Positions 1 to 64,000 of a stretch of DNA of 64,000 nt are shown here, piece after piece (within the stretch, counting starts at the first letter, position 1; every line of letters begins with the position of its first letter). The translations under genes and the position numbers were made by a program. This DNA is from Gemmatimonadota bacterium (GTDB lineage Bacteria > Gemmatimonadota > Gemmatimonadetes > Palauibacterales > Palauibacteraceae), in contig JBHIAV010000002.1 of NCBI GenBank assembly GCA_046758745.1, positions 49,441-113,440 on the forward strand, read 5' to 3'. The notes below the pieces were generated by a model. It was given only the letters and a program-made list of their open reading frames with translations, searched no databases and was not told the origin of the DNA.

Positions 1-1363
1 GAACCGGGCACGCTTCGAAAGCGAGCTCGCCGATTTTCTTCGCATCCCGAGCGTCAGCACCCTGACGAGTGCGAAGCCGGCCCTCCTCCGGTGCGCCGAG
101 TACGTTGCGGCTCGGATCCGCGACGCCGGTGTCGACAAGGTCGAGGTCGTGCCCACCGAGGGGAACCCGATCGTCGTGGCGGAACAGATCGTCTCCTCCG
201 ACGCCCCGACGCTCCTCGTGTACGGCCACTACGACGTGCAGCCCTCGGATCCCGAGCACCTGTGGACCGCTCCGCCCTTCGAGCCCGAGGTGCGCGACGG
301 CCGCATGTACGCGCGCGGCGCGATCGACGACAAGGGTCAGGTCCACATGCACATCAAGGCGCTGGAAGCTCGCCTAAAGAGCGGCGCTGGGCTCCCGGTG
401 AACACGAAGCTCGTGATCGAAGGTGAGGAGGAGATCGGAAGCCGAAACCTCGAGGCGTTTCTCCACGCGCATTCGGACCGGCTCTCCTGCGACGCGGTGG
501 TGATCAGTGACACGGGAATGCTGGCAGCGGACTGTCCCTCGATCGGCATGGGGCTGCGGGGCATCGCGTACCTCGAGGTGAGCTTCCGGGGACCCGCGAC
601 CGACCTTCACTCCGGGTCGTACGGCGGGGCGGTCGTGAATCCCGCCAATGCCCTCGCCGCCACGATCGCCCGTCTCAAGGACGAGCGCGGGCGGGTGACG
701 ATCCCGGGCTTCTACGACCGAGTGCGACCGATCACGGAGGAGGAAAGGGAGCAGCTGCGCGCGCTTCCCTTCGACGATGAGCAGTTCCGCACGGAGGTCG
801 GCGCCCCGGCCCTGGGCGGCGAGGCCGGCTACTCGACCCTCGAGCGCCTGTGGTATCGTCCCACGCTGGACGTGAACGGGATGCTCAGCGGGTGGACAGG
901 CGAGGGATCGAAGACCGTGCTGCCCTCCAAGGCCACGGCGAAGATCTCCATGCGGCTCGTGCCTGACCAGGATCCCACCGACATCGCGGAGCGGTTCCGG
1001 GCGCACATCGAAGCCCTCGCGCCAGCCGGAGTCGAGGTGGAGGTGAAGAGCTCGCACGGAGGAGAGCCGTGGGCCGCCGATCCGCAGCACCCGATCTTCG
1101 ACGCCGCCGCGGCCGCCCTGGAGGCTGCCTTCGGGAAGAAGCCGGTCTACATCCGAGAGGGCGGTTCGATCCCGATCGTCCCGATGTTCGAGCGCACCTT
1201 CGACGCACCGGTTCTCCTGCTCGGCTTCGCCCTCCCGGGATGCAACGCGCACGCGCCCGACGAGTGGATCGACCTCCGGATGTACGCGCGGGGAATCGAG
1301 ACGATCGCCCAGCTCTACGACGAGGTGGCCGCCCGCAGGCTCAGGGAGACAGCGCGGGCGTGA
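1..1363 (+). CDS. M20/M25/M40 family dipeptidase (5' end truncated by the window edge)
   Basis: Frame is open from position 2 (NRARFESELADFLRIPSVS...). Motifs YGHYDVQP, RGAIDDKG, EGEEEIGS, DLHSG, NAHAPDE. Confidence 0.92.
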   Translation, partial: NRARFESELADFLRIPSVSTLTSAKPALLRCAEYVAARIRDAGVDKVEVVPTEGNPIVVAEQIVSSDAPTLLVYGHYDVQPSDPEHLWTAPPFEPEVRDGRMYARGAIDDKGQVHMHIKALEARLKSGAGLPVNTKLVIEGEEEIGSRNLEAFLHAHSDRLSCDAVVISDTGMLAADCPSIGMGLRGIAYLEVSFRGPATDLHSGSYGGAVVNPANALAATIARLKDERGRVTIPGFYDRVRPITEEEREQLRALPFDDEQFRTEVGAPALGGEAGYSTLERLWYRPTLDVNGMLSGWTGEGSKTVLPSKATAKISMRLVPDQDPTDIAERFRAHIEALAPAGVEVEVKSSHGGEPWAADPQHPIFDAAAAALEAAFGKKPVYIREGGSIPIVPMFERTFDAPVLLLGFALPGCNAHAPDEWIDLRMYARGIETIAQLYDEVAARRLRETARA

Positions 1364-1469
1364 GCCGCAGGGAGACGGCGCGGGGTGAGCTGGCTCCGGC
1401 AGCCGGCGCGGGGGCGAGCCTGCTCGCGGAGGCGGCGCCCGGGAGAACCGGCCTCGATCAGCGCCCCGC

Positions 1470-2465
1470 TCATTTCGGTCGTCGTAGCAGCTCGACGCGA
1501 AGGTCGTAGGCGGCCGTCAGGAAGGGACGGCTCCGGTCTCCGCTCTCGACCCACCCGATCACCGCTCCCTGCACAACCTGCTGCGGCGTGAAGCCGGAAG
1601 GTGTGGTGCGAATCCCGACAAATCGGCTGCCGGCTTCCAGCGTCCCCACGCCGGCGACGTCATAGGCGGCGTATCGCAGCCCTGCGGAGTCGCGCCGCGC
1701 CAACCAGAGCAGCTCCTCCTCCGGGTCGCTCAGGATAGCCTGCACAGGCAGGTCGGCGTCCCGTAGCGCCAGGCGCCGGCCCTCTCTCATGGCTGCGACC
1801 TCGAAGACGGTGTCCGGCACGTCGGCGGACCAGAGCCACATGCCGGCTCCTGAGGGGGCGAGCCGAGTCTCTCCCTGAGCTACGTCGAGGGCCCGGATGG
1901 GCTGGGGGCCCGTGCGGGGTCCGAGAAGGGTGTCCCGCGTGCTGCCCTGCAGATCCGTCCTCAGCAGAAGAAGCGTGGGCTGCTCGCCTTCCGAGGCCAT
2001 CGCGTACACCAGACTGAAGGGACGGCGCGCGAGGGCCATGGTGATCGGCTCGAAACCGAGGGGAAAGCCGCGGATGTGCTGGCCGGCCGGCGTGTAGTGG
2101 TCCACCATACCGGTTGCGCGATCGTACACGAATACGCCGAGATCGGGCGCCACGGCCAGGCGATACGGGTCCACGAGCTCCACCGGCTCCGCATCCAGGT
2201 AGCCGAACATCTCGAAGTCGCCAGCCGGCGTGTTGAGGCGCATCACGACCTTCGTCACCGCCTCCGCCAACCAGACGACCTCGCGCGTGCTGGCCTTCAT
2301 GTCGGCTGGATTCATGATGGGAACGGAGGACGGGGGCTGCGTCCACAGGCCGAGAGCCGGAAGCGCAGCCGTGGGATCATCGATTGACTCGCTGCACGAG
2401 AGGACGAGGAAGCCCATCAGGGTCGCCAGGAGGCTCTTGTGTGTCAGTCCTTTTCTCGCGAGCAT
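1470..2465 (-). CDS. Hypothetical lipoprotein, possibly beta-propeller-like
   Basis: 331-aa ORF with hydrophobic N-terminus and LVLSC lipobox. Segment 'PYRLAVAPDLGVFVYDRATGMVDHYTPAG' resembles an NHL/propeller blade. Confidence 0.6.
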   Translation of the reverse strand: MLARKGLTHKSLLATLMGFLVLSCSESIDDPTAALPALGLWTQPPSSVPIMNPADMKASTREVVWLAEAVTKVVMRLNTPAGDFEMFGYLDAEPVELVDPYRLAVAPDLGVFVYDRATGMVDHYTPAGQHIRGFPLGFEPITMALARRPFSLVYAMASEGEQPTLLLLRTDLQGSTRDTLLGPRTGPQPIRALDVAQGETRLAPSGAGMWLWSADVPDTVFEVAAMREGRRLALRDADLPVQAILSDPEEELLWLARRDSAGLRYAAYDVAGVGTLEAGSRFVGIRTTPSGFTPQQVVQGAVIGWVESGDRSRPFLTAAYDLRVELLRRPK

Positions 2466-2736
2466 CTTTCTCTCTCGCAGCCGCTGGGCCGCCGCCTCGG
2501 GTAGACCCGGGGAACGCGTTCGACCCTTGCTCCCGGCCGCGGGCTTGGCGGGCGCGCCGGGCCCGTTCCGCTGCTGCCGCGGCCGATGATAGCCCGTTCG
2601 GGAGCGGAGTCAATCGGCCGCCCGGCGGTTCACTTCACCGGATGAGAGCCGCGCGGGTGAGCGGCGGGACCGGCCGCGCTGCGCGGCGGCTGGCCGAGCA
2701 GCAAGACTGATGATAGACGGTTGATCGCCCTCCCGG

Positions 2737-5700
2737 ATGGTGAGGGCAGTGGAGAGGGGGATGCGGGTCGGGCGGCGAGGCTTCGCACCGGAAACGCTTA
2801 TGTACCATCTCCAGAGCTTCGGCGGCGTCGCTCTCACCGGTGGAGATGGCTCCAGCATCCGACTGCGCTCCCGGAAACACCTCGCGCTACTCCTCTTCCT
2901 GGTCGCGAACGGACGACGGGTGCACACGCGCCGCGAGCTCGCCTCGCTCCTGTGGGACACTCCCCCCGGACGAGCGCGCCATTCGCTCAGCCAAGCGGTC
3001 TATGACCTGCGCTGCCGGCTCGACGGGATCATCCTTGGGTTCCCCGGGGAGGAGGTCCAGCTCGATTCAGGCCGAATCCGCTACGACGTCGACGAGCTTG
3101 AGCGAGCGGTCAAGGAGGGCAACCTCGGTCGAGCCGTTGAGTTGTACCGCGGCCCGTTTGCCACCAACCTCGACACCACCGGTACGGATGACTTCGAGCG
3201 GTGGCTCGAGACCGAGCGAGTGCGCCTCCAGCGGCTCGTTCACCTCTCGCTGCGTCGGTACGTGAAGGAGTGCGACGCCCACGCCAAGTGGGGGGAGATG
3301 TGCGTGGCCGCTCTCAAGCTGGCCGACATGGATCCGCTGGACGAGGAGGCGCACCGTGCCCTAATGCGGGGCTTGTGGTTACATGGCGATCGCACCTCGG
3401 CCCTGCGCCACTACGAGGAGATCTCCGCCTTTCTGACAAGTGAGCTCCCCGGGGGGATCTCCAGCGAGACGCGGCAACTGGCCGAGCGGATCCGCCACGA
3501 GCCGGCCGAGGGGGCGACCATCGCTACGTCTGCCGCCGAGAACCGGCCGCCCCTCGTCGGCCGTGGGCAGGAATTCGAGTTCCTCAAGGACGCAGTTAGG
3601 GAGCTTCGCCGTGGTCGGGCGGGGACAGTGGTCGTGCAAGGTGAACCGGGGATCGGAAAGAGCAGGTTGATCCAGGAGTTCGTCCGCTCGGCATGCCTTG
3701 AGCCGATCCGCGTGCTTGAAAGCCGCTGCTACGCCGCTGAGAAGGACGTGCCGTACGGCCCGGTGGTCGATGGCCTGCGTCCGATCGCAGAACAGATGGC
3801 ACGTACTCTCCCGAACGACGGCTGTCAATACACCCGGCTCGGTCACCTCTTCCAAGAGTTTGCGTCCTTCATGCAGCCGGAGATCGAGCACGGCGTCGAT
3901 CCGAATGCCTGGCGCCGTCGACTGTACGAGGAGGTGGCCGATTTGGTGCGGAACGCCTCGGAGTGGGCACCAATCTTGTGGGTAGTGGAGGACATGCACT
4001 GGATGGATGCCACCTCCCGATCCTTACTCCACTACCTGTCACGGAGGTTGGCGGAGCGTCCCTTCATGCTGGTCATGACAGAGCGCGTCGGCAAGACGCA
4101 TGTCGCTGTTCGTGCGCAACGGCGCAGACCGCCTCGTCCTGGGGAAACGATGGACCTCGTGCTGCCGCCGCTCACCGATTCCGAGATCGGGCAGCTCGTC
4201 GCCGAGGCTCTGCCCGAGGCGAAAGAGCACCCGGCGGTCGAGCTCGCACAGAAGCTGGCAGGGGGAAACCCGTTCTACGCGCTCGAGGTATTCCGGGCCG
4301 CATTCGCGTCGGCGGAGTGGATCGCCGAGGCCGACACCTGGGATCCCCTCACTGACGCAAGGTTGAGCGATGTCTTCGACATTCGCTTCCGGAACCTTCC
4401 GGACGGATCCCTTAGAATCCTGCGAGCCGTGTCCGTACTCGACCGCCACGCTACCCCCCGGCATGTCGCGGCCTTGGCCTCCCTGTCGCTGCAAGGAGCT
4501 GCCGACGTTTCCACCGAGCTGTACGAGCGCGGTCTTCTGGTTGACGGAGATTCCGAACTGGATTTCGTCAACGACATTGTGCGGGAGTACGTGTACAAGA
4601 GAATGAGCTCCATGCAGCGAGCAGCCCTGCACCTCGCTGCCGCGCAACAGCTCGATGGCGAGCCAGGAATCGGTGCGGCCACATTGGCCAGACATTACCA
4701 TCTGGGCGACGACAAGCCGAATACCTTCAAGTGTGGGATGCAAGCCGCGACCGAGGCGAGCTCGTCGGGTGGCCATCTCGAGGCTGCCTCGATGGCCACT
4801 CTCGCTCTGGCTGCAGCGGGCGAGCGGGACGAGACCCTCAGGGCTTTGCGAATCCTGGCGAGCGCCGAGCTCCTATCAGCACAACTGAAATCGGCGCAGG
4901 AGCACTACTCTCGGATTCTCGACCTCGACACCGAGATGTCGCTCGAGGCGAGAATCGAGACGAAGCTACACATCGTAGAGACGATGGCGGAACTGTCAGA
5001 GTGGGACGGAGGGCGGGAGTTGCTGAGCAGTCTCGCGGATGAGATTGAGAACATCCCTGAACCTACGGTACAACTTCGAACCCGTGCGGAGACACTTTTC
5101 TGGAGCCTCAAGATTGCAATGCGCCAGAACGACTGTGAAGCCGCACGTGCAATTGCCTTGTCTGCACGTCGGCTCCGGGACACGGCAGTCACTGAGGGAA
5201 CAGTCACCCCTGTTGCCGATGTCTCAGCGCTTTGCTGTGTAGCAGCCTACACCGCTTTCTTTGAAAACGCAGAAGATGCGCTTCAGCTCATTCAACTAGC
5301 TGAGAGGCGGATTGGGCTGATACCGGACTACTTGATCGAGAGGGTCCGACTCTTCAGTGGGATGGTCCGGCTACGGATGGCCCTATGGGATGAGGGGGAG
5401 CAGGATATCCTGGCGGCGATCGATCTGGCACGTAAACGTAAGGATCTAGTGCAGCTCAGTACCCTATGGAACAACTTGGCTTGCTGCGCTCTCGAACAAG
5501 GCGACTGGGATCGTTTCGAAAAGACTGCATCTATGGCAGAATCTATTCAAGAGAAACTACCAGTCCAGCTGGACGTTACGCTGCCATTGACGATCAATCG
5601 AGCTAACTCTCTCTTCTATCAGGGACATCCGCAGGCCGCAGGCAAGCTCTATAAGACCGCCCTCGATTCTGCGCTTGGCTTAGGATCTCGAGAGTTCGTA

Positions 5701-6126
5701 CCTGAGCTGATGGCCTGCCGAGGACTGACCGCGCTACAGCTTGGCGATCGCGCAACAGCAGAAAAGATGTGGAACGGCGTCAAGGACTTGGACGCCGCGA
5801 AACTGGCAGGTGTCCAGGAACGGTTCAAGCTTGAATGGTTTCGGGGATATCACCTAAGGAACGAAAGCTCCGCAGAGGCAGGTAGTCGGTTCTTCAAGGC
5901 TGCAGAAGAACAGGAGTTTCTCGACGTTCCAAGTTACTTGAAGATGCTGTGGCTCGGGTGCCTCTTGTTTCCGAAGTTGACTCGAGAGAGCCTGCGAGAA
6001 GCTGACCTGTTGGAACGTCTGAGGGCGGCGCGAATGTGGTGGTTCTCGAAGTTTGCCAAACGTTGGCTCAGAGCAACGGACTACCACGCACGTCGCCTAA
6101 GCCGATTCCGCGGAGCGCGAAGCTAG
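2737..6126 (+). CDS. SARP/AfsR-like regulator: winged helix + BTAD + AAA ATPase + TPR-like helical C-terminus
   Basis: 'RKHLALLLFL...RRELASLLW...RHSLSQAVYDLR' (wHTH), 'DPLDEEAHRALMR' (BTAD), Walker A GEPGIGKS, Walker B ILWVVEDMHW, GGNPFY. Start codon uncertain (2737 to about 2800). Confidence 0.88.
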   Translation: MVRAVERGMRVGRRGFAPETLMYHLQSFGGVALTGGDGSSIRLRSRKHLALLLFLVANGRRVHTRRELASLLWDTPPGRARHSLSQAVYDLRCRLDGIILGFPGEEVQLDSGRIRYDVDELERAVKEGNLGRAVELYRGPFATNLDTTGTDDFERWLETERVRLQRLVHLSLRRYVKECDAHAKWGEMCVAALKLADMDPLDEEAHRALMRGLWLHGDRTSALRHYEEISAFLTSELPGGISSETRQLAERIRHEPAEGATIATSAAENRPPLVGRGQEFEFLKDAVRELRRGRAGTVVVQGEPGIGKSRLIQEFVRSACLEPIRVLESRCYAAEKDVPYGPVVDGLRPIAEQMARTLPNDGCQYTRLGHLFQEFASFMQPEIEHGVDPNAWRRRLYEEVADLVRNASEWAPILWVVEDMHWMDATSRSLLHYLSRRLAERPFMLVMTERVGKTHVAVRAQRRRPPRPGETMDLVLPPLTDSEIGQLVAEALPEAKEHPAVELAQKLAGGNPFYALEVFRAAFASAEWIAEADTWDPLTDARLSDVFDIRFRNLPDGSLRILRAVSVLDRHATPRHVAALASLSLQGAADVSTELYERGLLVDGDSELDFVNDIVREYVYKRMSSMQRAALHLAAAQQLDGEPGIGAATLARHYHLGDDKPNTFKCGMQAATEASSSGGHLEAASMATLALAAAGERDETLRALRILASAELLSAQLKSAQEHYSRILDLDTEMSLEARIETKLHIVETMAELSEWDGGRELLSSLADEIENIPEPTVQLRTRAETLFWSLKIAMRQNDCEAARAIALSARRLRDTAVTEGTVTPVADVSALCCVAAYTAFFENAEDALQLIQLAERRIGLIPDYLIERVRLFSGMVRLRMALWDEGEQDILAAIDLARKRKDLVQLSTLWNNLACCALEQGDWDRFEKTASMAESIQEKLPVQLDVTLPLTINRANSLFYQGHPQAAGKLYKTALDSALGLGSREFVPELMACRGLTALQLGDRATAEKMWNGVKDLDAAKLAGVQERFKLEWFRGYHLRNESSAEAGSRFFKAAEEQEFLDVPSYLKMLWLGCLLFPKLTRESLREADLLERLRAARMWWFSKFAKRWLRATDYHARRLSRFRGARS

Positions 6127-7431
6127 ACCTCGCTTGGCAGCGAGGGACACTGGCTTGCTCGGGCCCACTAAGTCCTCAAGGATACCCGTCGCGACAACAA
6201 CCGCCACGACCTTCGGGTCGAACTGCGTCCCACTGTGCTTCTGCAGTTCCTCGCGAACAACCGTCACAGGAAGCGCCTCTCGATAGGGCCGTGCTGTGGT
6301 CATGGCGTCGATCGTATCGCAAACCATGATTATCCTTGCTCCGAGCGGTATTTCTTCCCTCGACAGTCCCGCAGGATAACCCTCCCCGTCGAAACGTTCG
6401 TGGTGGTGCCTTACACAGCGAAGTACCTCGCGGTGGATACTACGAATCGACTTGATGATGTCCACTCCCCGATCGGGGTGAGCGCGGATCAAATCTCGCT
6501 GTTCGGGCGTCAGAGGTCCTTTCTGTCGAAGGATCTCGCCATAGGCAACGTCGATCTTGCCGATATCGTGCAAAAGAGCGGCTGTTTCGATGATCTGTGC
6601 ATATCGCGGCCTGAGTCTCAGCGCTCTGGCGATCCTGCTGGCTGCCTCCGCAACTCGGATGGAATGACCCGACGTGTACGGATCCTGTGCTTCGATAGTC
6701 TTCACCATCAAGCGAAGCAGGTCTGTGTTCAACTGCTTCAGCTCGAAATTAATGCCATAGCTGTAGCGCAGGCCGATTAGCGGGATAATGGCCAGCAGCA
6801 CGGCAATAGGTCCCCAGCGTGTGAAGGAAACGGCGACGAGATAGGCAAGAGGGCTCATGGCGATGTCAAAGATGATCAGACCGCCCGTAATATTTCTCCA
6901 AGCCTCGCGGTACGTGTGCCCTTCTGTAAGCGACACAACGTATGCGACGGTACCCGTGTTGACGGCGAAATAGGCTAGTACGGCCATGAGAAAGGGGGGA
7001 AACGTCTGACGAAAGTCGATGCTTTCCAGACTCTCGACGCCCCCAAACCACCTAAAAACCAGACTTGCCGCAGAGACAGCGAGGACGAGCTGGGCGGTAT
7101 TGAACAGCTTCTTATAAAAAATCTTGTCGCGATAAAGAAGGAATTCCGAGAAAACCTCCGAGATGAGGGTGACTGTTACGGCACCGGAGGGTCCCAGGAG
7201 CAGAACGGCGCCCAGTTCAGGTATGAAGTCCATGGACGTGGTTGAGCCACTCTCTGAGAACTTCAAGTATAGCATCATGCTGACGATGCTTAGCGCTAGG
7301 AGAGTTGCGAAAGCAACCACAAGATTGCTGGAAGAGGGGAGGGGGTAGCGCCAGAAAATAAAAGCTGCTGAGAACGCTGCCAGCGTCGCGGCGGCGTAGA
7401 CTACAACGCGCAGGCGAGTGTCGATGGTCAT
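6097..7431 (-). CDS. Membrane-bound HD-GYP c-di-GMP phosphodiesterase with multi-TM (MASE-type) sensor domain
   Basis: About 230-aa hydrophobic N-terminus with about 7 TM segments, then DPYTSGHS, LLHDIGKI, HHERFDGEGYP, RPYR and GTQFDP. Confidence 0.93.
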   Translation of the reverse strand: MTIDTRLRVVVYAAATLAAFSAAFIFWRYPLPSSSNLVVAFATLLALSIVSMMLYLKFSESGSTTSMDFIPELGAVLLLGPSGAVTVTLISEVFSEFLLYRDKIFYKKLFNTAQLVLAVSAASLVFRWFGGVESLESIDFRQTFPPFLMAVLAYFAVNTGTVAYVVSLTEGHTYREAWRNITGGLIIFDIAMSPLAYLVAVSFTRWGPIAVLLAIIPLIGLRYSYGINFELKQLNTDLLRLMVKTIEAQDPYTSGHSIRVAEAASRIARALRLRPRYAQIIETAALLHDIGKIDVAYGEILRQKGPLTPEQRDLIRAHPDRGVDIIKSIRSIHREVLRCVRHHHERFDGEGYPAGLSREEIPLGARIIMVCDTIDAMTTARPYREALPVTVVREELQKHSGTQFDPKVVAVVVATGILEDLVGPSKPVSLAAKRGLASRSAESA

Positions 7432-7457
7432 CTACTGAGGACCCCCAACCCCTGCTA

Positions 7458-7553
7458 TTACCACCTGACCGTTCCACCCCAGCGGACCGTTCCACCCCAG
7501 CGGACCGTTCCGCCGAACAACCTGGCAAGCCAGTTGGTGCTGATCAGTAGCAT
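7458..7553 (-). CDS. 31-aa small peptide MLLISTNWLARLF(GGTVRW)x3; putative signalling/RiPP-like precursor, not in the ORF track
   Basis: ATG at 7553 with AAAGGAGGTG 7 nt upstream; TAA followed immediately by TAG; three 18-nt repeats that differ only synonymously. Confidence 0.82.
   Translation of the reverse strand: MLLISTNWLARLFGGTVRWGGTVRWGGTVRW
7461..7514 (-). repeat. 3 x 18-bp tandem repeat encoding GGTVRW
   Basis: Minus strand: GGCGGAACGGTCCGCTGG / GGTGGAACGGTCCGCTGG / GGTGGAACGGTCAGGTGG. Confidence 0.95.
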
Positions 7554-7560
7554 CGAAGCT

Positions 7561-7570
7561 CACCTCCTTT
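7561..7570 (-). promoter_or_regulatory. Strong Shine-Dalgarno site for the small peptide
   Basis: AAAGGAGGTG on the minus strand, 7 nt before ATG 7553. Confidence 0.85.
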
Positions 7571-7576
7571 CGAGTT

Positions 7577-7609
7577 GAAGACATACCCGTTCGCTACAGG
7601 GTATGCTTC
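7577..7609. other. Stem-loop just upstream of the peptide RBS
   Basis: GAAG-A-CATACCC (7577-7588) pairs with GGGTATG-CTTC (7599-7609); 10-nt loop. Confidence 0.55.
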
Positions 7610-7806
7610 GTCTCCGCTCGGAGGTCGCTCCGCTCAGCTCTCGGTGGCGAGCCGCAGAGATTGGGGGTTCCTCTGGCTATCGCATCCCGGTCTATAGGTT
7701 TATCTGCGGCGCCAAAACGACTAAGCGCGCTGGGCCGCAAGGCTTCCCACAGTCGACCCAAGAAAGAAAAGCAATTGCAGGCCGCAACGCAACTGGGCGC
7801 CGGGGA

Positions 7807-8508
7807 TTACTTGTTCGCTATCCAGCGGTTGGTGGCGTGAAGGCAGGCCAGAACAGCCGCCTCCTCTGGCGAGTCCTGCACTCTGCCGATCCCGGCCAGG
7901 CAGACCGTGGTACGTCTGGCGTGGTCGTGAACGACAACCGCGAGCAGGCGACGTCCCAAAGCGTCGATCTGACTCACCCCCTCCAAAGAAAGGGAGGTCT
8001 TGTCCCCCGTGGCCTTCTGGATCGCCTGCAGAACAGCGTCGCAGGCGACCTCGAGGCGAGACTTCGCGTAGTCGGGACCCTCGGCCTCTCCGACGTACTC
8101 GGTGTCGCCAGAGCGCAGCTGCACCCGGCAGGAGACCTGCTGACCCGTCTTGCGCTCGATGTGGAATCCGTCTAGGAGGAAGCGTCTGGCGCCAGCCTGC
8201 GTCTCGGCCTCGGCCTCGGCCTCCGAGACCACGGGGATCTCGGGTCCCTTCAGCCTCGCGACAGAGATCTTGCGGTGGTCTATCTGGAGGCCGAACTCCG
8301 CGAGGAGGGCCGATTCGATGTTGCGGACGATCTGTTTCGCCGAGAGGTCAGCGACGCTGAGCACGTGAATCTCATCGATGCCGCCATGCCCATCGGGCAC
8401 GATCTTCAGGGAGCTCACCCCATCGAGACCCACCAGCAGCTTTTCGATCCGGCGCAAGCCCCAGGGATCCACGCCCCTTGCCGCCGGCTCTCCGGCCTCT
8501 CGGCTCAT
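7807..8508 (-). CDS. Conserved hypothetical protein ('EIHVL...KQIVRNIESAL...IDHRKISVA' N-domain; C-domain resembling the LeuA allosteric domain)
   Basis: ATG 8508 overlaps the upstream TGA (ATGA) and has GGAGG upstream; 233 aa. The longer 8796 start overlaps the GGDEF gene and is unlikely. Confidence 0.78.
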   Translation of the reverse strand: MSREAGEPAARGVDPWGLRRIEKLLVGLDGVSSLKIVPDGHGGIDEIHVLSVADLSAKQIVRNIESALLAEFGLQIDHRKISVARLKGPEIPVVSEAEAEAETQAGARRFLLDGFHIERKTGQQVSCRVQLRSGDTEYVGEAEGPDYAKSRLEVACDAVLQAIQKATGDKTSLSLEGVSQIDALGRRLLAVVVHDHARRTTVCLAGIGRVQDSPEEAAVLACLHATNRWIANK

Positions 8509-10235
8509 CGAACGAGCTTCCCTCCGATCGCGGGGTGTACAGTGTTGCCTCCGTGCGCCTTGGCAACATAGAGAGAGGCATCCGCCTCCGCCATCAGGGC
8601 CTCGCTCGTCAGAACGGACCGCGCCGCCCCTGAATGATAAGCGAGACCAATGCTTAGCGTAACCCCCGCCTCTCCCTGTGGCGTATGAACCCGGAAGGTC
8701 TCTGCCTGAGATCGAATCTCCTCGGCCACCCGCGCGGCGCCCTCGGGGTCGGCGTTTACGAGGATAAGAACGAACTCGTCGCCTCCGAAGCGACACGCGA
8801 TGTCGGTGGCCCGGATGGCTCCTCTCAGGATATCGGCGACACCCCGCAGGATGTCGTTGCCGGCTGCGTGACCGAGCCGATCGTTGATCGGCTTGAAGTC
8901 ATCCAGGTCGATGAACAAGACGGCGAGGGAGGTACCGCTCCGATTGGCGCGTGCCACCTCCTGAGCCAAGCGTTCCTCGAGTACCCGATACGTGAAGAGT
9001 CCGGTGAGGGCGTCATGCATGGCGTCGCGTGACGCCTGCTCGACCTGACGTCCCAGGTAGTAAGGGCAGATCGATAGGGTGGCCCGTCCTCGGGAGATGG
9101 CATCGGCGAAGTCGACGCACCTCGCGTGGCCGCAGGCCCCGCAATCCCAGTACGCACCGCCGGGAGCCCTTCCGATTCGCTCGAGCACGCGAGCCGCTTG
9201 CGCGGAGTCGGCCGGTGGAAGCGCCGCGGCATTCGGCTCGAAGGAGGCGCTGAGATCCAGAGCCGGCGGAACATCGACTACGGGCTCCCCGGAACGCCCG
9301 CCTTCCGCGAGCTCGGCGATCGCTTTGCGCCAGAAAAGGTCCTCATGCCGCCCGAAGGCGGGATGATCGAGGCTGCCCTCGAACGGTAGGACGTCGAGGA
9401 AGCCGAGTTCGCGTTCGCTGCTGACCACCGCTTGGGCGACGGCGCTCAGGGCGTGCAGGCCCCGGATCTTGCTGAACCGCCGCGATGAGAGGGACTCCTC
9501 CTCAAGCATGGCCAGCGGAAGCCCACCCGCGGTGGAGAGGTGACGGCGCCGCTCCGGCGGGATGCGCTCGAGCGTGAGGGGCTGCCTCTCCGGGTCCGCG
9601 CCCTTGTGGATCAAGAGATCCTTCAGCTCCTCGAAGGAGATGCATGCGCTGATACCCTGTTCGTCGCGGTCCGGCCCTGGAGTCGCCAGACCAGCGTAGA
9701 TGATCCTGTATTCTGGCCCGTAATGGGTGCGAAGAAACCGACCGAGGGCAACGGCAGGCGTGACGATGGGCGCCAGGAAGGGCAGCAGGGCGGGGAGCCT
9801 GACTCGGCAGTAGTCGACCACGATGGAGCTGGTGGAGCGGATCCACGTCCTGGGGGAATCTTCCCGCCACAGGCGCAGATACTCGTGCGCCACCAGCTCA
9901 TCGCCCAAGGTCTCAAAGTATACGCCGTGAAAGCCCGCCCGGAAGCAGGCGTTGATGATCTGCTCTGGCGTGGCCGGGTGGAAACTGACGGCCACTTCGG
10001 CCGGTAAGATGAGGATCGCCCGGTCCTTCTCGATGGCTTCCCGCACCTCCCGGATGTCACCGACGACGTCGATAGCATCGTGGTGGCAGGCCGGAACGCA
10101 AAGGCCGCACTCGATGCACGTCTCCCCGACGATCCGCACCTCGTTCCCCGAAACGGCGATCGCCTCGACGGGACAGACGCGGACGCAGGCCATGCACGCC
10201 GTGCAGTTGTCGTTGACCGAGAAGCTAAGGTTCAC
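8505..10235 (-). CDS. Diguanylate cyclase with 2x[4Fe-4S] ferredoxin, degenerate [FeFe]-hydrogenase large-subunit-like domain and small Fe-S domain
   Basis: CTACMACVRVCP and CIECGLCVPAC; DCGACGHARC...CP; HDALTGL, IDLDDFKPIND, RATD I-site 5 residues before GGDEF. Confidence 0.9.
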   Translation of the reverse strand: MNLSFSVNDNCTACMACVRVCPVEAIAVSGNEVRIVGETCIECGLCVPACHHDAIDVVGDIREVREAIEKDRAILILPAEVAVSFHPATPEQIINACFRAGFHGVYFETLGDELVAHEYLRLWREDSPRTWIRSTSSIVVDYCRVRLPALLPFLAPIVTPAVALGRFLRTHYGPEYRIIYAGLATPGPDRDEQGISACISFEELKDLLIHKGADPERQPLTLERIPPERRRHLSTAGGLPLAMLEEESLSSRRFSKIRGLHALSAVAQAVVSSERELGFLDVLPFEGSLDHPAFGRHEDLFWRKAIAELAEGGRSGEPVVDVPPALDLSASFEPNAAALPPADSAQAARVLERIGRAPGGAYWDCGACGHARCVDFADAISRGRATLSICPYYLGRQVEQASRDAMHDALTGLFTYRVLEERLAQEVARANRSGTSLAVLFIDLDDFKPINDRLGHAAGNDILRGVADILRGAIRATDIACRFGGDEFVLILVNADPEGAARVAEEIRSQAETFRVHTPQGEAGVTLSIGLAYHSGAARSVLTSEALMAEADASLYVAKAHGGNTVHPAIGGKLVR

Positions 10236-10667
10236 GACTGCGTCCGCTCGGTGCGTGTATCATGAAACGGCCCCGATCATGGCGGGTCCGAGGGCCTCTC
10301 CGGTGACCGGCGAGGGGTACAAGAAACATACCCGGGCCCAGGTCCCGTGGGAAGCGCGGATCGGTCGTCGGGGTAGGAGTGTAACCACTGTAACGTGTTA
10401 CTACAACGTACATTACGTCCGTGTGGAAATCGTCGTCTGCTATTCCGGCAGACACGTCCGTGGAGCGGGTGGCCGACCTGTGGCGTCTGGACAACGGGAC
10501 TCTGTGTCTCCCGAAGAGCGCCTTTCGCACCGAACCGGGCCCCTGAACCGGCCCCTGGGGGGCCCCTGGCACTCGCCCTCTCACGGGGCGGCGTGTAAGA
10601 TGTGCACGGCAGAGGCGGCCGGTGCTAGCGCGCGGAGCGGTCGACGAACCTATCGGGATCAAGGGAG

Positions 10668-10967
10668 ATGGGTGGGTCTGCACTTCTCAAGAAACTGCTG
10701 TGGCGCCTCGACGGTGCCGCCGACAGCGCCAAGGTCGAATTCATCAGCGAGGCCGGCAACCGATGGGAGGCTGAGTTGTCGCTTCACTCCGGTACCGATC
10801 CCCAGTCCCCCCGCCTCATGATACTGTTCCGGAACCGGTCCGCCCCGCACACATCGCAGCGCTACAATCTCGCGCCGATCGGGGTGTCCAAGGTCCCCCG
10901 TGAGGCGGCGAAACAGCTCAGTGAGGCGGAGCTTCGGGAGCTCCTCGCAACCTCCGTGGAGCTGTAG
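10668..10967 (+). CDS. Small hypothetical protein (paralog 1)
   Basis: 99 aa, GGGAG RBS, ends [16 protein letters not shown]. Confidence 0.7.
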   Translation: MGGSALLKKLLWRLDGAADSAKVEFISEAGNRWEAELSLHSGTDPQSPRLMILFRNRSAPHTSQRYNLAPIGVSKVPREAAKQLSEAELRELLATSVEL

Positions 10968-10975
10968 GAAGCCCG

Positions 10976-11212
10976 GTGGCCCGGACGATCTACGATGACG
11001 GCCTCCTCAAGTGGGAGGTGTACGTCAGCGGCGGGCAGCCGAACTCGAAGGTGGCCGCCCGAATCTTCTTTCTCTGCCTCGACGCTCCGATGACGCCCGC
11101 CCGCTGTGTGCTACGGGAAGACGGCGACGTCGCCGCCGCCCAGCGAGCCATCATGGAAATGAGCGACGATGATCTCAGAGAGCTGCTCGCAACGAGCGTC
11201 GAAGTCGGCTGA
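10976..11212 (+). CDS. Small hypothetical protein (paralog 2)
   Basis: 78 aa, GTG start 8 nt after the previous stop, ends [17 protein letters not shown]. Confidence 0.7.
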
Positions 11213-11217
11213 CGAGC

Positions 11218-11841
11218 ATGCCAGGGGACGGCCGCGAAGGCTGGATCGAGGTCATCACGGGCGTGATGTTCAGCGGAAAGTCCGAGGAGCTCCTCCGTCG
11301 AGTCCGCCGCGCCCTCATTGCGCGAAAGACCGTCCAGGTCTTCAAGTCCCATCTAGACGACCGATACAGCGGAATCCAGACGATCAGCTCGCACGATGGG
11401 CGGACGATCGAAGCCGTGCCGACTTCCCACTCCCGCGACGTGGCGGAGCGAGTGAGTGACGATACGCAGGTCGTCGCCATCGACGAGGTCCAGTTCCTCG
11501 ACCCCGGCATCGTGACGGTCGTGAACAAGCTGGCGGACGAGGGAAGACGGGTAATCGTCTCTGGAACGGACATGGATTTCCGGGGGCTTCCCTTTGGGCC
11601 GGTCGGCGATCTGCTTGCCGTGGCCGAGCGGATCGACAAGCTGCACGCCATCTGCGTCGTGTGCGGGGAGCTCGCGACTCGCAACCAGCGCCTGATCGAC
11701 GGGCGGCCCGCACCCGCCGAGGGGCCGACGATCCAGGTCGGGGGCGCGGAGTCGTACGAGGCCCGCTGTCGACGATGTCACGAGGTGCCGTCGGCCCTCG
11801 ATGCTCAGATCCGACTCGTCGTGGAGGAGCAAGCTCCCTGA
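11218..11841 (+). CDS. tdk: Thymidine kinase
   Basis: [12 protein letters not shown]-loop, IDEVQF, Zn-binding CVVC...[14 protein letters not shown]. Confidence 0.96.
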
Positions 11842-11862
11842 GACGTCCGGGACGACGGTCCA

Positions 11863-13020
11863 CTACAGCGGGAAAGCGTGCACCGCCGTCGCCTTGATGG
11901 AGATGAAGACCCTGGTCCCGGGAGCGAGCCCGAGTTCCCTGCCGGCGGCTCGCGTGACCACGGCGATCACTTCCGGCGGACCGTCCATCCGGACTCGCAG
12001 CAGGCCCCCGGCCTCGCGTACGTCGGCGACTACAGCGGCGAAGCGGTTTCGCGCGCTGCTCAGTCGAGCCGGCTGCTTCGACAAGAGGAGATCCTCTGGC
12101 CGGTAGGCGAGCTTCACGGCCGCTCCGCGGGTGGCGTTCCCGATCGCCCGGATCAGGACTCCGTCCACATCCACCTGCAACAGGCCGCCCTCTTCTCCCG
12201 CTACCGTACCCCGCAGCGACAGCTCGGCGCCCGTGGTCTCGGCGATGAAGGGATCGCGTGGGTCTTCGAAAAGCTCAGCCGGGGTGCCGACCTGGACAAC
12301 CCGCCCCTCGCGGAGCACCGTCACCCGGTCGGCCAGATAGAACGCCTCGTTTCGATCGTGCGTCGCGAGGAGTGTGGCACGCCCCCGGCTTCGTGCAGCT
12401 CGCTCCAGATCCTCGCGCAGGAGGAGGCGAACCTCGGCGTCCAGGTTGGCCGTCGGCTCGTCGAGGAAGAGGACGTCGGGGTCGAGCGCGAGGGCCCGGG
12501 CGATCGCCACGCGCTGCATCTCGCCACCGGAGAGCGACCGGGCGTCGGCGTCGAGGAGATGCTCGATGCCGAGCTGCCGCGCCGCTTCCTCGGCGCACAT
12601 CCTCCGCTCGGCCGCCCTGGTGCGCCCGAGCCGAAGGCCGAGCTCCACGTTCCAGCCCACGGACCCCGCCCACACATGCGGCCTCTGAAAGACGGCGGCG
12701 GAGGAGCGCCGGAGCGCCGCCTCGGCTCCGGCACCTGCCTCGCCCCGATAGCGCACGCTCCCCGACGCCGGGGACTCCAGCATCGCCAGGACCCGAAGGA
12801 GAGTCGATTTCCCGGCTCCGTTCGGTCCCAGCACGGCTAGGATCTCCCCCTCTCTCAGCCCGATCCGCTCGATGGCGAGCACCGGCCGGTCGCCGTAGCG
12901 CACCTCGATTCCCTCGCCCACGATGACCTCGTTCCAGGCGTCGTGGCGCGCGCGCGCGGACGTCTCGCCGCGCAGTCGGCTGTAGAGCCGCGAAGGGTCG
13001 GCGGTGCGTGCGTCGGCCAT
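11863..13020 (-). CDS. tupC: Tungstate/molybdate ABC transporter ATP-binding protein with TOBE domain
   Basis: GPNGAGKS, LSGGE, FLDEP, C-terminal SSARN/TOBE. ATG 13020 is coupled to the permease stop (TGATG). Confidence 0.82.
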   Translation of the reverse strand: MADARTADPSRLYSRLRGETSARARHDAWNEVIVGEGIEVRYGDRPVLAIERIGLREGEILAVLGPNGAGKSTLLRVLAMLESPASGSVRYRGEAGAGAEAALRRSSAAVFQRPHVWAGSVGWNVELGLRLGRTRAAERRMCAEEAARQLGIEHLLDADARSLSGGEMQRVAIARALALDPDVLFLDEPTANLDAEVRLLLREDLERAARSRGRATLLATHDRNEAFYLADRVTVLREGRVVQVGTPAELFEDPRDPFIAETTGAELSLRGTVAGEEGGLLQVDVDGVLIRAIGNATRGAAVKLAYRPEDLLLSKQPARLSSARNRFAAVVADVREAGGLLRVRMDGPPEVIAVVTRAAGRELGLAPGTRVFISIKATAVHAFPL

Positions 13021-13718
13021 CACGCGAGAAGCGGTCTCCGCAGCGTTCCGCGTCCGAGCATGATGAGCACCAGGTTCACGCCGAACGCGATGAAGAGTAG
13101 GATGAAGCCGAGCGCGATCGCGACGCCGAAGTTCCCGCGCCGCGTCTCCAGCACGATCGTCGTGGTCATCACGCGGGTCTCGCCGAGGATATTGCCGCCG
13201 ACGATCATGACTGCTCCCACCTCGCTGATGATCGCCCCGAAGCCGGCTGCCACGGCGGCGACCATGGACCCCCTCACCTCCCGTAGGTGAAGCCACATGG
13301 CCTGCCAGCGCGTCGCGCCCAGGCTCCGCGCCTGGAGCCGCACGTCGGCGGGGACGCTCTCGACCGCGGCGAGGGTCACGGCCGCGATGTACGGACCCGC
13401 CAGGACCACCTGAGCGAGGACCATCGCGGTGGGTGAGTACAGGAGACCCAGGGGACCGAGCGGGCCGGCGCGGGAGAGGAGGAGGTACACGCCGAGACCT
13501 ACCACGACGGGAGGAAGAGCCAGCCCCGTGTTCACCAGCGCCACGGCGGAGGTGCGGAGCCGGAAGCGGCCGAGCGCGACGGCGATCCCGATCGGAAGAC
13601 CGATCAGCGTCGCGAGGAGGAGCGCCGTGCCCGAGATGGCTAGAGATCGGAGGACCACTTCGGCGACGTAGAGGTCCCCCGAAACGAGAAGATCCCACGC
13701 ATCGCCGAAGGGGTTCAT
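13020..13718 (-). CDS. tupB: Tungstate ABC transporter permease
   Basis: LPPVVVGL, ISEVGAVMIVGGNI, TRVMTTTIVLET; ATGA coupling with tupA. Confidence 0.88.
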   Translation of the reverse strand: MNPFGDAWDLLVSGDLYVAEVVLRSLAISGTALLLATLIGLPIGIAVALGRFRLRTSAVALVNTGLALPPVVVGLGVYLLLSRAGPLGPLGLLYSPTAMVLAQVVLAGPYIAAVTLAAVESVPADVRLQARSLGATRWQAMWLHLREVRGSMVAAVAAGFGAIISEVGAVMIVGGNILGETRVMTTTIVLETRRGNFGVAIALGFILLFIAFGVNLVLIMLGRGTLRRPLLA

Positions 13719-14563
13719 CGGGGCGTACGGCCCGGGGTACGCGGCAGCGGCGAAAAAAGTCCCACGCCGAACCGCTCCCGCCCGAAGGCGTCGATGCGCC
13801 GGATGCCCTCCGGCGAAGTGAGCCAGCGAGCGAAGGCGTGTGCCCCGTCGGCGTTCCCAGCGTCGCTCACCTCGATCACCGAATAGAAGTTCCGCAGGAG
13901 GGAGTCCCCCTCGACGAGGACCTCGAGGTCGAGCGACCGTCCCATGCCCACGAGCGTCGCGCGGTCGGTGAGCAGGTAGGCCCTCCGCTCGCTCGCCACC
14001 TGAAGGGTTGCGCCCATGCCCTGGCCGATCTCGCGGTACCAGGATCCCGACGGCTCCACTCCGGCGGCCTCCCACAGCTCGCGCTCCCGGAGGTGTGTCC
14101 CGGAGCCGTCCCCGCGCGAGACGAACAGCGTCTCGAGTCGGGCGATGGTGCGGAGCGCCGCCGCCGCGGATTCAGCGCCGCGGGCTCCTGCTGGATCCTC
14201 CGCCGGCCCGGCTATGACGAAGTCGTTGCGCATGAACGGAGTCCGGTCATGCCCGTAGCCGGCCTCGACGAATTCGCGCTCGGCCGCGGGCGCGTGTACC
14301 ACCAGCACGTCGACGTCGCCCCGGCGGCCGAGAGCCAGGGCCTCCCCCGAACCGACGGCGATCACCTTCACGGAGAGCTCCGGCTGGGCGGCCTCGAACG
14401 CGGGGATCAGCTCGTCGAACAGTCCGGAGTCGTGGACCGAGGTCGTGGCTCCGACGAGCAGGGGCCGAGGGCCGCCGCCGCACCCCACCGATGCGAGCGA
14501 GAGGAGCCCGAGGAGGAGCGGAGCGCAACGAGCTCGCGGCGGACCACGCCGCTTGCGCCTCAC
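13715..14563 (-). CDS. tupA: Tungstate ABC transporter substrate-binding lipoprotein
   Basis: ATTSVHDSGL, AVGSGEAL, VLVVHAP, FVSRGDGSGTH, GQGMGATL; lipobox SVGC; GTGA coupling with the upstream gene. Confidence 0.88.
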   Translation of the reverse strand: MRRKRRGPPRARCAPLLLGLLSLASVGCGGGPRPLLVGATTSVHDSGLFDELIPAFEAAQPELSVKVIAVGSGEALALGRRGDVDVLVVHAPAAEREFVEAGYGHDRTPFMRNDFVIAGPAEDPAGARGAESAAAALRTIARLETLFVSRGDGSGTHLRERELWEAAGVEPSGSWYREIGQGMGATLQVASERRAYLLTDRATLVGMGRSLDLEVLVEGDSLLRNFYSVIEVSDAGNADGAHAFARWLTSPEGIRRIDAFGRERFGVGLFSPLPRTPGRTPR

Positions 14564-15822
14564 CCGTACCGGATCCAGCGAACCAGCTCCGGAACGTTGG
14601 GCCGCTTCCCTTTCATCAGGATCCCGACTCGGTATATGCGACCGGCGAGCCACGCCGCCCCGAAGACGGAGGCGATGAGCAGAGCCACGGAGGCGGCTAC
14701 CTGCCGCGCGTCGACGTTCCCGACCGTGAGGCGCACCAGCATGAGGATCGGGCTGAAGAACGGAACGAGCGACACCGTGACGGCCCAGGCAGCGTCGGGG
14801 TTGTCGATCACGCCCGGGAGGATCATCACCGGGATCACCAGGGGGATGACGAACGGGAGCATGACCTGTTGGATGTCCTGTTCGCTCCCGAGCATCGCGC
14901 CGGCCGCGGCGAAGAGACCCGCGTACAACAGGTAGCCGAGGACGAAGTAGACGAGGGCCATGACGGCCAGCCCAATGGGGAAGCGGAAACCGGCGAGGTC
15001 GATGCCGAGCCTGGCCAGGGCGGGACCTGCACCCGCCAGGGCGTACAGGGCGAAGGCGGCGAGCATGAGGGCCCAGATCGCCACCTGGGTGAGCCCGACG
15101 CCGCCCACCCCCACGATCTTCCCAAGCATCATCTCCCGCGGCCGGACGCTCGACACCATGATCTCGACGATGTCCGAGGTCTTCTCCTCCTGCACCCCCC
15201 GGGTGATCATCTGGCCGTAAACCAGGAACATCATATACAGGATCATCGCCATGGTGAAGCCGAGCACCTGGTAGGCTTCCTCCGACCCACCGCGTCCCTC
15301 GCGCAGGTCCTGCACCTCCAGTTCCGCGCCCCTCAGCAGCTCCTCGACGTCCACCGATGTGACACCCCGCGCCGAAAGCTCCGAGATGAGAATCGCCTCG
15401 TGAACGGCCGTTTCCAACCGGCTCCGGGCCGACATTCCGAGACTTCCGAGGGTGAAGATGGTGACCGCGTGCGACTCGAGCACGTCGGGAGGCACGAGCA
15501 GATAGAGATCGAAGTCCTCGGCCTCAAGGTGCGCCGCCAACTCCCGGTTCGACAGATCCCGACCGGCCGGGAGCGGGATCCCATCCATCTGCTGTGTATG
15601 GAGGGTCTCCGCGAGGCGCAGCGCCGCGCGTCCCTCCGCGTGGTCGAGGATCCCGACACGGAGGATGTCGCCGCCTTCCTCGTCCTCAAGGAGCAGGGCG
15701 GGCAGGAGAATCGCTCCGCCCATGAGGAGCGGGACGAAGATCGTGGTGAAGAGGAACCAGCGGCTGCGGACGCGCTGCACGTATTCTCGGCGGATGATCG
15801 CGCGTGCTCGACGATTCAGCAT
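14560..15822 (-). CDS. ABC-2 type exporter permease (NatB/YhaP-like)
   Basis: IIRREY, EEKTSDIVEIMVSSV, GKIVG, PFFSPILM, multiple TM segments. Confidence 0.88.
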   Translation of the reverse strand: MLNRRARAIIRREYVQRVRSRWFLFTTIFVPLLMGGAILLPALLLEDEEGGDILRVGILDHAEGRAALRLAETLHTQQMDGIPLPAGRDLSNRELAAHLEAEDFDLYLLVPPDVLESHAVTIFTLGSLGMSARSRLETAVHEAILISELSARGVTSVDVEELLRGAELEVQDLREGRGGSEEAYQVLGFTMAMILYMMFLVYGQMITRGVQEEKTSDIVEIMVSSVRPREMMLGKIVGVGGVGLTQVAIWALMLAAFALYALAGAGPALARLGIDLAGFRFPIGLAVMALVYFVLGYLLYAGLFAAAGAMLGSEQDIQQVMLPFVIPLVIPVMILPGVIDNPDAAWAVTVSLVPFFSPILMLVRLTVGNVDARQVAASVALLIASVFGAAWLAGRIYRVGILMKGKRPNVPELVRWIRYG

Positions 15823-16760
15823 CGGGTGCCGTCCTCGGCCGCAGTGCTGCACGCCGTCCGCCGTCCGGCCCGCTCGAGGAAGATCTCGCGGAGGGAGGGT
15901 TCGATGAGCTCGAAGCGCGAGATCCTGACGCCCGCTTCCACCGCGCGCCGCAGGAGCTCCTGGTGGTCGGTCCCGTCGCGCAGGCGGACCTCCACGTATC
16001 GTCCCTGGTCGCTAACGCTCTGCACCAGATCCGGGGCGGAGAGGAAGCCACCATCACCGTCAAAGGAGATCGCCACGTCCCGGCGGCCGGCGGCGGACCT
16101 CACCTCGGCCACCGTTCCGTCAAGCACCTTGCGCGCGCCGGCGATCATACACACGCGTTCGCACAGGCGCTCGGCGTCCTCGATCATGTGGGTCGAGAAG
16201 AGCACCGTGGCCCCTTCTCGCTTCCGTTCGAGGACGATCTGCTTGAGGAGGTCGACGTTGATCGGGTCGAGCCCGGCGAACGGCTCGTCCAGGATGAGCA
16301 GATCGGGGCGGTGGAGGATCGTCGCGATGAACTGAACCTTCTGCTGCATCCCCTTGGAGAGGCTTTCGACTCGATCGTCGGCCCGGGCGCCGAGCTCCAG
16401 CCGATCCAGCCACCGCCGGGCCTCCCGCATGGCGTCTGCGTGGCGGAGACCCTTGAGCTCCCCGAAGAACGCCAGGTGCTCCGCCACACGCATCTTCTGG
16501 TACAGCCCCCGCTCCTCCGGCAGGTAGCCGATCCGGGAGCGGATGTGGTCGTCCACCCGCCTCCCGAGCACTTCGACCGAGCCACTGTCCGGCCCGACGA
16601 TGTCCAGGATGATGCGCAGGGTTGTGGTCTTGCCGGCCCCGTTGGGTCCCAGCAGGCCGCAGATCGTGCCCGCGGGGACCACCAGGTCCAGGTCGCGAAC
16701 CGCTTCGGTGTTCCCGAAGGTCTTGGTGATTCCGTCGAGCCGGATCGCCGCGTCGCTCAC
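15816..16760 (-). CDS. ABC-2 type exporter ATP-binding protein
   Basis: GPNGAGKT, GYLPEERGLY, LSKGMQQK, LDEPF, EPSLREIF. Confidence 0.92.
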   Translation of the reverse strand: MSDAAIRLDGITKTFGNTEAVRDLDLVVPAGTICGLLGPNGAGKTTTLRIILDIVGPDSGSVEVLGRRVDDHIRSRIGYLPEERGLYQKMRVAEHLAFFGELKGLRHADAMREARRWLDRLELGARADDRVESLSKGMQQKVQFIATILHRPDLLILDEPFAGLDPINVDLLKQIVLERKREGATVLFSTHMIEDAERLCERVCMIAGARKVLDGTVAEVRSAAGRRDVAISFDGDGGFLSAPDLVQSVSDQGRYVEVRLRDGTDHQELLRRAVEAGVRISRFELIEPSLREIFLERAGRRTACSTAAEDGTRC

Positions 16761-16911
16761 GCCGGCATGATCAGCCGCGGACGGGGGCGCCGCAAGCCGA
16801 CCCAAGCCCCCGCAGAGGCCGGAGCCGAAAAAAACCCGAAGATTGCTCCCATGCCCGGCGACGAGGGCGGATTCGGGACCCGCGGCGTGGCTTCTGACCG
16901 GGCGGAAGTTG

Positions 16912-16920
16912 TGGTATATT
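16912..16920 (+). promoter_or_regulatory. Possible extended -10 element for the AbrB-like gene
   Basis: TGgTATATT about 100 nt upstream of ATG 17019 in a GC-rich background. Confidence 0.35.
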
Positions 16921-17018
16921 ACCCGCTCACCACCTCACACCTTGAGCCCGGAGGCCCGGCCGGAGGGCCACCGAGCCGCGGACTGTCTTGTCAGCCGCCA
17001 TCTCCGGGAGGATCGAGC

Positions 17019-17201
17019 ATGGGCATCTACCGAGTCCTCTACTATTCCACCGTCACGGTTGGCAGCGGAGGGAGAATCACCATCCCGCAGGAGATGCGCG
17101 AGGATCTCGACTTGGAGGACGGAGACACGCTCACGGCCCGGCTGGAGGAGAGCGAGACGGGGCAGCGTCAGGTCACCCTGTGGAAGCAGGAGCAGGAGTA
17201 G
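17019..17201 (+). CDS. AbrB/MazE/SpoVT family DNA-binding protein (60 aa)
   Basis: GGAGG RBS; 'TVGSGGRITIPQEMREDLDLEDGD' swapped-hairpin signature. It is the 3' end of the spurious 15804..17201 ORF. Confidence 0.85.
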   Translation: MGIYRVLYYSTVTVGSGGRITIPQEMREDLDLEDGDTLTARLEESETGQRQVTLWKQEQE

Positions 17202-17346
17202 GACGAGCCGGGCGGGGACCGGCAGTGGGCCTTTTTCTCGCCCTCTGCGCGATGCCGCGGCAGCCCTTTGGCCCCACGGTGGTGCCGAAATCGCAAGGAG
17301 CGGAGGGTGAGGCGACGGGAGCACGAACGCGACCTTGATGAGGCGG

Positions 17347-18114
17347 CTATCCCTCCCGGTCGCCGAAGTTGATCGCCATCGTCCCGAATAGGAAGTCGAC
17401 GTAGCCGCACCTCACGAACCCCGCCCGCTGCATCATCGCCGCCACGCCCTCCTGAGCCGGATACCGCTTCAGAGACTCGGGGATGTAGAGATATGACTCC
17501 GCGTCACGGTGCAGCAGCCAGCCAGCCGTCGCGGTGCAAAGGCTCAGGTAGCGCAGGTAAAGCCTGTGCAAGAAGGGCGGATCGGCCCGACCGAAGTCGA
17601 GGCTGACGAGCCGCCCTCCCGGTCGCAGGCAGCGGCGGATTTCGGCCAGGCAGCGGTCCAGCTCGGAGAAGTTGCGCAGGCCGTACCCGATCAGCACGCG
17701 GTCCACGCTGCCGTCTCGGAAAGGGAGATCGATCGCATCGCACTGCAGCCAGCGGACGCTTTGGGCACCGGACCTTCTCCTGCCCTTGTGGAGCATCGCG
17801 GCGGTCAGATCTCCGGCGATGACGCAGTGTGGCGGCCGTGAGCCCCGGGCGGCCCGCAGGGCCAGGTCGCCCGTTCCGGCCGCCAGGTCCAGCACCACGT
17901 CGTCGGACCGGATCCCGGCCAACTCCACCACCGCCTTCTTCCATCGCCGATGTAGCCCGAGCGACATCGCATCGTTGGTCAGGTCGTACCGGCGGGCTAC
18001 CCGGGTGAAGAGCGCTCGCACGTAGCGGCGCTTGTCCCCCGGGTCCGCGATCTGACTGCCAATGCGAGCCCGGGCCCTGCGGGACGAGATCCTCTCGAGC
18101 GTCGTCCGACTCAA
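17347..18114 (-). CDS. menG: UbiE/MenG family methyltransferase
   Basis: YDLTNDAMSLGLHRRWK, LDLAAGTGD, GYGLRN, YLYIPESL. Confidence 0.85.
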   Translation of the reverse strand: MSRTTLERISSRRARARIGSQIADPGDKRRYVRALFTRVARRYDLTNDAMSLGLHRRWKKAVVELAGIRSDDVVLDLAAGTGDLALRAARGSRPPHCVIAGDLTAAMLHKGRRRSGAQSVRWLQCDAIDLPFRDGSVDRVLIGYGLRNFSELDRCLAEIRRCLRPGGRLVSLDFGRADPPFLHRLYLRYLSLCTATAGWLLHRDAESYLYIPESLKRYPAQEGVAAMMQRAGFVRCGYVDFLFGTMAINFGDREG

Positions 18115-18171
18115 ACTACTCCTCGCCCGTGTTCTCGTGGAGCGGCGCCCGTCTACGTCGGGCAGCCGCGT

Positions 18172-19686
18172 TCATCCGCCCTCCGGCGCGCCCACATCGC
18201 CGGCCAGGGCGAGAGCGCGCACGAGAGCCCGCGCCTTGTCCTCCGTCTCCTCCCATTCGCGCTCCGGCACGGAGTCGTGCACGATGCCGGCTCCGGCCTG
18301 GATATACGCCCGATCTCCCACGTTCACGATCGTCCGGATGGCGATGGCCATGTCCATGCTCTCCCCGCCGAAGCCGACGTATCCGGCCGCCCCTCCGTAC
18401 GGACCGCGACGGGTGGGCTCCAGCTCGTCGATGATCTCCATCGCACGGACCTTCGGCGCTCCGGTCAGCGTCCCCGCCGGAAAGGCCGAGCGGAGCGCGT
18501 CGAGGGAGGTGAGACCTTCGCGGAGACGGCCGGTCACCTCGCTGACCAGGTGGATGACGTGGCTGTACTTCTCGATTACCATGAAGTCCGCCAGCCGCAC
18601 GCTCCCGGCTTCTGCGACTCGCGCCACGTCGTTGCGTCCGAGGTCCACGAGCATGAGGTGCTCGGCCCGTTCCTTCTCGTCTGCCAGGAGGTTGTTCGCG
18701 AGCGTGACATCCTCGGCGGGGGTGGAGCCGCGAGGCCGAGTCCCGGCGATCGGTCGCAGCGTGACCTCGCGGTCCTCCACGCGCACCAGCACCTCCGGCG
18801 AGGAGCCGACGAGCCGCACTTCTTCCAGTTCAAGCAGGTACAGGTAGGGGGAAGGGTTCAGCGTGCGGAGCGTCCGGTATACCTGGAGGACGGGCGCCGG
18901 CATCTGCGCGTCGATCCGCTGGGAGATCACTACCTGAAACGCGTCTCCGGCCCGAATGTAATCGCGTACGCGACTCACGGCGTCACGGTAGTTCTCCGCC
19001 GAGCGGTTCGATACGAAGGAGACCGCTCGTTCCGAGGCGAGGGACAAGGGACGCAGGCCGGACGGCTGGTTGAGGCGCTCCAGCCACTCCTGCAGCCTTC
19101 GCACCTCGTGTCGGTAAAGACCGTCCAGCGCCACGCCACCGTCGGGGATGGGGACGCCGGTGACGGCGAGCGCGCGGTCGAACAGGTTGTCGATGATCAG
19201 AACGTGGTCCGTCATTAGAAAGCAGGCATCGGGACAGGGCACGTCCCTCGGCGGCGCCGCCGGGAGCCGCTCGAACCAGCGCACCGTGTCGTAGCCGAAG
19301 AAACCGACGGCCCCTCCCCAGAACCGCGGCAGCCCCGGCCAGGTCACGGGTCGGTACCGTCCGAGCCAGACGCCAAACTCGGCCAGCGGGTCGGTGGTGC
19401 GCCCGACCTCGCGCCAACCTCGCGTGGGGCTCCACCGTTCCACCCGGTCATCGGTGAGCCGCCACGCCTCGCGCGGTTCGGAGCCGACGAAGCTGTAGCG
19501 AGCCCAGCGCTCACCGCCGATCACCGATTCGAGAAGAAAAGCGAACGGCCCCTGCCGCAGCTTGCTGTATGCCGTGACGGCCGTCTCCGTGTCGAAGGGA
19601 AACTCGATGCAGACGGGCACGATGTGCCCGGGGCGGGCAAGTGTCCGGAATGTCTCCAGGTCCGGCGCGGGGTCGCTAGCGATCAT
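18172..19686 (-). CDS. trpE: Anthranilate synthase component I
   Basis: LLESV..GERWARYSF, GDAFQVVISQR, NPSPY, GSSPE, RPIAGT, EHLMLVDLGRND, GAPKVRAM. Confidence 0.93.
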   Translation of the reverse strand: MIASDPAPDLETFRTLARPGHIVPVCIEFPFDTETAVTAYSKLRQGPFAFLLESVIGGERWARYSFVGSEPREAWRLTDDRVERWSPTRGWREVGRTTDPLAEFGVWLGRYRPVTWPGLPRFWGGAVGFFGYDTVRWFERLPAAPPRDVPCPDACFLMTDHVLIIDNLFDRALAVTGVPIPDGGVALDGLYRHEVRRLQEWLERLNQPSGLRPLSLASERAVSFVSNRSAENYRDAVSRVRDYIRAGDAFQVVISQRIDAQMPAPVLQVYRTLRTLNPSPYLYLLELEEVRLVGSSPEVLVRVEDREVTLRPIAGTRPRGSTPAEDVTLANNLLADEKERAEHLMLVDLGRNDVARVAEAGSVRLADFMVIEKYSHVIHLVSEVTGRLREGLTSLDALRSAFPAGTLTGAPKVRAMEIIDELEPTRRGPYGGAAGYVGFGGESMDMAIAIRTIVNVGDRAYIQAGAGIVHDSVPEREWEETEDKARALVRALALAGDVGAPEGG

Positions 19687-19709
19687 GATCCTCTCGGTCG
19701 GGGACTTCG

Positions 19710-20387
19710 TCAGTACAGTCTGACCACCACGCCAACCCCGACGAGAAGATCGGTCTGTGAGATTTCGTCGTCGCTGATCCCGGCATCGTAGGAGCCGCGC
19801 GTGGCCCGAATTCCCGCCCGGAGCCCCCACCGGTCCGCGATGCGGACGAAGACCGAGATGCGGCCCGAAGCCACCAGATCGGTCGAATCCTCGAGGTCCG
19901 GCTCGGCGATCGGATCCACATTGATCCTCCGGAAGCCCAGTCCGAGTCCCCACTCCGGCTGCACGACCGACGCTTCGCCCCGGTCCCGATATCGGTATCG
20001 GACGTCGATCACGCCCGCGAAGTACTCGGCATCGCCGAGCCCGCCAGGGAGGACGAAGCCCTGCGCGCCGGCGGACTGGTTCACCTCCATCTGGCTGTAT
20101 GTGCCCTCCGCGCCGAGGCCGAGGCCGGACGGATGCCACAGGATCAACTCGCCTCCGAACATCCCGGTGCTGGCGAGGTTGGTGTCGAACCCGAAGCGGT
20201 TCTCGGTCAGGTTGCCGAGCGGAATGATCGCCCCCCCGGCGGCTCCCAGCTGCACGGAGACCGGGCGGGAAGGCGGTCGCTCCGGGGCATCCGGTGATTG
20301 CGCGGCGGCCAAGCGATCGGCGGACACGGTCAGTCCGAGAGCGGCGAGAAGAACAGCGGGGCGAACCGGCGATCGACCAAGGAGCAT
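19710..20387 (-). CDS. Outer-membrane beta-barrel protein
   Basis: Signal peptide, alternating amphipathic strands, aromatic C-terminus (VGVVVRLY). Confidence 0.65.
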   Translation of the reverse strand: MLLGRSPVRPAVLLAALGLTVSADRLAAAQSPDAPERPPSRPVSVQLGAAGGAIIPLGNLTENRFGFDTNLASTGMFGGELILWHPSGLGLGAEGTYSQMEVNQSAGAQGFVLPGGLGDAEYFAGVIDVRYRYRDRGEASVVQPEWGLGLGFRRINVDPIAEPDLEDSTDLVASGRISVFVRIADRWGLRAGIRATRGSYDAGISDDEISQTDLLVGVGVVVRLY

Positions 20388-20489
20388 TTCCTCAACCCCC
20401 CCTCGTTTCCTGTCCCAGGTGTTCCGCCCCGCGCGCCGTGCAGCGGCGGCCCGGCACGGTTACGGATCCGCACCTCCGCGCCGGATCGT

Positions 20490-23372
20490 CTACTTGGCGC
20501 GCCCGACCATGACCTGGATGCGCCCCGTCTCCGGCGGAGATCCCCCTCCGTGCGACGCTAGCTCGAGGGAAACGGCGTCGGCGTCGACCGTCTCCGCGAA
20601 CAGGAAGTATATGGATGTGGAGCTTCCGAGCTCGAACTCGAAGGCGGAACCGACCGGTAACTCCGTCACCGCCAGTGGATACCCCTCGGGGGGAAAGAGC
20701 GTCCGGTTCCCCGGCTCTGCCTGGAGCTGGGCGAAGGTGCGCCGGAGATCCCATGTCCCCACCTGGAGGCCGTTCGGGAAAGCGCCCCCCCGAAGGTCGT
20801 CGCCGGCCAGGGCGATGGAGAACTCGGCCAGCAGCTCTTCCCACCGACGGCCGGTCGCCGCCTCCACGTTCTGGATGCCGGCCAGGTAGCGCGACCCACC
20901 GGTCGAGAGACGGCGGAAGAAAGCGGTCTCGTCCGCTCCGGGCAGCCGGTCAGCCAGCCAGCGCAGAAATATCCAGGCGAAGCCGCGCATCTGCAGGCTC
21001 TCGAAGCCGAGCGGGTCCGTCGCGGCGATCGCCGGTGTGGTGGCCGGGCTCACCATGTGCAGGCGCAGCCGCGCGAAGTTGGTGAAGTGGAACGCTCGGA
21101 ACGCATCCGAGGAGCCGCGGCTGTCGGTGAAGTCGTCGAAGGTCAGGTTCCGGCCGACGGACGCCCCCACGGCCGCGAGCCCATTCACCTCTTCCGCGAT
21201 GTGGCTCATTCCCTCGGCCAGCCAGATCGTCTCCTGTTGCTCGAACTCCGCGTCGCCCAGGATGAGGCGCTGCTCGGCGCTGATCAGATGTTGGATCTCG
21301 TGGGCGGTGATGACCCGGGCGTTGGGGAGTGCCCGATCGCGGCGGAAGGGGTCGGAGAAATCACCCTCCGGGTCCGGAACCGGCAGGTAGACGATTTCGG
21401 CCTCGTTGCTGGTAGGACAGCCCTCCCCGTTCTCGTCCTGCAGGCCGCTCTTCTCCGGATCCCCGGAGTCCGCGAGGTCGAGCGCCAGAAAGAAGCCTCC
21501 GATGAGCGCTCCGCTACCCCGGGGAGTGAGCCGGTTCACCTGCGGGGTGAAGAGCACGATCACCTGGCCGTTCCCGTCGATGTCGGCCGGTTCGCCGAAA
21601 TACACGACGTCGGTGGGGAGGGTGACCTCCTCGATCTCACGGCTTAGGAAATCCCAGTCCGCATCCGTGAAGCCGCCCGCCGGAGCGTCGGCATCCTCCA
21701 CCAGGAGGGCGCGCGGCCCGGAGCTACGCACCACACCGTGGACGACGGCGGCTGTGTCGGTGCATGACACCTCCAGCGTCGCGGGATCGACGGCGAAGGC
21801 GAAGCGGATCGTGTCGCCTGGCGCGGCACGAGAGCCGGAAACGACGCCCAGCCGCCCGGGACTTCCGGCGGGCGGCCTGAGCGGGCGCGCACCCGCCCGG
21901 AGAAGCTCGCGGAGCGAGGACGCACGCAGTCGCGTCTCGATGTCGGCGCCACCGTGCACGAGCGGCCACACATCCGCGTCGGCCGCTCGCTCCGACAGTG
22001 CGAGGCTGGCCGGGATGGGCTCACCGCTCACGCTGGAGGCGGATCGGACGATGAGGCGGAGCGGCGTCCGGCCGCCTTCCGTTGCCGAGGCACTCTGCAC
22101 GGCGACGAAGTGTTCACGCGCGGTGGGGGGAGAGGCGAAGACCAAGCACCGTATCTGCGCGAGATCCTCGATCAGCCGAGTCTCGCCCGCGGCGAGGTCG
22201 ATCGGGTCGAGAGCGGGTGAGAGATCCACGAACACGCCGTTGCTCGGCCTCACCCCTCCGGCCAGCACCCGCAGCCCGACGCGCCGCGGCGGGAGGCAGC
22301 GGTCGGCGAAGCTCGGCACCTCGATCTCCAGGACCGTCGGCGCCCCGGACAACACGCGGGCGACCACTCCGTCCACGAAGACCTCGCTGCCGGACGGGAG
22401 GGGGCCGAAGAGAAGCCCGGAGCCGTACACGCGGGCGCGCTCGCCCGCGACGAGGGAGGATGGAACCACCGAGTCAATCCGCACGCTCGTCGCGAGCTCC
22501 GTCACCGCGCGGATCTGGAAGAGCGCTGTGTCCGATGCGTAGGGCTCCGGAACGAAGGCGCGGACGATGTGGTCCCCTGGCTCCCGGCCGACAGTCACCA
22601 GCACACGCGCATCGCCGAGCTCATCCGTGTGCACCGTGTCGGCTGTGAGCCGGGCGCCATCGGTTCCCTGCGCGAGTTCCCACACGACCGGGCGCCCCCC
22701 CACCGCATCTATGTCGACAGGGAGGACGCGAACCGAGAGCGGCCTGGGAACCTGCGTCCCCACCTCGATTTCCTGGTCGTCTCCGCTCACGATCTGGACC
22801 CGCATCACGCCGGCGGGGAGGATGCGGACCCGGAAGACGGCCGCCCGAACCCGTGGGTGGTCGGGGAGGTCGGCCCGCACCCGCACCGTCACGGCGGTCA
22901 CGTCGGCCACGAAGCTTCCGCGGGCGATTCCGCGCTCGTCCGTGGAGGCGATGGGAGGGTCCACGAAGCCGCCCGCCTGGGTCGGTTGGAAGCGCACCCG
23001 CACCGCGGGAATCGGGCTGCCTCCCGATGTCTCCACTCGCACCTCGAGCAGGGAGTCCGACACCTCTCCCGCCACGGCCGCCGGCTCGGCGCTGCCGAGC
23101 AGGATGACGCGGGCGGGGTCGTCGGGGCCGACGACCTCCGAGTCGCACGCCCCCGCGCTGACTGCGCTGAGGAGCAGGCTGGTGGCGACACGGATCGTGG
23201 GCGCACTGTGCAAGGTGCGCGGGAGCAGCCGTCTCTTCGGCTGGCAGGATCGCATCGGTCTCCTCGGCAGCGGACCGAAGGGAAGCAAAGGCCTCGCGCT
23301 CGGACGGAAAGTCAGTGACGCTTCGGCATCGGGCAAGGCATGTCGCCGTGAAGTGGGGAGACGGCCGTTCAA
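20490..23372 (-). CDS. Large secreted protein/lipoprotein with Ig-like repeats and a zincin metallopeptidase domain
   Basis: SAGAC lipobox-like motif, Big_1-like 'STDERGIARG' and 'HTDELGDARV', 'DIDGNGQVIVLFTPQVN', HEIQH plus WLAEGMSHIAE. True start is probably downstream of 23372. Confidence 0.75.
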   Translation of the reverse strand: MNGRLPTSRRHALPDAEASLTFRPSARPLLPFGPLPRRPMRSCQPKRRLLPRTLHSAPTIRVATSLLLSAVSAGACDSEVVGPDDPARVILLGSAEPAAVAGEVSDSLLEVRVETSGGSPIPAVRVRFQPTQAGGFVDPPIASTDERGIARGSFVADVTAVTVRVRADLPDHPRVRAAVFRVRILPAGVMRVQIVSGDDQEIEVGTQVPRPLSVRVLPVDIDAVGGRPVVWELAQGTDGARLTADTVHTDELGDARVLVTVGREPGDHIVRAFVPEPYASDTALFQIRAVTELATSVRIDSVVPSSLVAGERARVYGSGLLFGPLPSGSEVFVDGVVARVLSGAPTVLEIEVPSFADRCLPPRRVGLRVLAGGVRPSNGVFVDLSPALDPIDLAAGETRLIEDLAQIRCLVFASPPTAREHFVAVQSASATEGGRTPLRLIVRSASSVSGEPIPASLALSERAADADVWPLVHGGADIETRLRASSLRELLRAGARPLRPPAGSPGRLGVVSGSRAAPGDTIRFAFAVDPATLEVSCTDTAAVVHGVVRSSGPRALLVEDADAPAGGFTDADWDFLSREIEEVTLPTDVVYFGEPADIDGNGQVIVLFTPQVNRLTPRGSGALIGGFFLALDLADSGDPEKSGLQDENGEGCPTSNEAEIVYLPVPDPEGDFSDPFRRDRALPNARVITAHEIQHLISAEQRLILGDAEFEQQETIWLAEGMSHIAEEVNGLAAVGASVGRNLTFDDFTDSRGSSDAFRAFHFTNFARLRLHMVSPATTPAIAATDPLGFESLQMRGFAWIFLRWLADRLPGADETAFFRRLSTGGSRYLAGIQNVEAATGRRWEELLAEFSIALAGDDLRGGAFPNGLQVGTWDLRRTFAQLQAEPGNRTLFPPEGYPLAVTELPVGSAFEFELGSSTSIYFLFAETVDADAVSLELASHGGGSPPETGRIQVMVGRAK

Positions 23373-23468
23373 CTCCCCGCACCTCCTCGCCGTCTAATCA
23401 GATGAACCGCCGGCGATGAGAAGGGTATCGACGATCGGGGTCCGCGATTTCAAACCGGGAGGCGAAAA

Positions 23469-24107
23469 ATGTCTCGAGGCTCTGGGTCAGGCACACCGTG
23501 GTACGCGCCCGGCGCGACGGGGTTCTTGCTGCTCACCGCCGCCCTGGGGACCGCGTGCGGTGGGAAGCGAGTGTCACGGATCGATCCGGCGGCGGTCACC
23601 GACCTTTCCGGTCGGTGGAACGACACGGATTCCCGCCTGGTGGCGAACCGGCTCATCGAGGAAAGCCTGTCGCACCCGTGGCATGCCCGCTTCGCCGAGA
23701 CGCACGGCGGCGAGGCGCCGCGGGTCATCGTCGGGACCTTCCGGAACCGGTCCATGGAGCACATCCCGGTGAGCACGTTCGTGCGAGACCTCGAGCGCGC
23801 CTTCGTCAACTCGGGCCTCGTGACGCTGGTGGCCTCTTCGGAGGAGCGGGAGGAGCTTCGGGCCGAGCGAGAAGACCAGCAGGAGCAAGCCAGGGCCGAT
23901 ACACGCGCGGAGCTCGGGCGTGAGCTCGGAGCGAACTACATGCTGCACGGGGAGATCCAATCGATCGAAGATGAGGAAGGCCGCGAGAAGATCGTCTTCT
24001 ATCAGATCGATGCCACCCTCATCGACCTTGAGTCGAACGTGGTCACGTGGGCCGGGCAGCACAAGATCAAGAAGTACATCGAGCGATCCCGGTTCGGGAG
24101 CGACTGA
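23469..24107 (+). CDS. lpoB: LpoB-like (penicillin-binding protein activator family) lipoprotein
   Basis: GTAC lipobox, 'VTDLSGRWNDTDSRLVA', 'NRSMEHI', 'YQIDATLIDLE...KIKK'. Confidence 0.8.
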   Translation: MSRGSGSGTPWYAPGATGFLLLTAALGTACGGKRVSRIDPAAVTDLSGRWNDTDSRLVANRLIEESLSHPWHARFAETHGGEAPRVIVGTFRNRSMEHIPVSTFVRDLERAFVNSGLVTLVASSEEREELRAEREDQQEQARADTRAELGRELGANYMLHGEIQSIEDEEGREKIVFYQIDATLIDLESNVVTWAGQHKIKKYIERSRFGSD

Positions 24108-24174
24108 CGGGCCGGCTCGCGCGGGCTTCGCTGCGAGGGCGAGCGAGGCAAGGGGCTCATACGAGAGGTGAACG

Positions 24175-24975
24175 ATGACCAAGAGGCTGCTGCTACTGGG
24201 CGTCCTCGGGCTCGCCGCCTATTCCGCCAAGCGGGTGCACGAGGAGCCGATCATCGAGCAGGGTGACCGGATACCGGATCCGGAGGCGACCGCCGCGGCG
24301 ACGGCCGCAGGGCAGAGCGAACGCGCCGAGATGGCGAGGGAGCAGGAGGATCTGACAGCGGCTGCGCTCGCCGAGTGCGAGCCCGAGATCTGCGAGGCCG
24401 TCGTCCGGGGCGAGGTCGTTCTCGGGATGAATGCGGTCCAGGTGTTCGCGGCGACGCGCACCACGCCGGGCGCGTGGACGGCACGCAGGGCCGGGAATGC
24501 CGAGGTCCTCGTGCCTCGCTCGCTCGAGCTCGCCCCCCGAGACGCGGTGAGTGAGCTGGCGGTGGTGCGCCTCGCCGACGGCCGCGTGAGCCAGTACGGC
24601 TACCGAGAGGTATCGGGGATGCGGCTCGTCAGCTCGCCGGCCGACGCGACGACGGAGGGCCGCTCGGCCGCCCTGGCGGAAGACCTGATCCGCGAGGGAG
24701 ACGAGCTCGCCGCGGCTGGAGACCTGGAGCGTGCGCTCGACCGGTACGACCGCGCGAGCATCCTGAGGCCGGCCGACGCGCTGCTCGACTACCGCATCGC
24801 CACGGTTCTCGAGAAGACGCTGAGGCCGATCGAGGCCCTGATTCAGTATCAGCTCTTTCTCCACCGGCTGGAGCTGGAACGCATCGAGGCCGAGGGTGAC
24901 GCGGCGGCCAAGCTCGCGGATGCGATAGCGCACGCGAAGGAGCGCATCATCGTCCTCGAGAAGCACGGGGGATGA
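24175..24975 (+). CDS. Hypothetical exported protein with C-terminal TPR
   Basis: GAGGTG RBS, signal-like N-terminus, TPR-like 'GDLERALDRYDRASILRP'. Confidence 0.72.
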   Translation: MTKRLLLLGVLGLAAYSAKRVHEEPIIEQGDRIPDPEATAAATAAGQSERAEMAREQEDLTAAALAECEPEICEAVVRGEVVLGMNAVQVFAATRTTPGAWTARRAGNAEVLVPRSLELAPRDAVSELAVVRLADGRVSQYGYREVSGMRLVSSPADATTEGRSAALAEDLIREGDELAAAGDLERALDRYDRASILRPADALLDYRIATVLEKTLRPIEALIQYQLFLHRLELERIEAEGDAAAKLADAIAHAKERIIVLEKHGG

Positions 24976-24978
24976 GCG

Positions 24979-26568
24979 ATGAGGCCGCGGTCTCGGGCCG
25001 TGGCCGGGCAGCGTAGAGACCGAAGGGGGCTCATCTTCGCGGCCATCCTCGCCGTCACGCTCCCGACGACGGGCTGCGCGAGCCTCTTCTCTTCGGGACC
25101 CCTCGCGCCGAACGGCCTTCCGCGGAAAGAGGATGCGCTCCGCCGCCGGCTCGCCGCGGGTGACTACGGCGAGGCGCTGTCCGCCCTCGAGCCGGGCGGG
25201 GAGATCGACCCCGGGGACGATCTGCTCGCCCTCATGTACCGGGGCCTCGTCGCCCACTACGGGGGCAGGTACGAGGAGAGCAGCGCCTCTCTCGAGCAGG
25301 CGGAGCGGGAGGCCGAGGACCGTTATACCAAGAGCCTCAGCCGTGCGCTGCTGTCGCTCATCACCAGCGACCGCGTCCTCAAGTACGATCCGAAGCCCAC
25401 CGAGCGTCTTCTGCTCCACTACTACGGCGCGCTCAACTACCTGCGAGTCGGCGACATGGACGAGGCGGCCGTCGAGGCGCGACGGCTGACCCATCTTCTC
25501 GACCTTTTCGAGGAGAAACCGGTGGGGGCGGAGGAGGGAGCCGTTCGGGGCCTGATGAGGTACTTCGCCGGCGCCGTGTTCGAGGCGAGCGGTGAGGCGA
25601 ACGACGCGGAGGTGGCATACCGCCTCGCCAGGGCGCGAGGGATCCGCACCGTGTCGGCTCCTCCGGATGCCGGTGCCGACGAGTCGATCGCGGGAACCGG
25701 GGAGGTGCTCGTCCTGGTCGAGAAGGGATTCGTGGCGCACCGCATCGAAGAGTCGCTCAACATCGTGCTGTGGCCGCACGAGCTCGAGGTCTTCCAGAGC
25801 GGCCCGGAGCCGCTTCGCCTCACTACGTCGACGTGTGTGGTCGAGTACGCGCTCGGGGATCCGGCGGCCCGGCCCGTCGTTCCGGCGGCGGATGTGCCGG
25901 CCGCACTCCGCGCCTCCGTGAAGCGTTCGCGGCGCCCCCGGGGGAGGGAGCGGTGCCTCCCTTGGCCGCCGAGACAAGAGGTGGTCGGGGAAGAGAAAGA
26001 CGAAACGCACTCCGCCGAGGAGACGTCCTCCGGGGGTCATGCGAAGTCCGCCGAGGCCGAAGAGCGCCGCACCAGGCCGTACCTTCTGCGCATCGCGTTG
26101 CCGGCGTACCGGCGGAGCGGGGAGCTTCACGCTCCCGTGCACGTCGTGCTGGACGAGGGCGAGCCAGCTCCCATCGCTTGGTCGGCCAACCTCTCGGACG
26201 CCGTGATCGCCGAGTTCGAAGCAGGAGCGGTCCCGCTCCTCATCAAGACGCTGGCCCGCACGGCGGTGAAGTACGCGGTGGCCCGCAAGCTGGAGGATGA
26301 GGCGCGCGAGGAGGACAAGACTCTCGGCGATATCGTGGGGGCGTTGGCCGATGCCGGCAGCGCTCTACTGGAGCGGGCGGACACCCGGGCGTGGCATCTT
26401 CTCCCCGACGAGATCGGCGTGACGCGGCTCCGCCTGCCGGCGGGGGAGCACACGCTGGCTCTCCGCGTCGGACGCGTGGGCACCGGATCCGAGCGACGCA
26501 TCGCGCTCGGTCCGGTCGAGGTTCGCCCCGGCGCCGTGCGGATCGTCTCCGCGCGCGTGTGGCGCTAA
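24979..26568 (+). CDS. COG3014-like lipoprotein (commonly paired with LpoB-like genes)
   Basis: TTGC lipobox, 'LHYYGALNYL...AAVEARR', 'ERADTRAWHLLP'. Confidence 0.78.
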   Translation: MRPRSRAVAGQRRDRRGLIFAAILAVTLPTTGCASLFSSGPLAPNGLPRKEDALRRRLAAGDYGEALSALEPGGEIDPGDDLLALMYRGLVAHYGGRYEESSASLEQAEREAEDRYTKSLSRALLSLITSDRVLKYDPKPTERLLLHYYGALNYLRVGDMDEAAVEARRLTHLLDLFEEKPVGAEEGAVRGLMRYFAGAVFEASGEANDAEVAYRLARARGIRTVSAPPDAGADESIAGTGEVLVLVEKGFVAHRIEESLNIVLWPHELEVFQSGPEPLRLTTSTCVVEYALGDPAARPVVPAADVPAALRASVKRSRRPRGRERCLPWPPRQEVVGEEKDETHSAEETSSGGHAKSAEAEERRTRPYLLRIALPAYRRSGELHAPVHVVLDEGEPAPIAWSANLSDAVIAEFEAGAVPLLIKTLARTAVKYAVARKLEDEAREEDKTLGDIVGALADAGSALLERADTRAWHLLPDEIGVTRLRLPAGEHTLALRVGRVGTGSERRIALGPVEVRPGAVRIVSARVWR

Positions 26569-26738
26569 CGGCTCTCGCTCCGCCGGGACAGCACCGGCTT
26601 CCTTCGCTGCAGCTCCTACTTCCGCCGGTTGGCCGCCTCGCGGCGGCGCGCTAGATTCTCGCGCTTCGCCCACGCGGCACGCCTTCGGCGCGTGCCATCT
26701 CGTTCGAAGTCAGCTGTACTTCGGGAACCAGGCGGTGC

Positions 26739-29039
26739 ATGAAGGGAATCGAGCGCGAACGGGTGGGGAAGCTGCCCGTGTGGGGCTGGGCCCTGACAAC
26801 GGCGCTCGCCGTGTGGGGACTGTACGTGCTGACGCTCGGTCCCACGACTGCCTTCTGGGACACCTCGGAGTACATTGCGACCGCGCACATCCTCGGGATG
26901 CCGCACCCGCCGGGGAACCCGCTCTTCGTGCTGCTTGGGCGTGTGTGGATCGTGATGCTCGAGTGGACGGGGCTCGACGTGGCCACGCGGGTGAACCTGC
27001 TCTCGGCGACGATGTCGGCAGCGGCTTCAGGGCTGTGGTTTCTCGCGGTGGTGCGGATCTGGTCACACTTTGCCGAGAGCCGTTGGATAAGCGTGACGGC
27101 GGGCCTGGTGAGCGTGCTGGTGGGGGCGACGGCGTTCACCGTGTGGTCGCAGTCGACCGTGAACGAGAAGGTGTACACGGTTTCGCTGCTCTTCGTCGCC
27201 CTGATCACGTACGTGGCGATGCTGTGGGAGGACTACAGCGAGAGCTGGCGGGGGGACCGGCTGGTAGTGCTTGGAGCGTTCCTGCTTGGACTGGGAGCGA
27301 CGAACCACCAGATGTCGCTCCTACCCGTGGGTGCGCTGCTCGTCTTCGTCGCATGGCACAGCTGGCGGACGCTGTTGCGGTGGCGGCTGCTGGGGGCAGC
27401 CGCGGTCGCGGCGGCGGTGGGGTTCTCGGTGCAGCTACTGTTCGTGCCGATCCGCTCGGCGCAGAACCCCGTGATCGACGAGGCGGACTCGGAGTGTCCG
27501 AGCCTCATAGAGGCGGTCACGCCCGCCCTCTACGAGACGGTCGACGGGAGCAAGAAGCTCGCCGTCAAATGCGAGGCGCTGGCGGCCTCGCTGGTGCGCG
27601 AGCAGTACGCCAAACCGCCTCTCTCGGACCGACAGGCACCCATCCCGGCGCAGGTGGCCAACTACCTCCAGTACTTCGACTGGCAGTGGGCGCGCACCCT
27701 GCTTCCCGCCCCCCGAGCCGTTGTGACCGGGCTCTTCGTGCTCCTCGGGCTGGTGGGCGTGTGGCGGCATGCGCGGGGCGATCCGGACAGCTTCGTGTAC
27801 TTCATCGTCCTGCTGGCCACCGTCACGGGGGGGCTGGTCTTCTACCTGAACTTCAAATACGGCTACTCGCTATACCCGGAGATCCCGGTGGACCTCCACG
27901 AGGTGAGAGAGCGCGATTACTTCTACGTCGTGAGCTTCAACCTGTGGGGGCTGTACGCCGGCATGGGTGCCGTGACGACCTGGATGTGGCTGGCCCGCTC
28001 GATTGAGAGAGCGACGCGCCGTCCCTCCTGGAGCGGTGGGAATGTCGCGATCGGTGCCTCGAGGGCCTCCCTGGCGTTGGCGACGCCCGTGCTGATCCCC
28101 GCGCTGATCCCACTGGTGCTGAACTTCGACCTGGCGGATCGGCGGGGAGACTATTCGGCGCGGGACTGGGCGTACAACCTGCTGGAATCGGTCGAGCCGT
28201 ACGCAATCCTCTTTACGAATGGTGACAACGACACTTTCCCGCTCTGGTACCTGCAGGAGGTGGAGGGCATCCGGCGGGACGTGACGGTGATCGTCCACTC
28301 CTATCTCGGCACGAAGTGGTACCCGAAGCAGCTGAGGGATCTCACGCGACCGTGCCCCGAAGGGGTCGATCCACTGGAGACGCCGAGCGTGATCGTCTGC
28401 CAGCGCCCCTTCGACGCAGAGGCGGCGGTGGGGCCCTACCGGGGCATGCGCGTGATGCCGCCCACCCGATCGATCTTAGCCATGACCGACGAAGAGATCG
28501 ACGCGCTGCAGGCTTTCGCCGTCGTTCCGCCCGATTTCCCGGGAGCCTCGTTTTCGCCGTCCCTCACGGTTTCGCTGCCCGAGAACCGGATCCTCACCCA
28601 TCCCGACCTCCTCGTCTTCCAGATCACCCGCCGGTCGCTCGGAGACCGGCCCGTGTACTTCGCCTCGACCGCGCCCCCCGTGTACCAGGTGTGGAATCTC
28701 GAGCCGCACCTCCTGCGCCAGGGTCTCGCGCACAAGCTCGTGGACGGTCTCCTCGAGTCCACGGCCGACACGGTGCAGCTGGGAGCCCAGTTCAACGTCC
28801 GCTGGATCGACAGGACCCGCACCGAGACGCTGCTGTGGGACGTCTTCCAGCTCGACTACCTCCTCGACTGGGAGATCTGGCCCGAGCCATCCACGCGGGC
28901 GAGCATCCCGGCGCAGTATTACCTGGCTCACATCGCCCTCGGCGAAGCGCATTCCCTGCGGGAGCGCCCTTCGGCGGCCGAGGAGAACTACGAGCGGGGC
29001 ACACGCCTGCTCGAGCTTTCCAACCGCGACGTGCCGTAG
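26739..29039 (+). CDS. DUF2723 / TMEM260-like GT-C glycosyltransferase
   Basis: 'FWDTSEYIA...PHPPGNPLF', many TM segments, 'HEVRERDYF', 'FTNGDNDTFPLWYLQEVEG'. Confidence 0.88.
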   Translation: MKGIERERVGKLPVWGWALTTALAVWGLYVLTLGPTTAFWDTSEYIATAHILGMPHPPGNPLFVLLGRVWIVMLEWTGLDVATRVNLLSATMSAAASGLWFLAVVRIWSHFAESRWISVTAGLVSVLVGATAFTVWSQSTVNEKVYTVSLLFVALITYVAMLWEDYSESWRGDRLVVLGAFLLGLGATNHQMSLLPVGALLVFVAWHSWRTLLRWRLLGAAAVAAAVGFSVQLLFVPIRSAQNPVIDEADSECPSLIEAVTPALYETVDGSKKLAVKCEALAASLVREQYAKPPLSDRQAPIPAQVANYLQYFDWQWARTLLPAPRAVVTGLFVLLGLVGVWRHARGDPDSFVYFIVLLATVTGGLVFYLNFKYGYSLYPEIPVDLHEVRERDYFYVVSFNLWGLYAGMGAVTTWMWLARSIERATRRPSWSGGNVAIGASRASLALATPVLIPALIPLVLNFDLADRRGDYSARDWAYNLLESVEPYAILFTNGDNDTFPLWYLQEVEGIRRDVTVIVHSYLGTKWYPKQLRDLTRPCPEGVDPLETPSVIVCQRPFDAEAAVGPYRGMRVMPPTRSILAMTDEEIDALQAFAVVPPDFPGASFSPSLTVSLPENRILTHPDLLVFQITRRSLGDRPVYFASTAPPVYQVWNLEPHLLRQGLAHKLVDGLLESTADTVQLGAQFNVRWIDRTRTETLLWDVFQLDYLLDWEIWPEPSTRASIPAQYYLAHIALGEAHSLRERPSAAEENYERGTRLLELSNRDVP

Positions 29040-29075
29040 GGCCGACGGGCCCACCGCCCCGACGGAACGCCCGGC

Positions 29076-29945
29076 CTACGGCTCGGCCAGGGACGTTCGC
29101 GTCGTCCCGGAACCCGACAGGGAAAGCGCCGGCGCCCCCGGCTGGGGAAGCTCGAACGCGAACTCCACCGTGCCGCGGCTGGCTAGGAACCGGCCGCGCG
29201 TAACGTCGAAGCGAACGAGCTGTTCGACGGAGCCCGAGACGCGGGCCGAGGGTCCAGAGGGATCACCCCGGCCGGCGACTAGGAGCTTCATCTTCGACCT
29301 CAGCTCGGCGACCCGTGAGCGCCCGAACGCCTGCACCCGTTCCAGGGTGGTCGTCCGCACGACCCGTATCCCTTCGGCGGCTTCGAGGCCGGGCACACCC
29401 ATAGCGGCGAGGGGAACGGTGTCGGACCAGCTCTCCCCCACAGCGACGGGGAGCTCCGGAAGTACGGGAAAGCCGACCCGCTGAAGCCAGCCCTCCAGTT
29501 GGGCCGGCTGCACCTGTGTCCCAGGATCAGGGCCCCCTCCTTCGACGCTTTGGGGCTCGATCCGGGCCACACGACCGGAGCGGGTGACGGCGAGTCGGAA
29601 GGGTGGGCTTCGCAGGCCCTCCAGCAACGGCGCCCCCGGGATCGGCGGCTCGCTGCTGAAGTGCAGCCGCGTGATCGCGGCCATGAAGAAAAGGGTGTCC
29701 GGAGTGACTTCCTCCGCCGTCTGCCGCAACGTGAGGCTGGTGCGGGTGGTCACGTGGCCTCCCAGCTCGGGCGGCAGATCGAGCGTCATGGTCCCCTCGT
29801 GCCGATACTCGAGCGACTCGCCCCGGGCTGCTTCGAGCCGCAGGTGAACCGGCCCCTCCTGCATGAGCATCGACGGCGGCCACCCGAGCAGGGCGAGCGC
29901 AGCTCGGCCTACGATGACGGCCGCAACGGCAGACGGCGTCGGCAC
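29076..29945 (-). CDS. Hypothetical exported beta-rich protein
   Basis: 289 aa, starts 1 nt after the cytochrome stop; 'LPELPVAVGESWS' motif. Confidence 0.6.
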   Translation of the reverse strand: MPTPSAVAAVIVGRAALALLGWPPSMLMQEGPVHLRLEAARGESLEYRHEGTMTLDLPPELGGHVTTRTSLTLRQTAEEVTPDTLFFMAAITRLHFSSEPPIPGAPLLEGLRSPPFRLAVTRSGRVARIEPQSVEGGGPDPGTQVQPAQLEGWLQRVGFPVLPELPVAVGESWSDTVPLAAMGVPGLEAAEGIRVVRTTTLERVQAFGRSRVAELRSKMKLLVAGRGDPSGPSARVSGSVEQLVRFDVTRGRFLASRGTVEFAFELPQPGAPALSLSGSGTTRTSLAEP

Positions 29946-29946
29946 G

Positions 29947-31266
29947 CTACCGCCCCAGAACGAGCGTGTCGTCGAAGATCGCGAACGGACTCTCCAGGCT
30001 GCGCCGGTGCGCCGCTCGGATGAGGACGCGCGCGCTATCAGTCAGCGATCCTGCCAGGAGCTTTCGGAACTCTCCCTCGTAAAAGGCATCCGGCCTCACC
30101 TCTACGGTTCCGTGGGCGAGGGTGGCCTCGGGGTTCGACAGCGAGATTCGGACGGCGAGGCTGCTGTCGGGCGGAAGGCGGGTGTCGGAGAACTCGACCC
30201 AGGTGCCTCCCTGAAGGGCGACCCGACGAGCGATGGTGGACTCGGCCGTCGCCCCGTCGATGGGCCTCCCCGCTCCGTCGAGAAGCTCCACCCGGACCAC
30301 GACCTCGGGCGTCACGTAGGTTGGGAACCGGTGCCCGGTGCCAGAATTGGTGACCCGGAGCGCTAGCTCTCGCCCGGCCGCCCCGGCCTCGTATGGTCCG
30401 ACCCAATCGATCGTCAGCCCCGACCGTACCATCTGCGGGTCGTGGATGCCCCGCCACACGTGGCGACGGTCGGGCATGTGGCAGCTCTGGCAGATCACTC
30501 CCTGCAGCCCATACCGACTCTCCCGCCACTCGACATAGGTGTTCTCGAGCGGCTTGCCGTTGGGAGCCGGTGCTCCCACTTCGAACTGGTGACAGCCCAT
30601 GCAGAAGCGAGCGTCCTCGAAGAAGGTTGTTCGGTTCACTCCCCCATGAGGCGAGCCGGGTGGAGAGGGATCCAGGCCGCCGCCGCGTCTGGGCGGTCCG
30701 TACCGCTTCCAGCCGCGGACGTGGCACGCGGCGCACACGAGTCCTTGGTCCCGAAGCGCCGGGTCGTAGCCCGGGTTCAGCCCGAAGCCGCCGCCCGGGA
30801 GGAGAAGCCTCTCGCTCTGCTCGGAGAGAGGCGCGTGGCAGACGAGGCAGGACGCGACGAAGGCGAAGTTGGTCTCTTCCTGGCTCACCAGCTGTCCGGC
30901 GAAGCCGGGGGAGAAGGCGGCCGCGTGGATGGTGGTGCGCCAGTCTTCGTACTGCTGCACATGGCAAGTGCCGCAGGCGGACGGCTCGAGCGAGTTCTCG
31001 AGCGGCGACAGACCCTCCGGCGGCGGGCCCTGTGCCGGGATGGGCCGCCGCCAGTAGCCCGCGAGAAACTCGGGAAGGACATCGAAGGTGCGCGAGTCCG
31101 CTGCCGGCGTCGCCAGGGGGAGGGACGCGGCACCGGCGGATGTCCTCTCCTCCGACGGGCCGCACGCCACTGCCACGGAGAGCCCCGCCGGCGCCAGGGA
31201 GCGAAAAAGCCCGACCGCGAGCGGCCGGGCTTTCTCCGTAAGGTGGTGGAGCGCGAGCCGGCTCAC
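29947..31266 (-). CDS. Pentaheme c-type cytochrome (c554-like family)
   Basis: Five CxxCH motifs (CGTCH, CLVCH, CAACH, CMGCH, CQSCH) and 'GHRFPT'. Start is approximate; the ORF-track extension to 31467 is an out-of-frame reading of the NPC repeat. Confidence 0.85.
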   Translation of the reverse strand: MSRLALHHLTEKARPLAVGLFRSLAPAGLSVAVACGPSEERTSAGAASLPLATPAADSRTFDVLPEFLAGYWRRPIPAQGPPPEGLSPLENSLEPSACGTCHVQQYEDWRTTIHAAAFSPGFAGQLVSQEETNFAFVASCLVCHAPLSEQSERLLLPGGGFGLNPGYDPALRDQGLVCAACHVRGWKRYGPPRRGGGLDPSPPGSPHGGVNRTTFFEDARFCMGCHQFEVGAPAPNGKPLENTYVEWRESRYGLQGVICQSCHMPDRRHVWRGIHDPQMVRSGLTIDWVGPYEAGAAGRELALRVTNSGTGHRFPTYVTPEVVVRVELLDGAGRPIDGATAESTIARRVALQGGTWVEFSDTRLPPDSSLAVRISLSNPEATLAHGTVEVRPDAFYEGEFRKLLAGSLTDSARVLIRAAHRRSLESPFAIFDDTLVLGR

Positions 31267-31297
31267 CCGCCCGCTCGCGCCGCCGCGTGTCGGCCGA

Positions 31298-31615
31298 TCA
31301 GCTCCCGCTCGCGCAGGGATTCGCTGCGCAGGGATTCGCCGCGCAGGGGTTGGCCGCGCAGGGATTCGCCGCGCAGGGGTTGGCCGCGCAGGGGTTGGCC
31401 GCGCAGGGGTTGGCCGCGCAGGGGTTGGCCGCGCACGGATTGGCCGCCATCGTGTCCTGAGCGGCACACGGATTGGCGGCGCAGGGGTTCACGGCCGCCG
31501 CGCACGGATTGGCCGCCTCCCCCGCCGTGTCCGCCGACTCGCCGGCTCCCCCGCACGCGGCGAGCATGAACGCGGCGAGAGGGGCGACCCAGGCGGCGCG
31601 AAGCGCTTTCACCAT
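31298..31615 (-). CDS. Small lipoprotein with 12 Asn-Pro-Cys repeats (9 tandem AANPC)
   Basis: GGAGG RBS, LAAC lipobox, synonymous variation between the 15-bp repeat units. Confidence 0.85.
   Translation of the reverse strand: MVKALRAAWVAPLAAFMLAACGGAGESADTAGEAANPCAAAVNPCAANPCAAQDTMAANPCAANPCAANPCAANPCAANPCAANPCAANPCAANPCAANPCASGS
31310..31447 (-). repeat. 15-bp tandem repeat encoding AANPC (9 copies)
   Basis: Units such as GCCAACCCCTGCGCG, GCGAATCCCTGCGCG and GCCAATCCGTGCGCG. Confidence 0.92.
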
Positions 31616-31684
31616 AATGCCTCCATTGGAATGAGTGGGAACTCCCGGGCCGTGCAGCCGGGGTTCTCGAACTGGCCGAGGTCT

Positions 31685-31712
31685 AAAAAAAGACCGCTGA
31701 ACTCCCAGCGGT
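31685..31712 (-). terminator. Intrinsic terminator
   Basis: Minus strand ACCGCTG-ggagtt-CAGCGGT-C-TTTTTTT. Confidence 0.8.
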
Positions 31713-31757
31713 GGGGAACGCGACCGTCATGCCTCAGGAGATAACCATCAATCTATA

Positions 31758-31785
31758 AATATGCCACCGATCCGCCGCGCGTCAA
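31758..31785 (-). promoter_or_regulatory. Putative sigma70 promoter
   Basis: TTGACG, 16-nt spacer ending in TGG, then CATATT, in an AT-rich patch. Confidence 0.5.
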
Positions 31786-31828
31786 CTCGGGCGTCGGGTC
31801 GAGGCGCCGCACAGATGAACCCGTATCC

Positions 31829-35092
<3,264 letters not shown>

Positions 35093-35096
35093 GCTC

Positions 35097-36833
35097 CTAC
35101 CAGCCCCCGATCATCCGCCTCACTGCGTAGCGGGGCCTGATGTCCACCGGCACCACGGACAGCCGCTCGAGTGCGGCCGCCATCTCAGGCGACATGCTCC
35201 CGTACCTCTCCATGAAGGCCCCGGCTCCCTCGTAGTCGCCCGTGGCCTCGAGCATCAGGTAGCGTCCGGCCAGGTCCGCCATCGCGGACGGCATCCTTTC
35301 GAGGTTCGCCGCGAAGCGTCCAGTCCCCGCGTCGTATGTGATGGCGCCCGACTCGCGCAGGAAGTTGAACTGGGTGAGGCAGCCGAGGCCGTGCGCCTCG
35401 GTGAACCCGAAGCGCACGCAGCGGAACATGTCCGCCACGTGGTCGATGTAGACTTCCTCCTGGAACTCGCGGTCGTACACGCCGCGCTCGGTCAGAACCC
35501 GGAGACTGTGCGTGCCGGCCGCGTCCGCTTTGGCCTCCTCGATGGCCGAGTAACGCTCCCTCAGCCCCTTGTTCACCGTTAGCTCCGGCTGGCCGGTCAC
35601 GTAGTCGGGGCCCAGCCCGTGCGCGAGCTCGTGCATGAGGACGCGGGTGAAGTAGGGCTGGAAGGCGATTCGTGCGGCCTGTTCCCGCGCGAGAGTCGTG
35701 GCCGCGATCGGCTTGAGGATCTTCTCGAACTTCGCCCGGATCACGTTGCGCAGCATTACCTTCTTGGAGCCTTCCCGCTCGCGCACCCGCGGATCGTTCG
35801 GGAGATTGTAGGCGATGGTCTGGATCCCCGACCGGGTGTCACCGGCCGCGTAGATCTCGTCCACCACGGTTATGGGCGAGCTGAAGGCCCGGTCCAGGTA
35901 CTTGTGCTCGTCAGGAATCGGGAGGGCGCGCTCCAGGTCGGGGAGGTACCCAACCAGCTCCTGGAGCTTCGCGCTTGCCGCCGGGTCGCGCAGCGAGATG
36001 AATGCCTCGAACGCGGCTTTGTAGCCGAACAGATTGTCCTCGTACACCTCGTACGGGCCGATCGTCGGGTCGATGAGGTTGTCCGCCAGTCGCATCCAAG
36101 CGACTTCGCTGTCAAAGTAATCGTCCGACAGGAGGGACTCCGCCCGCAGCTCGAGGAAGCGCTTCAGGGATGCGTTGTCGGCGAGCGCCGCGGCCTCGCG
36201 GAGAAGCACCGCCGCCGGCTCGAGGTACTCCCGGTAGGCCTCGGAGTATGGGATCGCCCGCAGGGCGTCTCCGTCTCGTCGGATCACCGTGTAGTAGGAG
36301 ACGAATGCGTCGCGATCCTCCGGATGCGCCTCAAGCCACGCCTCGAACTCTTCTCTGGTCAGGTTCTCCGGGTAGTATCCGGCGCCCGCTGGCTTGGGCG
36401 GCACGCGCAGGAAGGGCGCGTCTTCCTCGAGCCGGTCCCACGGCCCGTACATGATGTCGAAGTACTGGAGCGCCTCGGACACGCCGGGATCGTCGCGGCT
36501 TCCGGCGAGCGCGGCCCTGATCTGCGGGTTCTGCGTCCACACCTGCTCCAAGAAGACTCGGTCGAGATAGTCGGCCGCCTCGATGAGCCGGCGAACCACC
36601 CCTTTCTGCCGAGCGTCGAGCAGCGTGCTGTCGAAGGTGAGGGTGACGGGGGCGAACTGCTTGAGGCGGTCCGAGAGGCCGGGAACTCCACCCGCGGCCA
36701 CGGAGTTCACGATACCGGCCGCATCGGCCCGCGCTTCGTCTGTCCTATCGGTACCCGAACTGCACCGGGCGAGGGCCGCCACGAGACCGATCGCTCCGGC
36801 AAGGCGAAGCGCTCCGTGTCTCAGCGCATGCAC
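35097..36833 (-). CDS. Peptidase M49 (DPP III / NUDT3-like) exported protein
   Basis: [38 protein letters not shown]. Confidence 0.87.
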
Positions 36834-36900
36834 CGTTTCACCTCCCGACCGCTCTACGCCACATCGCCGAGGTCAACGCAGGTCCGGACGTCCCCCCCTC

Positions 36901-37452
36901 TCAGCGAAGGAGCACGGAGACGTCGGCGATGATCCACACCGGCACCGGCGATCCGGCCAGGCGGGCCGGTCGATACCGGAGCTCCGTCGCCGCCTGGAGC
37001 GCCGCGCGGTCGAACTCGTCGTGCCCCGATGTCGTGTGCAGCACGGCCCCGGCCACTCCGCCGTCGGGACCGATCAGCACCCATATGAGCGCGCTCGTGT
37101 CCGGCGGTAAACGCCGCTCCGTCAGGACGGGAACCAACCGCTCCGAAAGGAGATCCGAGAGCCACTCTCCGGGGAGAAGGACCGGGCTCTCATCATACGG
37201 CGTGCTGATCGGACCGCTGGCCGTCAGCGCCTCGAGGCTCGGTGCGCCGACGGCTGGGGTACCGACACCAGGAGCACGGGAGGAGTCGGCCGGGATCCCG
37301 GCCGGCGGCTCCGGCACGGGGCCCGCCGCGCCGCCGACACACCCGGCGAACAGGAGACAGGGCGCGATCAGCCCGCTTCCGACGTGCCCGAATCCCGTTT
37401 GCGGCGTTCCTTTCGGACGGCGGTGGTCACGAAAAGGGCGAAGCCGCCCCAC
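36901..37452 (-). CDS. TonB C-terminal domain protein (start uncertain)
   Basis: Pro-rich linker, then 'WVLIGPDGGV...TSGHDEFDRAALQAA..RYRPA...PVPVW'. Confidence 0.7.
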   Translation of the reverse strand: MGRLRPFRDHRRPKGTPQTGFGHVGSGLIAPCLLFAGCVGGAAGPVPEPPAGIPADSSRAPGVGTPAVGAPSLEALTASGPISTPYDESPVLLPGEWLSDLLSERLVPVLTERRLPPDTSALIWVLIGPDGGVAGAVLHTTSGHDEFDRAALQAATELRYRPARLAGSPVPVWIIADVSVLLR

Positions 37453-37499
37453 ACGAAAGACACCACCACCACCATGATCGCGATCCCCGTCGCCGTCAG
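37368..37499 (-). CDS. MetS-like NSS-transporter small subunit (43 aa, CTG start), not in the ORF track
   Basis: AGGAGG 5 nt before CTG; MTATGIAIMVVVVSFVWGGFALFVTTAVRKERRK..., a single TM with WGG followed by a basic tail. Confidence 0.68.
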   Translation of the reverse strand: MTATGIAIMVVVVSFVWGGFALFVTTAVRKERRKRDSGTSEAG

Positions 37500-37633
37500 T
37501 GTGGCCTCCTGGTGTCGAATTCCGGAACGAGCGCGAATCTAACCGTCTCCGCCGGAGGTCGCACGCCCGATCCCGGTCCGCGCCCTACGTATCGGCAAGA
37601 GCGCGCGAAGGGACGCCCACAGCCGACCGATGC

Positions 37634-39010
37634 TCAGACGACAGGGGCGAACCGCGCCGTGAAGTGGCGGAGGAAGGGCGGCTGGTAGGTGATCCGATAG
37701 CCCCGAAGCTCGTCTCGGCGCTCGTGGACTCGGAGAATCGCCTCGACCACGTAGTCGATCTGGCTCTTGGTGTACACGCGCCGGGGGATCGCCAGACGCA
37801 GGAGCTCGTGCGGCGCCTGTCTCGGCTCGCCCGTGAGAGGATCCGTCGTTCCGAACATCACGCTGCCGATCTCCACCGATCGAATGCCCGCCTCACGGTA
37901 CAGCTCCACCGCGATCGATATTCCCGGAAACTCCAGCGGAGCGATGTGGGGGCAGAAGGCAGCGGCGTCGATGTAGACGGCGTGGCCTCCCGGGGGTTGG
38001 ACGATCGGCACCCCCTGCTCGGCGATGTGCGCTCCCAGGTAGGCGATCGACGCGATGCGGTACCTCAGGTAGTCTGCATCGAGTGCCTCGTGGAGTCCGA
38101 TCGCCACCGCCTCGAGGTCACGGCCGGCCAAGCCGCCGTACGTCGGGAAGCCCTCCGTGAGGATGAGGAGATCACGCTCCTGCTCGGCGAGTTGGGCGTC
38201 GTTCGTCGCCAGGAAACCGCCGATGTTGGCCATCCCGTCCTTCTTGGCGGACATCGTGCAACCGTCCGCGTAGGAAAAGATCTCGCGAGCGATCTCGACG
38301 AGCGGGCGGTCCCGGTATCCGTCTTCCCGTTGCTGGATGAAGTAGGCGTTCTCGGCGAAGCGGCAGGCGTCGATATACAGAGGGATCGCGTGCCTCCGGC
38401 ACGCCTCGGAGACGGCTCGGATGTTCGCCATCGATACGGGCTGTCCGCCCCCGGAGTTGTTGGTGATCGTCAGCATGACGAGAGGGATCCGCCGCTGGCC
38501 GGCTCCGGCGATCGTCTGCTCCAGCGCCTCCACGTCCATGTTCCCCTTGAAGGGGTGCTCGGCGCTCAGGTCGAGCGATTCCACGCAGGGGAGGTCGACC
38601 GCTTCTGCGCCGGCGAACTCGATGTTCGCGCGCGTCGTGTCGAAGTGCGTGTTGTTGGGCACGAGGTCACCCGGCCGGCAAACGGTGCCGAACAGGATCC
38701 GCTCGGCCGCGCGTCCCTGGTGTGTCGGGATTACGTGCTCGAAGCCGAAGATCTCGCGGACAGCCCGCTCGAACCGGTAGAAGCTACCGCTTCCAGCGTA
38801 AGACTCGTCGCCATGCATAACGCCGGCCCACTGGTCCGCGCTCATGGCGCCCGTTCCGCTGTCGGTCAGGAGGTCGATGAGGACGTCACGGGCGTGAAGG
38901 CGGAACAGGTTGTATCCGGCCTCCGCCACGAGACGCTCGCGCTCCTCCCGGGCGGTCATCCGGATCGGCTCGACGACCTTGATCCGGAACGGCTCGATGA
39001 TCCTGGGCAT
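37634..39010 (-). CDS. tnaA: Tryptophanase (beta-eliminating lyase)
   Basis: EPFRIKVVEPI, IDLLTDSGT, THQGRAAE, MSAKKD (PLP lysine; TPL typically has SGKK), EGFPTYGG, RLAIPRRVY. Confidence 0.88.
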   Translation of the reverse strand: MPRIIEPFRIKVVEPIRMTAREERERLVAEAGYNLFRLHARDVLIDLLTDSGTGAMSADQWAGVMHGDESYAGSGSFYRFERAVREIFGFEHVIPTHQGRAAERILFGTVCRPGDLVPNNTHFDTTRANIEFAGAEAVDLPCVESLDLSAEHPFKGNMDVEALEQTIAGAGQRRIPLVMLTITNNSGGGQPVSMANIRAVSEACRRHAIPLYIDACRFAENAYFIQQREDGYRDRPLVEIAREIFSYADGCTMSAKKDGMANIGGFLATNDAQLAEQERDLLILTEGFPTYGGLAGRDLEAVAIGLHEALDADYLRYRIASIAYLGAHIAEQGVPIVQPPGGHAVYIDAAAFCPHIAPLEFPGISIAVELYREAGIRSVEIGSVMFGTTDPLTGEPRQAPHELLRLAIPRRVYTKSQIDYVVEAILRVHERRDELRGYRITYQPPFLRHFTARFAPVV

Positions 39011-39018
39011 ACCTGGGC

Positions 39019-39606
39019 TCAGCCGCGCCCCTCGAGCCCCAGCCGATCCGCGATGCCGCGCATCGCTTCGATGACGAACGCGATGTGCTCGGTCAGCTCG
39101 ACCCCGAGCGCCTCCGTCTCACGACGGATCGCCTCTCGGTCCACAGCTGCGGCGAACGACCTGTCCTTCATCTTCTTCTTGACGGACTTCGGTCCCAGGT
39201 CGGTGACACCGTTCGGACGGACGAGGGAGCAGGCGGTGATGAAGCCGGTGAGCTCATCGACCGCCCGCAGGGTCCTCTCCATTCGGGTCTGAGGCTCGAC
39301 GCCGGTGTAGTCTGCGTGCGCGAGGATCGCCCGGCACATCTCCTCGGGGTAGCCGCGCTCACGTAGCAGACGGACACCCTCCGAGGGGTGCTCAGTGTCC
39401 GGAAGGTGCCCCTCGTTCGGCCACCGCTCATAGTCGAAGTCGTGAATCAGCCCGGTGACGCCCCATAGCTCCGGGTCTTCGCCGAACTTCTCGGCATACG
39501 CGCGCATGGCGGCCTCCACCGCGTACATGTGCCGACGGAGGTTCTCGTTGCGCGTGTACTCCTGCATGAGCGCCAGGACCTCTTGCCGGTCCGGAACCGC
39601 AGGCAT
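39019..39606 (-). CDS. HD-domain hydrolase
   Basis: LRRHMYAVEAAMR, GLIHDFDYE, DELTGFI, FAAAVDR. Confidence 0.85.
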   Translation of the reverse strand: MPAVPDRQEVLALMQEYTRNENLRRHMYAVEAAMRAYAEKFGEDPELWGVTGLIHDFDYERWPNEGHLPDTEHPSEGVRLLRERGYPEEMCRAILAHADYTGVEPQTRMERTLRAVDELTGFITACSLVRPNGVTDLGPKSVKKKMKDRSFAAAVDREAIRRETEALGVELTEHIAFVIEAMRGIADRLGLEGRG

Positions 39607-39634
39607 CCCGCCTCCTGACTGTGGGTTCGGGTGA

Positions 39635-40807
39635 TCAGCTTTCGTCGAGCAGAGCGGCGCGCGTCACCGCCTCCGGCCCGAAGCGCTCCGCGAGCCGGTC
39701 CACCGCCGCGGCCACTCGGGAATCGACCGGTGGGCTCTCTCCTTCAAAGAGGGAGAGCTGGTCTGGCCCGATGAATTGGGAAACTCCCACTCCGATCAGC
39801 CGGATCCGACGGCCGGCCCGGTCGGCCTTTCGGAAGAGGGGAAGCGCGGCCGCCCAGATCCGATCCCCCGTGTCCACGGGAGCATGGAGCGTGACCCGAC
39901 GGGTCACCGTCTCGAACCCCTCCCACCGGAGCTTGAGCGTCACCGTGCACCCGGTGAGGCCACGCTGCCGGAGCCCCGCCCCGACCTCCTGGCAGAGCTG
40001 GAGAAGGGTCCGCTCCACCGCCGTGCGGTCGGCCACGTCCTGCTCGAACGTGACCTCGCGGCTGAGCGACTTGCGCTCACGCTCCGGCTCCACCGGCCGT
40101 TCGTCGACTCCCAGGCTCAGCTCGTACAGACGCTGGCCGACCGCCTCGCCTAGACGCCCGGCTAGGATATCCGGACCGAGGCGAGCCACATCCCCGATCG
40201 TCGAGGCGCCGAGGCGCCGAAGGACGGCGACCGTCTTCGGCCCGGCGCCCCACAGCCGGTGTAGCCCGAGCGGAGCCAGAAACTCCCGCTCTTCGCCGGG
40301 CGGCACGACGACGAGGCCGTCCGGCTTCTCCAGGTCGCTCGCCAGCTTCGCCACGAACTTGCTGCAGGCCACCCCGACCGAAGCGGTGAGCGACTCCGTC
40401 TCCCGGATCTCTCGCTTGATCGCGCCGGCGACGGAAGCTCCGTCACCGAACAGGCGGCGGCTCGCGGTGACATCCAGGAACGCCTCATCGATACTGAGGG
40501 GCTCAATGAGGTCGGTGTAGCGCCCCAGGAGGTCGAACACGCGGGAGGAGACCTCCCGGTACAGGGCCATGCGGGGACGCAGGTAGACGGCGCGTGGGCA
40601 GCGTCGGTACGCCTGCGAGATCGGCATCGCCGATGCGATCCCATACTTTCGGGCCTCGTAGTTGGCGGCCGCCACGACCCCTCGGCCACGCCCTCCCTTC
40701 GGATCCGCGCCGACGACGATGGGCCGACCCCCGAGCGTGGGATCCTCGCGCTCCTCGATCGCCGCGAAGAACGCGTCCATGTCGACGTGCAGGATCGTTC
40801 GGGCCAT
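39635..40807 (-). CDS. dinB: DNA polymerase IV
   Basis: ILHVDMDAFFAAIE, AANYEAR, SIDEAFLD, AKLASDLEKPDG. Confidence 0.95.
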   Translation of the reverse strand: MARTILHVDMDAFFAAIEEREDPTLGGRPIVVGADPKGGRGRGVVAAANYEARKYGIASAMPISQAYRRCPRAVYLRPRMALYREVSSRVFDLLGRYTDLIEPLSIDEAFLDVTASRRLFGDGASVAGAIKREIRETESLTASVGVACSKFVAKLASDLEKPDGLVVVPPGEEREFLAPLGLHRLWGAGPKTVAVLRRLGASTIGDVARLGPDILAGRLGEAVGQRLYELSLGVDERPVEPERERKSLSREVTFEQDVADRTAVERTLLQLCQEVGAGLRQRGLTGCTVTLKLRWEGFETVTRRVTLHAPVDTGDRIWAAALPLFRKADRAGRRIRLIGVGVSQFIGPDQLSLFEGESPPVDSRVAAAVDRLAERFGPEAVTRAALLDES

Positions 40808-40868
40808 GCGCTCCAAGATGCGGGGGCGACTTCGGCAGATCCAGCACCGGCGGCGGGGTGCGGCCGCG

Positions 40869-41684
40869 CTACGAGGGTGCGGTGGACGCCGAGCGTCGCG
40901 GCTCTTCCGCTTCGCGCTCATCGATGATTCGGCGAGCGATCGACGGGTAGTCGGTGATGAGGCCGTCCACGCCGAGGTCGAGCAGGCGCCGCATGCGTCC
41001 CGGGCGGTTCACCGTCCACACGAACACCCCGAGCCCGTCACGATGGGCGGCCCGCACCAGCCGTCGCGTCACCACCCGAATGCCTCTGCGCCGCTCCGGT
41101 ACCATCAAGGCGGTGACATCCGTCGGAAGACGCCTGCGGACCCCGATCTTGCCGAGAAGCACGTATGGCGCCAGGACTTCTTCCGTCGCGCACCGCCAGC
41201 GCGCCCGGGCCGCGGCGGGCCGGACGGCGCGGCTCGAGAAGCCTCCGACCAGGATGTTCCGCCCGCCTTCCCCTTTCGCCAGCCACGCGGCGAGCGCCGC
41301 TCCGGCTCGCTCGCTCTTCACCTCGAGTACGGCCGGACGGTCGCCGAGCTCGTCGATAGCCTCGTCGAGGGTGGGGATTCGCACTGCTTTCCCGCGGAAC
41401 GGGAACGTCCTCCCGCCGTCGACGCTGAAGCGATAGCCCGCGTCCAGCGCGCGGAGATCCTCCAGCCAGTACCCCTCCACGGGCCCCGTCTGATCGGTCG
41501 TTCGGTCCACCGTAGGATCGTGCAGCAGCACGAGTGTCCCGCAGCGCGCGCAGCGGAGGTCGAGTTCGACCGCATCCGCCCCGGCCGCGGTCGCGTGGCG
41601 GAGCGCCGGGAGGGTATTCTCGGGCGCGACGCCGCCGGCGCCCCTGTGGCCGATGACGCGGACGGCTCCGTCGTGGCCGAACAT
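40869..41684 (-). CDS. Glycerophosphodiester phosphodiesterase
   Basis: GHRGA...PENT, ELDL, HDPTVDRTT, WTVN, GVDGLITDYP. Confidence 0.9.
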   Translation of the reverse strand: MFGHDGAVRVIGHRGAGGVAPENTLPALRHATAAGADAVELDLRCARCGTLVLLHDPTVDRTTDQTGPVEGYWLEDLRALDAGYRFSVDGGRTFPFRGKAVRIPTLDEAIDELGDRPAVLEVKSERAGAALAAWLAKGEGGRNILVGGFSSRAVRPAAARARWRCATEEVLAPYVLLGKIGVRRRLPTDVTALMVPERRRGIRVVTRRLVRAAHRDGLGVFVWTVNRPGRMRRLLDLGVDGLITDYPSIARRIIDEREAEEPRRSASTAPS

Positions 41685-41835
41685 GGACGGAAGTGTAGCG
41701 GCGACGTGGGCCGGGCGTCTACCGTCCCTGTGGGCCGCAGGGAACCGAGCCTGAGGTCGGAGGCACGGTCGACGCCGGGGTGGCCGCGGCGCAGGTATGG
41801 GTCGAGGGAAGGCCGAAAAGAGGGGGACCGGTCCA

Positions 41836-42996
41836 GTGAGGGTGCTCATCTGTCCGACGGCGTTCAAGGGGAGCCTGACGGCCGCCGAGGCAGCTCGTGC
41901 GATGGCTCGTGGGGTGGGTGCGGCGCTGCCACGGGCCGAGATCATCGTCCTCCCGGTCTCGGATGGAGGACCGGGCCTCCTCGACGCGCTGCGGGCCGGA
42001 GGGGCCCAGGAGGTGGGGGAGCCGGCCGGCACGAGGGCGCCGCCCGCCGCTGCCGCGGCCGGTGACCCCCCCAGGGAACCGGGACTGTCCCGGGATTGCC
42101 GTCTCGAGAGCATCGAGGTCCCTGGGCCGCTCGGCGCCACTGTCACCGCGCGCATCCTGTGGCTGAGCGGCGCGAGCGCCGCGATCGAGTCGGCGGATGC
42201 GTGCGGTCTGCACCTGGTTTCGCCTGGGCGGCGCGATCCGCTGCGCGCGGACACGCTCGGCGTGGGGGAGATGGTGCGCGCCTGTGTGGAGCGCGGCGCG
42301 CGACGGGTATGGATCGGGCTCGGCGGATCCGGCACGGCCGACGGCGGGACCGGGGCTGCGCGGGCCTTCGGCTGGCGCTTTCTTGACGCGAGCGGGCGGA
42401 CCGTCCGACCGGGAGGAGGTGGCCTGGCCCGCCTCGCACGCATCCGGCGCGGGACCATGCCGAAGGCGGAGCTCACCGCGCTGGCGGACGTTGGAAGCCC
42501 CCTCACGGGCCCGAACGGGGCGGCGCACCGCTTCGGCCCGCAGAAAGGCGCGAGCGCGGCTGACATCGCCCGGCTCGACGTCGGCCTGGCTCGTCTGACC
42601 GAGCGGATCGAGACCGATCTCGGCATCGCGGTGGCCGAGCTGCCGGGCGCGGGAGCGGCGGGTGGCCTCGGAGCCGGGTGCGTCGCCTTCCTCGGTGCCG
42701 CTCTGGTCGCGGGTGCGCCTTGGGTGCTGGACCGGGTCCGTTTCGACGCGGTGCTCGACTCGGTCGACGTGGCGGTTACGGGCGAGGGCACGTTCGACGC
42801 CGGCAGTCTCCTCGGCAAGGTCACCGGCGAGGTGCTCGTCCGCTGCCGGCGAGCCGAAGTTCCGGCGATCCTCGTATGCGGCAGGGTCGAAGGCCGCGCT
42901 CCGGCGGGCGTCAAGATTCGGCAGCGTCCGGGAGCTTTGTTGGGGGGCACCGACCTGGCCGAGCTCGTCCAAGGAGCGATACGCGAGATGGTGTGA
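41836..42996 (+). CDS. Glycerate kinase (GlxK/GarK family)
   Basis: PTAFKGSL, PVSDGG, GLGGSGTADGG, FGPQKGA, GAGAAGGLG, TGEG. Confidence 0.9.
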   Translation: MRVLICPTAFKGSLTAAEAARAMARGVGAALPRAEIIVLPVSDGGPGLLDALRAGGAQEVGEPAGTRAPPAAAAAGDPPREPGLSRDCRLESIEVPGPLGATVTARILWLSGASAAIESADACGLHLVSPGRRDPLRADTLGVGEMVRACVERGARRVWIGLGGSGTADGGTGAARAFGWRFLDASGRTVRPGGGGLARLARIRRGTMPKAELTALADVGSPLTGPNGAAHRFGPQKGASAADIARLDVGLARLTERIETDLGIAVAELPGAGAAGGLGAGCVAFLGAALVAGAPWVLDRVRFDAVLDSVDVAVTGEGTFDAGSLLGKVTGEVLVRCRRAEVPAILVCGRVEGRAPAGVKIRQRPGALLGGTDLAELVQGAIREMV

Positions 42997-43214
42997 GCGG
43001 CCCAGCCGGGAGCCGCGGCTCGCCTCAGCGCTCTTCCTCGAGTCGCTGGCTGGAGTTTCTTGCTCGAGCCGCGGCGATGCCCCTATGCTCCCGGTCGCCG
43101 GAAGAGCGCGTGTCGCCGGTCGGGACCAGGGCGACCGCGACGAGCCTCCCACCCGACCGGAAAGCGCGCGATGCGACGGGCGAGCTTTCAGCCGTGGAGA
43201 ACGAAACGGACGAC

Positions 43215-44609
43215 ATGAGCGGGACGGCGGGCGAAGAGCTGAAGGAAGCACGACAGGCGGGCTCACCGCCGGAGACGGAGGAAAGCGGGCACCCCTCCGA
43301 TCTGATGGACAAGCTGGTGTCGCTCTGCAAGCGACGAGGTTTCGTCTTCCAGTCTTCCGAGATCTACGGGGGCGTGGGAGCGGTGTACGACTACGGCCCG
43401 CTCGGCGTGGAGCTCAAGCGAAACATCGGCGAGGCGTGGTGGGAGGAGATGGTGCTCCGCCGAGAGGACATCGAGGGGCTCGACGCCGGTATCCTCATGC
43501 ACCCGACCGTGTGGGAAGCGAGCGGTCACGTAGAGGGTTTCACGGACCCTCTCGTCGAGTGCCGGAACTGCCAACGTCGTTTCCGCGCCGACGAGGTCGC
43601 AGGCGGGAAGTGTCCTGTGTGCGGAGTCACCGGCCAGCTCATGGAACCCCGACAGTTCAACCTGATGTTCCGAACCTTTATGGGCCCGGTGGAGGACGAT
43701 AGCTCGGTCACGTATCTGCGACCGGAGACGGCGCAGGGAATCTACGTGAACTTCCGGAACGTCCTCGACGCATCCCGGCAGAAGATACCCTTCGGGATCG
43801 CCCAGATCGGAAAAGCGTTCCGCAACGAGATCACGCCTGGCAACTTCATCTTCCGCACGCGCGAGTTCGAGCAGATGGAGATGCAGTTCTTCGTCGAGCC
43901 GGGAACCGATGAGGAGTGGTTCGAGACGTGGCGGGAGCGCAGAATGGACTGGGTGAAGAGCCTCGGCGTGACTCCCTCGCGTCTGAGGTTCCACCGGCAC
44001 GCACCCGACGAGCTGGCGCACTACGCCAAGGCGGCGTTCGACATACAGTACCGCTTCCCGTTCGGCTGGCAGGAGTTCGAGGGGATCCACAACCGAACCG
44101 ACTTCGACCTGCGGCGACACCAACAATATTCGGGGAGGAAGCTGGAGTACTTCGACACGGCGACGAGCCGGCGCTACACACCCTTCGTCATCGAGACCTC
44201 CGCTGGCCTCGATCGAACGCTGCTCGTCGTCCTGGCGGACGCGTATGCGGAAGAGATGATCGGCGGAGAGGAGCGTGTGGTGCTCCGTCTCCAACCGCGC
44301 CTCGCGCCGATCGAGCTGGCCGTCTTCCCGCTCGTGAAGAAGGATGGGATGCCGGAGCTCGCCAGGAAGATCGCCGACGATCTTCGCCGCTGGTTCCACC
44401 TCTTCCTTGACGAGACCGGCTCGATCGGGCGCCGCTATCGGCGTCAGGACGAGACGGGCACGCCCTTCTGCGTGACCGTGGATGGGAAGAGCGTGGAGGA
44501 TGGCACGGTGACCGTGCGCGATCGCGACTCGCTGAAGCAGGATCGTATACCCGCCGCCGGCCTGCGGGAGTATCTGACGGATGCGCTCGCCGGGGGCCGG
44601 GCGAGCTAG
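43215..44609 (+). CDS. glyQS: Glycine--tRNA ligase (alpha2 type)
   Basis: LCKRRGFVFQSSEIYGG, LRPETAQG, FRNEITPGNFIFRTREFEQME, SIGRRYRRQDE. Start is approximate. Confidence 0.95.
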   Translation: MSGTAGEELKEARQAGSPPETEESGHPSDLMDKLVSLCKRRGFVFQSSEIYGGVGAVYDYGPLGVELKRNIGEAWWEEMVLRREDIEGLDAGILMHPTVWEASGHVEGFTDPLVECRNCQRRFRADEVAGGKCPVCGVTGQLMEPRQFNLMFRTFMGPVEDDSSVTYLRPETAQGIYVNFRNVLDASRQKIPFGIAQIGKAFRNEITPGNFIFRTREFEQMEMQFFVEPGTDEEWFETWRERRMDWVKSLGVTPSRLRFHRHAPDELAHYAKAAFDIQYRFPFGWQEFEGIHNRTDFDLRRHQQYSGRKLEYFDTATSRRYTPFVIETSAGLDRTLLVVLADAYAEEMIGGEERVVLRLQPRLAPIELAVFPLVKKDGMPELARKIADDLRRWFHLFLDETGSIGRRYRRQDETGTPFCVTVDGKSVEDGTVTVRDRDSLKQDRIPAAGLREYLTDALAGGRAS

Positions 44610-44689
44610 CCGGCGGGTCTCATCTCCATCGGAAGGCACCGACCGGTGAAGGCGCCGCTTCGCTCGCGGCGCGGCCCGCCCGGCATCTC

Positions 44690-46183
44690 ATGAATCTTCA
44701 TCTGGACGAGATCAGGCACCGAATCGAGCGGCTGCGCAGGGCGCTCCGGGAGGAGGAGCTCTCCGCGCGGCGGGAAGGTGCCGGCGCGCTGGCTCTGGCG
44801 CCGCTGTACGGGGCCCACCGGCTTCTCGCGCATCCGGATGCCATTCCGACCATCGAGCGCGAGCTCGCCGAGGCAGAAGGGGTGGAGGAGGAGCGTCTGC
44901 GTCGAACCCTCGAGTGGGCCGCCGAGCATCACGTCCGTCGTGCCGGCGCGCCGCTCGACGATGAGTACGCGCAGTGGGAAGGCTCCGCCACCATAACCGT
45001 CGGCTCGAGGGAGATTCCCTTTCAGGGCGCAACCGCCGCGGTCGCGGAGACCGAGGACCGCTGCGCTCGTCGACAGCTCGAGGAGGCAAGGCTTTCCCGG
45101 CTCGAAGAAGTCATCCCGCTTCAGCTCGATCGACTTGACCGGTGGCGGGGGGCGATCGAGGAGCTCGGCTACGGGGGGCCGGTCGAGGCGTGGGAGCGTG
45201 TGACCGGTTGCGGCCTCGCCGGTCTCCTGCAGGAGGCGAGGCGGATCGTTCGGGATACTGAAGAGGTTTACTGGGACCAGCTCCGCTTCCATCTCGAGCG
45301 TCGGCTTGGAGTCCCGGTGGCCGCGGCGGAAGCGCACGACGCGCGACGCCTGCACCGGCTTCCGTGGTTCGACCGCGACCTTGGGACTGCGCCGCTTCTG
45401 GGCGCTGTGCGCGCGGACCTGGCCTCCCTCGGCGTGCCGCTGGAGGCCGAAGGGCGGGTCGAGCTCTCGGTCACCGCCAGGCCGCGGCCGGGGGACCGCT
45501 CCGTCTGTGTCCCGCTTGAGGTGCCGGAGCGAATCGTCCTTCTGTTGACCCCCGGGCCGAGCCATGGGGATCGATCGGCGCTCCTCGCCGCGATCGGTCG
45601 CGCCCTTCACGCCGCCTACACCGCGCCGGAGCTCCCGTTCGAGTACCGGGTGCTCGGCGATCCGGCCGTCGCGTATGCACACGCGTCGAGCTTCGCGCAG
45701 CTGCTCCTCACACCGACCTGGGTGCGCAGAGCCGGGGGGGTGGAGGAGGCAAGAGCCCGCGAGTACGTGCGCATGGCGGCCTTCCTGGACCTGGCCGAGC
45801 TACGGAGCCGGGCGGTACGCCTCGAGTTCGGGCTCGAGCTTCGACAGAGCGAGCACCCCGCCGACCTGGGTGCCAGGTGGGCCGAGCTTCACGAGGTTTC
45901 GAGCGGTTTCCGTGGCGACCCGCGGGGTTATCTGGAGATGCTCGATGCATGGTTCGAGGAGGCGCGGTGGCTGCGCGGCCGCATGCTGAGTGCCCTCCTG
46001 CTGCGTCGCCTTCGCGACCGCTACGATGAGGACTGGTTCCGCAACCCACGGGCGGGTCACGAGCTGCGCGGATGGTTCGAGGAAGGGACCCTGCGGGACG
46101 CGGCGCACCTCGCCGCCCGTCTGGATGCGCCCCGGCTGGACGCCGAGGCTCTCCTCGAGTCTGTCGTGGAGCGCCTGGAGTAG
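44690..46183 (+). CDS. M3/gluzincin-like protein lacking zinc ligands
   Basis: 'LLAAIGRALHAAY...LPFEYRVLGD' and 'YDEDWFRNPRAG' match an oligopeptidase-like family, but HExxH is absent. Confidence 0.7.
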   Translation: MNLHLDEIRHRIERLRRALREEELSARREGAGALALAPLYGAHRLLAHPDAIPTIERELAEAEGVEEERLRRTLEWAAEHHVRRAGAPLDDEYAQWEGSATITVGSREIPFQGATAAVAETEDRCARRQLEEARLSRLEEVIPLQLDRLDRWRGAIEELGYGGPVEAWERVTGCGLAGLLQEARRIVRDTEEVYWDQLRFHLERRLGVPVAAAEAHDARRLHRLPWFDRDLGTAPLLGAVRADLASLGVPLEAEGRVELSVTARPRPGDRSVCVPLEVPERIVLLLTPGPSHGDRSALLAAIGRALHAAYTAPELPFEYRVLGDPAVAYAHASSFAQLLLTPTWVRRAGGVEEARAREYVRMAAFLDLAELRSRAVRLEFGLELRQSEHPADLGARWAELHEVSSGFRGDPRGYLEMLDAWFEEARWLRGRMLSALLLRRLRDRYDEDWFRNPRAGHELRGWFEEGTLRDAAHLAARLDAPRLDAEALLESVVERLE

Positions 46184-46188
46184 AGGGA

Positions 46189-48030
46189 GTGGGCAACCTT
46201 CGGCCGCCGCTCCACACCGGGCACCTCGCCCTCGCACGGGCGCACCGGGGAGCTTCTCGGGCCCGGCTTCGGCTCGCGGTCGGGCTCGTCCTGGCCATGG
46301 GGCCGGTCTTCGCGGGCCCGGCCGTCGGACAGCCTGCCGGCTCCGTATCGCAGCCCGCACTACTCACGCCGGCGGAGAGAACCCGCTACCTGGCATTCAC
46401 GCGGCTCGAGGAGATGGGGTCGTTTCTCGAGCGGCTCGCCGCCCTCTCGCCGGCCGTCACGGTGGAGCCCGCGGCGACGATCGCAGAGGGAGAGCACGGG
46501 CGCCCGATCCTCCTCGTCACCCTCCGCGACCCCGAAGCGGCGCCGTCGGCTGCCGGGCGAACGAGGCCGGTCGTTCTCATCCTGGCAGCCCAGCACGGGG
46601 ACGAGCAGTCGGGCAAGGAGGCGGCCATGCGGCTGGTTCGCGAGCTCGCCGTCGGGAGCCTGGCGCCGTTCCTCCACCAGCTCGACGTGCTCGTCCTCCC
46701 GATGCTGAATCCGTGGGGGGTGGAGTCCGGTAGGCGCGAGAACGAGGCCGGTCTCGACCTGAATCGCGACCATCTCCTTCTCCGCTCCGCCGCGACGCGG
46801 GCGGTACACCGCGTCTTTCGGCGATTCCGGCCGCATGTGGTCCTCGACCTACACGAGCTCGGGCCATCCGCCTACGACGTTCAGATCGGCTGGCCCACCC
46901 ACCCGAACGCCGATTCGGCGCTCGTATCGTACGGTCGCTTCTACCTCCTCCCCTACGTGGCCCGGGCGCTGACGGAGCGCTCGCTCACCTTTCGGGAATA
47001 CACCGTTCCGATCGGCGGTGGGCCGCCGGCCGAGGGCCGTTCCGCACGGCCAGCTTCCGCCGCCGCGCGCTCCTCCCGCGTTGCCTCCGTGGGCCCGTCT
47101 TCCGACATCCGCGCGACGGCCTCCGACACGCTGCCTTTCTTCACCTACGGGCCGATGGAAGGGAGCAACGCGCGCAACGCCTTCGCGCTCAAGCGGGCGG
47201 TCAGCTTCCTGCTCGAGACGGCCTCCAGTCGCGGGATCGACGGGCTGGCGCAGAGGACGGAGAGCCATTTCGTCATGTTGCGCGCGTTCCTGGAGATCGT
47301 CGCCGCGAGGTCCGAGGAGCTCGTCGGTCTGGTAGAGGGGCGACGGCGGCTGGCCGCGTCGGACCTCGGCGAGGGTTCGGCGGCGGGCGGGGTGACGCTC
47401 GAAGCGCGCTACGCGGCCGATCCAGGCCGTACCTCGGTCACGTGGCCTGTGCGCAGCGCCTCGGGAGCGGTAGTCCTCCGGACGATCGATAGGTGGCGTC
47501 CCATCGTCCGGCCGGTCCTCTCGATCGGGCAACCCGCGGCTTACCTGCTGGAGCCGAGCGAGCTGGGGCTCGTGCATCTCCTTCTGCGCCACGGCCTTCG
47601 CGTGGAGCGGCTCGCCGAGTCGGTGCGGCTCCGCGCGGGTCGGTACCCCGTGCTCGGCGCACCCACAGCCGCCGCAATGCCGCGCCACGCGAGCAGTGAA
47701 GCGATCCCTTCGGCCGGCCCCCGCGGGGAAAGGCCCCCGGTGGCGGGAAAGGCCGGCGTGACCCGGCCAGCGGACGCCGCGACCCTCCTCGAGTGGACGG
47801 AGTTGGGGGTGGAGGAGGGAAGCTTCCTCGTCCGGGTGGCCCAACCCGACGCAATCCTGCTCTCGACGTTGGTCGAGCCGTACTCGAGCGACGGCTGGTA
47901 CCGAACGCGGGAGGAGGCGCCGGAGGGCGCGGCGGGAGAGGGAGCGGCGGCCGCGGCCGGCAGGTATTATCCGGTCCACCGACTCGAAGAGCCCTTCGAA
48001 GGGAGAGCGTATCCGTACCGACCGGAGTGA
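46189..48030 (+). CDS. M14 family zinc carboxypeptidase
   Basis: QHGDEQSG (HxxE), PMLNPWG, DLNRD, LDLHE. Start is approximate. Confidence 0.85.
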   Translation: MGNLRPPLHTGHLALARAHRGASRARLRLAVGLVLAMGPVFAGPAVGQPAGSVSQPALLTPAERTRYLAFTRLEEMGSFLERLAALSPAVTVEPAATIAEGEHGRPILLVTLRDPEAAPSAAGRTRPVVLILAAQHGDEQSGKEAAMRLVRELAVGSLAPFLHQLDVLVLPMLNPWGVESGRRENEAGLDLNRDHLLLRSAATRAVHRVFRRFRPHVVLDLHELGPSAYDVQIGWPTHPNADSALVSYGRFYLLPYVARALTERSLTFREYTVPIGGGPPAEGRSARPASAAARSSRVASVGPSSDIRATASDTLPFFTYGPMEGSNARNAFALKRAVSFLLETASSRGIDGLAQRTESHFVMLRAFLEIVAARSEELVGLVEGRRRLAASDLGEGSAAGGVTLEARYAADPGRTSVTWPVRSASGAVVLRTIDRWRPIVRPVLSIGQPAAYLLEPSELGLVHLLLRHGLRVERLAESVRLRAGRYPVLGAPTAAAMPRHASSEAIPSAGPRGERPPVAGKAGVTRPADAATLLEWTELGVEEGSFLVRVAQPDAILLSTLVEPYSSDGWYRTREEAPEGAAGEGAAAAAGRYYPVHRLEEPFEGRAYPYRPE

Positions 48031-48099
48031 GCCGGGCAGGCGGCCGCCCCGGACCCGACGCCCCGCCGCGTCCCGACCGAGACATCGATCGAGGCCGGC

Positions 48100-49077
48100 G
48101 TGAGCCTGCTGAGCAGAGCTTGTACGTCGGTGGCCATGGGGGCGGCCGGCGCTCTCTACCTCACGGCGATGATCCGCCGCAACCGACGCCTCGTCCCGCC
48201 TGCCGTCAATGACCGAGACGAGCGCCCGCTCGCCGACCGGCGGTTCACCTTCTCGGACGACGAGACCGTCACCTTCCTGGATGTGGGCGACGGTCCGCCC
48301 GTCCTCCTCCTGCCCGGCGCCGACGGGATCAAGGAGACCTTCCGCTACCAGATTCCCGAGCTGGCGCGGCGATATCGGGTCATCGCGACGGACCTCCGCG
48401 CCCGCTTCGCTCCCCAGGATGGCTTCGACCGCCTCGTCCGGGATGCGGTGGAGCTGCTGGACGGCCTGGAGGTCGACCGTGCGTTCGTTCTCGGACAGAG
48501 CCTCGGCGGCGCGATCGCCATGCGGTTCGCCGTCCGTTATCCCGAGCGGGTCCTCGGCCTCGTCCTGGCGAACACGCTGGCCCGGGTCAGCTACGCGCAC
48601 GTGGGCCTCAACCGAACGGGGCTCGCTCCCGCCGCCATGGCCACTACTCGGTACCTTCCGACCGTCCTCGCGCGGCTCTTCGCGCGCGCGTGGAGCCGGC
48701 TCGAGGTGTGGATCTTCGATCGCTCGCCCGGAGGTGAGCGGGTGATCGAATACGCGCTGTGGACGGGTCCGCGGCCGACGCCCCCTTCGATCTCGCAGCG
48801 ACGCGTGAGCCGCCTGAAGGGCCTCGATCTGCGCCCCGAGCTCGCTTCGATCGAGGCGCCGACGCTGGTGCTGAAGGGACCGCGGGACCACTACACCCCT
48901 CCCGCGTGGTCCAAGGAGATCGCAGAGCTGATCCCGGGAGCGCTCTACCGCGAGGTGCCGGAGACCGGCCATTGCTGCCACATCTCGATGTCGGAAAGCT
49001 TCAACCGGATCCTGCTCGAGTGGCTGGATCGGGTGCTGGACGACCGGGCGACCGACGTGAGAGAGGTGCAGCGGTGA
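48100..49077 (+). CDS. Alpha/beta hydrolase
   Basis: GQSLGG nucleophile elbow, GPRD, ETGH. Confidence 0.88.
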   Translation: MSLLSRACTSVAMGAAGALYLTAMIRRNRRLVPPAVNDRDERPLADRRFTFSDDETVTFLDVGDGPPVLLLPGADGIKETFRYQIPELARRYRVIATDLRARFAPQDGFDRLVRDAVELLDGLEVDRAFVLGQSLGGAIAMRFAVRYPERVLGLVLANTLARVSYAHVGLNRTGLAPAAMATTRYLPTVLARLFARAWSRLEVWIFDRSPGGERVIEYALWTGPRPTPPSISQRRVSRLKGLDLRPELASIEAPTLVLKGPRDHYTPPAWSKEIAELIPGALYREVPETGHCCHISMSESFNRILLEWLDRVLDDRATDVREVQR

Positions 49078-50546
49078 TGGAAACCCGCCGGTTCTCCTCC
49101 CGCTGGGGCATGATGCTGACGATGCTCGGCATGGCGGTCGGGACCGGCAACATCTGGCGGTTTCCGCGCATCGCCGCCACGAACGGCGGTGGAGCCTTTC
49201 TCATCGCATGGGCCGTCTTCCTCCTCCTTTGGTCGGTACCGCTCATCCTTGTCGAGTTCGCCGTGGGGCGGGAGGCTCGGTGCGGACCGATCGGGGCGTT
49301 CGCGCGGCTCGCCGGCCGGCGCTTCGCGTGGATGGGGGCGTGGGTCGCGTTCACCGCCATCGCGATCATGTTCTACTATTCGGTCGTCATGGGGTGGACG
49401 ATCCGCTACCTGTGGGGATCGCTCACCGGGTCCATTCCGATGACCTCACCGGAGGCGGCGACGGGGTTCTGGGAAGCGTACATAGGCTCCGGCGCGGCCG
49501 TGCTCACCCACGCGATCGCCCTCACGCTCGGCGCCGTGGTCGTCGCACGCGGGGTGAGAGGGATCGAGTCGGCCGCGAAGCTCCTCATCCCGAGCCTCTT
49601 CCTCCTGGTGATCGTGCTCGCCGTACGGGCGGTGACGCTCGAGGGAGCGACGGCCGGCCTGGCGTTTCTCTTCACACCGGAGTGGCGCGATCTGCTGGAC
49701 GCCGGCGTGTGGCTCCAGGCGCTCACCCAGAACGCGTGGGACACGGGCGCCGGGTGGGGGCTCATCCTCGCCTATGCGGTCTACCTGCGGGAGCGTGAAG
49801 ACACGACCCTCAACGCCTTCGTCCTCGGCTTCGGGAACAACTCCGTCTCTCTCCTCGCCGGCATCATGGTGCTATGCACCGCCTTCGCCGTCATGCCGGA
49901 CGCGGCCGACACGATCGTCGGCGCAGGGAACGAGGGGCTCACTTTCATCTGGGTGCCGCAGCTGTTCGGCCGAATGCCCCTGGGGTCCTTCTTCATGGTG
50001 CTCTTCTTTCTGGCGCTCGTTTTCGCGGCGTGGACCAGTCTGATCTCGATGATCGAGCTCGCCGCCCGCGTGCTGATCGACGCCGGTATGCGGCGAAGCC
50101 GGGCGATCCTGCTCGTGGGGGTGGGCGGGTTCCTGCTCGGTCTTCCTTCCGCGCTGTCGCTCGGGTTCTTCCGGAACCAGGATTGGGTGTGGGGGGTCGG
50201 CCTGATGCTCTCAGGACTCTTCTTCGCGATCGCTGTCGCACGGTACGGAGCGGATCGCTTCCGGCGGGCCCTGGTGAACCGGGCGGAGAGCGATCTACCC
50301 GTCGGCCGCTGGTGGAACCTGGCGATGCGCCTGGTGGTGGTCGAGGCGATCGTGCTCATGGTGTGGTGGCTGTGGCAGGCCGTAGACCGCACAGACCTCG
50401 TGGCGACGTTTACCCCGTTCTCGAGCTTCAACGTCGGGACGGTCCTCGTGCAGTGGGGGCTCGCCATCGCCGTCTTCCTTTCGATCAACGGCTGGCTGGT
50501 GCGCCGCTTCGCCGCGCAGGAGAGCGAGGCGGCGCGCACCGCATGA
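49077..50546 (+). CDS. NSS family sodium-dependent amino-acid transporter
   Basis: GMAVGTGNIWRFP, GGGAFL, FYYSVV, GLTFI; about 12 TM segments; TGATG coupling. Confidence 0.93.
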   Translation: METRRFSSRWGMMLTMLGMAVGTGNIWRFPRIAATNGGGAFLIAWAVFLLLWSVPLILVEFAVGREARCGPIGAFARLAGRRFAWMGAWVAFTAIAIMFYYSVVMGWTIRYLWGSLTGSIPMTSPEAATGFWEAYIGSGAAVLTHAIALTLGAVVVARGVRGIESAAKLLIPSLFLLVIVLAVRAVTLEGATAGLAFLFTPEWRDLLDAGVWLQALTQNAWDTGAGWGLILAYAVYLREREDTTLNAFVLGFGNNSVSLLAGIMVLCTAFAVMPDAADTIVGAGNEGLTFIWVPQLFGRMPLGSFFMVLFFLALVFAAWTSLISMIELAARVLIDAGMRRSRAILLVGVGGFLLGLPSALSLGFFRNQDWVWGVGLMLSGLFFAIAVARYGADRFRRALVNRAESDLPVGRWWNLAMRLVVVEAIVLMVWWLWQAVDRTDLVATFTPFSSFNVGTVLVQWGLAIAVFLSINGWLVRRFAAQESEAARTA

Positions 50547-51178
50547 CGCGCCGCGGATCGGCCAAGGTGTCCGTCCCCGTCGAGGTCTTCCGTCATGTGC
50601 TGGGTCACCTGGCCGGAGGCGTCGCCGTTGTTACCTCACGGGGCTCGGAGGGCGAGCCGAGCGGCCTCACGGCCACGGCCGTGTGCTCGGTATCGCTGGA
50701 CCCGCCGTTGGTGCTCGTATGTGTGGAGAGCGACAGCAACACCCACGAGGCGATCCGGGCCTCACGGGCGTACGCGATCAATCTGCTCTCGCGGGCGGAC
50801 GAGACCCTCGCCGACCGCTTCTCGCACGGCCGGCCGGGCAAGTTCGCGGGCCTTGCCTTCGCCTCCGATGTCACCGGCTCCCCGATCCTCGAGGGCGTCA
50901 CCGCGTACTGCGACTGCACGGTGAAGCGGGAAGTCGCAGCGGGAGACCACACGGTGTTCATCGGGCTTGTGGAGTCGGCCCGGGTGCAGCGCTCCGGCGA
51001 GCCAGAGCCGCTCGTGCGCTATCTCGGTCGCTACGCCACGGTCGCCCGCTCGGCCGAGACGCGTGGGCACGGCCCCGAGACACCCGGGCATGGTCCGGAG
51101 GCACCCGGGCACGGACCCGAGACGCGTGGGCACGGCCCCGAGACACCCGGACAGGAACCCGAGGTGCGCGAGCCGTGA
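50543..51178 (+). CDS. Flavin reductase-like protein with C-terminal repeat tail
   Basis: GLTATAVCSVSLDPPLVLVC, AGDHTVFIG; ATGA coupling. Confidence 0.9.
   Translation: MTRRGSAKVSVPVEVFRHVLGHLAGGVAVVTSRGSEGEPSGLTATAVCSVSLDPPLVLVCVESDSNTHEAIRASRAYAINLLSRADETLADRFSHGRPGKFAGLAFASDVTGSPILEGVTAYCDCTVKREVAAGDHTVFIGLVESARVQRSGEPEPLVRYLGRYATVARSAETRGHGPETPGHGPEAPGHGPETRGHGPETPGQEPEVREP
51054..51162 (+). repeat. About 5 x 21-bp tandem repeat encoding E(T/A)(R/P)GHGP
   Basis: ETRGHGP ETPGHGP EAPGHGP ETRGHGP ETPGQEP. Confidence 0.85.
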
Positions 51179-51870
51179 CGCTGCAGGAGTTCCGGACGCT
51201 CGCCGCACGGATGTACGAGGAGATCCCGGCTCGGTTCCGGGAAGGCGTCGAGGGAGTGCTGGTGGAGCCGGGGTCGCGAGGCCACCCGAACCTGCCCGGG
51301 ATCTTCACGATGGGGGAGTGCGTGAGCGAGAGCTGGCCGGACGGGGTCGGCGAGGGCGCCGCGCTTTCCCGCATCGTCCTCTATTATGGATCCTTCCGGG
51401 AGCTGGCGCGCGGCGATCCGGCGTTCGACTGGAAGGAGGAGCTGTGGGAGACGATCCTCCACGAGCTGCTCCACCACCGCGAATACGCGGCGCACGAGGA
51501 GGGACTCGAGGTCTTGGACTGGGCGATTGACCAGAACTTCCGCCGCCTCGCCGGCCGGCCGTTCGATCCCGATTTCCCGCGTGCCATCCCGCCTGACCCG
51601 GACGGGGCTGTGCGGCTGGAATCGGAGATCTTCGTGGAAACTTCGGCGCGGCCACGCGACCGGGAGTCCCGCTTTTGGTGGCGCGATGCGGCCTACACGG
51701 TGCGGCTCCCCCCCGGCGACCGGGCGGCGTTCGTCACCGTGCGGAACCTAGCCAACGGCAGGCTGTGCGTGGTCGTGCGGCGACGCCGACCGTGGTGGCG
51801 ACGGCTCCTCGGCGGCCAGGCCGGGCCCGTCGAGCTCGAGCGACGCGCCCTTCCCGCCCCCACCGGATAG
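51175..51870 (+). CDS. Zincin-like metallopeptidase
   Basis: 'RIVLYYGSF...ELWETILHELLHH'; GTGA coupling. Confidence 0.8.
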   Translation: MTLQEFRTLAARMYEEIPARFREGVEGVLVEPGSRGHPNLPGIFTMGECVSESWPDGVGEGAALSRIVLYYGSFRELARGDPAFDWKEELWETILHELLHHREYAAHEEGLEVLDWAIDQNFRRLAGRPFDPDFPRAIPPDPDGAVRLESEIFVETSARPRDRESRFWWRDAAYTVRLPPGDRAAFVTVRNLANGRLCVVVRRRRPWWRRLLGGQAGPVELERRALPAPTG

Positions 51871-51887
51871 CCGCGGTGGGCTTCCGC

Positions 51888-53150
51888 ATGCTGGGCTCGT
51901 TCTCGATCGGTCGTTGGTTCGGATTCCGCATCCGTATCGACTACTCCTGGTTCGTCGTCTTCGCGCTCGTCCTGTGGACGTTCAGCGCGTACGAGTTCCC
52001 GAGCCGCCTGCCGGGGCAGGCCAGGGTCGCGTACTACCTGATGGGCGGAGCCGCGGCCGTGCTCTTCTTCCTCTCGGTGCTCCTCCACGAGCTCTCGCAC
52101 TCCGCCGTGGCACGCGCGCGCGGGATCCCCGTCGAGGGGATCACCCTGTTCATCTTCGGGGGAGTCGCGCAGATGCGGATGGAAGCGAGGCGGCCCGCCG
52201 ACGAGTTCCTCCTCACAGCGGTGGGCCCGCTCTCGAGCTTCCTGCTCGCCGGGCTCTTCTTCACGCTAGACGTTGCGGTCGATTTCTTGGCATGGCCGCG
52301 GCCGATCGGGGCGGTGGCGGCCTTTCTCGCGCTGCTCAACCTGGTCCTCGCCGTGTTCAATCTGATCCCGGCCTTCCCGCTCGACGGTGGGCGCCTTTTC
52401 CGCTCCGCCATGTGGCGCCTCACCGGGAACCTGGACACGTCGACCCGGTGGGCCACGCTGCTCGGACGCGGCTTCGGGTATCTGCTCCTCCTGACCGGCT
52501 TCTTGGCGGCGCTTCAGGGGTTACTGCTTCCGGGGCTGTGGGCCGGACTCCTCGGGTGGTTCATCGCGAACGCCGCGGGTGCCAGCTATCGGCAGTTCGT
52601 CGTACGGCGCGCCCTGGCCGGCGTCCGCGTGGAGCAGGTGATGTTCCCCGACCCGCTCGCGGTGCGCGCGGATCTCACGGCCGCCGAGCTGGCCGACCGA
52701 TACTTTCTCCGCTGGCCATTCAGCGCCTACCCGGTCGTACAGGACGACCGTCTCGTCGGCCTCGTGTCTCTGGATGCCGTGGCCGAGCTGAGCCCCCAGG
52801 CCCGGAGCAGCGCCCTGGTTTCCGAACTCATGCGACCGGCCGAGGAGATCCAGATCGTGAGTCCGGAGGAGACGCTGGACGACGTCCTGGCACGCCTCGA
52901 GCCGGCGGACGAGGGCCGCGTGCTCGTGGCACGCGATGGGGAGCTTGTGGGCGTGCTGACCCTGCGCGATATCGGCCGCTGGGTGGAGCGCGCCCGCCGC
53001 CTCGGAAGGGTCGGGGAATGGGGTGGGGGCGGAGCCGGCGCCCTCGGGGTCGGAGGCGGGCCACAGGGGGTCGGGAGGTACAGGACGGAGCCCGGCGATT
53101 CGGAGTCTAGGCAGACCGGGGCGGGATGGGAGGGCGGTCCGGATGGTTGA
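51888..53150 (+). CDS. Site-2 protease (M50) with tandem CBS domains
   Basis: LLHELSH, FIFGGVA, NLIPAFPLDGG, CBS pair. Confidence 0.92.
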   Translation: MLGSFSIGRWFGFRIRIDYSWFVVFALVLWTFSAYEFPSRLPGQARVAYYLMGGAAAVLFFLSVLLHELSHSAVARARGIPVEGITLFIFGGVAQMRMEARRPADEFLLTAVGPLSSFLLAGLFFTLDVAVDFLAWPRPIGAVAAFLALLNLVLAVFNLIPAFPLDGGRLFRSAMWRLTGNLDTSTRWATLLGRGFGYLLLLTGFLAALQGLLLPGLWAGLLGWFIANAAGASYRQFVVRRALAGVRVEQVMFPDPLAVRADLTAAELADRYFLRWPFSAYPVVQDDRLVGLVSLDAVAELSPQARSSALVSELMRPAEEIQIVSPEETLDDVLARLEPADEGRVLVARDGELVGVLTLRDIGRWVERARRLGRVGEWGGGGAGALGVGGGPQGVGRYRTEPGDSESRQTGAGWEGGPDG

Positions 53151-53997
53151 GCGGCGTCGGGCCGGAGGGAGGCACGGCCGGGGCGGCAAGGAAAAGGATC
53201 CCGGGACGGGTCAAAGCCGAAGCGGGCGGGGCCGGGCCGTGGAGGACGGGTCAGCCGCGACAGCGAGGAGGAAGACCGCCGAGGGGGCGAAGGACGCTGC
53301 GACGCCGGCAAAGAAGCGTGGCGGCTCTCCGCCGAAGGAGCCCGCGGCGGGGATCGTGGCGGCGCGTCGCCGGATGGTCGAGTGGAGCGCTCCGATCCTC
53401 GCCGAGCGTTATCCCGACACGAGGGTCACCCTCGATTACAAGACGCCCCTCCAGCTCCTCATCGCGACCATCCTGTCGGCCCAGTGCACGGACGAACGCG
53501 TGAACCGGGTCACCCCCGCCCTCTTCCGGCGCTACTCGGAGGCACGGGACTTCGCGGAGGCCGATCGCAGAGAGCTGGAGGAGTTGATTCGTCCGACCGG
53601 TTTCTACCGGAACAAGGCGAAGCACATCCAGGAGATGGCGCGTTGCGTGGTGGAGGAGTACGCGGGAGAGGTACCGGGCGCGATGGAGGACCTGCTCCGG
53701 CTTTCCGGTGTGGCCAGAAAGACGGCGAACGTCGTGCTCAGCAACGCGTTCGGAAAGCTCGAGGGCGTGGTGGTAGACACACACGTGAGGCGTGTGGCGG
53801 GTCGTCTCGGCCTCACGGATGAGAAGGACCCGGAGAAGATCGAGCGTGATCTCATGGAGGCGATCCCCCGCCGCCAGTGGCGCAGCTACGCGTGGCGCCT
53901 GATCCTGCATGGTCGGAGCCGGTGCTACGCGCGCAAGCCGGACTGCGCCGGGTGCGAGCTGTCCGATCGCTGTCCCGGCGCCTTCGCGTTCGGTTAG
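53143..53997 (+). CDS. nth: Endonuclease III
   Basis: LSAQCTDERVN, GVARKTANV, VDTHV, CYARKPDCAGC...C. Start is uncertain. Confidence 0.93.
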   Translation: MVERRRAGGRHGRGGKEKDPGTGQSRSGRGRAVEDGSAATARRKTAEGAKDAATPAKKRGGSPPKEPAAGIVAARRRMVEWSAPILAERYPDTRVTLDYKTPLQLLIATILSAQCTDERVNRVTPALFRRYSEARDFAEADRRELEELIRPTGFYRNKAKHIQEMARCVVEEYAGEVPGAMEDLLRLSGVARKTANVVLSNAFGKLEGVVVDTHVRRVAGRLGLTDEKDPEKIERDLMEAIPRRQWRSYAWRLILHGRSRCYARKPDCAGCELSDRCPGAFAFG

Positions 53998-54082
53998 ACG
54001 GTCGGCTGTCGGACCGACGATCGTGCCGGCCGCGGGAGCGGTCGCAGGATCGGCGGGCCCTTCAGCGTGGGGTTCGTGGAGC

Positions 54083-55264
54083 ATGGCCACGACGACGAAG
54101 CGAGATGACCTGGACCTCCGCGCCCGCATTCAAGAGCGTGCGCTCGAGCTCGGCTTCGACCAGGTCGGCTTCGCCCCTGCCGATCCGCCCGCCCACGCCG
54201 AGACCTATCTCCGGTGGCTGCGAGAGGGCCTGCACGGCGAGATGGGGTACATGGCGCGCGGGGACGCGGTGCGGCGCCGAGTGGATCCGGGCCGGGCCCT
54301 GCCCGGCTGCCGGTCGATCGTGCTGGTCAGCCTGAGCTACGCGTCGAGCGGGGAGGAAGCAGGGGCCGGCGACCCCCTGCGCCCGATCGTCGCCCGCTAC
54401 GCTCGGGGGCGCGACTACCATGATGTCTTCGAAGAGCGCCTGCGCGACCTGGCCGACGCGATCCTGGAGATGGCGCCGGATGCCCGCCTTAAGCCGTACG
54501 TGGACTACGGGCCTGTGCTGGAGCGGGATCACGCCCAGCGGGCGGGACTCGGGTGGATTGGCAAGAACACCGTGCTCATCGACCCTGAGCTCGGCTCTTA
54601 CCTCCTCCTCGGCGAGCTGCTCACCACGCTGTACCTGGAACCCGACGAGCCCTTCACGGCCGATCGATGCGGCACGTGTACGCGCTGCATCGCCGCCTGC
54701 CCGACCGGTGCGATCAGAGGACCGCGCGAGCTCGATGCGCGTCTGTGCATCTCCTACCTGACAATCGAGCTCCGCGGGCCGATCCCCGTCGAGCTACGGC
54801 CGCTCATCGGAAGCCGCGTGTTCGGGTGCGACATCTGCCAGGAGGTGTGCCCGTGGAACGAGGAGGCGCCGCCCGGAGATTGCAAGACGCTGGCGCTCGG
54901 GCGGCCGGTCGCTCCCGAGAGCCTGATCACCTGGGCCGAGGAGCTGCTGGCGCTTGACGAAGAGACTTTCCGTGTGCGCTACCGGGACACGGCGCTCCGG
55001 CGCCCCGGCCGCCACGGTCTCCTGCGGAACGTGTGCGTCGGCCTGGGGAACAGCGGCCGAGCCGAGGCTGTCCCGATTCTCATCCGGGCCCTGCGCGACT
55101 CCGAGCCGCTCGTGCGGGGGCATGCCGCCTGGGCGCTCGGACAGCTGGGTGGGCCGGAATCGAAGGTCGCTCTCCGGAGGCGGCTGGCTCGAGGGGAGGA
55201 GGAGTGGGTGCGGCGAGAGGTGGAGACGGCCCTGGAGGCGACCGGCGCGCCGGGCGCACGGTGA
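54083..55264 (+). CDS. queG: Epoxyqueuosine reductase
   Basis: YARGRDYH, GWIGKN, CGTCTRCIAACPT, CISYLTIE, GCDICQEVCPWN, HEAT repeat. Confidence 0.95.
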   Translation: MATTTKRDDLDLRARIQERALELGFDQVGFAPADPPAHAETYLRWLREGLHGEMGYMARGDAVRRRVDPGRALPGCRSIVLVSLSYASSGEEAGAGDPLRPIVARYARGRDYHDVFEERLRDLADAILEMAPDARLKPYVDYGPVLERDHAQRAGLGWIGKNTVLIDPELGSYLLLGELLTTLYLEPDEPFTADRCGTCTRCIAACPTGAIRGPRELDARLCISYLTIELRGPIPVELRPLIGSRVFGCDICQEVCPWNEEAPPGDCKTLALGRPVAPESLITWAEELLALDEETFRVRYRDTALRRPGRHGLLRNVCVGLGNSGRAEAVPILIRALRDSEPLVRGHAAWALGQLGGPESKVALRRRLARGEEEWVRREVETALEATGAPGAR

Positions 55265-55331
55265 CGACGGCGCGACGCGGCGGCTCCGCTCCCGGGCGCA
55301 GCTCTCCTCCGCCGAGGAGCCGGATGCGCGG

Positions 55332-55450
55332 GTGAGGGTGGTGCTCGATAACGCCGCCGTGGCGGGGCGGCTCCCGCCGGCCGAGTGATCCGGCTCGTGG
55401 CAGAAGCGCTGGCGGCGTTCTCCCGCGGGGGCGGCATCGCCCCGGCGTTC
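55332..55450 (+). pseudogene. Possible frameshifted N-terminal remnant of an ornithine cyclodeaminase/mu-crystallin family gene
   Basis: VRVVLDNAAVAGRLPPAE, then after a one-base shift VIRLVAEALAAFSRGGGIAP; no continuation beyond this. Confidence 0.3.
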
Positions 55451-55515
55451 TCCCTTATTGCGGAGCCCTTCGGGCAGAGGCGCGCTCCGCAAACGCAGGC
55501 GGTCTCCCACCGATC

Positions 55516-55544
55516 TTGACGGCTGGCGCGCTTCCGAGTAGAAT
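55516..55544 (+). promoter_or_regulatory. Sigma70 promoter of the MCO-ZIP operon
   Basis: TTGACG (55516-55521), 17-bp spacer, TAGAAT (55539-55544). Confidence 0.8.
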
Positions 55545-55563
55545 TTTAGGCAAGACTAAATTT
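55542..55563. promoter_or_regulatory. DtxR/IdeR/MntR-type operator
   Basis: Dyad TTTAG-gcaaga-CTAAA with AT-rich flanks, overlapping the -10/+1 region; resembles the TTAGGnnnnCCTAA core. Confidence 0.75.
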
Positions 55564-55638
55564 CGTGCGTCGGTGACCATAAGCCGGCGTGATTGCGGAA
55601 GCTGAGAGGAAAGGCGCGGCGATCGTCGGGCGGGGCGT

Positions 55639-56718
55639 ATGAAACCCGAGAAACTGACCCGAAGAGACTGGCTCAAGCTGGGCGCTGTCGGCGTGGCGGG
55701 CCTCTCCGGAGCGACTGTCCTCCACCTTGCCGGACGGGGCGGGGCGGCCAGCTCCCTCGCGGCGGCGGGGATCCAGGAGCCGGCGGCCTACGATCCGCAC
55801 GGGCGGGCGCGGCCGCGGATCGGCGTGTACGGCGATGGGAAGCCGGGGGACGGCTTCGATCCCATGGCCTATCTTACCGACTTCGATTACGGCGAGGTGA
55901 GCCGCACTCTCTCCGGACGAACGGTGCGCGAGTACAAGATCGTATCCCTCGACCGCGAGATCGAGGTCGCTCCGGGGGTGTGGTTCCCCGCCTTTACCTA
56001 CAACGGGCAGGTGCCCGGACCCACGATCCGCTGCACGGAGGGAGACCTCCTCCGGATCCACTTTATAAACGCCGGTTCGGATCCGCATACCATCCACTTC
56101 CACGGCGCCCACCCGCCGGAGATGGACGGTCTGGAGCCGATCGTGGAGCCGGGCCAAAAGTTCACGTACGAATTCACTGCCAGGCCCTTCGGGCTGCACC
56201 TCTATCACTGCCACGTCATGCCCCTGAAGCGGCACATTCACAAGGGGCTGTACGGCGTCTTCATCGTCGACCCGCCGGAGGGGCGGACGCCGGCGCGGGA
56301 GATGGTGATGGTGATGAACGGTTTCGACACGAACTTCGACGGGGAGAACGAGGTGTACGCCGTCAACACGGCGCCGTTCTACTATCATACCCACCCGCTT
56401 CGGGTCGGCGTGAACGACCCGGTGCGCGTGTATCTGGTCAACGCCACCGAGTTCGACCCGGTCAACTCGTTCCACCTGCACGCCGCGATGTTCCGGGTGT
56501 ACCGCAACGGGACGCGGCTCGACCACTACGAGCTCACCGACACGGTCATGCTCTGCCAGGGCGAGCGGCATATCCTGGAGTTGGGGCTCGAGCACGCGGG
56601 CCTGCACCTGTTCCACGCTCACCAGAGCGAGTTCGCCGAGCTCGGCTGGATGGGCTTCTTCGACGCCGTGCCTCGACTGGCCGCCGACGCGGGCGTCCCG
56701 ATGCATCGGTATGGTTGA
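55639..56718 (+). CDS. Tat-exported two-domain multicopper oxidase
   Basis: TRRDWLK Tat motif, HTIHFHG, YHCH...HIHKGL, FHLH, FHAH. Confidence 0.92.
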   Translation: MKPEKLTRRDWLKLGAVGVAGLSGATVLHLAGRGGAASSLAAAGIQEPAAYDPHGRARPRIGVYGDGKPGDGFDPMAYLTDFDYGEVSRTLSGRTVREYKIVSLDREIEVAPGVWFPAFTYNGQVPGPTIRCTEGDLLRIHFINAGSDPHTIHFHGAHPPEMDGLEPIVEPGQKFTYEFTARPFGLHLYHCHVMPLKRHIHKGLYGVFIVDPPEGRTPAREMVMVMNGFDTNFDGENEVYAVNTAPFYYHTHPLRVGVNDPVRVYLVNATEFDPVNSFHLHAAMFRVYRNGTRLDHYELTDTVMLCQGERHILELGLEHAGLHLFHAHQSEFAELGWMGFFDAVPRLAADAGVPMHRYG

Positions 56719-58009
56719 GCGCGGGCCGGCGGACACCCGGGCAGCGGCGGCGGAAATCCGCCGCGAACCGGTCGGTCTTCGCGGTCCCGCCGACGCCGGC
56801 GCGGGGCCCGACCCGGGCCCGGCCGGGCCAGCGTCCCCCGGTCGAGGGTGGCTGCTCGGTCTCGGGCCGCTCGTGCTCCTGGCGGGGCTCGTGGCGCTCT
56901 TCCTGCGCTTCGACCCCACCGGCTTCCTTCGGGAGGCGTTCCCGCCGGTGGAGGAGCTGACGATCGAGCGGGTCACCTTCCCGGCGCCGGGCAGGATGGT
57001 CGTGCACGTGGTGAACGGCGGACCGGAGCCGGTCACGATCGCCCAGGTGCAGGTTGACGAGGCGTACTGGCAGCACACCGTCGAGCCCGATCGGACCGTG
57101 CCGCGGCTGGGCCGCGTCCGCGTCGAGCTAGCATATCCTTGGGTCGAGGGGGAACCGCACCAGATCGGGCTCGTATCCTCCACCGGCCTCACCTTCGCGC
57201 GCGAGGTGGCGGTGGCCACCCTCACCCCACGAACCAACGCGCGCTACTTCGGCACCTTCGCGCTCCTTGGCGTGTACGCCGGCGTTGTGCCCGTGATCAT
57301 CGGCCTGCTCTGGTATCCGTTCCTGCGCGACGTGAGCCGCCGGTGGCTACACTTCTTCCTGAGCCTCACGATCGGACTTCTCGTCTTTCTCGGTGTCGAT
57401 TCATTGCATGAGGCGCTGGAGTCCGCCGGCCGTGTACCGGACGCCTTCCAGGGGGTGGGCCTCGTCATCCTCGGGGTAGCGGGGAGCATGCTGGCGCTGC
57501 GTTCCGCCGGCCACGCCCGCGGCTCGCGATGGGGGAGAGAGCTCGACGATCGCCACACACGGCTCCGGCTCGCCTACCTCATCGCGATCGGGATCGGTCT
57601 GCATAATCTTGGCGAAGGGCTCGCCATCGGAGCGTCCTTCGCGGTCGGCGAGATCGCTCTCGGGAGCTTCCTGGTGATCGGGTTTGCCCTCCACAACACC
57701 ACGGAGGGTCTCGGGATCGTCGCGCCCGTGGCGAGCGACCGTCCGTCGCTCTGGCACCTCGGGGCGATGGGGGGAATCGCGGGGATCCCGACGATCACGG
57801 GGGCATGGATCGGCGGCTTCGCCTACACGCCGATCTTCGGGGCGCTCTTCCTCGCGCTGGGGGCCGGGGCGATCTTCCAGGTCGTGGCGGAGCTCACTCG
57901 TGTGATCCAGCGACGCGCAGCAGACGGTGTTTTCGCTCCCCTCAACGCGGCGGGCCTCGCGGTGGGGCTTTTCATCATGTACGGGACCGCCCTGCTCGTC
58001 GTCGCCTAG
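56711..58009 (+). CDS. ZIP family metal transporter with N-terminal periplasmic extension
   Basis: GIGLHNLGEGLAIG, FALHNTTEGLG; overlaps the MCO stop codon. Confidence 0.9.
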   Translation: MVERGPADTRAAAAEIRREPVGLRGPADAGAGPDPGPAGPASPGRGWLLGLGPLVLLAGLVALFLRFDPTGFLREAFPPVEELTIERVTFPAPGRMVVHVVNGGPEPVTIAQVQVDEAYWQHTVEPDRTVPRLGRVRVELAYPWVEGEPHQIGLVSSTGLTFAREVAVATLTPRTNARYFGTFALLGVYAGVVPVIIGLLWYPFLRDVSRRWLHFFLSLTIGLLVFLGVDSLHEALESAGRVPDAFQGVGLVILGVAGSMLALRSAGHARGSRWGRELDDRHTRLRLAYLIAIGIGLHNLGEGLAIGASFAVGEIALGSFLVIGFALHNTTEGLGIVAPVASDRPSLWHLGAMGGIAGIPTITGAWIGGFAYTPIFGALFLALGAGAIFQVVAELTRVIQRRAADGVFAPLNAAGLAVGLFIMYGTALLVVA

Positions 58010-58494
58010 CCCACCCGCCCGCCCCCCTCGCCTGATCGAGAAAAGAGACGGGCCAGCCAGTCGGCCACGACGCGGAGCTCCGCCTCGTCGCGATCGGTGA
58101 AGGCGGCGATGCGGTCGCTGTCCAGATCTAGTTGGCCGAAGATGCGGCTGGTCTTCCGGTCTCGGATGAGCACCACGAGCTCCGATTGCGTCTCCACGCT
58201 GCACGCGAGGTAGTTCTCGAGCTCGTTGACGTTCGGGACGTTGATGTCCCGCTCCTCCGCGACCGCGGCGCCGCACACCCCGACGCCCACCGCGATCCGG
58301 TCGTGCTCCGTCGGCCGGCCGATGTAGCTGTGGAGCGCCAGAGTCTCGTCTTCGAGGAGGTAGATCCCCACCCAGTCGAAGCGATCGTCCGCCCGCCCGA
58401 TCGCTCCCACGGCTTCGCGCAGCAGCGCATCCCTGCTCGCCCCCGCCTCGCGGGCGGCCTGGAGCTCGCGAACGATCGAGCTTCCGTCCAGCAT
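58006..58494 (-). CDS. GAF-domain protein (fRMsr/MsrC-like)
   Basis: WVGIYL, GVCGAA, YLACS..TQSELVV, LDLDS...F. Confidence 0.85.
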   Translation of the reverse strand: MLDGSSIVRELQAAREAGASRDALLREAVGAIGRADDRFDWVGIYLLEDETLALHSYIGRPTEHDRIAVGVGVCGAAVAEERDINVPNVNELENYLACSVETQSELVVLIRDRKTSRIFGQLDLDSDRIAAFTDRDEAELRVVADWLARLFSRSGEGGGRVG

Positions 58495-58506
58495 CTCCGG
58501 ATCCCT

Positions 58507-58998
58507 CTAGAGCTCGATCACCCGGCCGGGCCGTCCGCCTCGCCTCGCCTCCCCGTCGTCCGCCGGCCCAGCGGGCTCATCGGGCAGGTCTGCCTCGAAG
58601 ACGGACCAGGAAGTCGGTGAGATCTGCGTCACGACCAGCCGCTCCATGAGCCGGTCGCGGACTCGCCGGATCAGCAAACGCCGGAGCGGCCGCGCGAGCA
58701 GGAGAAGGCCGGCGATGTCGGTGAACACCCCCGGAGTGATGAGCAGCACGCCGGCCACCAGGATCCCAAGGGCGTGCAGGAGCTCTTCGGCGGGGAGCCG
58801 TCCGGCGCCAAGCTCCGCCCGCACCGCTCCCCAGCTCCGCATTCCCTCTCGACGCGCCAGCCATGCGCCCGCCATGCCGGTCCCCAGGACAAGCCCCAGG
58901 GTCGGCGCCAGACCCAGCCAGCCGCCGAGGCGGAGAAGCACGGCGAGCTCCAGGAGCGGGACGAGGGTGAAAGCGAGCAGGAGCCGAAGCAGCGTCAT
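58507..58998 (-). CDS. fxsA: FxsA family membrane protein
   Basis: VPLLEL, LLITPGVFTDIAG; ATGA coupling. Confidence 0.88.
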   Translation of the reverse strand: MTLLRLLLAFTLVPLLELAVLLRLGGWLGLAPTLGLVLGTGMAGAWLARREGMRSWGAVRAELGAGRLPAEELLHALGILVAGVLLITPGVFTDIAGLLLLARPLRRLLIRRVRDRLMERLVVTQISPTSWSVFEADLPDEPAGPADDGEARRGGRPGRVIEL

Positions 58999-59405
58999 CG
59001 GGGCAGGTCCCCCTCTCCCACGGCGCAGGACGCCTCGGTTCGGGTGATCCTGGACATGAAGCGCCGGTGGTCCGCCACCCACCGGTAGGTGGCTCGAGCG
59101 ATCGGTCTCACCAGGGGGAAGCGGAGCAGCCAGCCGAAGGGGACCCCGCCCGGGAGGAGCGGAAGCAGCCACGCCGCTGCGTCGGCCCCGTCCCACCGCC
59201 TGCCGTCCGGGGCCACCAGGTACATCGCCCGCTCCGCGGCCTCCCGCGACACGCCGGTCTCGGCCAGCCTTCGCTCATCTTGCAGCGGGAAGCTCTCCAC
59301 CCGTCCGTGCCGGTCCCAACGGTGCACCTTCTCCACCACGGCGCGGCAGAAGCCACAGTCACCGTCGAAGATCAGCAAATACGGATCACCTTTCGTCACG
59401 CCCAT
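58995..59405 (-). CDS. DCC/DUF393 thiol-disulfide oxidoreductase family protein
   Basis: FDGDCGFC, YRWVADHR. Confidence 0.88.
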   Translation of the reverse strand: MGVTKGDPYLLIFDGDCGFCRAVVEKVHRWDRHGRVESFPLQDERRLAETGVSREAAERAMYLVAPDGRRWDGADAAAWLLPLLPGGVPFGWLLRFPLVRPIARATYRWVADHRRFMSRITRTEASCAVGEGDLPR

Positions 59406-59680
59406 CACCCACAAGATACGTGACCGTCGAACCCCGGCGAGGGCGGACCGTTCCGCAAAGTTGTTCGGCTCCCTCCGCCGACCTCCGCCGCCAACGCATT
59501 ATCGGCGCGACAGTTGTCTCACGGCACGACTCTGGCAAAAGGAGTCGGGCCGCCACCGCGCCGCGCGGGTCGTCGTCCGCTGCCGCATCCCGGGACGACC
59601 CGTCGGGGACGGCGGTCGGCGGGCACATTCAGGGCCAGCGTGCCAAGGAACTGATACACCGCGACCTCGGAGATGAGAGA

Positions 59681-60106
59681 ATGCTGAAGACCGCCACAGC
59701 GATCCTCGTCGTGAGCCTCGCTCTGGTGGGCTGCTCCCGCAGCGCGGGCGTGGTGAGCTCACCCCCCGGAGCGAGTCCGGTCATCACGGCGAGCGGCACA
59801 GCCGTCGAGACCTCGTCGGAAAAGCGGAGCACGGCCGCCACCCTCGGGATTCCGCCCGGGCACCTGCCGCCGCCGGGGCAGTGCCGCATCTGGCATCCGG
59901 GCCGTCCGCCTGGGCATCAGGGCCCGAGCGGCTCGTGCGCCGACCTCGAGCGGCGCGTCCCCCGCGGGTCCTGGCTCGTGTATCGGCCCTCGAAGGACAG
60001 GAAGCACGTGAAGGTGTGGGCCTACGACACGGAGAGCCCGAGGGTCATGTGGGTCCGCTGGTTCGATGCGGTGACGGGTGCCTTCGTCCGCGAGGATGGG
60101 TCGTAG
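59681..60106 (+). CDS. Hypothetical lipoprotein with 'IPPGHLPPPGQCRIW..GRPPGHQ' motif
   Basis: LVGC lipobox and a Pro/Gly/His/Cys motif. Confidence 0.75.
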   Translation: MLKTATAILVVSLALVGCSRSAGVVSSPPGASPVITASGTAVETSSEKRSTAATLGIPPGHLPPPGQCRIWHPGRPPGHQGPSGSCADLERRVPRGSWLVYRPSKDRKHVKVWAYDTESPRVMWVRWFDAVTGAFVREDGS

Positions 60107-60409
60107 CGCTCCTGGCGGCCGCCCCGCCATGCCACTCCTCGGCGGTAGGCCGCGCGGAGATCCAGACGAAGGCGCGTTCCGACCCGCCACCCTGCGGCCC
60201 CGCCGGGTGTGGATCGCCCCACGCCTTCGCCGTGTCGTGCCGTCATGTGGTGCGGCGGGGTGCCCCGGATCCCTCGCGGCGCTGCGCCCGGGGCCGCGTC
60301 GTGACCGGTTCCTGTCGAGCAGGAGGCAGCCCCGCCACACGCTCTTCGCTTCACTGCCGGCAGAATAGGCGGGCGCCTCAACAAGGTCTCAACAGCCGAG
60401 GGGGAAAGG

Positions 60410-60541
60410 TGCCCGATTGGCGGTAGATGCCCGATTGGGGGGAAGAGTGCCCGATCGGGGAAGGGTGCCCGATGGGGGCGGAGCGCCCAAGGACGGCAAG
60501 GTGGCCCGGACGGTGCCCGATGGGGGGAAGCCTGCCCAATG
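60410..60541 (+). repeat. Degenerate intergenic direct repeats (TGCCCGATNGG)
   Basis: Cores at 60410, 60428, 60448, 60466 and 60514, with weaker copies at 60484 and 60533. Confidence 0.6.
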
Positions 60542-60656
60542 ACGGGACGGCAACCGCGAGGGGTGCAGCTGTCGCTGCAGGGCGCGCGTCAGGCGCCTTC
60601 CGCGATCCGCTCGCCTGCCTGGATCGATCTTCGCGGCCGCTGTCTCCCGCCGGAGA

Positions 60657-60968
60657 TCAGAAGCCCATCGCCGCTCGCACCTTCGGGTCGATGCGATCCG
60701 GCGTCCAGAAGGGCTTCCACACGAGGTTGACGCGGGCGCTCTCCACCCCCTCGACCGACTCGGCAGCCTGCTGGGCTCCGGAGAGGATCTGCCCACCGGC
60801 CGGGCACCCCGGACTCGTGAGGGTCATGGTGACCGTCACGTCGGCGTCCTCGACCTCGATGTCATACACGAGCCCGAGGTCCACGATGTTCAAGCCCAGC
60901 TCGGGGTCCTTGACCTTGCGCAGCTCCTGCCGCACGCATTCCTGGATATCGGCGTTCTCGGCGCTCAT
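60657..60968 (-). CDS. DUF59/SufT-PaaD metal-sulfur cluster assembly factor
   Basis: DPELGLNIVDLGLVY, MTLTSPGCP, PFW. Confidence 0.92.
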   Translation of the reverse strand: MSAENADIQECVRQELRKVKDPELGLNIVDLGLVYDIEVEDADVTVTMTLTSPGCPAGGQILSGAQQAAESVEGVESARVNLVWKPFWTPDRIDPKVRAAMGF

Positions 60969-61001
60969 GCTTTCTCCGCTCTCCGCTCTCTCCACTCGAG
61001 T

Positions 61002-62237
61002 TCAACCGGCGACCGCGTCCAGCGCGATCTCGGGATTCACCAGCTCGTCGACGATCTCATCGATCTGTGGGCGCTTTCGCACCAGGGCCTGGCAGGCGTC
61101 CATCTCCCCTACCGCGTTGATCAGCACGGCGCCGACGATGCGGCCATCCGCGGCACAGAACGCAACGCTCGGGCCTTCGCCGAGCGTCCCGCGCACCACG
61201 ACCCGGTCCGCTCCGGCCGGCCGGCCGTACATGTTCAACTTGAGGTCGAAGACGGTCGAGAAGAAGTACGAGAGGTAGTCGTAAGCGATCCGGGCGCCCG
61301 TCATGTTGCGTCCGACCCGCCGGCCGTGGGCGCGAGCGTGGTCCCAGTGCTCGACCCGTGCCGTCCCACCAAAGATCGGGTCGGGATACCGCGCCACATC
61401 GCCGGCCGCATAGATGTGCGCGTGAGTGGTCTCCCCGTATGCGTCCACCACGATGCCGTCACGCGCGGCCAGACCGGCGTCCGCCGCGAGCTCATCGTTG
61501 GCGATCATCCCGACGCCGATGACCGCCATCTGACAGGGGATCTCGCTCCCGTCGTCCAGAACGACGGCCTCCAGCCGCCCATCGCCGCGGAAGGCGCGAA
61601 GCCGCGAGCCGAGCCGGAACTGCACACTCTGCTCCTCGAACTGCTCCTGCACGAAGGAGGAGAGCTCCGGGGGAAGCAGCATCGGCCACACCCGATCCTC
61701 CGCCTCCACCACGATCGACTGCACGCCGTAATGGGCGAGCGAAGCGGAAACCTCCATGCCGATGAAGCCGGCACCGATGAGCACCGCCCGTCCCGCCTCA
61801 CGCGCCGCCGCCCGTAGAGCCTCCGAGTCCGCCACAGTGCGCAGGGTGTACACGCCGGGCAGTCCGACGCCCGGTACCTCGAGGCTGCGCGCCCGCCCCC
61901 CGGTCGCGAGGAGGATGCGTTCCCCCCGATAGACGTTGCCCCGGGCGGAGGTGACCTTCATCTCCTTCGGATCGAGGGCGAGGATGCGTTGATTCGTCTC
62001 GAGGGTGACGCGCGCCTGGCTCTCAAACCACTCCTCCGGCTTCACGTGCAGCAGCTCGCGGCCGGCGTCGGGACTCTGGAGGTATTCCTTCGAGAGGGGC
62101 GGCCGGTGGTAGGGTGGCACCCCTTCCTCGGTGAGAAGCAATATGCTCCCCTCGAGGTCGTGGTCGCGGATGCCCTCCACGGCCGAGGCCGCCGCCAGTC
62201 CGCCGCCGACGATCAGGTAATCGTAGCGCTGCGTCAT
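61002..62237 (-). CDS. FAD/NAD(P)-dependent oxidoreductase (ferredoxin-reductase-like)
   Basis: GGGLAA, PYHRPPLSK, GAGFIGME, YAAGDVA, RVEHW. Confidence 0.9.
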   Translation of the reverse strand: MTQRYDYLIVGGGLAAASAVEGIRDHDLEGSILLLTEEGVPPYHRPPLSKEYLQSPDAGRELLHVKPEEWFESQARVTLETNQRILALDPKEMKVTSARGNVYRGERILLATGGRARSLEVPGVGLPGVYTLRTVADSEALRAAAREAGRAVLIGAGFIGMEVSASLAHYGVQSIVVEAEDRVWPMLLPPELSSFVQEQFEEQSVQFRLGSRLRAFRGDGRLEAVVLDDGSEIPCQMAVIGVGMIANDELAADAGLAARDGIVVDAYGETTHAHIYAAGDVARYPDPIFGGTARVEHWDHARAHGRRVGRNMTGARIAYDYLSYFFSTVFDLKLNMYGRPAGADRVVVRGTLGEGPSVAFCAADGRIVGAVLINAVGEMDACQALVRKRPQIDEIVDELVNPEIALDAVAG

Positions 62238-62288
62238 CTGCCGCTCCCCGATCCGGAGTCCGTCCGCCCGTCCAGCTATCGGTACAGT

Positions 62289-63002
62289 CTACGGGCTCAC
62301 TGGTCTGATCTCTAGGTCGCTCACCGTCCCCCGGTCGGAGAGCCGGATGGCCGACACAACCAGGTCGGCGACATCCTCGGCGCGAAGCATCTTCATCGGG
62401 TCGGAAGCCAGGTGCTCCTGTTTTCGAAAGAACGGCGTGTCCACAGAGCCGGGGCAGACAGTGATCACGCGCACGTTGTGGGGGCGCAGGTCCAGCATCA
62501 TGCACTTCGAGATTCCCACGGCCGCGTGCTTGGAGCCGGCGTACACGCTGCCGCCGGCGAACGGGACCTTCCCCGCGATCGATGCGATGTTCACGATCAC
62601 GCCGTCGCGCTGCCGCACCATCTCCGGGACGAAAGCGAGCGAGCAGAGGAAAAGGCCGCGCGCGTTGACCCCGAACGCGCGATCGAAGTCGCCCGGAGTC
62701 AGCTCCGGGAGAGGGCCGAAGGCTCCCACCCCCGCGTTGTTCACCAGCACGTCGGCCGGGCCAAGAAGCTCTCCCACTCGCTCCGCGAAGCGGGTCACGT
62801 CCTCCTCACGGGACACATCGGCGGGGACGGCCAGCACCTCGTGTCCCTCCTCGCGCAGCGCATCGGCTGCCGCCTGGAGATCGCTCTCCGTGCGGGCGCA
62901 GATCGCGACCCGGCAGCCGGAGGCCGCCAACCGTCGGGCGATGGCGAAGCCGATCCCCGTGCTCCCTCCGGTAACGACGGCGATCCGTCCCTCGAGGTTC
63001 AT
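62289..63002 (-). CDS. SDR family oxidoreductase
   Basis: TGGSTGIG, NNAG, YAGSK. Confidence 0.93.
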   Translation of the reverse strand: MNLEGRIAVVTGGSTGIGFAIARRLAASGCRVAICARTESDLQAAADALREEGHEVLAVPADVSREEDVTRFAERVGELLGPADVLVNNAGVGAFGPLPELTPGDFDRAFGVNARGLFLCSLAFVPEMVRQRDGVIVNIASIAGKVPFAGGSVYAGSKHAAVGISKCMMLDLRPHNVRVITVCPGSVDTPFFRKQEHLASDPMKMLRAEDVADLVVSAIRLSDRGTVSDLEIRPVSP

Positions 63003-64000
63003 CGGCCATTCCGCATGGACTCGGCCGCCGGAGCGTCGGGCAGCCGGCCCGCACCGCCGCTTCGCGCTTCGGCGCGTGCCGGGCGGCCGCCCTCCTCCGC
63101 TACACGACCGCTCGCGGGCGTGAGGGCGAGGTCGAGGAGCTCCACGGGATGGAGTACGGGCACGGCGATCTCCGCGTCCCGCAGGCCCGCGCCGATCTGC
63201 ATGAGACAGCCGGGATTACCGGTCACCACCCAATCGTACGCCCCGGCGCGCACGTCGTCGATCTTGGGCTCCAGAACACGGGTGGCGAGATCCGGCTGGA
63301 GCAGGTTGTACACGCCGGCTCCGCCGCAGCATCGGTCGTGGGACGGGAGCTTCGCCACGTCGAGGCCGTCGATGCGTCGGAGCATCTCGAGCGGCTCCCT
63401 CCGGACCTGCTACCCGTGCAGGAGATGACACGACGCATCGTATCCCGCCCGCCCGCGCAGCCGACCCCGCACGGGTCGAGGAGGGGCGGCGAGCAGCTCG
63501 CTCACATCCCGCACGCGAGCCGCGAGGCGCTGCGTCCGTTGCTCAAGGCCGGGGACGCCCTTGAGCCATCGCGGGTACTCGCGCAGCGCCGCCCCGCACC
63601 CGGCCGAGTTCACGGCGATCCAACGAGCGCCGCTCCGATCGAACGCGTCGACGTTGGCGCGCGCCAGCGCTCTCGCTCCGGCGGCATCTCCGGCGTGTGC
63701 ATGCAGGGCCCCGCAGCACCTCTGGCCCGGGGCGGCCGCCTCCACGTAGCCGGAGGCGCGAAGCGCCCGCCGGGTGGCGGCGTGAACGTGGCCGAAGAGC
63801 CCGCGCATCACGCATCCCTCGAGCAGCGCGAAGCTCGGAGCGGAGCGGTCGTCGTGTGGCGGAGCCCGGGCTCCGGACGACACCGGCATCGGCGCGCTGG
63901 CGAGCAGCATCCTGGCCGCCAGGCCGGCCCTTCCGCGAAGCCGGGCCGCTCCCCGAACGAGCGCCGTGCCGCGAAGGACGCGGGCCGCCGCAAAGAGCAC
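62999..64000 (-). pseudogene. glcF: GlcF-like CCG-domain Fe-S protein interrupted by an in-frame TAG (5' end outside the window)
   Basis: CCGALHAHAG, NSAGCG, YDASCHLLHG*QVRREPL, CCGGAGVYN, GNPGCLMQI. The two ORF-track pieces are in one frame, separated by TAG at 63410-63412. Confidence 0.75.

Follow-up and report, generated by a model that had tools for sequence, protein, structure and literature searches.

The stretch of Gemmatimonadota DNA analysed here (64,000 nucleotides, hereafter the window) encodes a five-gene locus that may form a type-specific peptide signalling cassette, in which a C-terminal hexapeptide would be the signal read by two cognate sensors; judged from sequence comparison, we consider this interpretation to be evenly balanced. 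The five genes are real, intact and kept together across Gemmatimonadota, and their co-occurrence goes far beyond general synteny. Comparison of related loci establishes this conservation together with the structure of an RNA leader, selection on the peptide core at the protein level, co-variation of the core with both sensors and a direct repeat preceding the regulator gene, and points to an undescribed lock-and-key form of peptide signalling.

Four of the genes are co-oriented on the minus strand. The outermost (8505..10235) encodes a diguanylate cyclase composed of two [4Fe-4S] domains, Fe_hyd_lg_C, FeS and GGDEF domains, with intact motifs (GGDEF at 484, I-site RATD at 475, and DLDDFKPIND). 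Its N-terminal part represents a cofactor-less [FeFe]-hydrogenase-like domain rather than a sensory [FeFe]-hydrogenase, as judged from its sequence: 0 of 3 H-cluster cysteine motifs compared were matched, and residues 51 to 364 contain 3 Cys in total. An upstream motif (10318..10332, minus strand), read by eye and common to several loci of family f1, is probably the -35 region of the operon promoter. The start of the next gene, encoding a conserved hypothetical protein (HYP; 7807..8508, minus strand) with no Pfam or NCBIfam family above cut-off, overlaps the cyclase stop as ATGA, and a terminator-like hairpin with a U-run is located 3′ of it (7772..7795, minus strand; pattern match only). The unannotated 31-aa peptide ORF (7458..7553, minus strand), preceded by AAAGGAGGTG, encodes a short hydrophobic N-terminal part and three GGTVRW cores (7514-7497, 7496-7479 and 7478-7461). 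Downstream lies a MASE9-HD-GYP gene (6097..7431, minus strand; MASE9 part at about 6718-7431), whose product is a member of this family by its domains (Pfam MASE9 match of 38.7 bits versus a cut-off of 24.3) and retains intact HDIGK and HHERFDGEGYP motifs; c-di-GMP hydrolysis is predicted. The fifth, convergent gene (2737..6126, plus strand) encodes a regulator with the architecture of large, AfsR-like SARP/STAND proteins, namely wHTH and BTAD domains, an AAA-type NTPase with Walker A and B motifs, and a C-terminal TPR part at about 4834-6066. The true start of this gene is probably 2800, because its homologues begin there. The 3′ ends of the regulator and HD-GYP genes overlap by 30 nt, which in relatives is replaced by overlaps of 4, 23 or 24 nt or by short gaps.

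This layout was recognized in a first-pass annotation made from the sequence alone, and its four co-oriented genes with intact GGDEF and HD-GYP enzymes, the ATGA junction and the repeat peptide flanked by signalling genes are all borne out by domains, motifs and the three core units; the 30-nt overlap is likewise real, its length not being conserved. The structured leader (7673-7437) and the 11-bp direct repeat (2709-2726) were absent from that annotation. Averaged over 11 relatives, GC3 is 57-60% in MASE9, HD and the TPR end versus 70-87% elsewhere. Recent horizontal acquisition of the low-GC part was rejected, since the relatives share the same low GC3 and the trees of cyclase, HYP and regulator N-terminal part lack supported conflicts.

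The universal core of the module, as defined by locus comparison, consists of leader, peptide and MASE9-HD-GYP, a combination that also occurs in Bacillota, Coriobacteriia and other groups, with Desulfosporosinus acididurans and Thermosediminibacter litoriperuensis as cultured carriers. The peptide was detected in 41 of 44 Gemmatimonadota loci and was visible in the remaining three on separate inspection. In other phyla it is present in 55/59 loci where HD-GYP follows HYP and in 1/9 where it does not, and in two loci with a relocated HD-GYP gene (L037 and L056) leader and peptide have stayed with HD-GYP and not with HYP. HYP was retained in 4/4 tested genomes in which no MASE9 was found and is therefore not dedicated to the leader; this MASE9 search covered five non-Gemmatimonadota genomes and used our own alignment, the Pfam MASE9 profile having missed positive controls. 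The Fe-S cyclase and the BTAD-AAA-TPR regulator appear from their distribution to be lineage add-ons, the cyclase being a neighbour in 18/20 loci of the same order, in 11/20 loci from other families and, as far as detected, in none of the 80 from other phyla. In 3/20 of the loci from other families, the gene after HD-GYP encodes a B12-radical SAM protein. In many Bacillota loci HD-GYP is followed by a DUF5317 gene, a family found in 0/151 Gemmatimonadota genomes. Its motifs presumably resemble those of signal-peptidase-II-like processing of a Cys-less lipobox, but a role as such a processing enzyme found no support (hhalign probability 1.4; LspA absent from the listings of two fold searches).

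In most loci the peptide ends in a core of the form G-[GA]-x-hydrophobic-[RK]-W, and several features indicate that this hexapeptide is the selected unit, at the level of the protein. The ending GGT[VL][RK]W is found on 21 different peptides, 13-31 aa in length, and terminal GGTVRW is encoded by eight different DNA spellings. The terminal unit has been duplicated in frame five independent times (in the window, genus g20, L007, L043 and L254), and the core copies differ by 14 silent changes and one replacement (14:3 including the L043 junction), whereas an inner copy free of constraint should show about 41% silent changes (P 4e-5 and 6e-4, respectively); as repeats were detected by amino-acid likeness, silent differences are favoured in this count. 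In contrast to the core, the preceding stretch varies freely; in family f1 it often comprises only 8-10 residues and tolerates Lys/Arg and Pro insertions, while in Bacillota the N-terminal part has 17-22 residues, basic and then hydrophobic. Among nine Desulfosporosinus genes, pairwise differences amount to 185 silent and 87 replacement changes in the first 20 codons, and to 18 and 100, respectively, in the last four codons. No RiPP modifying enzyme was identified by Pfam or NCBIfam beside the precursor in the window locus.

The identity of the MASE9 domain tracks the hexapeptide and not the peptide N-terminus or the host, as far as comparison of loci can tell. Across 477 pairs from 58 loci (pairs share members and are not independent), partial rho was 0.57 for MASE9 and core, 0.06 for MASE9 and the N-terminal part, and -0.09 for HD and core. 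MASE9 sorts mainly by core position -2 (Arg/Lys), and domains paired with K-type and R-type cores group across genera in the MASE9 tree (98 and 92 SH-aLRT). Residue 72 of MASE9 is a candidate specificity site, with Glu in 9/10 R-types and Gln in 4/4 K-types. The window and L285 are examples of the R-type, L033 and L246 of the K-type. Peptide and sensor form a hypervariable block between conserved flanks, as exemplified by L233 and L240, which share 96% identity in HYP but only 47% in MASE9, carry different cores and lose DNA identity just upstream of the 5′ arm of the leader helix. In most loci only 25-60 nt separate core and MASE9, and recombination therefore moves both together. A complex prediction for MASE9 with the 31-aa peptide yielded a score of 0.02.

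The candidate second sensor differs in the residue it appears to follow. In genus g13, the TPR ends of the regulator fall into two groups that match core position -3 without exception (seven Val and three Leu genomes), with 58-69% identity among five Val genomes, 54-70% among three Leu genomes and 31-41% between types, whereas MASE9 is 84-93% identical across both. Held-out genomes, two with Val and one from genus g15, fit the co-variation. In DNA comparisons of Val with Leu genomes, identity falls in the TPR segment alone (51-64%), with MASE9-HD staying at 71-84%. Two genera, g13 (10 genomes) and g15 (7 genomes), account for this signal; over all 252 pairs, the partial correlation of TPR with the core is weak (0.11-0.18) compared with that of MASE9 (0.34-0.36), and in one genome (G205) the TPR part of the regulator was not found.

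These patterns bear on the functional part of the first-pass annotation, which had proposed a secreted, quorum-like peptide that would control c-di-GMP degradation, with the TPR regulator possibly as a second peptide sensor or activator, and had named gene co-occurrence and covariation of peptide cores with the HD-GYP sensor domain as checks. Its interpretation stands as far as gene co-occurrence, linkage of peptide and MASE9-HD-GYP and core co-variation are concerned, and the divergence of the TPR end among close relatives is consistent with a second sensor. The redox push-pull switch built on the cyclase fares less well: the cyclase is a frequent neighbour within the lineage, but it was not detected as a neighbour in the 80 loci from elsewhere and no link of its activity to the peptide was seen.

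The same co-variation would be expected if the peptide were never cut or exported but remained a membrane-attached intracellular micro-protein whose tail binds MASE9 and TPR from inside, an alternative that we regard as unlikely but deserving of weight. Such a short-lived partner or guard could report ongoing translation or membrane insertion, and both the phosphodiesterase and the STAND regulator would switch state once it is lost, for example through stress or phage shut-off. All core co-variation results fit this model equally well; no gene of the locus encodes a dedicated protease, exporter, or maturation or re-import function for the peptide; and the longer N-terminal part of the Bacillota peptides could span a membrane. 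In addition, the pairing of the leader ends is reminiscent of type I toxin-antitoxin transcripts, in which the mRNA for a small hydrophobic peptide pairs between its 5′ and 3′ regions. However, the pre-core part in family f1 often has neither the length nor the constancy that a fixed transmembrane geometry would need, the selected extra internal cores better match a multi-core precursor, and types that cross genera are easier to understand if cells tell self from non-self.

Hitchhiking is a further possibility, which we consider improbable: peptide, MASE9 and TPR end would lie in a fast-evolving, recombining block in which an outside pressure diversifies the sensors and linkage and ancestry carry the peptide along. 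The low GC3 of MASE9, HD and TPR end, the existence of cassette breakpoints and the weak global correlation of TPR and core would agree with this, and a Val clade was not rejected for the regulator N-terminal part in g13 (p-AU 0.18), so part of the sorting may be ancestry. Contrastingly, the 1.3 kb between core and TPR in g13 does not track Val/Leu. Furthermore, no two genomes are closer in the regulator N-terminal part than L285 (Val) and L288 (Leu) (89%), yet these share only 41% in TPR, for which their grouping was rejected (p-AU 7e-4), and MASE9 tracks the core but not the adjacent N-terminal part of the same tiny gene.

The peptide gene is enclosed by the structured RNA leader (7673-7437, minus strand; folding z -5.4), the ends of which pair around it. 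The 5′ arm (7654..7673) and 3′ arm (7437..7455) of this long-range helix were identified on the minus strand by folding and covariation, with changes on both sides in 14/20 pairs (0/500 shuffles), and the 3′ arm begins 2 nt past the peptide stop, over an SD-like G-run of the HD-GYP gene. Leader folding z is below -2 in 34/41 and 48/60 loci of two locus sets. The minus strand also carries a block of AGCG(G/A)A repeats (7612..7640), which is the most conserved sequence of the leader, a covarying hairpin with an AGCG loop (7582..7606; changes on both sides in 6/7 pairs) directly before the peptide Shine-Dalgarno (SD), and this strong SD itself (7561..7570). Rfam 15 gave 0 matches in the window at gathering score, the best in 7380-7830 having an E-value of 6.6. 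In family f2, where a U-run comes after the 3′ arm, about 40-60 nt separate this arm and the start codon, thus SD occlusion is not universal. HYP, a candidate ligand-sensing binder of the leader, combines an N-terminal domain of CDF-CTD/BolA-like alpha-beta fold (invariant H48, KQxVRNxESAL and DHRKxS) with a C-terminal domain that has the fold of LeuA/citramalate-synthase regulatory domains (3f6g: Z 10.6, rmsd 2.9, 110 aligned, 14% identity; Foldseek E 1e-6 to LeuA); 6vd9 is a further structure match to HYP (Z 9.2, rmsd 2.1, 68 aligned). The C-terminal domain is thus of the LeuA-type allosteric fold, with ligand binding predicted.

Trp-sensing attenuation was rejected, because many cognate peptides lack a terminal Trp and end in -I, -L, -M, -A or -V. 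For this reason, and as it leaves the core-specific divergence of MASE9 and of the opposite-strand TPR unexplained and would require the SD occlusion that family f2 does not share, we consider it very improbable that the ORF is only a translational leader without a peptide target, in which a ribosome that passes or stalls at the Trp codon would unfold the helix covering the phosphodiesterase SD and HYP would gate via the AGCG repeats, even though the covarying helix encloses the ORF, its 3′ arm covers the G-run and the HYP folds are compatible with ligand and RNA binding.

Directly upstream of the regulator gene, an upstream-region scan identified an 11-bp-period, SARP-box-like direct repeat (2709..2726, plus strand), a candidate autoregulatory site. 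Direct repeats are present in 30/38 regulator upstream regions (shuffles, mean 0.05), the spacing being 11 in 31/39 pairs, and the regulator's own upstream region thus contains a candidate binding site of the kind expected for SARP regulators (11- or 22-bp period). The repeat was found in 0/27 regions before the cyclase and 0/64 HYP-to-leader regions, hence no feedback on the peptide gene was seen. A wider regulon was considered and rejected: the best other sites in genome G000 lie before dnaN (2/28 genomes) and recN (1/28 genomes), and 11-bp spacing is not enriched genome-wide (34 matches vs 18-111 for other spacers).

Our best reading of the locus, to which we give about half of our confidence, is therefore that the hexapeptide acts as a type-specific ligand of both MASE9 and TPR. 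The small gene would yield a precursor with a freely varying short hydrophobic N-terminal part, from which a protease may release the core. Binding of the hexapeptide to MASE9 would determine how active the fused HD-GYP phosphodiesterase is. The convergent STAND regulator of Gemmatimonadota would likewise sense the hexapeptide through its TPR end, with activation presumed rather than inhibition, and the regulator would then act at the direct repeat before its own gene. The sensors would read different residues, MASE9 mainly -2 and TPR -3 in g13. The leader may couple supply and response, as the phosphodiesterase SD is masked by the long helix, whose 3′ arm starts 2 nt past the peptide stop, such that peptide translation could open the receptor start site and add a translational layer, with HYP likely binding the AGCG repeats. 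The Fe-S cyclase would provide a co-transcribed background, setting c-di-GMP by redox or Fe-S status in this lineage. As the host is diderm, export and action between cells would require two membranes to be crossed. More tentatively, and with less than even confidence, we hypothesize that uncultured diderms and anaerobic Bacillota share a widespread peptide pheromone family that has so far gone unrecognised, with a two-position code (-2 for the phosphodiesterase, -3 for the STAND activator) that defines kin types by combination. Multi-core precursors would increase the dose, and the leader would tie signal to receptor synthesis. At the residue level, MASE9 is predicted to distinguish Arg from Lys at -2 and the TPR to distinguish Val from Leu at -3, and natural variants supply both matched and mismatched core/sensor pairs.

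Parts of this arrangement are known from other systems. Leader ORFs can control a sequestered start site, and MgrB is a small membrane modulator of the sensor PhoQ; similarly, the peptide ORF ends right before a helix that covers the following SD, and a small hydrophobic product is encoded beside a membrane sensor, but tandem cores and residue-specific matching to two receptors distinguish the present locus. The agr and comQXP pherotype cassettes encode AgrB, ComQ and a histidine kinase, and combine a hypervariable peptide with the sensor part of a membrane receptor. Like these, the locus has conserved flanks, a hypervariable peptide-plus-sensor block and types cutting across host relatedness, but the locus is predicted to act through c-di-GMP hydrolysis, a separate gene on the opposite strand holds another variable block, and neither a maturation enzyme (AgrB, ComQ) nor a histidine-kinase receptor is among the domains of the five locus genes.

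SHP/Rgg and ComS/ComR of the RRNPP type likewise comprise a short hydrophobic precursor (in one example, 24 aa that mature to a 9-aa peptide; PMC7564271), an adjoining regulator with a peptide-reading repeat domain and peptide-receptor matching. The window peptide shares the short hydrophobic precursor with a conserved C-terminal part beside a receptor gene, its activity being inferred, but the regulator is an 1100-aa wHTH-BTAD-AAA-TPR STAND protein (BTAD, AAA_16, TPR and Trans_reg_C) in which Pfam and NCBIfam recognized no RRNPP receptor family (Rap/Rgg/NprR/PlcR/PrgX/ComR). Furthermore, the universal partner is a membrane HD-GYP enzyme, with a structured RNA leader and a diderm host phylum. 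MASE9-HD-GYP phosphodiesterases include T. maritima TM1467 and S. venezuelae HdgA (10.1101/2021.11.05.467447, PMC6205966), and MASE9 has been proposed to bind its ligand within the membrane (10.1101/2021.11.05.467447); the available text of both sources mentions no ligand, peptide gene, RNA leader or HYP, and the word 'peptide' occurs 0 times in the main text of the former as available. No description of a peptide/MASE9-HD-GYP system was found in the literature searched, with subscription journals mostly outside it, and PMC13724677 and PMC13157175, in their available parts, concern other systems. The SARP domain of AfsR is held in check by its NOD and TPR, SARP boxes consist of 11-bp direct repeats, and control of AfsR is by phosphorylation and ATP, the available main text using 'ligand' 0 times and naming none for the TPR domain (PMC10936776). 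The regulator shares the wHTH-BTAD-NOD-TPR architecture and the 11-bp direct repeat site with AfsR-type proteins (PMC10936776), but its TPR end varies with the peptide. Comparison thus offers a six-residue candidate ligand for MASE9, which has no known ligand, and for the TPR of an AfsR-like regulator. If the peptide acts between cells, peptide signalling would extend to an abundant diderm phylum and be linked directly to c-di-GMP, and if the pheromone reading is true, the hexapeptide would be the first MASE9 ligand and would also serve a large SARP regulator as peptide ligand.

The window contains all five genes that the first-pass annotation had assigned to the system, intact and where it had placed them. 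The cyclase combines two ferredoxin-type clusters, a hydrogenase-like domain, an additional FeS motif and a GGDEF domain with an I-site; none of the three H-cluster cysteine motifs tested was found in the hydrogenase-like domain. The conserved hypothetical protein HYP (7807-8508, minus strand; 233 aa) has no above-cut-off match in Pfam or NCBIfam, and its named homologues come from Gemmatimonadota. A peptide gene (7553-7458, minus strand) with a strong upstream SD encodes three GGTVRW units, and the phosphodiesterase (6097-7431, minus strand) is a MASE9-HD-GYP protein whose gene, as claimed, overlaps that of the convergent wHTH-BTAD-AAA-TPR regulator (2737-6126, plus strand) by 30 nt. GC3 is low across MASE9, HD and the TPR end of the regulator (4834-7553); relatives show the same dip, which extends to HD although that domain is well conserved. 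Divergent from the cyclase are two small unnamed genes (10668-10967 and 10976-11212), which lie beside it in 7/7 family-f1 loci and in 0/20 loci of other families. The same genome (G000) has no fewer than six other regulators with BTAD or AAA domains that are related to that of the window, on contigs C3, C7, C9, C14 and C32.

HYP matches were identified in 35/41 related genomes. Among 20 same-order loci, 18 have the cyclase upstream and 18 have HD-GYP downstream (two contigs stop before it), and 10 of the 11 with enough DNA to show it contain the convergent regulator. Of 20 other-family loci, 19 have HYP adjacent, 15 the regulator and 11 the Fe-S cyclase; because the five genes flanking the system in the window each appear in just 0-1/20 of these, co-occurrence exceeds general synteny. 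The anticipated co-occurrence in other genomes thus holds across Gemmatimonadota, but fails for the regulator in other phyla: it was found in 0/80 of the loci covered there, the best 80 of 550 with HYP, which belong to Bacillota, Actinomycetota (Coriobacteriia among them), Sumerlaeota and Armatimonadota. Within the same best 80 of 550, HD-GYP comes next in 59 of the 68 loci with sufficient downstream DNA; 59/59 match a MASE9 profile built for this analysis, and 8/15 tested pass Pfam MASE9. A peptide accompanies 55/59 of these, versus 1/9 without HD-GYP. The N-part of the cyclase has matches in 5/80, which are opposite-strand Fe-S proteins with no GGDEF motif in the part viewed. Judged from these counts, the conserved core unit is leader-peptide-MASE9/HD-GYP, usually behind HYP. 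The cyclase is a lineage-specific neighbour, and a push-pull between it and the phosphodiesterase is no more than a possibility.

Additional gene arrangements were observed. In 3/20 other-family loci (L272, L277 and L278, families f11/f12), which lack cyclase and regulator, MASE9-HD-GYP is followed on its own strand by a gene for a B12-binding radical SAM protein, which could modify the peptide. Many Bacillota loci (L081-L160) carry DUF5317 after the phosphodiesterase, often directly before secA; its confident model (pLDDT 93) matches no solved fold, some of its Asn, Asp and Gly residues are invariant, and the domain was not found among 151 Gemmatimonadota genomes. Three MASE9-HD-GYP copies (L255, L257 and L259 in genomes G030 and G024) have neither leader repeats nor peptide, in genomes where no full HYP was found; these are orphan receptors.

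In the predicted HYP model (pLDDT 87), the C-domain is of LeuA-regulatory type, and the N-domain is CDF-CTD/BolA-like and carries basic residues that are invariant. HYP is present in 4/4 tested genomes where no MASE9 was found, and the two genomes whose leader is split from HYP keep it at another site; in two single-contig genomes likewise lacking MASE9 it was not found. Our guess is that it binds the leader RNA. Paralogues of the C-domain without the N-domain occur at G000:C7:77913-78374 and G000:C32:12456-12854, and in many relatives.

Metagenome matches to the leader yielded a peptide in 41/48 cases. GGT[VL][RK]W ends 21 distinct peptides of 13-31 residues, whose N-parts vary in length and tolerate charged insertions, and GGTVRW has eight DNA spellings. 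Bacillota peptides end in G-A-x-aromatic-[KR]-W, and the repeat unit of the window aligns with this terminus. Five in-frame duplications of the terminal unit arose independently (window, genus g20, L007, L043 and L254), with 14 silent changes versus one replacement between copies (14:3 counting the L043 junction), a ratio biased by the detection of copies through amino-acid likeness. In Desulfosporosinus (nine genes), purifying selection acts on the N-part, and a 4-residue tail varies inside a fixed pattern. The selected unit of the peptide, as read from these patterns, is the hexapeptide.

The proposed covariation of peptide cores with the sensor domain was borne out. In the 477 pairs whose HYP identity is 50% or more, from the 58/84 loci having all parts, MASE9 identity correlates with core identity at 0.57, HYP and HD allowed for, versus 0.06 with the peptide N-part; the HD domain does not track the core (-0.09). 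Where HYP is 75-95% identical, MASE9 identity is 77% if cores are the same and 48% if they differ. DNA of loci L233 and L240 is 91-96% identical until about 150 nt ahead of the peptide and 52-76% beyond. Within family f1, MASE9 forms separate clades for Lys-type and Arg-type cores across genera. In the tree of HYP and regulator N-part, two family-f3 loci, L264 and L266, pair as sisters (support 100), but MASE9 rejects this grouping (p-AU 0.002; the group was picked once a first tree was available, and L260 is a long branch); their tails resemble those of their MASE9 neighbours. In one genome bin (G238; L230/L298 and L240), the TGSLDW and AGKLDW types of peptide-MASE9 occur together on separate contigs, and the second copy has lost its AGCG block by deletion; this is a strain mixture or a true double. 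In G212 (L305), MASE9 is split over two frames.

The TPR end of the regulator, suggested as a possible second peptide sensor, likewise tracks the core among close kin. In genus g13, TPR identity is 58-69% among five GGTVRW genomes, 54-70% among three GGTL[RK]W genomes and 31-41% between groups, while the seven Arg-type MASE9 domains keep 84-93% identity whatever the Val/Leu residue. Between Val and Leu genomes, the fall in DNA identity is confined to the TPR segment; for L285 (Val) against L288 (Leu), identity is 89% in the regulator N-part, 88% in MASE9 and 41% in TPR. In two additional g13 genomes, both of the commoner GGTVRW type, the TPR part is also Val-type (in one it is partial and lies on a separate contig); the perfect 7:3 split has a chance of 1 in 120 if genomes are independent. 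The regulator N-part is compatible with a Val clade (p-AU 0.18); conflicts in the TPR tree, which has two nearly empty rows (split regulators), were left out of the argument. In genus g15, both sensors divide by TGSLDW versus AGKLDW with N-parts up to 94% identical, and the TPR of one additional genome agrees with its core type. When every pair is taken together (252, from 38 loci), TPR and core show a weak partial correlation of 0.11-0.18, because TPR is too diverged between genera. In G229 (L307), the regulator is reduced to about 50 residues of TPR end.

Since a one-codon change matches TPR 1.3 kb away on the opposite strand and MASE9 matches the neighbouring codon, the simplest account would be that both domains bind the core. 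We give about an even chance to the peptide being a released, type-specific signal. An uncut, cell-internal partner would engage the same two receptors and so share this co-variation; it is a possible but distinctly less probable reading. Linkage contributes to the MASE9-core match, as the two adjoin, yet co-variation by hitchhiking is improbable beside the distant TPR match. That the ORF is a pure leader is very unlikely. The peptide would probably activate, by analogy: passages of PMC10936776 describe an inhibitory role of NOD-TPR in AfsR, and a remark in PMC6205966 holds that activating signals of HdgA were possibly missing.

The leader of the window (261 nt) folds with z -5.4, and no Rfam family matches it. 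Alignment of 17 loci, which are kin and thus not independent, supports a 13-bp helix with the leader and its ORF inside, plus a 7-bp hairpin ahead of the SD, with both-side changes in 14/20 pairs (reached by 0/500 shuffles); slid controls lower the paired fraction from 92% to 31-51%. Helix z is below -2 in 34/41 Gemmatimonadota and 48/60 other loci, and in 14/41 Gemmatimonadota loci the 5' arm pairs best with its own 3' arm. The most conserved letters are AGCG(G/A)A repeats. As the 3' arm in the window starts 2 nt past the peptide stop and spans the G-run ahead of the HD-GYP start, the arrangement suggests that translation of the two may be coupled; in family f2, the arm lies farther from that start, followed by a U-run. 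In G026 (L024/L041), a deletion between short direct repeats takes out the peptide core, 3' arm and phosphodiesterase start, as a real loss or an assembly artefact.

Upstream of the regulator, an 11-bp-period direct repeat (2709-2726) recurs in 30/38 loci, versus a mean of 0.05 and a maximum of 1 in shuffled regions, the pattern having been derived from the same regions; it occurs in 0/27 cyclase and 0/64 HYP-to-leader regions. Passages of PMC10936776 describe SARP boxes as direct repeats of 11 bp. Strong copies also lie at G000:C6:94872 (dnaA-dnaN intergenic), G000:C41:16883 (before recN) and about 60395 of the window (intergenic). The dnaA-dnaN copy is present in 2/28 genomes and the recN copy in 1/28, and because these other sites are not conserved, the candidate site suggests autoregulation only.

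The agr and comQXP cassettes work similarly, but include a maturation enzyme and a kinase, neither of which is in the locus. Our literature search found no description of a leader-peptide-MASE9/HD-GYP system, and passages of the MASE9 paper (10.1101/2021.11.05.467447) give no ligand. SHP/Rgg and ComRS, as outlined in part of PMC7564271, are likewise similar in their working, but employ an RRNPP receptor, which is absent from the locus.

Follow-up and report, generated by a model that had tools for sequence, protein, structure and literature searches.

A conserved micro-ORF in the leader of a MASE9-HD-GYP phosphodiesterase gene across one order of Gemmatimonadota

A micro-ORF that is conserved in the leader of a MASE9-HD-GYP gene was found across one order of Gemmatimonadota. 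The copy analyzed here lies in a 64,000-nt stretch of DNA (the window) from a 3.08-Mb assembly of 130 contigs that is 87% complete, and pattern scans detected one copy of the module in that genome. Judging from the alignments and predicted folds, the ribosome site of the downstream HD-GYP gene appears to be sequestered in a conserved helix, in or beside which the leader ORF ends. We consider it probable, with appreciable room for error, that translation of the micro-ORF unmasks the HD-GYP gene and that the peptide is most likely a membrane partner of the MASE9 domain.

The micro-ORF and its genomic setting

The micro-ORF of the window encodes MLLISTNWLARLFGGTVRWGGTVRWGGTVRW on the minus strand (31 codons plus TAA). 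Its Shine-Dalgarno sequence (SD; AAAGGAGGTG) stands 7 nt from the ATG, translation would end at a double stop (TAA then TAG, 7455-7460), and 26 nt separate the micro-ORF stop from the HD-GYP ATG (7431). All of these features, as read in the initial annotation, were confirmed to the base. The HD-GYP translation has visible HD and HHExxDGxGYP motifs. The features of the leader and of the gene behind it are listed below, from the 5' end of the minus strand.

7654..7667, minus strand: P1a 5' arm (CCCCCAAUCUCUGC), paired with 7442-7455 in the minimum free energy (MFE) fold; compensatory changes in 10 of 12 pairs (64 leaders)
7643..7648, minus strand: P1b 5' arm, GCCACC, predicted to pair with the last codons of the micro-ORF; both-sided changes in 4 of 6 pairs
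7625..7640, minus strand: GAGC(N) repeat block, near-invariant in family f1, with an alternative pairing to CCUCC in the fold of one leader (L005); putative functional element
7612..7624, minus strand: invariant 13-mer CCUCCGAGCGGAG, holding CCUCC (7620-7624), which is complementary to the micro-ORF SD (anti-SD)
7582..7606, minus strand: hairpin P3 (GCAUACCC / GGGUAUG) with a conserved UAGCG loop, from the alignment consensus of 64 leaders
7561..7570, minus strand: SD of the micro-ORF (AAAGGAGGUG), read in the sequence
7458..7553, minus strand: micro-ORF
7461..7514, minus strand: three tandem 18-nt units (7497-7514, 7479-7496, 7461-7478), each encoding GGTVRW, from the sequence and Tandem Repeats Finder
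7460-7465, minus strand: P1b 3' arm, consisting of the Trp codon and the first stop-codon base, from the fold
7442-7455, minus strand: P1a 3' arm GCAGGGGUUGGGGG, from the fold, whose G-run is the likely HD-GYP ribosome site
6097..7431, minus strand: gene for a MASE9 and HD-GYP (HD_5) c-di-GMP phosphodiesterase of 444 aa (Pfam MASE9, 1.3e-09; HD_5, 7.5e-35)

Upstream of the leader, on the same strand, lie a gene for a GGDEF protein with Fe-S/hydrogenase-like domains (8505-10235) and a gene for a hypothetical protein (7807-8508) that shares an ATGA overlap with it. The hypothetical protein falls in clusters from Gemmatimonadota only, its conserved C-terminus recurs upstream in relatives, and its gene is followed by a terminator-like hairpin (7795-7772). 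A scan of 7000-8400 for sigma-70-like promoters returned no site. A 50-codon ORF in another frame (7432-7584), which ends immediately before the HD-GYP ATG, was dropped as it is not conserved in relatives.

Conservation of the micro-ORF was assessed from the protein side and from the leader side. The HD-GYP protein was searched in 40 relatives, and full-length orthologues were found. Immediately in front of each of the 10 orthologues with 47-70% identity stands a small ORF with the common SD; the initial annotation had suggested looking there in homologous genes. Examples of the encoded peptides are MGSLWLVLLLGGTVRW, MNFFMLLFGGTLKW, MWALFLAALAGTLRW, and MLFLIALLTGSLDW. One homologue of 45% identity (L015) is without a small ORF. 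Pattern scans used the invariant leader 13-mer and the SD. The genome_contigs scan returned 48 stretches, made up of 37 true instances and 11 chance matches, the latter in other phyla and without the ORF or an HD-GYP gene; the metagenome_contigs scan returned 80, with 52 true instances and 28 chance matches. The micro-ORF is complete in 34 of the 37 genome_contigs instances (the other 3 are cut by locus ends) and in 49 of the 52 metagenome_contigs instances (the other 3 are cut by contig ends). The proposed tie between the ORF and the adjacent membrane HD-GYP gene held throughout: wherever a locus extends at least 400 nt downstream, the gene is present (32 of 32 loci in genomes, 38 of 38 in metagenomes), and in all 70 of these leaders a MASE9-HD-GYP gene stands 24-48 nt behind the micro-ORF. 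Every true hit has the SD AAAGGAGG, which formed part of both search patterns; the 10 orthologous loci found by protein alone carry it too. The occurrence of the small ORF before the HD-GYP gene is thus far beyond chance.

The related contigs recovered by the genome_contigs scan are labelled Gemmatimonadota. Besides family f1, to which the window belongs, we recognized a family f2 of orthologues (~40% identity) with a variant leader that has no CCUCC anti-SD element and with ORFs of 22-27 codons, e.g., MTWMLQLLAAIASLFAGSIAWG; in one f2 locus (L021) the ORF is truncated to 18 codons. A wider pattern matched 42 of 121 genomes of the order (f1, 35 of 89; f2, 6 of 31), with 2 hits for the reversed control. 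The exact f1 pattern matched 4 of 201 genomes sampled across the phylum, including the window's own and all of them f1, a count that understates the range because this pattern contains the f1-only CCUCC.

Coding selection and the repeated C-terminal unit

The 86 instances gave 50 distinct f1 peptides of 13-23 residues, besides the window's 31-residue peptide. They share a layout in which Trp or Phe near the N-terminus is followed by a hydrophobic run and then by [GAT]-G-x-[LVI]-x-W; over 69 distinct ORFs the consensus of the C-terminal end is [GAT]-G-[TSK]-[LVI]-[RKD]-W. Gly occupies position -5 in 68 of the 69 ORFs and Trp the last position in 59, and Trp is usually also present at codon 2-5. 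At position -6, G stands in 42 ORFs, A in 16, T in 9, and S and I in one each. Where Trp is not last (10 ORFs), the final residue is L, I, V, A, F, or E, and f2 ORFs end in W-G. The hydrophobic part amounts to 8-12 residues in f1 peptides and to about 18-20 residues, flanked by Trp, in f2 peptides; no other N-terminal part is as weakly hydrophobic as that of the window peptide (MLLISTNWLARLF). All lineages start with ATG but one, which uses TTG. Neither Pfam (E up to 10) nor NCBIfam (E up to 1) returned a family for the 31-aa peptide, a length at which profiles are weak, and a Protein Atlas query with the peptide gave no usable match.

Substitutions in the micro-ORF are those of a coding sequence under constraint. 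Over 107 same-length pairs of micro-ORFs, which are not independent of each other, pN/pS was 0.125. Near-identical pairs differ almost always synonymously, and any two of the four genes for MQLWALIALLAGKLDW are 4-6 nt apart, with 0 non-synonymous differences. Summed entropy over the final six codons peaks at third positions (7.5 vs 5.3 and 4.4). The three 18-nt units of the window (GGC GGA ACG GTC CGC TGG / GGT GGA ACG GTC CGC TGG / GGT GGA ACG GTC AGG TGG) differ by 3 nt, every one synonymous, as had been noted from the sequence. Selection on the peptide, which the initial annotation had deduced from the window repeats, is borne out by the pN/pS value and by the synonymous differences among repeat copies, and the data support the view that the micro-ORF is translated and selected as a peptide.

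Tandem Repeats Finder recorded the window repeat with a period of 18, 2.5 copies, and 100% matches. Such repetition is the exception, since 53 of 58 distinct peptides from relatives carry a single unit. The initial annotation had suggested a scan upstream of HD-GYP homologues for short, repeated peptides ending in Trp; the Trp ending proved common (41 of the 50 distinct f1 peptides), and the repetition did not. In-frame tandem duplications of the 3' part of the ORF nevertheless recur: GGTVRW three times in the window, TGKILW twice in a clade comprising L012, L039, L061, and metagenome copies, GLIRI twice in L062 (one copy in its relative L064), and FAGNI twice in the f2 locus L019, where an exact 15-nt repeat lies internally, before TWG. 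Apart from that exact repeat, copies within a genome differ, always synonymously, by 3 nt in the window, 2 in L012, 1 in L039, 1 in L061, and 6 of 15 nt in L062. Random non-synonymous changes, which would have spoken against the peptide, are absent between these copies, and the pattern indicates that selection keeps the amino acids of each copy.

In a quick maximum-likelihood tree of 45 HD-GYP proteins, from which L019 was left out, the three f1 repeat lineages fell in separate, well-supported clades. Counting L019, duplication of the ORF end arose at least four times independently, and the window triplet is a lineage-specific, in-frame tandem expansion of a conserved C-terminal unit. Among 64 f1 leaders, tandem repeats with units of at least 15 nt occur only inside the ORF, which makes up 23% of leader length; the L062 repeat is too diverged for detection in that scan. 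Contigs from RNA libraries that belong to a close relative (90-95% alike over 7510-7639/7666) run into ...TLKWGGTLKW, which shows that another multi-unit form exists; they come from 4 runs of one study, share 0.04 of the stretch with one short contig each, and are assemblies and no proof of transcription. The hexapeptide thus stands as a unit that has been duplicated several times with its amino acids kept, and the set of three cores is peculiar to the window lineage.

These repeats bear on the function first suggested for the window peptide, that of a precursor with several cores, from which cleavage after a double-glycine-type leader would yield an exported or processed signal (GGTVRW or TVRW) for the membrane HD-GYP protein to sense. 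Double-glycine peptides handled by C39 transporters do resemble the module in having Gly-Gly, Ala-Gly, or Thr-Gly before a conserved C-terminal unit, and the small-residue pair (Gly at -5; G, A, or T at -6) would be a putative cleavage site. The independent duplications of a 5-6-residue unit with identical amino acids, the ...TLKWGGTLKW contigs, and one C39-domain ABC-type ORF in the window genome would all suit a precursor. We nevertheless find it improbable. The single unit is the rule, and three cores are not typical of the family. What would be the leader consists in f1 of 7-13 hydrophobic residues with no polar or acidic register, no conserved acidic position was found in the 50 distinct f1 peptides, and residue -6 is A or T in 25 of the 69 distinct ORFs; the double-glycine register proposed initially does not survive this comparison. 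Unlike the leaders of double-glycine C39 peptides, which run to some 15 residues or more, the pre-sequence is too short and purely hydrophobic, and it lies inside a translational control leader. The duplicated unit of L019, being internal, offers no releasable C-terminal core.

The gene content points the same way, as no co-occurring C39 transporter accompanies the module. The C39 peptidase family PF03412 has one match in the window genome, on contig C18 rather than the window's contig, and no match in 6 of 10 leader-bearing f1 relatives (G002, G004, G005, G012, G013, and G014; 91-96% complete). Among the 13 neighboring ORFs scanned with Pfam (at least 180 aa, within 20 kb), there was no C39 peptidase domain, transporter for the peptide, modifying enzyme, or dedicated protease, in agreement with the initial annotation. 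Their matches were to an M20 peptidase, a BTAD regulator, GGDEF, thymidine kinase, ABC/TOBE, a PBP-like solute-binding protein, a MazE-like domain, a UbiE-type methyltransferase, and a chorismate-binding enzyme, and 3 of the 13 had no family match. A double-glycine or RiPP precursor was therefore rejected on leader length and register, C39 co-occurrence, and the 13 neighboring ORFs scanned. The peptide pheromones of Firmicutes (ComS/XIP, SHP-Rgg, and plasmid inhibitor peptides) have precursors of about 17-23 residues with an active C-terminal 7-8, and rely on a membrane protease, on an exporter and an oligopeptide importer, and on a receptor in the cytoplasm. The short precursor and C-terminal unit recall them, whereas the host here belongs to another phylum and has a diderm envelope.

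A long-range helix around the micro-ORF

The leader is predicted to form a long-range helix, P1, of 25-30 bp. Its 5' arm is C-rich, and its 3' arm runs from the final micro-ORF codons over a G-run 10-20 nt upstream of the HD-GYP start. In 34 leaders, P1 duplex energies ranged from -33 to -56 kcal/mol (z from -1.3 to -7.3), and in 33 of them the duplex is predicted to extend into the final micro-ORF codons. In f2, the micro-ORF stop codon itself is paired. Folds of whole leaders had a z of about -5.3 relative to shuffles.

Covariation was counted on a sequence-only alignment of 64 leaders. Both-sided changes occur in 14 of the 18 counted P1 pairs and in 19 of the 30 pairs of the whole structure. 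The paired fraction of cells was 85.7%, vs 37-51% with slid partners, and the observed covariation score was reached by 0 of 500 shuffles. The P1 columns were taken from pairing fractions and then counted on the same alignment, so that the slid-partner control is the fairer of the two. P1 is absent from the RNAalifold consensus of the 64-leader MAFFT alignment, because its two arms are out of register there. Hairpin P3 has 7 pairs, with 100% of cells paired and compensatory changes in 5 pairs (64 leaders).

A further pairing, CCUCC with GGAGG of the micro-ORF SD, is present both in the RNAalifold consensus and in the MFE fold of the window. Its 5 pairs are invariant, and covariation therefore speaks neither for nor against the anti-SD pairing. 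Rfam 15 covariance models, searched on both strands of 6800-8400 with E up to 1, gave no match.

Proposed unmasking of the HD-GYP gene and a possible membrane role of the peptide

The geometry of the leader suggests how the two ORFs may be coupled. P1 would hide the HD-GYP ribosome site, and a ribosome that translates the micro-ORF to its stop would melt P1, freeing the HD-GYP start 24-48 nt downstream or reinitiating there. Synthesis of HD-GYP would then require translation of the micro-ORF and roughly match it in frequency. In f1 leaders, the invariant CCUCC may provide a second control point by shutting the micro-ORF SD. Such an arrangement has relatives in erm, cat/cmlA, secM-secA, mifM-yidC2, and tnaC, where a leader ORF controls a downstream ribosome site held in a helix. 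As in those systems, the regulated gene follows a short ORF that has a strong SD of its own, and the gene's ribosome site appears to be buried in a pairing that would be disrupted once a ribosome reaches the end of the leader ORF. Unlike in those systems, the long-range helix surrounds the entire ORF, the peptide is hydrophobic and under selection over its full length, and the regulated gene encodes a c-di-GMP phosphodiesterase.

Three alternatives place the role of the micro-ORF entirely within the leader. The peptide might be a ribosome-arrest leader peptide, whose nascent chain slows or blocks termination, possibly in response to a small molecule, with the stalled ribosome holding P1 open and the peptide having no function after release. 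This is the main rival to the preferred reading, and we judge it unlikely. The helix that hides the HD-GYP ribosome site has the stop and final codons of the micro-ORF at its foot, conservation peaks in the last six residues with Gly -5 and the last Trp, and peptides of 13-23 residues fit inside the tunnel. A precedent of the same size class exists in PepNL, a 14-residue E. coli peptide that arrests at the stop codon, with that codon in the A site and with largely hydrophobic contacts between its residues and the tunnel (PMC11890864). Several observations fit arrest poorly. For a motif that has to fit an invariant ribosome, the penultimate residue (R/K or D/E, also A/S/L) and the last (W, L, I, V, A, F, or an extra G/E) vary much, and all three stop codons are used (52 TAA, 20 TAG, and 14 TGA). 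The hydrophobicity of the N-terminal part and the Trp-flanked run of f2 would not be needed, and repeat copies 12-18 residues from the end are still identical in amino acids.

Classical attenuator leader peptides couple operons to their amino acid, and the final UGG within P1 could work similarly: scarce charged tRNA-Trp would cause a pause on that codon and open the HD-GYP ribosome site, which would link c-di-GMP breakdown to amino acid supply. The frequent terminal Trp, the usual second Trp at codon 2-5, and the location of the last codons within P1b agree with such sensing. We consider it very improbable, given the 10 of 69 distinct ORFs that end otherwise and the W-G end of f2, purifying selection on residues such as Gly -5 that a codon sensor does not need, and the internal Trp codons of the repeats, which would hold ribosomes upstream of P1. 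Passive coupling, in which only translation through to the stop matters and the amino acid sequence is irrelevant, would explain the position of the ORF end by helix geometry alone. It deserves hardly any credence and is disfavored by the substitution pattern, that is, by the low pN/pS, by close relatives and repeat copies that differ only synonymously, and by a hydrophobic character and a G-x-[LVI]-x-W end that are kept across two families whose HD-GYP proteins are ~40% identical.

In the reading that we prefer, the released peptide would be a very small membrane peptide acting on the MASE9 sensor domain of the protein with which it is produced. We favor it because hydrophobicity is conserved over the whole N-terminal part, because the f2 run of about 18-20 residues is flanked by Trp, because the C-terminal positions are too variable to fit an invariant ribosome, and because of a charge pattern between peptide and MASE9 that is described below. 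A published proposal that MASE9 binds its ligand within the membrane adds to these reasons; the portion of that source used here mentions only one MASE9 protein studied experimentally, which was poorly expressed (10.1101/2021.11.05.467447). Both the membrane location of the peptide and its action on MASE9 are suggested by these features, just as unmasking by translation is suggested by geometry only. Against the membrane-partner reading, the f1 hydrophobic stretch of 8-12 residues is short for a membrane span, and the strongest conservation, at the extreme C-terminus, fits an arrest peptide equally well.

Small membrane proteins that modulate a membrane partner include MgrB (with PhoQ), KdpF, AcrZ, and CydX, of about 29-49 residues. 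The module shares with them a tiny hydrophobic peptide that is encoded and made with a polytopic membrane protein; it differs in that its peptides have 13-23 residues and in that binding is putative. A more specific form of the membrane-partner reading is possible, if tentative: the peptide may be a self-made, membrane-embedded ligand or subunit of MASE9, whose C-terminal G-x-[LVI]-x-W docks on the cytoplasmic side of MASE9 near the invariant Asn111/Gln114 and residues 92, 95, and 115 and switches the phosphodiesterase, with tandem units acting as a multivalent ligand or as several ligands and the leader enforcing co-production. If so, this would be the first peptide-gated c-di-GMP enzyme and the peptide would be among the smallest functional bacterial membrane peptides. 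We found no c-di-GMP enzyme with a small membrane-protein partner in the literature searched. Searches on MASE9/HD-GYP, leader peptides and uORFs, the motif strings, and micropeptides with c-di-GMP returned no description of the module (their coverage excluded supplementary small-ORF lists). New here are the recurrent tandem expansion, the measures of coding selection, the variant in f2, the failure of the double-glycine model in its tests, and the peptide-MASE9 charge lead.

Hardly any signals are known for the membrane-embedded MASE-type domains of c-di-GMP enzymes. The module offers a compact genetic handle, with a covarying RNA leader, a selected micro-ORF, and natural variants of one, two, and three units. 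It makes testable how an HD-GYP phosphodiesterase is set at the level of translation, and whether a peptide of 14-23 residues acts on a sensor domain inside the membrane. It also shows that bacterial peptides under selection can be much shorter than gene callers usually accept.

A co-fold of MASE9 (residues 1-236, 45-row alignment) with the 31-aa peptide gave a score of 0.06 against a mark of 0.32 and counts neither way. Both times that the penultimate residue of the peptide flipped independently (R/K vs D/E), charge at MASE9 positions 92, 95, and 115 changed with it. All 28 R/K-type genomes have L/M/V/I/S/F at position 115, S/T/I at 95, and E/Q/T at 92; in D/E-type genomes, which have two independent origins, positions 115 and 95 are each K/R/T, and 92 is no longer E. 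Over the two independent events, 4 columns change so as to compensate and 3 change the other way, and we regard the covariation as a lead, not a result. Hydropathy and charge pattern would place positions 92, 95, and 115 at the cytoplasmic membrane face, and position 115 adjoins the invariant Gln114.

Genes flanking the HD-GYP gene and its leader

Three genes surround the MASE9-HD-GYP gene and its RNA leader in the window.

8505-10235, minus strand: GGDEF diguanylate cyclase with N-terminal 4Fe-4S and Fe-hydrogenase-like domains
7807-8508, minus strand: 233-aa protein gene, next after the GGDEF gene
2737-6126, plus strand: BTAD, AAA_16, and TPR regulator gene (1129 aa; domain match)

The GGDEF and 233-aa protein genes, which lie upstream of the leader, are joined by an ATGA start/stop overlap. 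No family match was obtained for the 233-aa protein in Pfam or NCBIfam, and its known relatives all fall in Gemmatimonadota clusters. Its conserved C-terminus was also found upstream of the leader in relatives. On the other side, the regulator gene is convergent with the HD-GYP gene, and their 3' ends overlap by 30 nt. G+C falls to 0.58 in window positions 4001-8000, compared with 0.66-0.70 across the remaining window; the regulator gene, the leader and the HD-GYP gene itself all lie under this dip.

Other frames and pairings in the repeats

The GGTVRW repeats of the micro-ORF are also crossed by a second reading frame.

7432-7584, minus strand: 50-codon ORF in a frame other than that of the micro-ORF (ORF listing)

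It reads NGPLGW NGPLGW, and its TAG stop directly adjoins the HD-GYP ATG. This ORF shows no conservation in relatives and was set aside. At each Trp-Gly-Gly junction of the repeats (7479-7514, minus strand), the G-rich, SD-like UGGGGUGG arises. Judged from its sequence, UGGGGUGG could pair with either 5' arm (CCCCC or GCCACC) of the long-range leader helix P1 in an alternative register.

Atypical loci among relatives

In L021/L158 (genome G026), which has the variant leader of family f2, the micro-ORF is shortened (MVALMLQVATWFFANLAG). Behind this ORF there is neither the usual 3' arm nor the G-run, and the HD-GYP frame begins almost immediately; this leader is possibly a decayed or rearranged form. 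At L051, an intact leader is followed by an HD-GYP gene that tblastn aligned to the query as three overlapping pieces, a pattern suggestive of frameshifts or of errors in the assembly.

The full Gemmatimonadota-type module (leader, micro-ORF, and HD-GYP gene) was also found on L058 and L064, contigs of metagenome-assembled genomes labelled Akkermansiaceae and Alphaproteobacteria. For these labels, mis-binning seems more likely than transfer. The L058 HD-GYP protein has a near-identical metagenome counterpart, which lies within the GGTVRW clade of the protein tree.
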